From contig JAEOTO010000048.1 of the NCBI GenBank assembly GCA_016839805.1, forward strand, positions 1-30,225: a DNA stretch of 30,225 nt. The letters are read 5' to 3'. The notes beneath the pieces were generated by a model that was given only the letters and a program-made list of their open reading frames with translations, ran no database searches and had not been told where the DNA came from. Source of the stretch: Candidatus Hermodarchaeota archaeon (GTDB taxonomy: Archaea; Asgardarchaeota; Hermodarchaeia; Hermodarchaeales; Hermodarchaeaceae). The translations under genes were made by a program, and so were the position numbers. Within the stretch, counting starts at the first letter, position 1, and the number at the start of each line of letters is the position of its first letter. Shown here in pieces: positions 1 through 30,225 of the stretch.

Positions 1-12
1 ATTACCACTGCG

Positions 13-2301
13 ATGAATGCAGCTGTTGAACTTCGAGACGCATATTTAGTCGCTAACTTAGCTTCACGTGCTAGTAAAATATGGTTTGAACTTGCTCAGG
101 GAAAACCTGGAAAGGATTTTGCTGATGACTTATTACGCAGTTTACGTTTTGCCCGTACTGCAATCTTCCATTACCGCACTCTTGATGATCTGAGTAGAGC
201 AGTGAAGCAATTAGAACACTTAATTCATCTAATTAGTGAGATTCCTTTCAAACCACCGGAAATTTTTGAAGAAGCTGTTATTGGTGTGTTAAAGACCTTT
301 GTAAGCACAGTTCCGATACTGGATCGCCCTGCCGATCAAAAATTTATTCTGCAAGCCTCCACTCGCTTAGACAGGATTATTTCTCGATTAAACCAACAAC
401 TCACCAGTCAAGAAGCCCAATATAATCTAGCCAAGTTACAAATAGAATTTCAAGAAGCTGCCATAACACAATTACAACAGCTTGGCACTGAACCAAAAAA
501 ATTCAGGGGACTTGATCGCGAACTCATTCAAGCGTTAGTTCAGCTAGCTGAGACTGCACCTGATGAAGAAAGTGATGAACTTCTGAATAGTGCAGCTGTA
601 CATGCCAGTCAAATCCTGACAGACATCAAACCGATTTCAAAGATTAGTGAGCAGGATTTAGAAATCATATCAGTCGTAACTTCACAATTAGCTAAACGTC
701 CACCCGATACACTGAATAAAGCAGCAACCCAGCTTATGACGCAAAGTCATCAACTCAATGAACAACTTTATTTCCAAACAAAAGACCCACAAGTACGGGC
801 AAAACTAGCCCTCCACCTCCTTCTTTCTAGGTTAGCTCCAGATTCTTCTGGAAAATTACCTTTGGACCTATCGTTAAAAGAACTCGATAAACTTGAAGAA
901 TACGCCTCAACTGCCCTTTTAACCCATGTTAAAGAAAAACAACCTATTCCGGTGTTAAAAGCAGGCTCAATCCTCGTTTGGATTATTCTACAAAGGCGTC
1001 ATCATATTCAGATCCGAGAAGAAGTACAGAAGCTAAAAGAAGCTGCACGAGATTTCACTGAAAAAACTTTCACATTTATGCCCTCTTCAACTGAGTTACC
1101 AAGTAACGGTTTTCCATTTGCCTGGTTGTTATTGCGAAACGTAAACGCATTTGTACATGATGAAGAACCAATTGATGAATCTAAATGGGAAGAACTACTT
1201 ACCCAAAGTGAACAGCTTGCCCAAACATTAGCTAAGGAAGCCAAGGCACGAGATGATGTCAGTAATACAATCCTCGCCTTAAGTGCCGCTGGAACCGCCA
1301 CTGCAAAACTTGCAACCATCACTACATCTAGTGACCAACGAGTAAGCCTTCTGCGAAGAGCCACAACACAAATCCAAAAAGCGTTGCAAGCTGCAACCTC
1401 ACGAGGAGCTCCCAAGGATATTGAGGTTGCCTTACTACAATATGACCAACTAATGCAGGCTCGCTTAACCCTAGCACCAACAATTTCTGATCAACGCCCC
1501 ATACTCAATGAATGGAACCAGATCTACAATGAAGCTGTCAAAGCACTCCAATCCGTTGATGAAATAGAAGTTGCCAACCGTTTAGAGGCCTATCGCATTC
1601 TCAACGTGCAAGTGCCCTTAACCTTCACTCTCATAATCACAGGAAAAGAAACACACGATTCAGTCCGACGACAGCTTACGAACCTGCTTCATGAAGTAAG
1701 CCAGATAGGATCTTCCGAACAACGCCAACTTGCCAAACAACTTGAACGCCAATGGGCTTTCCAACTAGGAGAAGACTCACTACTAGCTTCTGGCTATCGA
1801 CTTGAAGATGCTGAAACGACCTTCACCTTAGCCGATGAGCATTTTCGAATTAGCCTTCAGGTTGAGCCCCAGATTACCGTTAATAACCAAACACTACAAA
1901 AAATTCGGAGTTTCCCATATCTACGACCAACATCTCAACCTAATGAATTAGTTTGGTATGAAACAAATCCAATCCTATGTGGCGCCTATGCAGATGACGA
2001 GGTGTTTACGTGGTTAACCCTTCAAGATCCAAGTGAAAATCGCGTTTCTATTGGATTCTGGTTAATTGCCTCCAAGGAAATAATTGCCACATTAACTTTA
2101 CAGATACTGGCGATTGACGGTTTATCACAAAGTCCTAATGGAGTAGAAATCCAATTATCTGGTGCTCAAGTGCAAATACCCCTGCCTCCGACAGTAGCAG
2201 AGCACCGTGACGCGAAGGGTGTTCTCGTTTTCGAACTCTCTTTAACACCTGGATTTCCAAAAATGCTACCGATTCATGTTCAGATTTCAAAGTCGCCTTA
2301 A
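13..2301 (+). CDS. Large hypothetical protein, mostly alpha-helical with a beta-rich C-terminal region; probably 5'-truncated by the window edge
   Basis: 762-aa ORF. The frame is open to base 1 (ATT ACC ACT GCG ATG). L/A/E/Q-rich amphipathic pattern for about 590 aa, then alternating beta-like pattern. No recognisable motif. Confidence 0.75.
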   Translation: MNAAVELRDAYLVANLASRASKIWFELAQGKPGKDFADDLLRSLRFARTAIFHYRTLDDLSRAVKQLEHLIHLISEIPFKPPEIFEEAVIGVLKTFVSTVPILDRPADQKFILQASTRLDRIISRLNQQLTSQEAQYNLAKLQIEFQEAAITQLQQLGTEPKKFRGLDRELIQALVQLAETAPDEESDELLNSAAVHASQILTDIKPISKISEQDLEIISVVTSQLAKRPPDTLNKAATQLMTQSHQLNEQLYFQTKDPQVRAKLALHLLLSRLAPDSSGKLPLDLSLKELDKLEEYASTALLTHVKEKQPIPVLKAGSILVWIILQRRHHIQIREEVQKLKEAARDFTEKTFTFMPSSTELPSNGFPFAWLLLRNVNAFVHDEEPIDESKWEELLTQSEQLAQTLAKEAKARDDVSNTILALSAAGTATAKLATITTSSDQRVSLLRRATTQIQKALQAATSRGAPKDIEVALLQYDQLMQARLTLAPTISDQRPILNEWNQIYNEAVKALQSVDEIEVANRLEAYRILNVQVPLTFTLIITGKETHDSVRRQLTNLLHEVSQIGSSEQRQLAKQLERQWAFQLGEDSLLASGYRLEDAETTFTLADEHFRISLQVEPQITVNNQTLQKIRSFPYLRPTSQPNELVWYETNPILCGAYADDEVFTWLTLQDPSENRVSIGFWLIASKEIIATLTLQILAIDGLSQSPNGVEIQLSGAQVQIPLPPTVAEHRDAKGVLVFELSLTPGFPKMLPIHVQISKSP

Positions 2302-2921
2302 AACAGTGTTAAAGGTCCCCATAAAATCCAGTAGACAGTTGCTGTGACTACAATCGCGATGAGTATTCCACCTGCTAATTGCTTAATGGAATGCAGGTTT
2401 TGGCGCCATCGCGCCCAGGCCACCACAAAAGCTAGGACCATAATGGGAGTAACAATTATCCCATATACCCAAATTAATCCAGTAATAGGTCCAGCAACAC
2501 CAGCTGTATGGGTGGACACCTTCCACCACAAGCTAACAATGGCAATAGCCGTCGTTACAGCTACATATGCAATCGCAATCACCATCATCGTGTGATTCAT
2601 AAAAAACAAAGCGATAAGAGCCCCAGTAATGTAGACAAGGATTGCAGCGAAATAGAGGAGAGGTCGGTCATGTCGATTTTTTACATCAACCGTCAGCTTT
2701 CCCCGCGCTACTAAGATGGACAAAGGTAGAATGGGTCCAATCACAATGAATACGAGTCCAAGAAGAAAGGACTGCCATGGGATTAGTAAACCTGTTCCAA
2801 TAGGTGAGAAAAAGGAAAATACAATGACGGTACCTAATGCAATTATCGGAGGAGATAAGATAGCGGAAAGAATTCGTGCAAGCCGCTGACTAGGCGACGA
2901 ATCACTAGCGTGCATCATCAA
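2298..2921 (-). CDS. PAP2-superfamily-like integral membrane protein (possible phosphatase)
   Basis: About 6 hydrophobic segments. KVSTH resembles motif C2 and ARWRQNLHSIKQ resembles C3 (SRxxxxxHxxxQ/D). DRP is a weak C1-like motif. Confidence 0.65.
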   Translation of the reverse strand: MMMHASDSSPSQRLARILSAILSPPIIALGTVIVFSFFSPIGTGLLIPWQSFLLGLVFIVIGPILPLSILVARGKLTVDVKNRHDRPLLYFAAILVYITGALIALFFMNHTMMVIAIAYVAVTTAIAIVSLWWKVSTHTAGVAGPITGLIWVYGIIVTPIMVLAFVVAWARWRQNLHSIKQLAGGILIAIVVTATVYWILWGPLTLF

Positions 2922-2980
2922 GTGCGCTCCAAATTAGGTTTCATGTGGAACCCATGTATCCGAAGAAAAGCCTTCTGTCT

Positions 2981-4747
2981 CTATTGAATATTAAGTTGTT
3001 TGAGCTTTGCTTCCGAGGGATACCCTTTGCTACTCCAACCACGAAGTCGATAATATTCGGGGAGCATCTTTTCAAGATGGACAATGCGATTTCTTGATCC
3101 ACCCTCTGGTAGTGGTGTTGAGAAGCGGGGCGGAAGGCAATCATCCTTAGCTGAAAACCCTTCTCTGAGATTGAAAAGACGTTCCAAGTTCCAGATCCTT
3201 TCGCCAATCTGGAGAAGTTCTTTTCCGTTCACTGAGAGATTGGTAGCTGCTGTGACTAAATCTGCATAATCCTGAACACTAAATGCAAAGGTCGTAAAGC
3301 GACAAAGTATCATTGAATCCATTGCAGCAGAAAGATTCTGAAAGAGGTTGACAAGCCCTGCTTTGCCCTCGATTCGATCTCGATCAACCAGGACCGGCGA
3401 ACCAAGTATTTCGGGACCAATCATATATCCACGGAGATGACAACCGCCCCTGTTGGAAGTTGCAGATGCAAGGGCATGTCCTTGTACTCCTCGGGGGTCG
3501 TAAGCAGGGAGCTCTAATCCTTTTACTTGCATTGCTAACTCTGGGGCATTATACTGGGTTGCTAAAGTTTTTGATCCTTCACCCAGCTCCGCTCCTAACC
3601 CTTTAGCTAGGGCAATCTCATCTATGAGTTTGATTAGTCCTTCAGTATCACCGAATGATAACTGGGCATCTAAGTTACCTTTCTGGACTAACTCCATTGC
3701 ACAGCCTATTGTACTCCCTAAAGAGATTGTATCTAGCCCTAACTCATTACAACGATTATTTGCAGCAGCTATCCATTCTAAGTCATTGACTCCACATTGA
3801 GGTCCCAAAGCCCAGATGGTTTCGTATTCAGGACCACCTCCTTCTTCACCATAAGCACGGGTAATCCGACCACAACCAATGGGACACCCAAAACAATGAT
3901 ACTTTTTCACAAAGATTCTTTCTAAGAGTTTCTCACCTGATACGCCCTCAGCATCATTGAAAGTTCCCTCTTGGAAATTATGGGTTGGCAGAAGTCCGTA
4001 CTCATTAATGAGGTTCACCAGAACAGCTGTTCCATAGACAGGTAATGATTTATTGGTAATTGAATCCTTTTTCAATAAACGTCGAACACGACTAACCACT
4101 TGGTCTAATTGCTTCTCATCACTAACGGTTACCTTTTTCGTACCCTGAATAACCACCGCTTTCAGGTTCTTTGCACCCATTACCGCTCCCACACCCCCAC
4201 GTCCTGCGGCACGATGTTTGTCACTCATGATTGAAGCCAATTTAACCTGATTCTCACCAGCGGGACCAATACATGCCACCTGGGCTTTACTATCTGTCTC
4301 ATCAAGGAGATGGTCTGTTGTGTTGCTTACCTCCTTACCCCAAACAGGCTCGGCAGATCGAAACTCAATTTCATTGTCATTAATCCAAAGGTATACTGGA
4401 GATGTGGCACGTCCTTCAATAACCACGGCAGTAAAACCTGCTCGACGAAGCTGCGGACCAAAATATCCTCCACAATTCGAATCAAATATCGTCCCCGTTA
4501 ATGGCGACTTGGTAACTACCGCAAACCGACCAGCAGTAGGTACTGAAGTTGCTGTCAAAGGGCCCACTGCAAAGATCAATAAATTATCTGGTGAGAGGGG
4601 ATCAATTTCTGGGTTGACTCTATCATAAAGTAATTTCACACCGAGTCCGCGACCACCAAGAAACTTTGCATAGTTATCAGCAAGAAATGGAACTTCCTTC
4701 GCAGATTGTTTGCTTAGAGAAACCCAAAGTATTTGAGCGTCTTTCAT
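2981..4747 (-). CDS. aor: Tungsten-dependent aldehyde:ferredoxin oxidoreductase family protein
   Basis: LGGRGLG, KSPLTG, CIGPAGEN, AGRGGVGAVMGAKNLKA, 4Fe-4S motif CFGCPIGC, GPEYET, GLDTIS, YDPRG, NRGGCH, ERLFNLREG and YYRLRGW. GGAGG precedes the ATG. Confidence 0.95.
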   Translation of the reverse strand: MKDAQILWVSLSKQSAKEVPFLADNYAKFLGGRGLGVKLLYDRVNPEIDPLSPDNLLIFAVGPLTATSVPTAGRFAVVTKSPLTGTIFDSNCGGYFGPQLRRAGFTAVVIEGRATSPVYLWINDNEIEFRSAEPVWGKEVSNTTDHLLDETDSKAQVACIGPAGENQVKLASIMSDKHRAAGRGGVGAVMGAKNLKAVVIQGTKKVTVSDEKQLDQVVSRVRRLLKKDSITNKSLPVYGTAVLVNLINEYGLLPTHNFQEGTFNDAEGVSGEKLLERIFVKKYHCFGCPIGCGRITRAYGEEGGGPEYETIWALGPQCGVNDLEWIAAANNRCNELGLDTISLGSTIGCAMELVQKGNLDAQLSFGDTEGLIKLIDEIALAKGLGAELGEGSKTLATQYNAPELAMQVKGLELPAYDPRGVQGHALASATSNRGGCHLRGYMIGPEILGSPVLVDRDRIEGKAGLVNLFQNLSAAMDSMILCRFTTFAFSVQDYADLVTAATNLSVNGKELLQIGERIWNLERLFNLREGFSAKDDCLPPRFSTPLPEGGSRNRIVHLEKMLPEYYRLRGWSSKGYPSEAKLKQLNIQ

Positions 4748-4758
4748 TGGTAACCCTC

Positions 4759-5580
4759 CTAATCATTGAAAATATTTTCATCACGATGTGGGCAGGTTAC
4801 ACATCGTTCCTTATACCAAAGATACACATCCTTAGGCTGTTTTGCTAGACTCGCTTGACGGCTGGGACACGTCCAACATGGCTTATCGGGTTCCAGCCAT
4901 GCGTCGCTATACCCTGCCCACCGATACCCTTCAACAATTGAAACACCTGAACTTGTGCCTAACCGAGTTGCCCCAGCGTTAACCATTCGAATCGCATCTT
5001 TGAAAGTACGGATCCCCCCAGCAGCTTTGACACCTAACTTGTTTCCCACTGTCTCTCGCATTAGTTGAACATCATAGGGAGTAGCGCCCATGGGTCCAAA
5101 TCCCGTAGATGTTTTTACAAAATGGGCACCAGCTTCTTTACTTATGATACAACCTTGTCGTTTCTCCTCATCAATTAACAAACCGGTTTCTAAGATTACC
5201 TTTACAATCGCACCCTCCGCAGCATTCACTACTTCCCGAATATCGGAGCGAACAAAATCATAGTTTTTATCCCGTAAGGCTCCTACATTGATAACCATAT
5301 CAACTTCTGTCGCACCCTTCCTTACAACCTCCTGGGCTTCGAATGCCTTAACTTCCGTCAGAGTGGCACCTAATGGGAACCCAATGACAACACAAACATC
5401 CACCGAAGAACCACTTAATAGCTCTGCAGCAAACTCCACATGAACTGGATTAATACAAACAGAGGCAAATTCGTAGGTGAGCGCTTCCTCACACAGTTCC
5501 TGGATTTTCGTACGTTTTGTTTCAGGTTTAAGGCGAGTATGATCAATCAACTTCGCCAGCTCATCAACCGTAATAGGCAT
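4759..5580 (-). CDS. deoC: Deoxyribose-phosphate aldolase with a C-terminal 2xCxxC extension
   Basis: [30 protein letters not shown], Schiff-base [16 protein letters not shown] and RLGTSSG. An extra ~55-aa tail contains CWTC and CVTC. Confidence 0.95.
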
Positions 5581-5714
5581 TGCTGAAAAACACTCCTTTA
5601 CACTGCAATGGTTTTCCTTATTGATAAAATCTATTCCTCAAGAACATATGGAAAACCAAGGAGTTCTATAATCTGAATAAAGCTTATCTAGCTCATAATG
5701 AGATTGCGTGTTAG

Positions 5715-6812
5715 GTGCCAACAATGAATAAAAAACAAATAAAATTGTTACAGACCCTAGTCGATTCCTTTGGACCAAGTGGTTTCGAACGGGAAACCTC
5801 AGCCATCGTTGCGGAAACAATGCGCCCACTGGCTGACGAAATAACTGTTGACAAATTAGGTAGTGTACAATTCATCAAAAAAGGAGCCGCTGATAAACCC
5901 AAAATTCTCTTCGCTGGCCATGTCGATGAAGTCGGTTTTATCGTCTCGGGAATTACCAAAGATGGATTCCTCAAAGTGAATCCGCTTGGAGGTTGGTGGA
6001 GCCAAGTTATTTTAGGACAAAGGGTAATTATTCGCAACCGAAAAGATGAACGCTATTTTGGTGTTTTTGGAGCAAAACCCCCTCACCTTCTTCACCCTGA
6101 TGAACGAAAAAAGCTAGTAGAATTAAAAGATATGTTTATTGACGTAGGCGCCTCCTCTGAAGACGATATCAAAGAGATGGGTATCCAAATAGGCGACCCC
6201 ATTGTGCCAGATACTTCTTTCCAACTTATTCGCAACGGCAAACTTGCTGCAGCAAAGGCCTTTGATGACAGACTTGGTGCATTCATTGCAATGGAAATTG
6301 TACGAATCTTAAAGGAAGAGAAAATCAACCACCCCAATACAGTAATTGGGGCTGCAACAGTCCAAGAAGAAGTGGGCCTCCGGGGTGCACGGACAACCGC
6401 TCATTTGATTGAACCTGATGTCGGTTTTGCCCTCGAAGTTGATATTGCTGGCGATATGCCCGGAATCAAACCCGAAGAAGCTGCAGCTAGACTTGGAAAA
6501 GGTCCCACAATCTGCACCATGGATCGCTCAATGATTCCCAACCAACCCTTGTTGGAATTTGTCATGAAAACAGCTAGGAAAGAGAAAATTCCGTATCAAC
6601 TGACCCAAATGTATGGTGGCGGAACTGATGCAGGTGTGATTCATCTAAATCGAACAGGTGTACCCAGCCTCGTTATTGGTGTAACAACTCGGCACATACA
6701 CAGCCACGTTGGAATACTCAATTTAGATGACATAGAGAAAGCAATAGATCTTCTTATCGCTGTAGTTAAAGGGTTAGATAGCAAAATGGTCAAGAGCTTC
6801 ACGTCCATTTGA
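5715..6812 (+). CDS. M42 family metallo-aminopeptidase (TET-like)
   Basis: GPSGFE, AGHVDEVG, KAFDDRLG, VQEEVGLRGA, GGTDAG and RHIHSH metal-binding/catalytic motifs. Confidence 0.93.
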   Translation: MPTMNKKQIKLLQTLVDSFGPSGFERETSAIVAETMRPLADEITVDKLGSVQFIKKGAADKPKILFAGHVDEVGFIVSGITKDGFLKVNPLGGWWSQVILGQRVIIRNRKDERYFGVFGAKPPHLLHPDERKKLVELKDMFIDVGASSEDDIKEMGIQIGDPIVPDTSFQLIRNGKLAAAKAFDDRLGAFIAMEIVRILKEEKINHPNTVIGAATVQEEVGLRGARTTAHLIEPDVGFALEVDIAGDMPGIKPEEAAARLGKGPTICTMDRSMIPNQPLLEFVMKTARKEKIPYQLTQMYGGGTDAGVIHLNRTGVPSLVIGVTTRHIHSHVGILNLDDIEKAIDLLIAVVKGLDSKMVKSFTSI

Positions 6813-6861
6813 TGATTTGATTACCCTTGCAAAAGCGCTGAATCAATGGAGCCAGAATATC

Positions 6862-7551
6862 ATGGTACTTCGCCTTGTTGTATTCGATTTGGATGGAACA
6901 CTAGTTACAGCCGAGATTGATTTTCGTGCAATGCGACGTGCGATTAGAGATCTCCTCCTTGAATCTGGATTTCCATCAAAAGTTCTCCCGATGCACAGTA
7001 CTCAAGATTTACTACGAAGCGCTTTTGCATATGCTGGAAAGGAAGGCAAATCGGCAGTTGAAATTAGTGAATTACGTGACAAAGTCTATGCGGTAGCCAT
7101 GAAAATAGAATGGAAAGGGGCCAAAAAGGCTCAATTGGTGAGCGGCGCCGAAGAAACGCTTCAAGAACTTCATACCCGAAATGTCAAAATTGCAGTGCTT
7201 ACAAATGATAACCGAGCAGTGGCAGACTATTTATTAAACAAATACGAGCTAACACCTTATGTTGACCTCCTCATTAGTCGAGATGATGCCCCACATATGA
7301 AACCCTCAACTGAAGGGTTAGAATTAATCCTCGACCACTTCAAGGTCTCACCCGATGAAACTATGTTCATTGGAGATTCAACGATTGATATTATGACAGC
7401 AACCAAACTGGGAATACGCTCTATCGCCCGGCAATCTAAAGTTCGAACAGAAAAAGAACTTCTGTCAGAGGGAGCAATTGTGGTATTTCCTACGTTAACA
7501 TCGATTATCCCCTATCTTGAAAAAAAGGCAATGTTACCTATACCCTCCTAG
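6862..7551 (+). CDS. HAD-superfamily hydrolase (phosphoglycolate phosphatase-like)
   Basis: Motif I FDLDGTL, motif II LTN, motif III KP, motif IV IGDSTID. ATG at 6862 with GGAG upstream is preferred over the TTG at 6817. Confidence 0.9.
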   Translation: MVLRLVVFDLDGTLVTAEIDFRAMRRAIRDLLLESGFPSKVLPMHSTQDLLRSAFAYAGKEGKSAVEISELRDKVYAVAMKIEWKGAKKAQLVSGAEETLQELHTRNVKIAVLTNDNRAVADYLLNKYELTPYVDLLISRDDAPHMKPSTEGLELILDHFKVSPDETMFIGDSTIDIMTATKLGIRSIARQSKVRTEKELLSEGAIVVFPTLTSIIPYLEKKAMLPIPS

Positions 7552-7629
7552 GTGAGGAAACAAAAGGCTGATATTTGGACATGTTCGTTATCATGTTAAA
7601 TATGACCAAAAAATGTGTGTTGAATGTGA

Positions 7630-9288
7630 GTGCCTACCAATGATAGCCTTGAACGGCTTTTAGTCAACGGAGAAAACCGGAACACTGAGTTTAAACGAAT
7701 TCTAACTGACCGTGATGCTCTCGGCGACCGAAAGGCGAAACTTATCGCTCAGCTGAAATTAATTACAAGTGAGGGCGAAGGTCAATATGTTATAGGAATT
7801 GAAGATCTACATGGAAAAAACTGGGAAATTTTTGGTCTTACCCCAGAAGAAGTTCAATCAAGTAAAGACGTTCTACAATTACTTTGCGAAGAAGCGGGAA
7901 TCCAAATTCTCGAACAAACTCATTACACCACGGATAAGGGTATCGTAGTTGGTTTCAAAGTCGCTCGTATCATTTCACCAATGGTCCCTGAAACTCTGGG
8001 AGTGAATCTTGTTGGTCGCGTTAACAGTGGCAAAACCACACTAGCAGGAGTCCTCATCCAAGGACAGTTAGATAATGGTAGTGGTCAAGCCCGAGCAGTG
8101 CTACTAACCTATCCTCAAGAACTGAAACGCGGTCAAACAGCGGATCTCCATGTTACATTTGCTGCAATCGATAAAAGTGGGAAATTTATCACAATGAAAG
8201 CCCCCTTGGACAAGGCAAAACGGGCACAAATTTTGGATCGGTCTCACCGAATCATAACGATCTTTGATGCACCTGGACATCGAGAGTACGCTAAAACGAT
8301 GATTCGAAGTGTTCTCGGAGCGTCTGCGCAATATAGCCTGGTACTCATCCCATGTCTTGATGAGTACAAGTTGGTTACTGCCGAAGAACAACGCAGTGGC
8401 ATAACAAGACTGGATGATATTACTCGTGAACACCTGCTTTTAGTATCGAATCAACAGCTTCCTTTCCTTGTTGTGATAAACAAAGTTGATAATTGTAACG
8501 AAGCAATCCGTGATCGAATACAGAATCTTGTTTTTGAAACCATTAAGGAAATTGGACACGTTCCCCTTCGTATTACAGCAGAAGATGACGTGGGGATTAT
8601 TTGTCGTGAAATTGGACACCGTGTTGTGGTCCCTGTCTTTGAGGTTAGTTGTGTTTCAGGGCTAGGACTTGATCGGCTTCGTAATACTTTAGCGAGCCTT
8701 CCCTCACGAATTCCAAATGAGCGGGTTGAAAAACCAGCTCTAGCCTCAATTGATAAAGTGTATCGAGGAATTCGGGGAACGAATGTCGTCATTACAGGAA
8801 CAGTTCAAGAGGGCATCTTCAAACCTGGTCAAAATATCCTATGTGGTCCCGATAAAGATGGCCGATTTATGCGCGGAAAAATTGGGTCCATTGAAGTGTT
8901 CAAGAAACAAGTTGAACGTGTAAAAGCAGGCGATGTTTTCGGATTTGACCTCAAACGCCTTTCGCCAGAGAAAATCCGTAGAGGTCAAATTATCTGTGAT
9001 GAAGATGCAGATGTCAAGGCAGTAAGAGCCTTTGATACAACAATCATTGTTACAAGACACCCAACTAGAATTCGTCCTGGATATGAACCAGTTTTTCATA
9101 GTTCGACAATCCAACAACCAGTAATATTTGAAAAAATTTTTGATAAAGAATATCTTGTTGTTGGTGACGTGGCACGTGTTCGAATGATGTTCAAAAAAGG
9201 ACCTGAAATGCTCCGCGTCGGTGATCGCGTGGTCACCAGAGAAGCAAACACCCGATGCATTGGAACGGTAGTAGCACTTGTACGGTGA
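7630..9288 (+). CDS. GTPBP1/GTPBP2-like translational GTPase (EF-1alpha superfamily, archaeal GPBP)
   Basis: N-terminal GENRNTEFK and GEGQYVIGIED block typical of GTPBP1. G1 GRVNSGKTT, G3 DAPGH, G4 NKVD, G5 SCVSG, followed by EF-Tu-like domains II/III. The stop codon is supplied by the IS right end. Confidence 0.9.
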   Translation: MPTNDSLERLLVNGENRNTEFKRILTDRDALGDRKAKLIAQLKLITSEGEGQYVIGIEDLHGKNWEIFGLTPEEVQSSKDVLQLLCEEAGIQILEQTHYTTDKGIVVGFKVARIISPMVPETLGVNLVGRVNSGKTTLAGVLIQGQLDNGSGQARAVLLTYPQELKRGQTADLHVTFAAIDKSGKFITMKAPLDKAKRAQILDRSHRIITIFDAPGHREYAKTMIRSVLGASAQYSLVLIPCLDEYKLVTAEEQRSGITRLDDITREHLLLVSNQQLPFLVVINKVDNCNEAIRDRIQNLVFETIKEIGHVPLRITAEDDVGIICREIGHRVVVPVFEVSCVSGLGLDRLRNTLASLPSRIPNERVEKPALASIDKVYRGIRGTNVVITGTVQEGIFKPGQNILCGPDKDGRFMRGKIGSIEVFKKQVERVKAGDVFGFDLKRLSPEKIRRGQIICDEDADVKAVRAFDTTIIVTRHPTRIRPGYEPVFHSSTIQQPVIFEKIFDKEYLVVGDVARVRMMFKKGPEMLRVGDRVVTREANTRCIGTVVALVR

Positions 9289-9400
9289 ACTACCCCGCCC
9301 TAAAGGACGGAGCTTCCTGCTTCGACGCTTCAGCCAGCGCTGACAGCTCCACAGGCCCAACCCGAGGTTCCCTCGGTGACATGATGGACAACAGTCCCAT
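9265..9400 (-). ncRNA. Predicted omegaRNA/reRNA (scaffold overlapping the tnpB 3' end, plus flank-derived guide CGUACAAGUGCUACUACCGU)
   Basis: Established TnpB architecture. Scaffold blocks (+ strand GCTTCCTGCTTC, CCACAGGC and a hairpin around GTTCC) are conserved with the element at 21397. The 5' end is approximate. Confidence 0.65.
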
Positions 9401-10575
9401 CATCTTGATATTTAGTGCAGCATTAAGATCTCGATCCAGTAGTAACCCACAGACGGGGCATATCCACGCCCGATCTGACAGCGTGAGCTCATCGTTAAGG
9501 TACCCACAACCATGACAGCGCTTCGATGTCGGCGCAAACCGTCCCACCTCAATCAGGGTTACACCATACCACTCGGCTTTATACCATAACATCCCTAGAA
9601 ACTTATGCCAAGCGGCATCAGCGATCGACTTAGCCAGAATCCGGTTATGCATCATGCCACTAACGTTGAGACTCTCGACTATGATTGCTTGGTTCTCGCG
9701 AATCAATCGCGTCGAAAGCTTATGCTGAAAATCAGTCCGTTGGTTAAAGACGCGTTCATAGCAACGGGCCAGGCGCTGTCGCGCTTTTTCCCGGTTCCGA
9801 CTCCCCTGCGCCTTTTTGCTCAGTCTTCGATGCAGGCATTGAAGACGCTTCAGCGAGTTTTGGAGATATCGCGGATTCTCCACCTTCTCCCCCGTGGACA
9901 ATGTGACATAGGTCGTTAAACCCACATCAATCCCGACCGATGTCTGACTTGTTGCCTGTGGCTTTGGGGGAGGAGATTTTCCGTTTTCTACAACAATCGA
10001 GATGAAGAACTTGCCCGTGATGGTCGAAACGATCGTACACGTTCTGGGCGTACCCGTGAACCGTCGATGGAAGACTGTCTTCACCATCCCAATCTTTGGG
10101 AGGTATACCCGTCGAGTTGAAAAGCTGATTGTGAAGAACTGAGGCACATCAAAGGATTGGCGGTGCGCCTTGCGACGCTTGAACTTTGGGTATCCTGGCT
10201 GTTCCTTGCCTTGTTTGAGGCGACGAAAGAAGTGTTGGAAGGCTAGCTGGACCCTTTTGACTGCCTGTTGCAATGATTGTGAGAAGGCGTCTTTTAGAAA
10301 GGGGTGATCCTGCTTTAGTTCGATAAGGCGGTTGTTCAGGTCGTACCAACTGAGGTTCGTTTCATCCATCTCATGAGCAGTTTTTTTGGTTTCCAGTGCC
10401 CAGTTATAGACGAACCGACAGGCATCGATGGTCTTCCGGATTCGCGCACGTTGTGTTTGATTTGGGTAGAGGCGATACCGGAAGGTTCTGAGCATACCTC
10501 TAGGTTTGGCAACAGAGTATTTGAAGTCCGCAATTCATCCCCACCCTAAAGGACAGGGTCTTCTCGCAGTTTTCG
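9285..10575 (-). mobile_element. IS200/IS605-family element carrying tnpB only (IS1341-like), no tnpA
   Basis: Minus strand left end: TTAT|CGAAAACTGCGAG-AAGA-hairpin CCCTGTCC-TTTA-GGGTGGGG. Right end: GAAG-hairpin CTCCGTCC-TTTA-GGGCGGGG-TAGT-TCAC|. The AAGA/TTAT and GAAG/TCAC pairs fit the IS608-type guide/cleavage-site logic. No TIRs. Visibly more GC-rich than the flanks. Confidence 0.9.
9290..10495 (-). CDS. tnpB: RNA-guided endonuclease TnpB, apparently intact
   Basis: N-terminal FRYRLYPN HTH, GYPKFK, RuvC-I GIDVG, RuvC-II IIVESL, Zn finger CHGC..CPVC and RuvC-III DRDLNAA. All three catalytic acidic residues are present. Confidence 0.96.
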   Translation of the reverse strand: MLRTFRYRLYPNQTQRARIRKTIDACRFVYNWALETKKTAHEMDETNLSWYDLNNRLIELKQDHPFLKDAFSQSLQQAVKRVQLAFQHFFRRLKQGKEQPGYPKFKRRKAHRQSFDVPQFFTISFSTRRVYLPKIGMVKTVFHRRFTGTPRTCTIVSTITGKFFISIVVENGKSPPPKPQATSQTSVGIDVGLTTYVTLSTGEKVENPRYLQNSLKRLQCLHRRLSKKAQGSRNREKARQRLARCYERVFNQRTDFQHKLSTRLIRENQAIIVESLNVSGMMHNRILAKSIADAAWHKFLGMLWYKAEWYGVTLIEVGRFAPTSKRCHGCGYLNDELTLSDRAWICPVCGLLLDRDLNAALNIKMMGLLSIMSPREPRVGPVELSALAEASKQEAPSFRAG

Positions 10576-10594
10576 ATAAGTTTCGATTTGAGAT

Positions 10595-11212
10595 TCATAG
10601 TTCGGCAAAAGCACGAGCTAACTGCGTGATTTTAAAATGCAGCTCATCGATTGAGGATACTGTGGCAATTGACTTCTTATCCCAAGCCAGAAAATTCCGT
10701 TGGGCAACAGATTCTAGTTGTTCATCTGGAATATTTGGAAAGGTAGCCCGCAGCACGACCATCCCATACTCTCCTGTCTCTGTTGTTTTTGCTAAAAGCC
10801 GGGTTATGAGGAGCCCCTTTGAATTAATTTTTGTTACATACTGCCTACGCAACCGGAGATTTGTAGTTGGACCAATCCGGCTTAGTTCCAGACGAAGCAT
10901 TGAATCAACTCGTGCTGGCAACCAGATTGCAAAATATAGGGTAACGCTAATTGTAAGAATAAGGGCAATTGTTGTAGCAAGTGCTGCTGGCCAAACATAG
11001 GGATGTTGGAATGCTATCATAAGCCATTGCCACCAAGTAATTTCTGGTGAGGGTGTCCAAGGTGGTCCAAGCAATGGAAGCAAAAGAATATTGGAAATCA
11101 GAATGTAAGCGCAAACAACACTGACAATCCAAAGAATAGCCAGGAAAATCCACTCGATGATATATTGCTCCCGAACGATACCAGTTAAGACCTGTTCATT
11201 CGCTTCTGTCAA
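10595..11212 (-). CDS. Hypothetical membrane protein (2-3 TM segments plus a soluble C-terminal domain)
   Basis: ORF-track frame 10595..11266. A TTG start at 11212 preceded by GGAGGAGG is preferred. It overlaps the end of the upstream wHTH gene, suggesting translational coupling. Confidence 0.7.
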   Translation of the reverse strand: MTEANEQVLTGIVREQYIIEWIFLAILWIVSVVCAYILISNILLLPLLGPPWTPSPEITWWQWLMIAFQHPYVWPAALATTIALILTISVTLYFAIWLPARVDSMLRLELSRIGPTTNLRLRRQYVTKINSKGLLITRLLAKTTETGEYGMVVLRATFPNIPDEQLESVAQRNFLAWDKKSIATVSSIDELHFKITQLARAFAEL

Positions 11213-11567
11213 CGGATGTACCCTCCTCCAATGCCTGAATATATAGCTCCATGGTCTTCTTTCCATGAGCTTGAATGAGTTCTAGTAAGTACCCGATGAG
11301 TGGGTGGAGATGATTGACACGAATAGAATGAAGGCGCGGAGTTAAACGATCGACAAGAATCAATTCCTCAGTTTCAAGACGTTCCAAGGGACCTCGGTAC
11401 AGCGATTTTGCTTTTCCGCTATAGCCAATGAGGGTAATGAGCTGAGTACCAGAGGCTGCACGTGGATAAATATGGGCAAGAGAAATCAAAATCCGTCGTT
11501 GAATCTCACTGAGCGAGAGAAGTGACATGACCAAATCATATGTATCTTTTCCTCGGTCCTTTGACAC
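11196..11567 (-). CDS. Winged helix-turn-helix protein
   Basis: LSEIQRRILISL...LYRGPLERLETEELILV pattern typical of wHTH; 123 aa. Confidence 0.7.
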   Translation of the reverse strand: MSKDRGKDTYDLVMSLLSLSEIQRRILISLAHIYPRAASGTQLITLIGYSGKAKSLYRGPLERLETEELILVDRLTPRLHSIRVNHLHPLIGYLLELIQAHGKKTMELYIQALEEGTSVDRSE

Positions 11568-11815
11568 GCCTAGCCCAGCCCGTGGTCATTACCAATTTTG
11601 AATACGGATGTAATGTAGGTTAAGACAGCTTATTTCCTCTTATGGTTTTTTATCGTAACGCTGCAAATCGTGATATTCTTGTGTATTATAACTATCTAAT
11701 TTTGTAAACGTTTGCTTCATTTATTCATGTACGTATTTATGCCGCAAAGTATATATTTAAGTACGAATGATATAACTCATCTGAGCTGCTGGGAACATTG
11801 GATGGTTGAACCGAA

Positions 11816-12055
11816 ATGACTCCGACAACTGAAAAAGTCTTGCGTCATCGAACGCGTCGACAAATTTTACTTACTCTAAATGGACAACGAACATTCCTGC
11901 GAGATATTGCGCGGGCGTTAGATATTCCCCCAAGTACGGCTGCTTACCATTTGAAGCGGCTTTTATCGGCAGGACTCGTCGAACAGCGTCGAGGAGTGTA
12001 TCATTCCTTTTACTTCTTGACCGAGCACGGCGAACGAATTGCTGCTGACTTCTGA
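11816..12055 (+). CDS. ArsR-like winged HTH transcriptional regulator
   Basis: HRTRRQIL, LRDIARALDIPPSTAAYHLKRLLSAGLV and YFLTEHG. An AT-rich TATA-like tract (TATATATTTAA, ~11750-11760) lies upstream. Confidence 0.88.
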   Translation: MTPTTEKVLRHRTRRQILLTLNGQRTFLRDIARALDIPPSTAAYHLKRLLSAGLVEQRRGVYHSFYFLTEHGERIAADF

Positions 12056-12137
12056 GTTCATGAAACCAGATGCGGAAAATTTATTGAAAGTAACTTGGCT
12101 GTTAAAGCAGCCTCGTTAGGATAGAAAAAGATTCTAT

Positions 12138-12542
12138 TTAGGTTTCTAGCTCCTTGGCTTTAGGAGTCGCTGTCCAAGTTGGTTGATCATGAATTTTAGT
12201 CTTAGAAAGATAGCCGTTGGTTTCTAACTCATCAAGCAGTAATCGTACGTTTTCTTCATTTATTGGTGGTTTGCCAATGGGTATACGTGTACTATTAACA
12301 CCTTGGAAGATACTGATGAAGGATTGATGGCCTCGTTGGCAGATGAACAGAATTGCTTGCTGGTCTGCATTGAGATCAGGTTCTTCACGCTTAGCTTCGG
12401 CTTCCTTAGCTTTAGCTAGCATTTCCTTAGATAATGATATCTCTTGTCGTTTTATGGTAACATGCTTGAGTTGAACCTTTCGTTTCACCTTGTTTTGATC
12501 AGTTATCATTTCAATCACCAAGTTGGCAGATTTCAGCTTCAA
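12138..12542 (-). CDS. Hypothetical protein with a C-terminal winged-helix-like domain
   Basis: LNADQQAIL...VRLLLDELETNGYL...WTATPKA resembles wHTH. Start uncertain. Confidence 0.6.
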   Translation of the reverse strand: MKLKSANLVIEMITDQNKVKRKVQLKHVTIKRQEISLSKEMLAKAKEAEAKREEPDLNADQQAILFICQRGHQSFISIFQGVNSTRIPIGKPPINEENVRLLLDELETNGYLSKTKIHDQPTWTATPKAKELET

Positions 12543-12684
12543 TCAGATCAAAGTTATAATTTGGTCATTGGGATTTCGGTTAATTGTATGACTTTCTCGT
12601 AAATTGGGTGAATGAGATTAGTACACATCTACTGAGAGGAACGGGGTTGGCAAAAAAGGTTTCTTTCAGGCTGAGGGACATGCT

Positions 12685-13143
12685 CTATAAGACCATTATT
12701 TCTTTTGCAATAGCGTCAGAAGCAAGACCACGACGGAAGCGTACTCGAAGAATTCCATTGCGACCATGGACGGAGATTATCCGTCCGTAATTGCTAGTTC
12801 GTTCATTAAAGTGTAGTATCACTGATCGACCAATGTAACTTGCAGCCCCGGATACAGTCGTGATCCCCTCAAGTTTGACTAAGGCATATTGAGGGCGTTG
12901 TTGAACAGTACCTCTTTGATAGCTTAATACAACACCCTTTACAGGTGTTTCCAGTGGTAACCGACGTGGTCGTGAAGGTTTGGGTTTCTTCTCAGTAACA
13001 GCTTTTTTCTTGCGTTTTTTCTTGGTTTTTGTGGGTGGTTTGGCCTTCGGTTTAGTTTTTTCTTTAGATTTCGCTTTGGTGGTAGATTTGGATTTGGTAG
13101 TGGATTTCTTGGATTTGGGTGTTTTTTCTGACACGCTAACCAC
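12685..13143 (-). CDS. rpl35ae: 50S ribosomal protein L35Ae with a long Lys-rich N-terminal extension
   Basis: KGVVLSYQRG..Q.PQYALVK, YIGRSV, GRIISVHGRNGILRVRFRRGL and AIAKEI match eL33/L35Ae. The start may be GTG at 13134. Confidence 0.92.
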   Translation of the reverse strand: MVSVSEKTPKSKKSTTKSKSTTKAKSKEKTKPKAKPPTKTKKKRKKKAVTEKKPKPSRPRRLPLETPVKGVVLSYQRGTVQQRPQYALVKLEGITTVSGAASYIGRSVILHFNERTSNYGRIISVHGRNGILRVRFRRGLASDAIAKEIMVL

Positions 13144-13287
13144 CTTGCGTTGAGGGTGGACAAGGAGAATTATGAGTGATTAATAAAAGTATTGGCTATC
13201 CTCAGACGTGGAAAGATACACACTTTTTTTATAGAAATTCTTGCAACGGATAAGTTCAGGAAACACTAAAAAGCGCAACATTGGCTG

Positions 13288-13686
13288 TTGAAACGTATGC
13301 AATCGCCTGCCGATGCATCAGTCATGTCGAAGGTGGAAAGTTACTTATCAGAAACTGTAAAACGTGAGCCCTCCATACATAGCGCAGCTGTGATGACAGC
13401 AGATGGATTACCCCTAGTACTGCTAATGGGAAAAGAGGAAATTGAAAAATTAGAGTTAGCCGCAGCAATCGCTTCCTTGGGTTCACTATCTGAACAAACT
13501 TCAAACCGACTAGGAATTGGAAGGTACAAAGACTTAATGTTAAGATGTGGTCGCGGACATTTACTTGTGCGTCGTATAGGAGAGGCAAATATGCTTGCTA
13601 TTCTTGCTGATAAAAACGCGCCGCTTGGAGCTATCACCTTACTCATGGATTCTGTCACGAAACATTTACAGCGCATACTCAAATGA
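13288..13686 (+). CDS. Roadblock/LC7 (MglB-like) domain protein
   Basis: IHSAAVMTADGLPL, LAAAIASL, LLVRRIGE and LAILADKNAPLG are characteristic roadblock-fold motifs. Confidence 0.9.
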   Translation: MKRMQSPADASVMSKVESYLSETVKREPSIHSAAVMTADGLPLVLLMGKEEIEKLELAAAIASLGSLSEQTSNRLGIGRYKDLMLRCGRGHLLVRRIGEANMLAILADKNAPLGAITLLMDSVTKHLQRILK

Positions 13687-13711
13687 CGCATCGAAAACAA
13701 ACAGCTTCTAC

Positions 13712-14596
13712 TCATAGTCCATTTTTGATTTGTCGTAAGTACTCCTTAATACGAGAATGAGTGCGAGCCTCTCGTTTAGACAACCCTGGATTATGTTGAG
13801 ACCAGTATTTTGTGGCTAAATCAACAATAATTCGATGCGTTCCAGAACCGTATTGGAGGGCACGCTTAGAAGCATTAACAAATCGGGGAGGTATTCCCAA
13901 TTCATACGCTAGTTCACGAAGAAGCCGTTTTCTAACAACCCCTTGTGAAGACTTGGAAAGTTTGCACGGAAAGGGAAGTTGATGAGAGAATTCTACAAGG
14001 GCACCATTGAGATAAGGAGTAGCAAGATTGATTCCAAAATGATGAACTACCGCCGTTTGAGAAGGAAGAATTATCTCACGAAGCTTCACAAGATCTTTTT
14101 CCATTTCTGTTAAGCTTGCTCGCTCTCCTAATTGAAGGAATTGCTGTTCATGACGAGCATATCCCCCGAACAGTTCATCGGCGCCTTGCCCAGTGAATAA
14201 AGTAGTGATATTAAACTGCTTTGCACATTCTGTTGCAAAAAACAGTGGAATAGCCAACTCAACTTGTAGCACATCAACCACATTGATGATAGAAAGTATT
14301 TCAGATAATTTTTCCTTTACCTCATCGCCTGTGAAGAAGCGGATGGTGAGAGGAAGCTTCAGAAACATGGCTGACTCTCGGGCAAGAATGATGTCTTTCG
14401 CTGATTCGACACCTGTGACAAAGAGTGGAATAGGTTCGGAATGGATATTGGAGAGTAGCGTTGCTAGTATACTACTATCTAATCCACCAGAAAAAAGGAG
14501 ACCAATGGTATCTGTAGACTTGTATGAAGAAGATAGAGCATTAGCGAGTAAAGCTCTTAATTGCTGAGATAGCATCTCCAAAGTTCTGCTTTTCAT
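13712..14596 (-). CDS. Asparagine synthase C-terminal (ATP pyrophosphatase) domain protein lacking the glutaminase domain
   Basis: PP-loop LFSGGLDSS, TGQGADELFGGY, PYL, KRLLRE and KRALQYGSG. No N-terminal Ntn Cys domain. Confidence 0.85.
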   Translation of the reverse strand: MKSRTLEMLSQQLRALLANALSSSYKSTDTIGLLFSGGLDSSILATLLSNIHSEPIPLFVTGVESAKDIILARESAMFLKLPLTIRFFTGDEVKEKLSEILSIINVVDVLQVELAIPLFFATECAKQFNITTLFTGQGADELFGGYARHEQQFLQLGERASLTEMEKDLVKLREIILPSQTAVVHHFGINLATPYLNGALVEFSHQLPFPCKLSKSSQGVVRKRLLRELAYELGIPPRFVNASKRALQYGSGTHRIIVDLATKYWSQHNPGLSKREARTHSRIKEYLRQIKNGL

Positions 14597-14634
14597 TGTA
14601 ACGCTCGCCTGTGCAAGATACAGATATCGGCAGG

Positions 14635-14643
14635 TTTATTTGC
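14635..14643 (+). promoter_or_regulatory. Putative TATA box for the C/D sRNA
   Basis: TTTATTT lies about 25-30 nt upstream of the predicted sRNA 5' end, which is archaeal promoter spacing. Confidence 0.4.
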
Positions 14644-14667
14644 ATCGATTGGCTGAAAATCCTCTGG

Positions 14668-14743
14668 TCGCTCTCACGCGATGACAGGAAGGCATTTGTG
14701 TGACCGCGTCAGCGGGATGAACTATCATAGTTACCTTGAGCGA
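14668..14743 (+). ncRNA. Dual-guide box C/D sRNA targeting LSU (23S) rRNA H69 and the 1935-1944 region
   Basis: Terminal stem TCGC/GCGA. Box C GCGATGA 14678-84, D' GTGA 14700-03, internal hairpin CCGC-GTCA-GCGG, C' GGGATGA 14714-20, box D TTGA 14736-39. The D guide TCATAGTTACC is complementary to GGUAACUAUGA. The D' guide AAGGCATTTG is complementary to CAAAUGCCUU. Confidence 0.85.
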
Positions 14744-14858
14744 ACGAGCGGCTAAATTGAATAATCGGTTCGCGCGCTAGTTATCCAGACGAACATACCC
14801 CAACTTACTTAGCCATTAACGCAACTTGATCGTATAATCTGGAATGTGAGGAGTTTTT

Positions 14859-14966
14859 GTACTCTTTAGTGATGAGACTTGTGAGAGTACGCTCTATTGA
14901 ACGTAGGTGGCGTGTGATATCCTTCGATGAGAGGAAATCCCCAAATCAAAAACTAACTCTGAAGAA
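14859..14966 (+). ncRNA. Putative second K-turn/box C/D-like RNA
   Basis: Perfect box C GTGATGA 14869-75, GTGA at 14881 and 14914, C'-like TCGATGA 14924-30, box D CTGA 14959-62, stem GTACTC/GAGTAC, and TATAAT about 25 nt upstream. No convincing target identified. Confidence 0.45.
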
Positions 14967-15048
14967 GAATTTGTGAATAAATCAGCACCGACTTAAAATA
15001 GGATTTTTATGGAATGACGTGAAATGGTGTAGGAGGCGGGTTCTTATC

Positions 15049-15315
15049 GTGGTCTGCGTGGTTTATTCTAGTAATAGCTGCCCTAGATGCGAGATTCTAA
15101 AGCAGCACCTGCGTGACCACAATATTGAGCATACGGTGCGAATGATAGAGGAACCGGATGCACAAGTGGATGCCCTCATGCTCAGCATCTATAGTACACC
15201 CGCATTGGTTATTGGCAAAAACGTACTTCGACAAAACAATCTATTCATCAATAATTGTGTTGATGAGGAAACTCTTGCATTATTCTTGAGGGTTAACGGA
15301 CATGGCTCGACGTAG
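15049..15315 (+). CDS. Glutaredoxin-like (NrdH-type) redoxin
   Basis: VYSSNSCPRC active site and cis-Pro motif STPAL. GTG at 15049 follows AGGAGG. Overlaps the nrdD start. Confidence 0.88.
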   Translation: MVCVVYSSNSCPRCEILKQHLRDHNIEHTVRMIEEPDAQVDALMLSIYSTPALVIGKNVLRQNNLFINNCVDEETLALFLRVNGHGST

Positions 15316-17647
15316 GAGGAGGCCAAATAGCAGAGCACGAAAAACTGTCCCTCTAGATCGATGGATTCAAGCGGTTCGCAAAGAAGAAGCTGGTATGCCA
15401 ATGGTGCGTACCAGTGACGCGTTAATCCGTAGTTGGAATCGTCAACGAATCGTAGATGCACTTGTTCGCGAAACGATGTTGGTACAAGAGCTTTTCAAAA
15501 TTCCCTCGATGACCGCAAAAGAAGCAAGAGATGTAGCAGAGAAAGTCGAAAAACGCATCCAACAATTGGAACTTCCATTTGTAAGCGCCCCACTCATTCG
15601 TGAGATCCAGAACCAAATCCTTCTCGAGAAGGCGAAAAAGGACCCAAGATTCGCTGTCTATCGTAATGCCTTAACCCGTGTTGGTGTCCCGATGTGGGAC
15701 TTCAGCCATATTATCGGTGGAAATGGGTATGAAGCTCAAGAGAACGCGAACATGCAACCAAATCCCGAAACAATCCACAAAAAAGTTGCAGATCGCCTTT
15801 GTAAAGAAGCCTATCTACTAACGCTTCCACCTGAAATTGCTGATGCACACCTCGTAGGGGATATTCATATCCACGATCTCGAATATTTTGGAACCCGACC
15901 TTTCTGTGCTGATTACGATGCACGGTATTTCTTCAAATATGGATTGATGTGTGATGGACTTGGTGAAAGGACGGCAGTTGCGAAGCCAGCGTCTTATCCT
16001 ACGGTGGCTATCTTGCACCTCATCAAAGTGTTGGCAGCCGGACAGACTAACTGCGCTGGAGGTCAAGGACTCTTCAATTTTAATGTATTCTTGGCGCCAT
16101 TCCTCCGCGGAAAAACTCCACGAGAGATTGAACAATTTGCTCAAACGCTCCTCTTCGAAGCTAACGAGACTTACGTCTCTCGAGGTGGACAACTAGTCTT
16201 CTCCAGTATACAACTCGAAGCTGGGATTCCAAAAATCTGGCGTGATGCCCCTATCGTCTACCGAGGAAAAGTTGGTCCAGACACTTACGGTGATTATGAA
16301 GACGAAGCCCACACCTTCATGAAAGCGCTTCTTGAATGTTACTTGGAGGGTGATGCCTGGGGTAAAATGTTCAGTTTTCCCAAACCCGAAATCCGCCTTC
16401 GCCGTGACTACTTGACAAAAAGTGAATATGATGAGGTTATGTACCTAGCCTCTAAACTCTCCGCGAAATTCGGCACTAGTTATTACGATAATGTCATTCC
16501 ACCTTGGCGCGGCGAAGATGGCGTAGATTGCTATCAATGTTGTGCTTTCCGATTGGCTGAAGATTTGAATGATGAAGAGTTGATGAGCAAGGTTATGTTT
16601 GAGGATGGAGCTCATTTTGCTATGGGTGGTCTTCAAGTAGTTACGATAAATTTACCACGACTGGCATATCTGGCGAATGGTGACGATAATATATTACTAG
16701 AACGGCTTCGCATCCAAATGGAGTTAGCAAAGCGGGTATTGTTGACAAAACGACGATTTATGGAACGACAGATGAAGAATGGAATGTTACCGTTTCTAAT
16801 GCAGCAGCCGAAGTGGAATGGTTCTGAAGCGCCACCATTGTTTGATATTATGAATATGTCACCGGTTTTTGGTTTCGTTGGTATTAATGAAATGGTGCAA
16901 TACCATACTGGTATTCAATTGCATGAGAGCAAGGAATCAGTACGGTTCGGATTACGCATATTAGCAGAAATGGAACGAATTAGATCAGAGTACACCAAAG
17001 AGACAGGTCTTCCCTTCGCTGTCGCACGGACACCTGCTGAATCGTGTTCGACACGACTGGCAATTCTGGATCTTCTTCATTATAATGATGCAGCTACCTC
17101 TGTTGTCAAAGGAGATATTTCGAATTGGCAACACAAACTGGAATCAGCAGGACGAACAGCTGTACCTGCGTATTATACGAATGGGTTTATGGTGAGCTAT
17201 GATGCCCGGATTTCATTAGCTCAAAAAATCGCAATTGAAGAGAAGGCCTTTCCATTACTTTCTGGTGGGAACATTTTCCATGTATTTCTCGGCGAAGAAG
17301 CACCAGATACTGAAGCATTACATAAACTCAACAGACGGATTGCCTTGAACACACAATTAGGCTATTATAGTTACACTCGGGACTTATCTGTGTGCAAACA
17401 ATGCCATTACACAGCAGGTGGCCTAATAGAAGTATGCCCACGCTGTAATCACAATGATATTGACTGGTTTAGCCGCATTACTGGTTACTACCAAAATGTT
17501 TCCGGGTGGAATGCTGGCAAACGAGAAGAACTAAAACGCCGACATCGTCAAGTTACGGCAACCTCATGGACTCCTCCTACTGAAGCACCTTCACTAGTTC
17601 GTCCCCGACTACTGCGAAGTGCCAATGGAATACAATCGCCTCAATAA
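15302..17647 (+). CDS. nrdD: Anaerobic (class III) ribonucleoside-triphosphate reductase with an N-terminal ATP cone
   Basis: ATP cone (VRTSD..WNRQRIVDAL..SAPLIRE), ENAN, AHLVGDIHIHDL, FSFPKP, finger loop QCCAFRL, VVTINLPRLA, TPAES, YYTNG, Zn site CKQC/CPRC and glycyl-radical motif RITGYY. Confidence 0.96.
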   Translation: MARRRRRPNSRARKTVPLDRWIQAVRKEEAGMPMVRTSDALIRSWNRQRIVDALVRETMLVQELFKIPSMTAKEARDVAEKVEKRIQQLELPFVSAPLIREIQNQILLEKAKKDPRFAVYRNALTRVGVPMWDFSHIIGGNGYEAQENANMQPNPETIHKKVADRLCKEAYLLTLPPEIADAHLVGDIHIHDLEYFGTRPFCADYDARYFFKYGLMCDGLGERTAVAKPASYPTVAILHLIKVLAAGQTNCAGGQGLFNFNVFLAPFLRGKTPREIEQFAQTLLFEANETYVSRGGQLVFSSIQLEAGIPKIWRDAPIVYRGKVGPDTYGDYEDEAHTFMKALLECYLEGDAWGKMFSFPKPEIRLRRDYLTKSEYDEVMYLASKLSAKFGTSYYDNVIPPWRGEDGVDCYQCCAFRLAEDLNDEELMSKVMFEDGAHFAMGGLQVVTINLPRLAYLANGDDNILLERLRIQMELAKRVLLTKRRFMERQMKNGMLPFLMQQPKWNGSEAPPLFDIMNMSPVFGFVGINEMVQYHTGIQLHESKESVRFGLRILAEMERIRSEYTKETGLPFAVARTPAESCSTRLAILDLLHYNDAATSVVKGDISNWQHKLESAGRTAVPAYYTNGFMVSYDARISLAQKIAIEEKAFPLLSGGNIFHVFLGEEAPDTEALHKLNRRIALNTQLGYYSYTRDLSVCKQCHYTAGGLIEVCPRCNHNDIDWFSRITGYYQNVSGWNAGKREELKRRHRQVTATSWTPPTEAPSLVRPRLLRSANGIQSPQ

Positions 17648-17741
17648 TCTGCAACATACCTATTCTCATTTGAGAATAATAACTTATTTTTTATCTCAGA
17701 AAAGATGTAAGTGCATTGAAAAAGAATATGAGGAAGACTAA

Positions 17742-18014
17742 ATGTCGACAGATATGATGAAGTGTCAGAAGTGTGGTGCAACAGACTTTCGACGAGTTAC
17801 GGATGAATGGATGCGCCGGTCGATACCGTGGACAGCCGATGGAATCGTTCGTCAGTGTCAAAATTGTGGTGAGAAGCATTTTAGCTGCCCTAGTTGCCAT
17901 GATTTATTGACCCGAGTGAACATTACAAATGTTCGTGTGATGAAAAGCATTTGTCCTCACTGTGGCTATCAAGATTCACGAATAAAGGCCTGGATTCAGG
18001 AACAACGCGAATAA
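17742..18014 (+). CDS. Small double zinc-ribbon protein
   Basis: Four CxxC motifs (CQKC, CQNC, CPSC, CPHC) in 90 aa; GAGG upstream of the ATG. Confidence 0.75.
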   Translation: MSTDMMKCQKCGATDFRRVTDEWMRRSIPWTADGIVRQCQNCGEKHFSCPSCHDLLTRVNITNVRVMKSICPHCGYQDSRIKAWIQEQRE

Positions 18015-18087
18015 TTGAATCGGTGACCAATTTTTCAAAAGAAACCTTATTAGTCACCAAAATTATTCGATTTGTATTGATAAAGAG

Positions 18088-18885
18088 GTGTGGGCTATAT
18101 TGGCAAATCCACAACGAAGATCAGAAAACGTTTCACAAGAGCCATTTATTCAAATTGTCCCAACCGATGAGAAGATGAAACTGGCTAAAGAACCGGTATT
18201 AGTAATCGGATTTCCAGGACCAGGGTTAGTTGGGATGATTTCTGCAGGGCGAATGATCGAAGGTCTTGATATGAAGGTGATTGCTGCTATTCGATCACCA
18301 CTTATTCCTCCTATCACCCCCTTTTTTGGCGGAGTTTTACGACTTCCCATCCGCATTCACGCTAGCGAAGACGGGAAATTGCTTACCGTTATTTCTGAAG
18401 TTCCTCTTCCAACAGAAACCATTTTCTTTGTTGCCAGTAAAGTTTTAGATTGGGCAACGGACCAGGGAGTCAAGAAAGTTGTTTGCCTTGAAGGAATTGG
18501 AGTACAAAAACGACAAAGAACACCTGAAGTCTTTGGAGCAGCTGAACCACATTTATTAGCTGAACTCGAAAAGTTTTCTGTTCCTCGAGTGAAGAAAGGG
18601 CTCGTAATAGGTATAGCAGGAGCGATTCTAAACGAGTGTCTAATTCGCAAGCTGGATGGCTATTGCTTGTTAGTATCAGCAAGTGAAGAGAATCCTGACC
18701 CTGAAGCTGCAGCGAGTATGCTTTCAGCTGTCAATCGGTTTCTAGATGTGGATGTGAGCATTCAACCACTAATTCAAAATCAATCCATCATAAAAGCCCA
18801 ACTCAATGATTTAGCAAAAGAAACCCGAAGAGAAGAGCAAGTCGCCCAAGAACATGGTTACCGACCAATTCCTTTCTATGTGTAA
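18088..18885 (+). CDS. PAC2-family proteasome assembly chaperone (PbaA/PbaB-like)
   Basis: LVIGFPGPGLVGMI, PIRIH, VISEVP, VVCLEGI, GIAGAIL, PDPEAAA and a C-terminal HbYX-like FYV. Start uncertain. Confidence 0.9.
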   Translation: MWAILANPQRRSENVSQEPFIQIVPTDEKMKLAKEPVLVIGFPGPGLVGMISAGRMIEGLDMKVIAAIRSPLIPPITPFFGGVLRLPIRIHASEDGKLLTVISEVPLPTETIFFVASKVLDWATDQGVKKVVCLEGIGVQKRQRTPEVFGAAEPHLLAELEKFSVPRVKKGLVIGIAGAILNECLIRKLDGYCLLVSASEENPDPEAAASMLSAVNRFLDVDVSIQPLIQNQSIIKAQLNDLAKETRREEQVAQEHGYRPIPFYV

Positions 18886-18965
18886 TTTCGTTAAGAATTG
18901 ACGCTCACAATAAGTGGTCTAGCCCCTTTATAGAAGCGCAATTGAAACGCTAAAATTGCGAACTG

Positions 18966-19241
18966 CTAATCTTCAGGGAAGTGATCGAGCATTAACTCAA
19001 GCATTTCTTGACGTTCGTCCTCGTCAATTTCACGTTTCTTACGCTTCTTGTCCTCTTCCCCTTCTTCGACGACGACAATATAGTCCCGTTCCGTGTGTCT
19101 TATTGGGAACTTAACTTTGTAACCCGCAGCTTCTTTAGAAGAGGATTTGTAGCCACAGGAGCATTTGAGAATATTCTTTCCGTCCTTAGTTTTTCCCGGA
19201 CGTAAGAGACTACCACATTTAGGACAGAACTGTAAGGCCAT
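18966..19241 (-). CDS. TFS/RpoM (Rpb9/A12.2-like) paralog with only the N-terminal zinc ribbon
   Basis: FCPKCGSLL..LKCSCGY plus the TFS-like linker IRHTERDYIVVVE. No C-terminal TFIIS ribbon (no QxRxxDEP); a charged tail is present instead. Confidence 0.75.
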   Translation of the reverse strand: MALQFCPKCGSLLRPGKTKDGKNILKCSCGYKSSSKEAAGYKVKFPIRHTERDYIVVVEEGEEDKKRKKREIDEDERQEMLELMLDHFPED

Positions 19242-19280
19242 TACCCCCGGAAATTTTCATTTCGATGGATGCCGCGAGTA

Positions 19281-19982
19281 CTACACACTTAAAGCTTTCG
19301 TATTCCGTTCTGGTTTTTCAAATTGATGAAGAGTTTCTTTAGTCGCCCTAACTAATTGAGAACTGGTGAGTTGGATATTCTCTTGGAACTCAGCGATTTT
19401 GATAGCACGGCGAAGAATTCGGTCTTGAACTTGGCGGATTTGGTTTACTTGCTCTGCATTAATACTATCTGAAGTTTCAAAGAGTACTGAGTCTAAAACC
19501 CCAGGAAGAACCTGCTGGAAATACTGAGTTGCCTCCTTTGTCATGCGTTTCTGCCATCGTTCCATCAGCCGATTAGTGATTGGTCGTTTCTTGAATATCT
19601 GCCACATTTCGTTTAGTCGTATGAGGCCTTTTTCATCGAACCGAACCCTAATTGCGACCCGCTTTAACTTGTCTTTCTTCAATCCCCAGGATCCAACATC
19701 CTTGACTTCAATAATTGTACTCAAGTCCTCTCGTGGGCTCATAATCCAAAATCCTGTCTTAACTCCAACTTGAGTAATACCATCAATGAGGTAGCTAAAA
19801 TGTCGCTTTCGCAGATCGGTTGAAGTTTCCCCCATACTTTCGCCGTCAATTAGAACCACTATTCGGCCACTTCGTTCATGCTTTTGTTCAACACGGATAA
19901 TTCGAAAATCTCCCTTTGATACTTCATCATCAAGTGGCGGTAGCTGGCTTACAATCACTGCTTGCGATTCTCCATTGCACAC
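19281..19982 (-). CDS. Hypothetical protein
   Basis: 233-aa ORF, co-oriented with its neighbours, no recognisable motif. Start uncertain. Confidence 0.6.
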   Translation of the reverse strand: MCNGESQAVIVSQLPPLDDEVSKGDFRIIRVEQKHERSGRIVVLIDGESMGETSTDLRKRHFSYLIDGITQVGVKTGFWIMSPREDLSTIIEVKDVGSWGLKKDKLKRVAIRVRFDEKGLIRLNEMWQIFKKRPITNRLMERWQKRMTKEATQYFQQVLPGVLDSVLFETSDSINAEQVNQIRQVQDRILRRAIKIAEFQENIQLTSSQLVRATKETLHQFEKPERNTKALSV

Positions 19983-20043
19983 CCGTTTAATTCCAACATA
20001 AATAGATTTCTTTTCTTCTCTTGATATCTAACCGAATTAACCC

Positions 20044-20457
20044 TTAAAAGAACAAGTCGATTTTTTCCATAAGTTGTGGATATTCGATTATCACATAAAG
20101 TAGGTTGAGAATAGCCTTTTCGTCTGATTTCAAGATTTTCAGGAACTTTTTGGGCCATACCCCGATTATATTCCCCTTATCATTTTCAGTTAGCTCACCC
20201 AGATAAGTAACGGTTAGCTGAGTTTTGGTGATTAGCAAAAGAAGAAATGGAGCAAGAAGGTTTTGTCCTGAAGGACCCTGGACAGATTTTATTAGATTCA
20301 GATGAATATTGTAGACAGGTTGTTCCCGAATTCGCGATTGTAATTTCTGTATCCATTCCGGTTGCAATTCGTAATATTGACCGAGTACTTGTTGTAAATC
20401 ATAGAATTTACGCGCCGGTCCTTCTAACAAGGTGACTTTCCAAGTTGACATAGACAA
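20044..20457 (-). CDS. Hypothetical protein
   Basis: 137-aa ORF in the minus-strand run downstream of nrdG; no motif. Confidence 0.6.
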   Translation of the reverse strand: MSMSTWKVTLLEGPARKFYDLQQVLGQYYELQPEWIQKLQSRIREQPVYNIHLNLIKSVQGPSGQNLLAPFLLLLITKTQLTVTYLGELTENDKGNIIGVWPKKFLKILKSDEKAILNLLYVIIEYPQLMEKIDLFF

Positions 20458-20533
20458 CCCAAAATCTGTCTTTTCAGAAATACATTCTCCTTACGCCCGG
20501 ATTAAAGCCTTCGTGATAAACTCTAACACTATG

Positions 20534-21244
20534 TTAGAACCGAGTCACCAGATTATTTTCGTGTGCAAATTTTCTGAACTTGTCAAGCTCTTCATTTGAG
20601 AAACTAGCGTTTAGTTTTGGATCGAGGACGGTGTCTGTTGGTCTGAATGCTTGTAATACGTAGTGGTTAGGTCCTACCCAATCGAGGATTTTGCGGAGTT
20701 GGGTTTCATGATGAACAAGTGAAGGAACTAATGTGGTTCGAAATTCATAACGCACGTTTGACGACTTGAGTATTGCAATTGTCTTCTTAATCTCAGGAAG
20801 AATCTCTTGTTTAATTTGAGTTATTTGAGCATATTCAGTCGTATTAGGCACGGTTTTGATATCAACAGCAATGTAGTCAATAAGATTTGCATCGAGTAAT
20901 TGTTGGATAATTGAAGGTTTGGTTCCGTTAGTCATTAGACCAAACATAAGATTTTGCTCATGGGTCCACTGAGCGATTGCACGCAACGAATCATGTTGAA
21001 GCGTCGGTTCACCACCTGTCACTAAAACTCCATCAATAAGAAACCGACTAGCTTCGATTTCCTGGTAAATCTGATCAAGATCAACATGAAACTTTTCATC
21101 AAATTCAAGTAATGGAGTATTGAAACAAAAGCGACAGCGTAAGTTACAGCCAACGAAAAACACAACGCAGCAAACATTTGAAGGCCAATCCGTTGTACTT
21201 AGGATTGGTTTTCCTGCCACGTATGCTTTCACTAATACCACCAA
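20534..21244 (-). CDS. nrdG: Anaerobic ribonucleotide reductase activating radical SAM enzyme
   Basis: STTDWP, VVFFVGCNLRCRFCFN (CxxxCxxC), VTGGEPTLQ, TNGT, DYIAVDIK and YEFRTTLVP; located about 3 kb from nrdD. Confidence 0.9.
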   Translation of the reverse strand: MVVLVKAYVAGKPILSTTDWPSNVCCVVFFVGCNLRCRFCFNTPLLEFDEKFHVDLDQIYQEIEASRFLIDGVLVTGGEPTLQHDSLRAIAQWTHEQNLMFGLMTNGTKPSIIQQLLDANLIDYIAVDIKTVPNTTEYAQITQIKQEILPEIKKTIAILKSSNVRYEFRTTLVPSLVHHETQLRKILDWVGPNHYVLQAFRPTDTVLDPKLNASFSNEELDKFRKFAHENNLVTRF

Positions 21245-21387
21245 GGAGATTGGGGACTTCTGAATTTACAGTATCAATTCTATAAGGGCATAATAAGATG
21301 ATTAAGATTGTTCTTCATCTTCAACTCAAAAAGCAGAGAAAACATCATTAGCGAAAAAAAATGGAGGATTTGACTCAGTTTGTGGTT

Positions 21388-21617
21388 GTGGAGGCTGTGA
21401 ACTGCCTCGCCTTGAAGAGCGCGGCTTCCTGCTTCATCCCATCGGCTCGAACCGACTGGTCCACAGGCTCTACTCGCCGTTCCGGCGATGTTGCCCGGTC
21501 ACGGTGGTCCTTGGTTCTCGGACCGCGGATCGGGACCTCACCCTTAGCTGTCTAGGAACGGATTTAAACTCCACGATTCATCCTCGTCTTGAAGGGCAGG
21601 GTCTTCTCGTGGAGGCT
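21388..21617. repeat. 9-bp direct repeat GTGGAGGCT at both junctions of the miniature element (21388-21396 and 21609-21617)
   Basis: Read directly from the sequence. Confidence 0.9.
21397..21617 (-). mobile_element. Non-autonomous IS200/IS605-derived miniature element (PATE/MITE-like, 221 bp) retaining an omegaRNA-like scaffold
   Basis: Right end GTGAACTGCCTCGCCTTGAAGAGCGCGGCTTCCTGCTTC aligns with GTGAACTACCCCGCCCTAAAGGACGGAGCTTCCTGCTTC at 9285. Left end ATTCATCCTCGTCTTGAAGGGCAGGGTCTTCTCG..|ATAA aligns with ATTCATCCCCACCCTAAAGGACAGGGTCTTCTCG..|ATAA at 10533-10579. No coding capacity. Confidence 0.88.
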
Positions 21618-21656
21618 ATAAAGGTCCTTGCTATCATATGGGAGAGGTTAAGTGCG

Positions 21657-22220
21657 TTGGCAAGACAGCAAGCTCCGCTTGTAAAAATTTTAGTAGCGGG
21701 GACAAGTCAAGTAGGAAAAACTAGCCTAGTACAATCATATGTTTTCAATGATTTCCTTGATGTATCACCCACTATTGGCATTAACTTTGCACAGAAAGTG
21801 TGTCTTGGCGAGCAGGGCCCATTAAATTTGAGTATATGGGATCTTAGTGGGGAAATGCGGTTTAAGTTTCTAATTCCTCAATTTTGTTCCGGTGCTATCG
21901 GCTTAGTGCTTGTATTTGATCAAGCACGTTCGGATACGCTAAATGCAAGCGCTGAATGGTTGGACTTTATTGGACGTTACGCACATCCTTTCCATAGCAA
22001 AGCCATTGTCCTTGTTGGTGCAAAATCTGACTTAGCCTCCCGAGTACCCTTGCATGAAATCAACACTTTTTGTACAGAACATAAAATTGCAGCTTTTATC
22101 CCATGTTCAGCAAAAACAGGTGCAAATGTTCACCGCGTGTTTGAAAGTCTAACTACTATTATTCAGCGAACCCTACCAGAACTCTCTTCTTCCACTTTTC
22201 CACATCTCGCAGTTTCTTAA
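21657..22220 (+). CDS. Ras/Rab-like small GTPase
   Basis: KILVAGTSQVGKTS (G1), PTIGINF (G2), IWDLSGE (G3), LVLVFD, LVGAKSDL (G4) and CSAKTG (G5). A TTG start at 21657 follows GGAGAGG. The ORF-track extension to 21504 is element sequence. Confidence 0.9.
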   Translation: MARQQAPLVKILVAGTSQVGKTSLVQSYVFNDFLDVSPTIGINFAQKVCLGEQGPLNLSIWDLSGEMRFKFLIPQFCSGAIGLVLVFDQARSDTLNASAEWLDFIGRYAHPFHSKAIVLVGAKSDLASRVPLHEINTFCTEHKIAAFIPCSAKTGANVHRVFESLTTIIQRTLPELSSSTFPHLAVS

Positions 22221-22287
22221 ACCGGAAACGCTATTAGCTGTAAACGATAGCTTCACGGCAGAAAAAAACACGGAGGAGTAACGATAC

Positions 22288-23217
22288 GTGCGTCCACCTT
22301 GTGAGATAATGGTTGTCAAACTGTTACCAGCTCTTCGCGCATTGATTAGCCACTATTTAATTCACGATTACGGTTTTACCCAAAATAAAGTAGCCCAAGC
22401 TCTGGGAGTTACACAAGCAAGTGTTTCACGTGGGCTTTCGCAACTCAAACGGTTTGAGAAATACTATACACCGAGCGTTGATCGAACAGCTAGAGCATTT
22501 GCTCAACAGTTATCCCAAGACCGATTAGGTTTGGAGGAAGGAATTGCAGCCTTATGCACTTTCTGTACAAATCAAAAAATTGGAGGTATACTTTGTCAAC
22601 TCCACCGTGAAGATAACCCAGATCTCGCAGAATGTTTCGTCTGCGGAGAAGGAATTACCTCTGACAACCGGGCTGAGATATTGCGTAATCTTTCACGAAG
22701 TGCAGAACTCTTATCGAACACGAAAGAATTCACGCCCCTGATTCCACAAGTGGGATCACAGCTTGTGATGAGTATCTCAAATCCGAAGGATTTAGATGAT
22801 GTAGCAGGTTTCCCTAGCCGCATCGTCTCACATCACAAACGTCCACATGCATTTACTCGTCCTGAGTTTCGAGGATCCGACCATCTTTCTCACGTTTTAT
22901 TAATAGTTCAACAACACGCTCCCGATGTTGAGGCGGCCTTGGTTTTTCGCTATCTTGAAGGTCTTGAGGCGGTTCTAGAAAAGCTTAGACTCAGGTTTGC
23001 TGAGGTCCGCCGGCAGCCAATTGAAGGACAAAAAGACACTGATGAAGCGCTTCACGCTGGTATTGATTTAGTTCTTAAAGATGAGAAACCGATTGATGTT
23101 CTAATTGATAAAGGTCTCATCGGTATTGAACCTGTAGCTTACCTTTTTGCGACCGATGCTGAAAAGGCAACAGAACTAAGTATAGAGATTGCTCAAAAGT
23201 TAGTGTACAAAGAATAA
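22288..23217 (+). CDS. HTH plus ThiN-like (thiamine-phosphate-binding) domain protein, ThiR-like regulator
   Basis: MRPPCE..LLPALRALI, HTH TQNKVAQALGVTQASVS, a Cys cluster, and ThiN-like LIPQVGSQL, DVAGFPSRI, PEFRGSDHLS and DKGLIGIEP. GGAGG RBS. Confidence 0.85.
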   Translation: MRPPCEIMVVKLLPALRALISHYLIHDYGFTQNKVAQALGVTQASVSRGLSQLKRFEKYYTPSVDRTARAFAQQLSQDRLGLEEGIAALCTFCTNQKIGGILCQLHREDNPDLAECFVCGEGITSDNRAEILRNLSRSAELLSNTKEFTPLIPQVGSQLVMSISNPKDLDDVAGFPSRIVSHHKRPHAFTRPEFRGSDHLSHVLLIVQQHAPDVEAALVFRYLEGLEAVLEKLRLRFAEVRRQPIEGQKDTDEALHAGIDLVLKDEKPIDVLIDKGLIGIEPVAYLFATDAEKATELSIEIAQKLVYKE

Positions 23218-23235
23218 TTTTAGAACCGTAATAGT

Positions 23236-24363
23236 TTATGTGGATTGAACTGCCTGAACAAAAATTTCTTTGATCTCAAGTGGTGTCAAGGGAATTGTGG
23301 GCACATGAGCATTGCCTGGTTGTGTGGGTATATGAACGAAATTGGGACCACCATTAAGATTTGCGAGAATGGTTTGAATTTCCTCTGGTGTTGAACCACG
23401 GAACACATGGCGAATACCTAGCCCATGTGCAGTTTCAGCCAAGTCGACACATGTACTAGTTGGAGTCTTCTGATTTCCTGTTGATCCGTGGACACCATTA
23501 TCAATTGCTAAGATTGTCAAATTCTTAGGCGCGGATTGAGCTATAGTAGCTAATGAACCCAAGTTTGATAGAAGACTTCCATCACCGTCGATTACCACGA
23601 CTTGTCTTGAAGACTGCAAAGCTACTCCCAACCCGATAGAAGAGACAAGGCCTAGACTTCCCAGCATATAGAAATTGGTAGCTTGATGGTGTAAAAGATA
23701 CAATTCTCGGGAGGGAAACCCGATATTACCTATGATGAGCTTTTTATCGAGAAATTGGATAATCGCCTTCAGAATTTCAAAGCGAGTTAACAATCCGGGA
23801 GCTAACGGAGGTAAATCGAGTAGCGATTTGGAAGACCTATGAGGAGTTGGCTCTGTTGAGTTTTTTATGGGCTGAATTTCTCCCCAGAGTTGAGGACTTA
23901 GCAAAAGTATTTGCAGTGCTGATTCTTGATAGGCTTTATTTATTGCTGTAGTGATTTTGGGAAGGTCGTTCCGGTTTTTCACAGTCTGATAGGGATAGCC
24001 GATTGCTTTGAATAAAGCAGGAAGGCTTTCTCCCAGTGGGATTTGTGCAGGGATTTTTTCTTGATAGACACCGCGCCAACTTGCCAAAATTAAGAGAGGA
24101 AGCTTATAGGTTATAGTGAGAGAACAAAGGGCATTGATCATGTTTCCAAAGCCAGTACTTTGAACCAGCATAGCAGACCTTGCACCAGCAAGGCTTGCGC
24201 CTGCACAAATTCCAACACCCTCCTCTTCCTTGGTGACACCAATGCTTAGAAATTGGTTATGGATGAGATTATATAGCCGTTGAATTTTTGCACAGGGATA
24301 AGTGGTGAAAAAATCTACACCGCCATTCTTCAATCGATTAATAATCTCTTCAGAAATATCCAA
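23236..24363 (-). CDS. comDE: Fused sulfopyruvate decarboxylase alpha/beta (ComD-ComE); phosphonopyruvate decarboxylase not excluded
   Basis: Alpha half: YPCAKI, KEEEGVGICAGA, QSTGFGN, SWRG, EKIPAQ. Beta half: TRFEIL, NIGFPSRELY, NFYMLGSLG and the ThDP motif DGDGS..N..DNG. Confidence 0.85.
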   Translation of the reverse strand: MDISEEIINRLKNGGVDFFTTYPCAKIQRLYNLIHNQFLSIGVTKEEEGVGICAGASLAGARSAMLVQSTGFGNMINALCSLTITYKLPLLILASWRGVYQEKIPAQIPLGESLPALFKAIGYPYQTVKNRNDLPKITTAINKAYQESALQILLLSPQLWGEIQPIKNSTEPTPHRSSKSLLDLPPLAPGLLTRFEILKAIIQFLDKKLIIGNIGFPSRELYLLHHQATNFYMLGSLGLVSSIGLGVALQSSRQVVVIDGDGSLLSNLGSLATIAQSAPKNLTILAIDNGVHGSTGNQKTPTSTCVDLAETAHGLGIRHVFRGSTPEEIQTILANLNGGPNFVHIPTQPGNAHVPTIPLTPLEIKEIFVQAVQST

Positions 24364-24410
24364 GTAATCTACCCGTATTGGTTAACAGCTCGCGAGTTCT
24401 TAAAGATACA

Positions 24411-25532
24411 CTAGTCGGCTGTTAAGGCGGCATTATAAGCTTGTTCTAATTGATCTGAATAACGCCTCCATAGTAAATGCTCATCTGCGACTGTACGAAT
24501 TCTTTGTTTATCATGATTCCACTGCGCTACACCATCAAAATATTCGCGTACTAGCCGCTTGATCATTGATTTCAACTCATCTCCTGAACTCCAAACCCAT
24601 CCCACGTGATTTTGCCTGCAAAACCTAGCTTCTACTATCATGTTTTCTGGAACAATTGTTTTTAATCCCGCGTGAAGGAACAATGGAAACCGATTTTGAA
24701 TCGAATAGAGTGGTAGTGGTAATTGTTGTCCCATTAATGCAGCATCACAGGTAGCCATAATCTCAAGCATTTTTTCATGACTTACAAAACCATGGTTTTC
24801 CACTTCTTGTGTTTCGATCACAGTGGGTCCAATATAGACAAGTTTAGCCCCAAATTGATTCTCCAGCCAAAGGCGGAGAGCAGTGGCATCATTACGCTGA
24901 GATAAAGGCAGATCATGTCGGGAAACATATGCAAGGCGAAATTCCTTGTCAATATTTGTGTTGGGAGGAATCATAGACACTTCGCGTTGCGTTGGAACAT
25001 TGGGAAGAACGAATGTGTGAGGTTGTACCTGACGATACTCTTGAGCAATTTCCTCACTAACCGCAATAACCGGTGCAGAACGAAGAATTTTGGGTTCCCA
25101 CTTACGCCAATTACGAATTGCATACCAAGTCGCTATTCGTCGCAAAAGAGTCCTATCACGTTTAATCACGGACGAGCCCTGAAAAGCAATCCTAGACCCC
25201 CAAATTTCATGATCATCGTAAATGAATGGATGACCAACATTGAGAGCTACCTTTCCAGCGAAAATGTCATGAGCATGGATAAGGTCTGGTTTTTCCTCAT
25301 GTATCAGCTTGCGAACCCAATCTTCGACATTACGCAAGGATCTAGGAAAGCCCGTTTTTTCATGAGGACGCCAATAGCGAAAGTAGGTTTTTTGAAAAGC
25401 ATTGAAGATTTGATTTTCTACAGGTCGACCGCCTGCAAAAATTACGTCCCATCCTTTTTCACGCGCATACAATGCTGAGCGTTCTGGCCTAATATCTGGT
25501 AATCCAGCATCAGATAGATGGAGAATTTTCAT
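24411..25532 (-). CDS. Glycosyltransferase, GT-B fold (GT4-like)
   Basis: MKILHLS, KPDLIHAHD, YDDHE, VIAVSEEIA, VLPN and GFVSH..CDAAL. ATG at 25532 is preferred over the TTG at 25556. Confidence 0.8.
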   Translation of the reverse strand: MKILHLSDAGLPDIRPERSALYAREKGWDVIFAGGRPVENQIFNAFQKTYFRYWRPHEKTGFPRSLRNVEDWVRKLIHEEKPDLIHAHDIFAGKVALNVGHPFIYDDHEIWGSRIAFQGSSVIKRDRTLLRRIATWYAIRNWRKWEPKILRSAPVIAVSEEIAQEYRQVQPHTFVLPNVPTQREVSMIPPNTNIDKEFRLAYVSRHDLPLSQRNDATALRLWLENQFGAKLVYIGPTVIETQEVENHGFVSHEKMLEIMATCDAALMGQQLPLPLYSIQNRFPLFLHAGLKTIVPENMIVEARFCRQNHVGWVWSSGDELKSMIKRLVREYFDGVAQWNHDKQRIRTVADEHLLWRRYSDQLEQAYNAALTAD

Positions 25533-25769
25533 GTAATAGAGCTCCAATTGATTCAAATTCTTCGAGATAAAGACGTTTCACATATTTAATGAATCATCAT
25601 ATTCACTTAGACTTAATTCAAGATTTCGTTACCTCTTCTTTAGACTGTTTGTCACTCCACTTCGAATTCTAAGAATGCAGAAATTTCATGTTCAGTCTTT
25701 TTACATATAAGTCCGATACTTCTCATAATAACATTGAAACGAGTCTAAAAAGTTAAAAGCCAGAACTCA

Positions 25770-26774
25770 ATGCTTAGGCATTCAGTGGTGATGCTTACAA
25801 TGGACTGGGCAAACTCCAATGTATTAGTGACTGGTGGCGCAGGGTTCATAGGATCCTCTCTTGTACGTAAATTACTCTCACTTGGATGCACGATTAGAGT
25901 TGCTGATAACTTTTCACGAGGAACACGCGAGAATATTACTGAAGTGTTAGATCAGATTGAACTTTTGGAACTTGATTTAACCCAATTAAAAAATTGTTAC
26001 AAAGCCTGCAATGACATGGATTATATCTTTCACCTTGCCGCTAGCGTCGGTGGCATTCATTTCATTAAAAAGGAAAACGTTGGTGGCCTAACACCCAGCA
26101 TTCAAATGAATACAAATATGCTCGAAGCAGCTCGTAAGGCGGATATTAAACGGTACCTTTTTGCTAGCTCAGCTTGTATTTACCGGCAACGGAGTGATGA
26201 ACTAAACCAGTTTAAAGAATCTGATGCAATTCCTGCCAATCCTGCTACAACATATGGGTGGGCAAAACTTCTGGGAGAGATACAATGCAAAGCCTACCAT
26301 AATGATTATGGCATCAAATGCTCGTCAGCTCGAATCTTTAATGCCTACGGAGAACGAGAAAACCTTGATCCACGCTGGTCGCATGTCATTCCTTCAATAA
26401 TTCGGAAAGCTATTCACTATCCCAATGAGGGATTCAAAATGTTTGGTGATGGGAGCCAAGAACGTGGCTTCCTTTACGTGCAAGACTGTGTTGAAGGGTT
26501 ACTTCATTTCATGGATAAGGTCACTGATGCCGAGGGCATCAATCTGGGATCAGCAGAAGTAGTTTCAATTCGTAATCTTGCCGAGCGTGTTGTCACACTT
26601 TCAGAGAAAAAAATAGAAATCCAATGGGACCCAAGTGGACCTACCGGAACTAATCGTTACTGTGCAGATCAAACACGTATGCGAAAAGTTCTGAACTGGA
26701 TCCCTGAAACTCCCCTTAATGAAGGGCTTCAAAAGACCTATCAATGGGCAAAAGGTGTATTAAATGTGGAATAG
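25770..26774 (+). CDS. NAD-dependent nucleotide-sugar epimerase (GDP-mannose 3,5-epimerase-like)
   Basis: VTGGAGFIGS, FHLAASVGGI, FASSACIY, YGWAK, RIFNAYG, GDGSQERGF. The start may be the ATG at 25800. Confidence 0.9.
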   Translation: MLRHSVVMLTMDWANSNVLVTGGAGFIGSSLVRKLLSLGCTIRVADNFSRGTRENITEVLDQIELLELDLTQLKNCYKACNDMDYIFHLAASVGGIHFIKKENVGGLTPSIQMNTNMLEAARKADIKRYLFASSACIYRQRSDELNQFKESDAIPANPATTYGWAKLLGEIQCKAYHNDYGIKCSSARIFNAYGERENLDPRWSHVIPSIIRKAIHYPNEGFKMFGDGSQERGFLYVQDCVEGLLHFMDKVTDAEGINLGSAEVVSIRNLAERVVTLSEKKIEIQWDPSGPTGTNRYCADQTRMRKVLNWIPETPLNEGLQKTYQWAKGVLNVE

Positions 26775-27819
26775 TAAAACGGTATTAGTTACCGGTGGCG
26801 CTTCGTTTATTGGAAGCCATTTAGTTGATAAACTGTTAGCCAATAAGGCAATTGTCGTTGTAGCCGATGATTTTTCCAGTGGTCGACTAGAAAATCTTGA
26901 ATATCCGCTTAAACGTGTAAAAGGAAAGGCTATCTGGACTGCTGATAATCTCACTGTGCATCAAGGTGATCTCAAGGAACGTACATTCACGCGTCCATTA
27001 ATGAGAGATATTGATGTGGTGTTTCACCTGGCAGCGCTCCATGGTGGTCGGGGTTACATCCACACCCATCCTGCGGACTGTTGTACAAATATGCTTCTTG
27101 ATCAATTGGTCTTTGAAGAGGCACACAAAGCAGAAGTTGATCGCATTTGTTTTGCTAGTTCCGCTTGTGTCTATCCTTCATATCTACAAGAGGATGAAGG
27201 ATCAGATTACCTCCTTAAAGAGGAGGATGCACATCCATTTGTTCGTGATAAGGCTTTTGCGGATTTGGAATATGGATGGGCGAAACTTATGGGAGAAATG
27301 GCGCTCAAGGCTTATCACCGCCAATATGGTATGAAAACCTCAGCGGTGCGTATTTTTACAGCCTACGGCCCTCGAGAAAATGAAACTCATGCAATAATCG
27401 CCTTTATCGCTAAAGCATTCGTCCAGATGGATCCTTACGAGATTTGGGGAACCGGTGAACAGGATCGTAATTTCACCTATGTTGAAGATATCGTGGATGC
27501 AATGATGCTAGCAGCCGAAAAGATTCAAGATGGTTCTCCCATCAATGCTGGACGAGACGACCGAATTACCATAAATGAGGCAGTAAATCTGGTCTTTAAT
27601 ATCATGGGATGGAACCCAAAGAAGATTCACCATGATTTGTCAAAGCCCACGGGAGTTGCATCCCGAGCTGCTGATCTAACCCAAGCTAGAAAAGTTTTAG
27701 GATTCGAACCAAAAATTTCATACCGTGAAGGATTTGACCGCACCATTAAGTGGTATACATCAACACGAAAACGAGAGGATGTTAAAAAACACCTTCAACA
27801 TCTTCTAATGGAACGATAA
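26764..27819 (+). CDS. NAD-dependent nucleotide-sugar epimerase/dehydratase (extended SDR), paralog of the upstream gene
   Basis: VTGGASFIGS, FHLAALHGG, FASSACVYP, YGWAK, GTGEQDRNFTYV; 11-nt overlap with the upstream gene. Confidence 0.9.
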   Translation: MWNSKTVLVTGGASFIGSHLVDKLLANKAIVVVADDFSSGRLENLEYPLKRVKGKAIWTADNLTVHQGDLKERTFTRPLMRDIDVVFHLAALHGGRGYIHTHPADCCTNMLLDQLVFEEAHKAEVDRICFASSACVYPSYLQEDEGSDYLLKEEDAHPFVRDKAFADLEYGWAKLMGEMALKAYHRQYGMKTSAVRIFTAYGPRENETHAIIAFIAKAFVQMDPYEIWGTGEQDRNFTYVEDIVDAMMLAAEKIQDGSPINAGRDDRITINEAVNLVFNIMGWNPKKIHHDLSKPTGVASRAADLTQARKVLGFEPKISYREGFDRTIKWYTSTRKREDVKKHLQHLLMER

Positions 27820-27911
27820 TTCCTTCATCCTAACAGTTTTAATAAAAAAATACTGTAAATGCGATATCTACCCCGATATGCGCCATTTGAATAATTGAGC
27901 TTGATCCGGCT

Positions 27912-29471
27912 TTGGTGTTTTACTTGCCAAAAGAATCAGAGCAAATGAGTTTAGCAACAAAGTACGCTAGATCAACTTCATTAGCGTGGTTACGTGTAAT
28001 TCTTGTTCGTGGTACACAGTTAATTTACCTTTTTCTTATCGCCCGTTTGCTGCTTCCAGCGGAGATGGGTATCCTTCAAGCAGTAGCGCTTGGAACTTCC
28101 TTTATTGGTGGAGTTGTTACACCCTGGCTAGCATGGGTAATGCAACAGAAAGCCCTCATGGCAAAGGAAAAGGAAGAGACTGTAGGAACTGTTCACCAAA
28201 TTACAGTTTATAGTCTGATTTTAACCTCTGTTTTCGCACCACTCATTTCATTCGTCTATCTCCTCTCCATTGGAGTACCTTTAGTATCAGAGATAGGGCT
28301 GCTATTTCTTATTCAGGCAATTGAAATCTGTATCTTCCAGGTAGTTCAGGGTGTTCATAACTCCTTTTTAAAACTTGAAAGGGCTGTGGTTGTTGGTGCA
28401 ATCCGAACTATCAGTAATTTCCTCCTACCCTTGCTCCTATTCTTTGTCACAGGGAATTTCTTATCAATTATCTGGGGCTGGGTTATTGCTGATGCGATAA
28501 TCCTTCTAATCATCATTCCGTTTTCAGGATTACAAAGGAAGATAAAACTATACAAATGGGTAAAACCGTCGATGGCGTTATTGGCATTCGCGGCTCCAGT
28601 TCTTCTACTCTATCTTTTCAATCAATTTCGAGGTTTTATCGATCGATTTCTCATACTCTCTTTCTTTGGAGCAGCGGATTTGGCAATTTATCACCTAATA
28701 AATCGAATTCCATCAATTGCTCAAGAGGCGGTTATGACTCTGCTTCTCCCCTTTACACCTATTATGACGAAAGTATTCAAGGACCGTGTCAATAGATCTG
28801 GTGTTGCCTTTGGTGTGACATTCAAAATTTTCTTTCATGCAATTTTGTTTGTTGCTGCCATCCTCATTTTTTGCGGAGAACCAATAATTTGGATAATACT
28901 TGGTTCACAATATCTGGTACCTGAAAGTACCCCATTATTGATATTTGGTACCCTCACAATGGTTTTTTATGGGTTTAACTCACTTTTCAATTCCATTCGG
29001 GGAGCGAAAGGTGAAACCGTCAAAATGATGCTGCTGTTCTTAACCTATCCTGTTAACATGGTAATTTTTCTATTTCTTTTCTGGATTTTCGGATGGGTTA
29101 CAATCACGGGAATCCTGGGGATATCAATTGCAATTACACTTTCCTATTTTGCCACTTTCATTATCTATGTTTGGCAGACAAAGGAATTAGCCCTAATCGG
29201 CAAAAGCCCCATACTTCGTCAACTGTTACTAATCCCTCCTCAACTCGTTGTTGTAGCCGTCCTCTCTTTTTGGTTAGCACCATTGGACATCATTGATCTC
29301 CTCATCATTACTGGTCTTTCTTTCCTAATTCTCCTCATAATTTCGGGACTCATCTCCAGTTTTAACAAAGCAGAGCTTGAAATCTTATCCCGTGTATCAA
29401 AAAAGCGGTTGAATCCTCTGATTAAGCTCTATCAGAAACTTGGTTCATGGAGGAATGCACCTAGTAATTAA
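27912..29471 (+). CDS. Oligosaccharide flippase (Wzx/MOP superfamily)
   Basis: About 12-14 TM segments, LIARLLLPAEMG and FIDRFLILSFFGAADLAIY; located in the glycosylation cluster. The start may be the ATG at 27945. Confidence 0.85.
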   Translation: MVFYLPKESEQMSLATKYARSTSLAWLRVILVRGTQLIYLFLIARLLLPAEMGILQAVALGTSFIGGVVTPWLAWVMQQKALMAKEKEETVGTVHQITVYSLILTSVFAPLISFVYLLSIGVPLVSEIGLLFLIQAIEICIFQVVQGVHNSFLKLERAVVVGAIRTISNFLLPLLLFFVTGNFLSIIWGWVIADAIILLIIIPFSGLQRKIKLYKWVKPSMALLAFAAPVLLLYLFNQFRGFIDRFLILSFFGAADLAIYHLINRIPSIAQEAVMTLLLPFTPIMTKVFKDRVNRSGVAFGVTFKIFFHAILFVAAILIFCGEPIIWIILGSQYLVPESTPLLIFGTLTMVFYGFNSLFNSIRGAKGETVKMMLLFLTYPVNMVIFLFLFWIFGWVTITGILGISIAITLSYFATFIIYVWQTKELALIGKSPILRQLLLIPPQLVVVAVLSFWLAPLDIIDLLIITGLSFLILLIISGLISSFNKAELEILSRVSKKRLNPLIKLYQKLGSWRNAPSN

Positions 29472-29629
29472 TAAAGCTCCATTCTCTGACCAAGTTTAAG
29501 TCAAGTAACTTTGCAACAGAAAAAATTATAATTCATTTCAAATGAACCCAACGATACTCGTCTTAGCGCAGACCGTTCTACTTTCACAAGTGAATGAAGT
29601 GTTTAGACTTTGAATTATTGGTGATACAA

Positions 29630-30225
29630 TTGATTCGTTTCAGCGTAGTTATACCAGTAAAAAACGAATGGAAGTTAATCCCAAAGACTTTACCCACATG
29701 GTATGCCCTGAACCCGGAGGAGGTATTACTTTGCTTTGATAGACCAGCCCATGCAAAAACCTTACGGGTTGTAAAATCGATCGCAAAAAAATGTAACCGT
29801 TTAGAACTCACTAAAATCCTCGAGGTACCAGCTAATCCCAAGTATAAATTTCACCAAGCATGGGTTAGACGGACAGGCTTTCGGGAAGCAGCGTGTGATG
29901 TAGTACTAACTGGTGATATCGATCAAAGCGTAAATCCAAATTGTCTTAAGGCAATTAGGCTTGTTGGACGAAATAACGTGGGTTTGGCTTCATTAAGCAA
30001 GTTTTACATCCCTACCAATATGACTCAATTTTACAGAACCATTATAGCAACTGGAGTACGATGGCAGTCACACATTCTGCGTGGCCGTCGGTTTACTGGA
30101 TTCACAGGTCTTTATGCATTCCACCGACCTTACTGGCTTGAGACAGAATCAGAAGAGCAGGTGCAAAGACTCGTTAACCCCAAGACGTTACCAATAGAAA
30201 AGAGAGTCAGTTCCTCTTCCATCAC
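29630..30225 (+). CDS. Glycosyltransferase family 2 (GT-A), 3'-truncated by the window edge
   Basis: Manual translation gives (M)IRFSVVIPVKNE...RRTGFREAACDVVLTGDID (DxD motif). TTG at 29630 follows GGTGA; alternative ATG at 29594. Absent from the ORF track because it has no stop codon in the window. Confidence 0.8.
   Translation, partial: MIRFSVVIPVKNEWKLIPKTLPTWYALNPEEVLLCFDRPAHAKTLRVVKSIAKKCNRLELTKILEVPANPKYKFHQAWVRRTGFREAACDVVLTGDIDQSVNPNCLKAIRLVGRNNVGLASLSKFYIPTNMTQFYRTIIATGVRWQSHILRGRRFTGFTGLYAFHRPYWLETESEEQVQRLVNPKTLPIEKRVSSSSI

Follow-up and report, generated by a model that had tools for sequence, protein, structure and literature searches.

A predicted dual-guide box C/D sRNA of Hermodarchaeia directed at helices 69 and 71 of 23S rRNA

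Guides for helices 69 and 71 in other organisms

Helices 68, 69 and 71 (H68, H69, H71) of the large-subunit rRNA are hotspots of methylation in archaea, with sites packed densely around A1912 (PMC4644070), and about 45% of Pyrobaculum sRNAs aim both of their guides within 100 nt (PMC6009581). Two adenosines in this region are of particular concern here. In S. acidocaldarius, A2179 (A1913 in E. coli numbering) is the predicted target of Sac-sR113 and A2204 (A1938) that of Sac-sR125; in I. hospitalis the corresponding predictions are IHOsR91 for A2179 and IHOsR109 for A2204, and all four RNAs were detected by RNA-seq (Dennis 2015, BMC Genomics 16:632, PMC4644070). Yeast makes Am2256 with snR63, Am2280/2281 with snR13 and Gm2288 with snR75 (PMC5199042).

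The locus described here occupies positions 14666-14753 on the plus strand of a window, by which we mean the whole 30,225-nt stretch of DNA that was analysed, from a Hermodarchaeia (Asgard) MAG of 2.31 Mb in 50 contigs that is 86.7% complete. We read it as an independently transcribed dual-guide box C/D sRNA gene, and put the probability of this explanation as a whole, predicted methylation function included, at roughly 0.85. What we have in hand is the anatomy of the RNA, its conservation, its complementarity to the rRNA of relatives and the presence of the protein machinery.

With IHOsR91 it has in common the order C, H71 guide, D', internal segment, C', H69-loop guide, D, as well as a D guide in identical register on GUAAC, with N+5 at A2179, the equivalent of E. 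coli A1913. The H71 arm sets the two apart: the D' guide of IHOsR91, UAACUCGGCAAGC, aims at G2211 (G1945), 7 nt downstream of A1938, whereas the N+5 position of the Hermodarchaeial D' guide is A1938 in H71. In addition, IHOsR91 belongs to a crenarchaeal host, and its boxes, stems and flanks are not alignable with those of our sRNA. The H71 arm is instead found in Sac-sR125 and IHOsR109, which carry the AAGGCAUUUG guide with U at position 1 and in the same register, targeting A2204 (A1938); there, however, it is the D guide, and its partner is directed at G2172, on the 5' strand of H69. Sac-sR113 resembles our sRNA in its D guide, CUCAGAGUUACU, which lies in the same register on the A1913 equivalent, but its D' guide is without a predicted rRNA target.

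Yeast snR63 and snR13 act on the same rRNA nucleotides (numbering offset 343, 25-nt spacing), and the statement of the initial annotation that Am2256 and Am2281 come from separate snoRNAs agrees with the literature (PMC5199042). Unlike the Hermodarchaeial locus, which is without a match to any Rfam covariance model, these are two separate snoRNAs; function alone is shared between them and the sRNA, and descent is not shown. The human counterparts of snR63 and snR13 we take to be SNORD46 and SNORD15, respectively. When membership of snR63/SNORD46 or snR13/SNORD15 was judged by the Rfam models, at gathering score or at E <= 10, the locus fell into neither family, and only the target positions coincide.

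Anatomy and conservation of the Hermodarchaeial sRNA

The sRNA sits in a 422-nt gap between divergent genes in which there is no ORF of 40 aa or longer. This ORF-free setting, the C-D'-C'-D layout and the terminal and internal stems, all of which had been proposed initially, are found in the sequence, and the features of the locus and its surroundings are as follows.

13712-14596, leftward: Asn-synthase-like (PP-loop) gene, left border of the gap
14635-14641, plus strand: TATA-like element TTTATTT; the terminal stem begins about 25-31 nt further downstream
14666-14679, plus strand: 5' strand of the terminal stem, composed of GGUCGCUC (14666-73), a UCA internal loop and CGC (14677-79); partner 14740-14753
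14680-14687, plus strand: GAU bulge of the C/D K-turn (14680-82) and box C AUGACAG (14681-87), from the sequence
14688-14699, plus strand: D' spacer of 12 nt; guide AAGGCAUUUG (14689-14698) against CAAAUGCCUU in H71 of 23S rRNA
14700-14703, plus strand: box D' GUGA; NUGA in all loci, with G, C or A as first base
14704-14715, plus strand: internal hairpin CCGC-GUCA-GCGG, serving the C'/D' K-turn as its C-stem; fully paired (100%) across 16 sequences, loop variable
14716-14723, plus strand: GAU bulge of the C'/D' K-turn (14716-18) and box C' AUGAACU (14717-23); GGGAUGA invariant
14724-14735, plus strand: D spacer of 12 nt; guide UCAUAGUUAC (14725-14734) against GUAACUAUGA in the H69 loop of 23S rRNA
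14736-14739, plus strand: box D UUGA, from the alignment; pairs with positions 5-6 of box C
14740-14753, plus strand: 3' strand of the terminal stem, composed of GCG, an AAC internal loop and GAGCGGCU (14746-53), from covariation and pairing
15019-15315, rightward: glutaredoxin-like gene (grx), right border of the gap
15302-17647, rightward: nrdD, after the grx-like gene

We suggest a promoter role for TTTATTT because its spacing matches the usual archaeal TATA-to-start distance. The TTTAT core is kept in most of the 17 family loci, its flanks vary in the alignment, and it would fit an archaeal TATA box serving an independent transcript. The suspicion that standard scans might miss this RNA proved well founded: no Rfam family matches anywhere in the window at gathering score, and at E <= 10 the region 14400-15100 yields two weak matches only, both away from the sRNA.

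Other elements of the gap deserve a brief description. A block of about 90 nt (14921-15012, CCUUCGAUGAGAGGAAAUCCCCAAAUCAAAAACUAAC...CCGACUUAAAAUAGGAUUUUUAUGG), upstream of grx-nrdD, is strongly conserved in 17/17 family loci. In several relatives its GAUGA has become GAAGA, and because of this loss a C/D RNA is improbable here; the block may contain the promoter/operator or a leader element of the anaerobic ribonucleotide reductase operon. A CGCGCGC/GCGCGCGC run at 14771-14777, about 20 nt past the 3' stem of the sRNA, is conserved at 14/14 loci of the genus but missing from the sister genus. Finally, a GUGAUGA hairpin with a GUGA partner (14861-14888), which has a weak Rfam match to snoU83B (E = 2), was considered as a K-turn RNA and rejected, its box being lost in the 97%-identical nearest relative.

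How the boxes are framed matters for judging whether the RNA is canonical. In the initial annotation the boxes C and C' had been read as GCGAUGA and GGGAUGA, which leaves spacers of 15 nt. While its boxes D' (GUGA) and D (UUGA) stand unchanged, its boxes C and C' are 3 nt out of frame: had they been correct, bulge nucleotides would fall inside conserved Watson-Crick stems, and position 1 of D' would face an invariant G despite its own variation between G, C and A. Shifting both C and C' by 3 nt gives 12-nt spacers with duplexes at positions 2-11, the canonical archaeal geometry. The predicted methylation sites are independent of this choice, because boxes D and D' are the same in both frames.

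With the boxes so shifted, CGC at 14677-79 and GCG at 14740-42 form the C-stem of the C/D K-turn, and beyond the bulge follow the sheared pairs G14683.A14739 and A14684.G14738 and then C14685.U14737 and A14686-U14736. The C'/D' K-turn is closed by the 4-bp hairpin (GCGG 14712-15 with CCGC 14704-07), with sheared pairs G14719.A14703 and A14720.G14702 followed by A14721-U14701 and C14722-G14700. Read from the sequence, each is a canonical K-turn, in which a Watson-Crick stem is followed by a GAU bulge and by sheared G.A pairs in tandem. What defines an archaeal C/D RNA is present: a C/D K-turn, a full C'/D' K-turn and two 12-nt spacers. The terminal stem is about 14 bp long and extends to GGUCGCUC with GAGCGGCU. 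Boxes C and C' keep only the RUGA of RUGAUGA, and box D is UUGA (consensus CUGA); the deviating positions of boxes C and D pair and covary. Within the family GA alone is constant in box D, which occurs as UUGA, UAGA, AAGA, UGGA and CGGA. Folded without protein, the RNA has an unremarkable minimum free energy (z = -0.99), as is expected of a guide that is scaffolded by protein.

Many C/D sRNAs in other Asgard families (L118-L143, L086-L093) likewise place a hairpin between boxes D' and C' and form stem-GAU-GA K-turns. Their spacers, too, have an apparent length of 15 nt if the box is taken to be xxGAUGA and of 12 nt in the K-turn frame.

Beyond the host, the sRNA occurs in 16 of the 18 other genomes of the family (13/14 in the genus, 3/4 in the sister genus); the two genomes lacking it have a completeness of 81-83%. 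Its neighbouring genes are the same in every case. Across all 17 family loci the 10-nt guide cores of both arms are invariant, GAUGA is likewise invariant in the alignment, and little or no change is seen in the CCGC/GCGG hairpin or in the GA of box D. Variation falls in the loop of that hairpin, at the first position of the spacers and in the flanks. In one same-family genome (G017) a 2-nt insertion precedes box D, as a result of which the N+5 site would move to U1911.

Pairing is conserved along with sequence. Paired cells make up 89% of the alignment in the terminal helix and 91.5% in the terminal plus internal stems, where controls with slid partners give 35-44%; for the whole structure in the corrected frame they make up 88.7%, and such controls give 30-47%. 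Changes in the terminal stem are mostly one-sided G-U switches (G-U/G-C/A-U), and its covariation taken alone is not significant, with 75/500 shuffles reaching the score. Elsewhere both partners change: position 1 of D' and position 6 of C' occur as GC 12 times and as AU, CG and GU once each, and position 6 of box C with position 1 of box D as AU 12 times, GU twice and GC once. The covariation score of the whole structure, 0.192, compares with 0.163 +/- 0.011 for shuffles and is reached by 2/500 of them, in a set of a few closely related sequences with double changes in 2-4 pairs only. The corrected box frame is thus one that covariation in the alignment supports.

Two loci of the sister genus (L015 and L016) show a truncated, decayed tandem copy of the sRNA about 118 nt upstream of the intact one. 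Both of its guides are nearly intact, but box C or C', box D and the 3' stem are gone, and the copy extends into the putative promoter of its intact neighbour. We see in it evidence of a recent duplication of the sRNA gene followed by decay.

Predicted targets in 23S rRNA and the insertions between them

No 23S rRNA is assembled in the contigs of the host MAG, and for this reason targets were sought in the 23S rRNA of relatives, namely same-genus G006 (two copies) and G008 and same-family G017. The initial annotation had called for pairing with the host's own 23S; the gene is unassembled, but the relatives' rRNA carries both segments. All of these genes read GGGAGUAACUAUGACUCU...GCCAAAUGCCUUGUCGG, with GGGAGUAACUAUGACUCUCUUAAGGUAGCCAAAUGCCUUGUCGG as the target region in G017. 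In G006, G008 and G017 alike, the D guide UCAUAGUUAC is a perfect 10-nt complement of GUAACUAUGA in the loop of H69, and the D' guide AAGGCAUUUG a perfect 10-nt complement of CAAAUGCCUU in H71. Both duplexes fill positions 2-11 counted from D or D', with a mismatch at position 1 in each. For D' this is the length claimed initially; for D, 11 nt had been claimed, and the eleventh pair is absent because the rRNA has GAGUAAC rather than GGUAAC.

At position 5, the second A in GUAAC lies opposite U14731 and the third A in CAAAU opposite U14695, giving each 10-bp duplex a Watson-Crick U-A pair at N+5 with the relatives' 23S, the host's being unassembled. E. coli A1912 corresponds to A2178 in the alignment of Dennis et al. 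(PMC4644070). A distance of 25 nt separates the two adenosines in the relatives' rRNA, in line with the spacing of about 25 nt that had been anticipated, and the same distance separates 2179 from 2204 in the Dennis numbering and 2256 from 2281 in yeast. Since the Dennis numbering, the guide registers shared with described sRNAs and this spacing all agree, we identify the sites as the equivalents of A1913 and A1938, as originally proposed for 14731 and 14695, respectively.

Might such matches arise by chance? The probability that a single 10-mer matches somewhere in the roughly 3 kb of 23S rRNA is near 0.003, and here there are two, 25 nt apart and in the right register. A genome-wide search with the regular expression GAUGA-spacer-NUGA-spacer-GAUGA-spacer-NNGA returned 62 C/D-like candidates, and the sRNA alone has both 10-mers matching 23S rRNA. 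On this evidence from sequence we consider chance matching excluded. The proposal of a genuine dual-guide C/D sRNA is upheld by layout, 23S matches and family conservation together. A second sRNA directed at H69-H71, such as a G1945 guide, was sought in the 86.7%-complete host MAG and not found.

Two further C/D-like candidates were noticed in the host genome (G000). One, on the minus strand of contig C44 near 33610, has a GGCGGC/GCCGCC terminal stem and one guide that matches 23S rRNA of the phylum; another, on the minus strand of C29 near 26214, has a D' guide that matches same-family 23S rRNA.

The divergent intergenic region holds other conserved blocks, and one may ask whether the element is instead a cis-acting, L7Ae-binding or otherwise regulatory part of the divergent promoter region of the Asn-synthase-like and grx-nrdD genes, or a silent relic, with its rRNA matches incidental. 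Two invariant 10-mers would then happen to match adjacent rRNA sites in exact N+5 geometry, and the element has a conserved TATA-like box of its own. Moreover, the same guides recur in unrelated gene contexts in other families. The decayed tandem copy of the sister genus shows what relaxed selection looks like, and the intact copy is unlike it. We find this explanation scarcely credible.

The gene products that a guide RNA would need are encoded in the host genome: contig C22 has neighbouring genes for Nop5 and fibrillarin, and C9 has the gene for L7Ae. We suggest that L7Ae would bind both K-turns and that a Nop5 dimer with two fibrillarins would assemble on them. Each 12-nt spacer would form a 10-bp duplex with nascent 23S rRNA, and fibrillarin would 2'-O-methylate the nucleotide opposite spacer position 5, that is, the A1913 equivalent in the H69 loop through the D guide and the A1938 equivalent in H71 through the D' guide. 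Most likely, then, an L7Ae-Nop5-fibrillarin RNP uses the two guides to 2'-O-methylate the two adenosines; that the gene is transcribed, that the RNP assembles and that the methyl groups are added we infer. Public sequencing runs listed for the locus are of sediment DNA, and none is of RNA. By gripping both strands simultaneously, the RNP would probably also aid folding of the intersubunit-bridge region.

A peculiarity of the 23S genes bears on this last point. Insertions of 322 nt and 696 nt lie, in same-genus 23S genes, exactly between the two target sites in H69 and H71 (loci L029, on the minus strand of G006:C17, and L030, on G006:C60), and an ORF for a LAGLIDADG endonuclease lies within the 696-nt insertion (L030:576-1052, E = 1e-18). 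At the same UCUUAA/GGUAGCC site, insertions of 30 nt and 49 nt occur in two other Asgard 23S genes; the loci with insertions also include L022 and L025. It is tempting to conclude from both sets of insertions that the sRNA is mainly a chaperone for the folding or splicing of pre-23S rRNA, clamping the exons around the intron site, and that methylation is secondary or absent; such a role has been proposed for close double guides in the literature (PMC4644070, PMC6009581). Several observations argue against this model, however. G017 carries the sRNA and its 23S is without an insertion at that place, and double guides are found in many lineages irrespective of introns. Furthermore, both arms have what catalysis needs, with U and A in a Watson-Crick pair at position 5 and spacers of the canonical 12 nt. 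We regard a primarily chaperoning sRNA as very unlikely.

A weaker version keeps methylation and adds to it: an old H69/H71 double guide was retargeted so as to flank a recurrent 23S intron site, and the RNP doubles as an exon clamp. It is conceivable that such a clamp would align the splice junction or protect the spliced H69-H71 region. The role is not required, because G017 has the sRNA with no insertion there, and we think it improbable on present evidence; if true, it would link rRNA modification guides to the biology of archaeal rRNA introns.

Distribution of the two guides across Asgard archaea and beyond

The exact pairing of A1913 and A1938 guides in one sRNA is found in 17/400 genomes of the phylum, all of them in this one family (f1, Hermodarchaeia). 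A scan for the dual-guide pattern across 185,579 species, with one genome for each, returned 16 loci. All are in Asgard MAGs: two of these are untitled archaeal MAGs, two have the titles Odin and Thor, and the titles of the rest are Hermodarchaeota, Hermodarchaeum yapensis or Promethearchaeota.

The individual guides are far more widely distributed. The A1913 guide is present in 100/400 genomes and 36/85 genera (13 in a control with the guide read backward), and it tracks the local sequence of H69, being UUAUAGUUAC where the rRNA has CUAUAA and CAUAGUUAG where it has CUAAC. The A1938 guide stands beside box elements in 50/400 genomes from at least 12 families (backward-read control, 1). It is their combination that differs from family to family. 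Double guides of the families f12, f8, f17, f18, f19 and f4 resemble our sRNA in having the D guide on A1913 and the D' guide in H71; they differ from it in the D' register and in gene neighbourhood. In f12, f8, f17, f18 and f19 the partner of the A1913 arm is an H71 guide in or near the G1945 register, which in f12 and f8 matches the family's own 23S rRNA, and in f4 it is a G1940 guide. Elsewhere the A1913 and A1938 guides lie on different contigs or at distant loci (f2, f9, f18, f25, f29 and f31, at least six families in all), and in f9 and f28/29 the partners of the A1938 arm are H69 guides of other registers. None of the sRNAs of other families with the same guides lies beside AsnB-like or NrdD genes, and because the neighbouring genes differ we make no claim of positional orthology beyond the family.

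These data allow us to evaluate the most far-reaching suggestion of the initial annotation, namely that a single archaeal sRNA specifying both A1913 and A1938 is the ancestor of the functions now split between snR63/SNORD46 and snR13/SNORD15. The suggestion has some appeal: yeast does methylate both positions through separate snoRNAs (PMC5199042), the host is an Asgard archaeon, and each guide is widespread in the phylum. Yet the pairing itself is confined to f1, at 17/400, and to the 16 Asgard MAG loci recovered from all those species. Five other families use a partner in or near the G1945 register, as IHOsR91 does with G1945, one uses G1940, and the families that hold the two guides at separate loci also speak against it, as does the lack of any match to Rfam snoRNA models. 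Neither are the sites themselves an Asgard-eukaryote peculiarity. Sulfolobus and Ignicoccus target both, which places their origin before Asgard, and describing the methylations as eukaryote-type does not hold, both having been predicted in Thermoproteota already (PMC4644070). We therefore think it very improbable that the sRNA is the ancestral form, in an arrangement known from one Asgard family among 400 genomes while others re-pair the guides or keep them separate.

What, then, is its likely history? The target sites and the H69/H71 double-guide scaffold are, judging by their distribution, old and widespread. Because other Asgard families employ G1945 or G1940 partners or separate loci, the A1913+A1938 combination looks like a Hermodarchaeial rearrangement, derived rather than ancestral. 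The sRNA would be an old archaeal H69/H71 double guide in a lineage-specific form, with its A1913 arm retained and its H71 arm set 7 nt upstream of the common G1945 register. It had been foreseen that novelty would decrease if the guide were widespread outside Asgard, and in part this is so: both sites and the two-armed layout are already catalogued in other archaea, whereas the exact pair, among the 185,579 species scanned, is confined to Asgard MAGs. The sRNA belongs to a known family of archaeal guides, and what is new is the lineage-specific pairing of its arms.

For Hermodarchaeia, a lineage without catalogued guide RNAs, the locus adds a well-supported C/D sRNA that had not been annotated. 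It also cautions that Asgard sRNAs can seem non-consensus merely because their boxes are read in the wrong frame, when in the K-turn frame the last three box positions are free to covary. Methylation sites shared by Asgard archaea and eukaryotes are poor evidence of a special link between them where, as here, Sulfolobus and Ignicoccus target the same ones. In practical terms, the findings can inform annotation and the choice of RiboMeth-seq targets in Asgard cultures. More broadly, guides to A1913 and A1938 are common in Asgard archaea but shuffled between sRNAs, a picture of guides being re-paired on a conserved scaffold.

What the first reader, a model, noticed from the sequence alone, without database searches (positions are those of the whole stretch)
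21377..21617. 221-bp mini-element looks like a stand-alone, self-promoted omegaRNA gene for TnpB in trans
Seen on the minus strand: TTAT, left-end hairpin, TTTAAA (21563-68), then about 25 nt later a long GC hairpin (~21494-21535), then scaffold blocks conserved with the tnpB 3' end, right-end hairpin and TCAC. In the full element the equivalent position (TTCAAATA, ~10518-25) lies about 23 nt before the tnpB ATG. The hairpins between the conserved blocks differ in sequence but keep their pairing (CCGAGG-TTC-CCTCGG versus TCGCCG-TTC-CGGCGA). Inference: the ORF was lost while the promoter and RNA scaffold were kept. The result is a minimal mobile guide cassette (~145-nt scaffold plus guide) that borrows both TnpA and TnpB; an intact TnpB with the same TTAT target lies 11 kb away.
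Basis: partly seen in the sequence, partly recalled or inferred. Interest (0 to 1): 0.7.

Follow-up and report, generated by a model that had tools for sequence, protein, structure and literature searches.

The report
Gene-less TnpB guide-RNA mini-transposon
This is one of ten gene-less mini-transposons in an Asgard archaeon that keep a promoter and a guide-RNA scaffold for a DNA-cutting enzyme encoded elsewhere; that kind is known, but these also keep a small hairpin otherwise hidden inside the enzyme's own gene, which points to an RNA control element I found no description of.

Summary
Observation confirmed. 21397-21617 (-) is a protein-free IS605-type element (PATE), one of 10 copies in this Hermodarchaeum genome; 33 were collected across related genomes. 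In 29 aligned copies the TATA box (88% identity) and scaffold core (89%) are kept, while the spacer between them drifts (36%) at fixed length. An expressed guide RNA is therefore likely, but untested. The kind is known (PMC3119063, PMC4615843, Meers 2023, PMC10691335), and this scan noted the family before.

Corrections: the scaffold is closer to a sister TnpB (84%) than to the neighbouring one (66%); no matching TnpA was found; the left hairpin is decayed; the first 9 bp are duplicated host DNA that rebuild the split putative TATA box of the GTPase gene (a sediment run holds the empty allele).

New: the 5' hairpin's 9-nt loop GAGAACCAA is identical to a hairpin loop inside tnpB, just before the RuvC-II Glu codon. 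The motif recurs in three reading frames (37 of 57 Asgard tnpBs) and in some bacterial ones. It lies where an inhibitory mRNA segment was mapped in AmaTnpB (PMC10278001). Function untested.

The parts
21618..21621 (-). TTAT target motif (outside the element); on the + strand it is the ATAA of the putative host TATA box
   Evidence: 25 of 29 copies have TTAT at the left junction
21609..21617 (-). 9-bp host duplication AGCCTCCAC that replaces the usual 10-nt left-end linker and rebuilds the putative GTPase promoter GTGGAGGC-TATAA
   Evidence: same 9-mer at 21388-21396; single copy in an empty allele (run X2) and conserved in 7 element-free orthologous loci
21582..21608 (-). left end: GAGAAGA block (AAGA = likely transposase guide for TTAT) and decayed hairpin
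   Evidence: guide rule from own knowledge of IS608
21563..21574 (-). element's own promoter signature: GTGGAG + TTTAAA
   Evidence: TTTAAA in 23 of 29 copies, 88% identity, fixed 29-30 nt to the conserved GAGG; full elements have TTCAAAT in 9 of 10
21494..21539 (-). predicted RNA start (about 21539) and 5' hairpin P1 with the 9-nt loop GAGAACCAA (21519-21511)
   Evidence: loop exact in 23 of 29; own 3' arm folds better than swapped arms in 27 of 29
21474..21488 (-). omegaRNA stem 1; its GGAAC loop pairs with the 3' GTTCA (pseudoknot)
   Evidence: 99% paired; compensatory GGAGC:GCTCA in the C22 full element; same layout as ISDra2 (PMC10097598)
21425..21467 (-). omegaRNA stems 2-3 (CCTGT...GCAGG) ending in GAAG, the likely transposase guide for TCAC
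   Evidence: 97-98% paired, compensatory change at columns 183:190; sub-threshold RAGATH-18 match
21397..21424 (-). right-end hairpin and terminal AGTTCAC
   Evidence: 87% paired with many double changes
21377..21396 (-). predicted guide (host flank, upstream part of the GTPase promoter region)
   Evidence: 25% identity among copies, i.e. unrelated flanks
9285..10575 (-). full tnpB-only element of the same end family (tnpB 10495-9290, 401 aa, intact RuvC D/E/D and zinc finger): candidate partner in trans
9689..9697 (-). GAGAACCAA loop of a hairpin inside the tnpB coding sequence, 19 nt before the RuvC-II Glu codon; same loop as P1
21660..22220 (+). Ras/Rab-like small GTPase gene whose putative promoter the element split (the 238-aa ORF from 21504 is an artefact of the insertion)

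Best explanation
A non-autonomous IS605-type mini-element (PATE) that is a self-promoted guide-RNA gene. Shown by sequence: ends, TATA box at fixed distance from a conserved RNA body, ISDra2-like scaffold, copies at many TTAT sites, empty allele. Inferred: host polymerase starts near 21539; the RNA (5' hairpin P1 + about 100-nt core + flank-derived guide) is loaded by a TnpB of this end family made elsewhere; the complex cuts element-free alleles (TTAT + guide match) and repair copies the element back, which keeps selecting for the RNA even in copies whose left end has decayed. P1 reproduces a hairpin that lies inside tnpB mRNA and probably serves the same role in loading, processing or gating (speculative). 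This copy landed in the TATA box of a GTPase gene; a later imprecise repair at a 5-6 nt microhomology replaced its left linker by 9 host bases, restoring that promoter.
For: Conservation follows the RNA, not the mobility signals: TATA 88%, spacer 36% at fixed length, core 89%, left hairpin 52%, flank 25%. Scaffold stems 95-99% paired with compensatory changes; left hairpin weaker than right in 26 of 29 copies. Consensus TTTAAA in minis against TTCAAA in full elements. Pseudoknot co-variation in the C22 element. Intact TnpB in the genome. Empty allele matches the guide at positions 1-14; about 12 bp suffice for ISDra2 (PMC10097598). Standalone omegaRNAs work in trans (PMC10691335); a PATE RNA is expressed in Halobacterium (PMC4615843). 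GARAACCAA folds as an exact 9-nt loop at 9 of 97 genomic sites, all in minis or tnpB genes.
Against: No transcript, loading or cleavage data. The mini core is 66% identical to the local TnpB's own scaffold and 84% to a sister type not found in this assembly, so the local enzyme may not accept it. No cognate TnpA found, though the MAG is 87% complete. Several stems are nearly invariant and so carry little co-variation; copies are kin. The whole RNA folds only modestly better than shuffles (z -1.46). P1 and the coding hairpin share the 11-nt loop region but not detectable stem sequence.
Confidence: 0.6

Rival explanations
1. The mini RNA is a TnpB decoy or inhibitor: a strong promoter makes many RNAs that carry the tnpB-mRNA hairpin fused to a scaffold, tying up or silencing TnpB; old immobile copies are kept because this dampens nuclease activity.
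For: P1 loop near-invariant and identical to the coding-sequence loop. In AmaTnpB an mRNA fragment spanning the RuvC-II codon (nt 751-875) inhibits cleavage (PMC10278001). Copies are 74-81% identical, some sit at the same site in two species, left hairpins have decayed and transposase is scarce.
Against: The overlap with the Ama region is positional only: Ama has GAAAGCCAA there, its fold was not tested, and inhibition also needed the segment downstream of the Glu codon. The loop is kept in apparently active tnpB elements, so it need not be inhibitory. The 3' end that defines a guide is fully kept.
Confidence: 0.15
2. The RNA is an orphan: it fits only the sister TnpB type it came from, which is absent from this cell, so this copy is now inert and conservation reflects past selection.
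For: Core 84% identical to the Thorarchaeota element L129 against 64-70% to 13 Hermodarchaeum-type elements; no such TnpB in the 15 genus MAGs searched.
Against: Every stem, the pseudoknot loop and the conserved blocks are shared with the local scaffold. A spacer drifted to 36% beside a core at 89% argues for long selection in this genus, where the local TnpB type is the one found. MAGs lose repeats.
Confidence: 0.15
3. This copy has become an RNA-guided regulator: TnpB with this guide binds TTAT + 9 matching bases at its own left junction, over the GTPase TATA box, without cutting, and represses the gene.
For: The only TTAT site in the genome with 7 or more seed matches is this junction; mismatches at 10, 12, 13, 15 should block cutting; a 10-nt guide binds without cutting in ISDge10 (PMC13507860).
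Against: The match is explained by promoter repair: three such duplications in this genome all sit in TATA-like boxes. The arrangement is absent from all 7 orthologous loci and from a close strain, so it is not conserved. The TnpB is not nuclease-dead.
Confidence: 0.06
4. The conserved features are DNA-level only (transposase binding on single strands); no RNA is made.
For: End hairpins are transposase signals by established mechanism.
Against: 45-46 bp elements with one shared hairpin exist at four TTAT-like sites, so the middle is not needed as end DNA; the left hairpin decays while the middle is kept; TATA and fixed spacing have no known role in transposition.
Confidence: 0.04

Closest known systems
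PATEs of Haloquadratum walsbyi (PMC3119063) and the expressed PATE RNA VNG_R0052 of Halobacterium salinarum (PMC4615843)
   Same: No inverted repeats, near-terminal palindromes like those of IS605 elements, no ORF, heterogeneous copies, terminal-only versions of about 50 bp, UUCA-type loops.
   Different: Here a full ISDra2-like scaffold, a sharpened TATA box and the tnpB-type hairpin are kept; this copy has a secondary 9-bp duplication; expression not shown.
PATE-like elements of Geobacillus stearothermophilus (Meers et al., bioRxiv 10.1101/2023.03.14.532601) and standalone omegaRNAs (summarised in PMC10691335)
   Same: Protein-free elements encoding omegaRNA, expected or shown to act in trans with an effector from another element; homing model for retention.
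   Different: Asgard archaeon with archaeal promoter; no cognate TnpA found; scaffold derives from a sister TnpB type; 5' hairpin with the tnpB-internal loop is not mentioned in the passages I read.
ISDra2 TnpB omegaRNA (PMC10097598)
   Same: Stem 1 loop pairs with the 3' end in a pseudoknot, stem 2/3, terminal hairpin, flank-derived guide.
   Different: Shorter stem 3, TTAT/TCAC instead of TTGAT ends, extra 5' hairpin, own promoter instead of processing from tnpB mRNA.
Inhibitory segment of AmaTnpB mRNA (PMC10278001)
   Same: A tnpB mRNA feature next to the RuvC-II codon; the Ama fragment 751-875 spans the position of our hairpin and holds an 8-of-9 match to the loop consensus.
   Different: Described in one ortholog, proposed to act by pairing with the omegaRNA, conservation left open; no hairpin-loop motif reported. 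Identity with our element is not shown.
RAGATH-18 RNA (RF03064) of IS607 TnpBs
   Same: Shared core blocks CCTGTGGA and GATGAAGCAGGAA.
   Different: 26.4 bits against a cut-off of 44.9; ends are IS605-type hairpins; no serine recombinase found in the assembly.

Membership tests
PATE (PMC3119063) | No terminal inverted repeats; palindromes near both ends | tested here: met
PATE (PMC3119063) | Too short to encode a transposase | tested here: met
   221 bp; only a read-through of the tnpB tail frame and the artefactual extension of the GTPase ORF
PATE (PMC3119063) | Ends related to IS605-type transposons, with a 4-6 bp target motif | tested here: met
   79% and 70% identity to the ends of the tnpB element; TTAT in 25 of 29
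PATE (PMC3119063) | No target duplication (family level) | tested here: met
   31 of 33 copies have no duplication of 6 nt or more
PATE (PMC3119063) | No target duplication (this copy) | tested here: inconclusive
   9-bp duplication present, but it replaces the 10-nt left linker instead of flanking an intact element, so it reads as a later repair event
PATE (PMC3119063) | Strain-specific insertion | tested here: met
   empty allele in run X2 (one contig, depth 5) and in 7 orthologous loci
Standalone omegaRNA | omegaRNA scaffold without effector gene, different guides at different copies | tested here: met
Standalone omegaRNA | Compatible effector in the same genome | tested here: inconclusive
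   two intact-looking TnpBs of the same end family, same fold but 66% core identity
Standalone omegaRNA | RNA is expressed | not testable with these tools
   promoter signature only
Standalone omegaRNA | RNA is loaded and directs cleavage in trans | not testable with these tools
   needs biochemistry
IS607 / RAGATH-18 reRNA | Rfam RF03064 above gathering score | tested here: not met
   26.4 of 44.9 bits
IS607 / RAGATH-18 reRNA | Serine recombinase partner | tested here: inconclusive
   no PF00239 match in an 87% complete MAG
TldR-type RNA-guided repressor | Nuclease-dead TnpB | tested here: not met
   D190, E274, D356 present
TldR-type RNA-guided repressor | Guide-promoter match conserved across genomes | tested here: not met
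   element absent from orthologous loci

The most novel reading that the evidence does not exclude
tnpB genes of several clades carry a conserved RNA hairpin (loop GARAACCAA) under the RuvC-II codons that controls TnpB loading, processing or activity, and this mini-element family has rebuilt a minimal transcript of promoter + that hairpin + omegaRNA, acting either as a self-gated guide or as a natural TnpB inhibitor. That would identify the conserved form of the inhibitory mRNA segment seen in AmaTnpB.
Probability: 0.3. Interest if true: 0.75.

Novelty: new variant of a known kind. Interest (0 to 1): 0.52.

Why it matters
Protein-free guide-RNA elements are known, so the headline is a well-supported Asgard example. 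The added value is that the mini-element acts as a natural deletion experiment: of 1.2 kb of tnpB it kept the 3' scaffold and one hairpin loop otherwise found mid-gene. This marks a nucleotide-level signal in tnpB, conserved across reading frames and seen in archaeal and enterobacterial genes, at the place where one study found mRNA-mediated inhibition and asked whether it is conserved. It gives a short, defined RNA to test, and matters for TnpB editors because codon optimisation erases it. Second, TTAT targets overlap archaeal TATA boxes; three short duplications in one genome rebuild such boxes and may be scars of TnpB-driven repair.

Tried and rejected
Sequencing runs: no RNA holder listed; this says nothing on expression. 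Rfam: only a sub-threshold RAGATH-18 match. Sigma-70 scan is not informative for an archaeon. Y1 transposase: none in this assembly; the single genus hit belongs to another IS605 family with other ends. Mini scaffold in viral contigs: none; TnpB relatives there: none confirmed; two 17-mer target matches in viral contigs are in the range of chance for so large a collection (my estimate) and were dropped. Six contexts of close TnpB homologs showed no adjacent tnpA. A tnpB-linked copy of the exact mini scaffold was not found in 301 phylum genomes. TGAA:TTCA as the pseudoknot: both invariant in minis, but the C22 element co-varies with the stem-1 loop instead. P1 as a remnant of zinc-finger codons: not significant in most copies. 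A conserved long-range partner for the GAGAACCAA loop: none consistent. A model of P1 finds only the 11-nt loop in tnpB genes (E 0.6 each), so common descent of the stems is not shown. A genome-wide promoter regulon for the guide: GGAG-NN-TATAA occurs at chance frequency. The identity figures printed had an offset error and were redone.

Full report
Observation. On the minus strand: TTAT (21621-21618), a GAGAAGA block, a left hairpin (21601-21582), TTTAAA (21568-21563), a long hairpin P1 (21534-21494), the stem TCGCCG-GAA-CGGCGA (21488-21474), stems 2-3, a right hairpin and TCAC (21400-21397). The neighbouring element (9285-10575) encodes a 401-aa TnpB with D190, E274, D356 and a zinc finger.

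Host and family. Matching contigs in a genome of the same genus are titled Ca. Hermodarchaeum yapensis, so the host is an Asgard archaeon of that genus. The genome holds 10 copies of the mini (the nine others 74-81% identical to this one), two full elements of this end family and four 45-46 bp elements in which one hairpin serves both ends. The DNA matches 9 of 14 other genus MAGs; 33 distinct full-length copies were collected and 29 aligned. Earlier notes of this scan describe other copies of the family.

It looks like an RNA gene. Mean pairwise identity by region: TATA 88%, following spacer 36%, P1 73%, core 89%, terminal AGTTCAC 99%, left hairpin 52%, right flank 25%. The distance from TATA to the conserved GAGG is 29-30 nt in all 29 copies, the same as TATA to ATG in the full element, so the RNA should start near 21539 and give a 143-nt scaffold. 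Minis have TTTAAA (23 of 29); full elements have TTCAAAT (9 of 10). Scaffold stems are 95-99% paired; 13 of 41 predicted pairs show double changes. In P1 the variable arms fit their own partner better than swapped arms in 27 of 29 copies. The layout matches ISDra2, where the 3' end pairs with the stem-1 loop (PMC10097598); the C22 element shows the compensatory pair GGAGC:GCTCA. Kinship inflates such counts, and no RNA data exist.

Partners. The mini core is 66% identical to the scaffold of the neighbouring tnpB and 84% to that of a Thorarchaeota TnpB (P0044/L129, 61% protein identity), which also has a TTTAAA box. The family therefore descends from a sister type, not found in the 15 genus MAGs. 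The fold is shared, so cross-loading is plausible but open. No Y1 transposase was found in the assembly (87% complete) and the one in the genus belongs to another family. Left hairpins are weaker than right ones in 26 of 29 copies, and this copy's is decayed. Some copies sit at the same site in two species. Selection thus seems to act on the RNA more than on mobility, which fits homing into empty alleles (model of Meers et al.) or a regulatory role.

The insertion site. The 9 nt after TTAT equal the 9 nt after TCAC. A contig of run X2 begins at 21609 and continues with a sequence 21/28 identical to 21360-21387: an empty allele with one copy of the 9-mer (a single low-depth contig). It matches the guide at positions 1-14. 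On the plus strand GTGGAGGC-TATAA lies about 40 nt before the GTPase start and is conserved in 7 element-free orthologous loci (exact in 4), so it is very likely that gene's promoter. A normal left end would turn TATAA into GATAA; the duplication restores it. Two of 33 minis have such a duplication (0.0007 expected), and a third, of 7 nt, occurs at a tnpB element of another family; all lie in TATA-like boxes. All four copies with A after TTAT fall among the 10 of 28 sites that read TATAA before an opposite-strand ORF (P 0.01, post hoc). The close copies L019 and L038 end their linker in TCCAC, which the target shares, so a template switch at that microhomology explains the junction. TnpB cuts 15-21 nt from the motif, so an incompletely trimmed end is a natural source, but ordinary recombination with an empty allele could do the same. 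The resulting self site has mismatches at 10, 12, 13 and 15 and should be bound at most, not cut.

The P1 loop. The loop GAGAACCAA is exact in 23 of 29 copies. The same 9-mer lies inside the window's tnpB (9697-9689), in the codons R-E-N-Q-A, 19 nt before the RuvC-II Glu codon. All 15 close tnpBs use exactly these codons while neighbouring synonymous sites vary. RAACCA occurs there in 37 of 57 Asgard tnpBs in three registers (RENQ, AKNH, AKTK), against 2.4% per window elsewhere and a mean of 13.7 (maximum 24) after synonymous recoding. It folds as a hairpin loop in 33 of 37 (9 nt in 30), with mean z about -1.8 against recoded sequences, versus -0.35 for genes without it. The same hairpin is predicted in tnpBs of Methanohalobium, an E. 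coli plasmid and a Salmonella plasmid, but not in all ten tested. Genome-wide, 9 of 97 GARAACCAA sites form an exact 9-nt loop, and all nine are in minis or tnpB genes. Only the 11-nt loop region is shared with P1; stem sequences are not detectably related, so descent with drift and re-creation are both possible. In AmaTnpB, an mRNA fragment spanning this position inhibits cleavage, and the authors ask whether this is conserved (PMC10278001); the link is positional, with an 8-of-9 match. My paper searches found no description of the hairpin, but the library is incomplete.

Mechanism. Most likely (0.6) a self-promoted guide cassette that uses a family TnpB in trans to re-invade empty alleles, with P1 as a cis element of loading, processing or gating. 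Rivals: decoy or inhibitor RNA (0.15), orphan of an absent sister TnpB (0.15), promoter regulator (0.06), DNA-only relic (0.04).

Comparison. It meets the PATE definition at family level (PMC3119063), including terminal-only forms; a PATE RNA is expressed in Halobacterium; omegaRNA-bearing PATEs and standalone omegaRNAs acting in trans are published. It is not a RAGATH-18 member by score and not a TldR system. Verdict: new variant of a known kind; the retained tnpB hairpin and the promoter-restoring junction are the parts worth following. Interest 0.52.

Noticed in passing
window 9285-10579: The full tnpB element sits in the stop codon of the GTP-binding-protein gene 7630-9288: empty CGA TAA, filled CGG TGA, same protein end VALVR. 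TTAT targets overlap TAA stops and the right end supplies TGA.
   Followed up: yes
L011, L012, L013, L014 (C39, C19, C29, C45) and L033:304-350: 45-46 bp elements with one hairpin shared by both ends; GAGAAGA holds the likely guides for both TCAC (GAAG) and TTAT (AAGA) shifted by one base. Like the 52-bp terminal-only PATEs of Haloquadratum.
   Followed up: partly
L005:330-345 (G000 C4): Second mini with an 8-bp duplication, in a TATA array before a 181-codon ORF that earlier notes call tbp; A after TTAT is kept in 9 of 10 orthologous empty sites.
   Followed up: yes
G000 C26 about 95315 and 96730: tnpB of another family with a 7-nt duplication AACTTGT after TTTTAA.
   Followed up: partly
L073, L080, L083, L090: Paralogous small GTPase genes share the upstream motif GTGGAG-NC-TATAAG; the mini's own promoter also has GTGGAG before its TATA box.
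   Followed up: partly
window 21360-21387: The right flank differs from the empty allele of run X2 at 7 of 28 positions while the rest of that contig differs at 13 of 537; unexplained (guide-region drift, escape, or recombination).
   Followed up: no
L041 and L032; L023 and L024: Minis at the same site in different species of the genus, so some insertions are old; L023 has lost its left part and P1.
   Followed up: partly
L094 (G006 C14:139174-142322): Two tnpB elements of this family in tandem, both with in-frame stops.
   Followed up: no
L106 (G000 C22 about 23010): The C22 full element lacks a left hairpin; tRNA-like sequence abuts its promoter.
   Followed up: no
L191, L193, L195: The GARAACCAA hairpin is predicted in tnpB genes of Methanohalobium, E. 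coli and Salmonella plasmids.
   Followed up: partly

Follow-up and report, generated by a model that had tools for sequence, protein, structure and literature searches.

Target bases at the left junction of a stand-alone omegaRNA element in Hermodarchaeota are most likely a scar of RNA-guided DNA repair

The stretch of Hermodarchaeota DNA analyzed here is 30,225 nucleotides long and is referred to as the window. Between a radical SAM gene and a small GTPase gene, it carries a 221-bp element on the minus strand (21397..21617) that has no open reading frame. Copies of this element occur in the same genome and genus, and the orthologous site of close relatives lacks the insertion, which identifies it as an IS200/IS605 mini-element carrying a stand-alone omegaRNA cassette. 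The genome holds 10 mini copies, and the genus about 25 others. The element contains a left end, its own TATA box, a TnpB omegaRNA, and a TTCAC end. In all mini copies, TTAT is followed by a variable 10-nt start, by GAGAAGA with a hairpin, and by GTGGAG-TTTAAAT; a variable spacer then leads into a structured RNA of 140 nt, the right-end hairpin, and TTCAC. An Rfam search of the element gave no match, and a sigma-70 promoter scan was uninformative, the host being an archaeon.

The target motif TTAT (21618..21621, minus strand), which reads as the ATAA of the host TATA box on the plus strand, is the TAM and left cleavage site. Of 40 family copies, 31 have TTAT directly ahead of their left end. 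The insertion lies downstream of this fixed motif, which stays outside the element, and the empty site was both reconstructed and found in relatives. Subterminal hairpins and guide sequences are the established layout of IS200/IS605 ends (PMC3201880). Both ends of the mini-element have such hairpins; the one at the left, together with its GAGAAGA foot (21582..21608, minus strand), was delimited by alignment of the copies and resembles the right-end hairpin (21424-21405). At the 5' foot of the hairpins are 4-nt guide sequences, AAGA on the left (predicted; 21605-21602, minus strand) and GAAG on the right. Their fit to TTAT and TCAC follows the pairing rule of IS608. Further inward, an internal arm, TCGTGGAG, which pairs with the left-end start, and a TTTAAAT box make up the putative omegaRNA promoter (21562..21576, minus strand). 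This region is 85% identical among copies versus 39% in the spacer that follows. The internal arm (21569-21576) pairs at 8 of 8 positions with the left-end arm (21607-21614), and the outer left-end stem shows weak covariation (P 0.13 for Watson-Crick pairs, 0.02 with G-T). The complementarity between an internal GTGGAG and the left-end start, which the first-pass annotation had pointed out, is therefore real, but GTGGAG adjoins the element's own TATA box throughout the family and is not peculiar to the GTPase site.

The omegaRNA scaffold (21397..21540, minus strand) ends in the right-end hairpin and TTCAC. It is supported by covariation at 12 of 31 pairs and has the same helix order as the RNA of full tnpB elements, which its model also matches. 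A 16-nt guide is predicted at 21381..21396 (minus strand) from its position after TTCAC, and this flank agrees with the empty alleles. The element type, the TAM, and the guide position had all been called correctly from the sequence.

The same contig supplies a likely partner, which provides supporting context. A full-length tnpB-only element of the same family (9285..10575, minus strand) has the same TTAT and TTCAC ends, and its open reading frame (9290-10495, 401 amino acids) encodes an ISDra2-like TnpB (PDB 8h1j, E 7e-68) with intact RuvC motifs D190/E274/D356. Judged by sequence, this TnpB is likely the nuclease that acts on the mini-element RNA in trans. The RNA model derived from the mini copies matches 9285-9414, the 3' end of the full element (E 6e-22), and the folds of the two RNAs are alike. 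[quoted passage not shown] The catalytic motifs are kept in both cognate TnpBs of the genome, and no nuclease-dead member of this TnpB family was seen. A Y1 transposase was not found in the 87% complete genome and is present in 1 of 19 genomes of the family. Two pairs of mini-elements from different genomes, L027/L134 and L031/L033, share sites that appear orthologous, which means that some copies are old and have persisted. Several genomes of the genus also share an orthologous tnpB copy (L144, L140, L184, and L185) that has no recognizable left end, lies directly after a tRNA- or tmRNA-like 3' end, and has a conserved guide start, GAAGYGTTTAATCG; it is a candidate immobilized copy.

On the other side of the element, the gene at 21657..22220 (plus strand) encodes a Rab-like small GTPase of 187 amino acids (Pfam Ras, E 8e-30, and Roc), whose Hermodarchaeota homologues carry the name Rab family GTPase. 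Its TTG start (21657) is in the same place in orthologues. Exact matches to this protein and to the radical SAM protein were looked up, and none was found. Upstream of 19 orthologous and paralogous GTPase genes, the promoter motif tGTGGAGGCTATAAGGGTCnTTGCAA recurs at a constant distance, and a paralogue that shares it lies at G000 C2:1442. The insertion split this motif at the TATA box, and a 9-nt duplication restored it. The rebuilt host promoter reads GTGGAGGC-TATAAAGG-TCC-TTGC (21609..21633, plus strand), and the junction GTGGAGGC-TATAAAGG lies 40 nt upstream of the TTG start. Conservation of the motif supports its assignment as the GTPase promoter, in agreement with the TATA-like box proposed earlier. 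The displaced upstream half of the promoter now forms the first 9 nt of the guide (21396-21388). The motif (L073-L092 upstream regions) is highly conserved and common to two paralogous Rab-like GTPase families across the genus, and its TTGCAA part may be a regulator site.

The sequence AGCCTCCAC (minus strand) occurs twice, at 21396-21388 directly after TTCAC (21401-21397) and at 21617-21609 directly after TTAT (21621-21618), so the guide does match 9 nt next to the TAM at the left junction, as first noted. The match ends there, and positions 10-16 agree at 3 of 7. Relatives at 96% and 89% DNA identity have an empty site with one 9-mer, letter for letter as reconstructed. Because the empty alleles of these close relatives hold a single copy, the insertion is recent and the second 9-mer is a true duplication. 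The claim that the context is identical before and after insertion holds for the 9 nt but fails beyond them, where a conserved T just upstream of the restored block has been lost. The usual left-end start is 10 nt long (28 of 40 copies; consensus CTAAAnCYnC); in the GTPase-site copy, it is replaced by 9 nt, all of them target (21609..21617, minus strand). No other TTAT plus 9-mer and TTCAC plus 9-mer pair within 2.5 kb exists in the genome, and a match of at least 7 nt between a family left end and a random TTAT flank is expected with p = 1.2e-4 per element. The duplication is thus confirmed as real and non-random.

The same departure recurs in other Asgard elements. We used the RNA model to collect 80 further regions from other Asgard genomes, which yielded cases L207, L236, and L224. 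Altogether, among 62 elements with an intact TTAT from four Asgard families, 6 repeat 7-12 nt of their right flank at the left end, and the other 56 have no target duplication. The matches are 9 nt (window), 8 nt (upstream of tbp on C4 of the same genome), 7 nt (a full tnpB element in G006), 12 nt (L207), 8 nt (L236), and 8 nt (L224), at unrelated sites in five genomes. The longest match among 1,860 mismatched left-end/guide pairings was 5. The binomial P is about 1e-16 with the discovery case counted in (5 of 61 with it left out), for a set in which the 31 left ends from outside Hermodarchaeota were selected visually and related genomes are partly non-independent. We left L164 (a TAT repeat), L226 (4 nt), and L230 (11 nt, apart from its TAM) uncounted as ambiguous. 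The last of these (G056:C5) is a TTAC-TAM tnpB element whose right-flank match lies inside the left end, six bases off the TAM. Across the family, left ends differ in their first 9-10 nt (41% pairwise identity) and do not generally resemble the flank, the two points on which the first-pass annotation had proposed to compare copies; the target copy is confined to a minority. The recurrence is a real, non-random departure from the rule that IS200/IS605 elements insert without duplication, and no account of a target copy at their left junction was found in the literature searched, coverage of which was incomplete.

Several features indicate that a block of bases was replaced. In five of the six cases, the spacing between TTAT and the hairpin departs from the family norm by 1-2 nt (9, 9, and 8 versus 10; 17 versus 16; 14 versus 15-16; L224 has no norm), as expected of block replacement. 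Sister left ends finish in TCCAC, TCCGC, or TTCTACGC, the letters of the 3' part of the converted targets. The internal arm is complementary to the target at 5-6 of 6 positions in the three Hermodarchaeota cases, and because it lies outside the replaced block and still complements the target, the microhomology probably existed beforehand. At the window site, it would come from the GTGGAG that the host promoter and the element promoter have in common. In the tbp copy, the copied bases are unconserved in relatives, so base-by-base selection cannot explain the block.

We consider it probable, on balance, that the duplication arose by recombination of empty and filled alleles that ended in microhomology, probably during TnpB cut-and-copy repair. 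Most likely, RNA-guided DNA repair left the duplication behind as a scar, and it did not evolve as a gene switch. The stand-alone omegaRNA element landed in the TATA box, following TTAT, and its original left end would have been a normal 10-nt start, probably finishing in TCCAC like the sister copies. Recombination between the empty and filled alleles would then have stopped in 4-6 nt of microhomology and not at TTAT, so that the first 10 bases of the left end were lost and the first 9 of the target remained in their place. The likely driver is TnpB: cleavage of the empty site at 15-21 nt beyond the TAM would leave a target stub on the left arm, and trimming of this stub would stop at the microhomology. 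Any stub of a length that TnpB could cleave once more would be lost, which would fit the observed range of 7-12 nt, although the 12-nt case counts against this reading, being at the limit reported for cleavage. Such cutting, followed by repair from the filled copy, is described in 10.1101/2023.03.14.532601 and PMC13639567, and TnpB homing would thereby supply the break, the template, and a reason for the stub limit near 12 nt. The product rebuilds the host promoter, which may favor its retention, and its by-product would be a site of TAM plus 9 nt that TnpB could bind without cutting. A scar of this kind may also explain the high variability of left-end starts. The dependence on TnpB is our inference, as ordinary gene conversion would yield the same product. 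Recurrent excision is likewise an assumption, because no Y1 transposase was found in the 87% complete genome and it is rare in the family. A filled allele with an unconverted left end, the expected intermediate, was not found at any of the six sites.

The same block replacement could have taken place without TnpB: an empty allele could have been the donor in ordinary gene conversion, or the template could have switched locally between the two similar ends, which are 221 bp apart, and the product would have been kept because it rescued a TATA box. We regard this as unlikely. The two ends are 74% alike over 23 nt, and the three Hermodarchaeota cases all lie 39-57 nt upstream of a divergent gene, the G006 one in a TTTATAAG box 49 nt upstream of its gene. 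Insertions are also biased toward TATA boxes, with an A after TTAT in 22 of 40 versus 15% genome-wide (P 6e-9). Single C-to-A changes that restore TATAA were found as well (L029 and L051), and all six A-starting, TTAT-intact Hermodarchaeota left ends have an A-starting flank, five of them 30-57 nt before a divergent gene. This agreement suggests promoter rescue by point change or block copy. However, L224 and L236 rebuild no TATA box, and the GTPase is broken or deleted in relatives: in the 96% relative, it has a premature stop at codon 26 (L262 and L266), and in H03M_Hermod_104 (L150:2325-2329), a relative whose neighboring protein is 91% identical, the promoter and most of the gene are deleted (window 21297-22111). 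Rescue is therefore a contributing filter at most and may be weak at the GTPase site. Replacement without TnpB also leaves the upper limit near 12 nt unaccounted for, and the duplication is seen in none of five guide-less solo ends, too few to decide.

The first-pass annotation had suggested that TnpB loaded with this RNA could repress the GTPase promoter. An RNA-guided switch under selection, in which nuclease-active TnpB and omegaRNA sit on the BRE/TATA of the GTPase (and tbp) promoter, would place the TAM and 9-nt seed exactly over a conserved promoter block, as they are. It would also agree with a scaffold core that is 91% conserved while the ends drift, and with an 8 of 9 match at the paralogous GTPase promoter. 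With a 10-nt guide, a TnpB that recognizes a TTAT TAM binds its target but leaves it uncut (PMC13507860), and oppF-TldR repressors use natural 9-nt guides on an adjacent promoter (Wiegand et al., 10.1101/2023.11.30.569447). Binding without cutting is thus plausible, but nothing points to selection for repression. The insertion is missing from all relatives, including the one at 96% identity; sister lineages have broken or lost the GTPase; the tbp copy has decayed to 8 nt; and both TnpBs keep their nuclease motifs. Guides of the other copies have only chance-level TTAT-anchored matches, and a genome-wide search for trans targets of 15 guides gave only chance-level matches of 6-9 nt and no regulatory network. 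We judge a selected switch improbable. The related idea that TnpB shields its own left end found no support, and auto-repression of the omegaRNA promoter is unlikely, as its TATA box is about 50 nt from the TAM.

The second earlier suggestion, that the transposase picked the site by extra pairing of the left end, taken here to include a duplication made at insertion, is very improbable. The internal arm does complement target positions 4-9 in the converted copies, and engineered IS608 can be retargeted by extra pairing (PMC5934647). In that element, however, the extra pairing sits upstream of the TAM and not downstream, and the family shows no such signal: in 37 unconverted copies, the internal arm pairs with the target no better than chance (P 0.06-0.58; P 0.52 in the IS608 geometry). 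Single-strand insertion, even with pairing, would not duplicate the target, and the loss of 10 left-end bases is left unaccounted for. Least credible of all is an artifact of assembly or polishing from mixed empty and filled alleles, or chance. Every source is a metagenome assembly, and consensus polishing could overwrite a few bases up to microhomology. Nevertheless, the 9-nt form is indirectly supported by a separate Logan contig (SRR14699983) that begins within the element: going by its coordinates, an open frame of 248 amino acids runs through the junction, precisely the length that this form alone predicts. In the tbp and G006 copies, the sequence deviates from the flank right after or within the block; six cases occur in five genomes, and chance is excluded. 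A DDE-type MITE with a fixed 9-bp duplication was also rejected, given that the 221-bp element has no terminal inverted repeats, most copies have no duplication, and the lengths range from 7 to 12.

The Asgard elements resemble IS200/IS605 tnpB-only (IS1341-type) elements, PATEs, and ISDra2 TnpB in having the TAM outside the left end, subterminal hairpins, and a TTCAC right end, as well as a guide taken from the right flank and a TnpB with the RuvC triad. They differ in that IS200/IS605 elements are described as inserting without target duplication, whereas here a minority have 7-12 nt of target in place of left-end bases. Stand-alone omegaRNAs, as far as Altae-Tran 2021 is summarized in PMC10691335, are likewise mobile, protein-free, and found beside effector-bearing copies in the same genome; unlike those in that summary, the Asgard element has a TATA box of its own following the left end, and 2 of 10 genome copies place a seed target over a host promoter at their own left junction. 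As in TnpB cut-and-copy homing, the guide matches the empty donor joint, and repair from the filled allele would reinstall the element. The homing papers describe reinstallation as the outcome, and a target partly kept at the left end was not found in the passages searched. The likeness to oppF-TldR is a 9-nt match beside a TAM, over a promoter adjoining the RNA locus. TldR, however, is nuclease-dead, immobile, and conserved with its target, whereas the Asgard genome pairs an intact TnpB with a recent, lineage-specific element that is missing from orthologous GTPase and tbp loci. The match is short because of mismatches in the Asgard case and because of a short guide in TldR.

Homing by TnpB has been shown in the laboratory, and precise repair leaves genomes unmarked. 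If a repair scar is the correct reading, then a target stub at the left end would be a countable natural footprint of homing and an exception to the no-duplication rule. A bind-but-not-cut TnpB site on the GTPase promoter is plausible, by analogy, as a by-product of the scar, and TnpB could plausibly occupy the promoter, provided that both partners are expressed, because TAM plus a 9-nt match should permit binding without cutting. As TTAT is half of an archaeal TATA box, TTAT elements often land in promoters, where the scar would rebuild the promoter and create a site of TAM plus 8-9 nt beside a guide gene, arranged as in oppF-TldR; a simple reporter could then test how RNA-guided repressors originate. 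A bolder proposal, which we advance as speculation and think unlikely, is that imprecise homing routinely writes sub-cleavage target copies that, in a TATA box, rebuild the promoter and put it under bind-only guide control. Intact TnpB would then already repress tbp and a Rab-like GTPase in Asgard archaea, and short-guide, TldR-type repressors would arise by this route.

Three further observations concern the ends and promoters. Upstream of tbp (L004:1448-1510, G000 C4), four TTTATAA-type boxes within 60 bp are conserved in the genus, possibly for TBP self-regulation. Solo elements of about 46 bp (G000 C19:8530-8575, C39:4235-4280, C29:649-695, and C45:7723-7768; L038:305-351) consist of the left-end start fused to the right-end finish via one shared hairpin, without the omegaRNA, and likely come from recombination between the two hairpins. 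Lastly, in family copies, the unconverted left-end start and TAM form a near inverted repeat of the internal GTGGAG-TTTAAATA (window 21562-21621). Read outwards, the unconverted end is GTGGA-TTTAG-ATAA, a possible substitute promoter, and in several copies a C-to-T change yields TTAAATAA.
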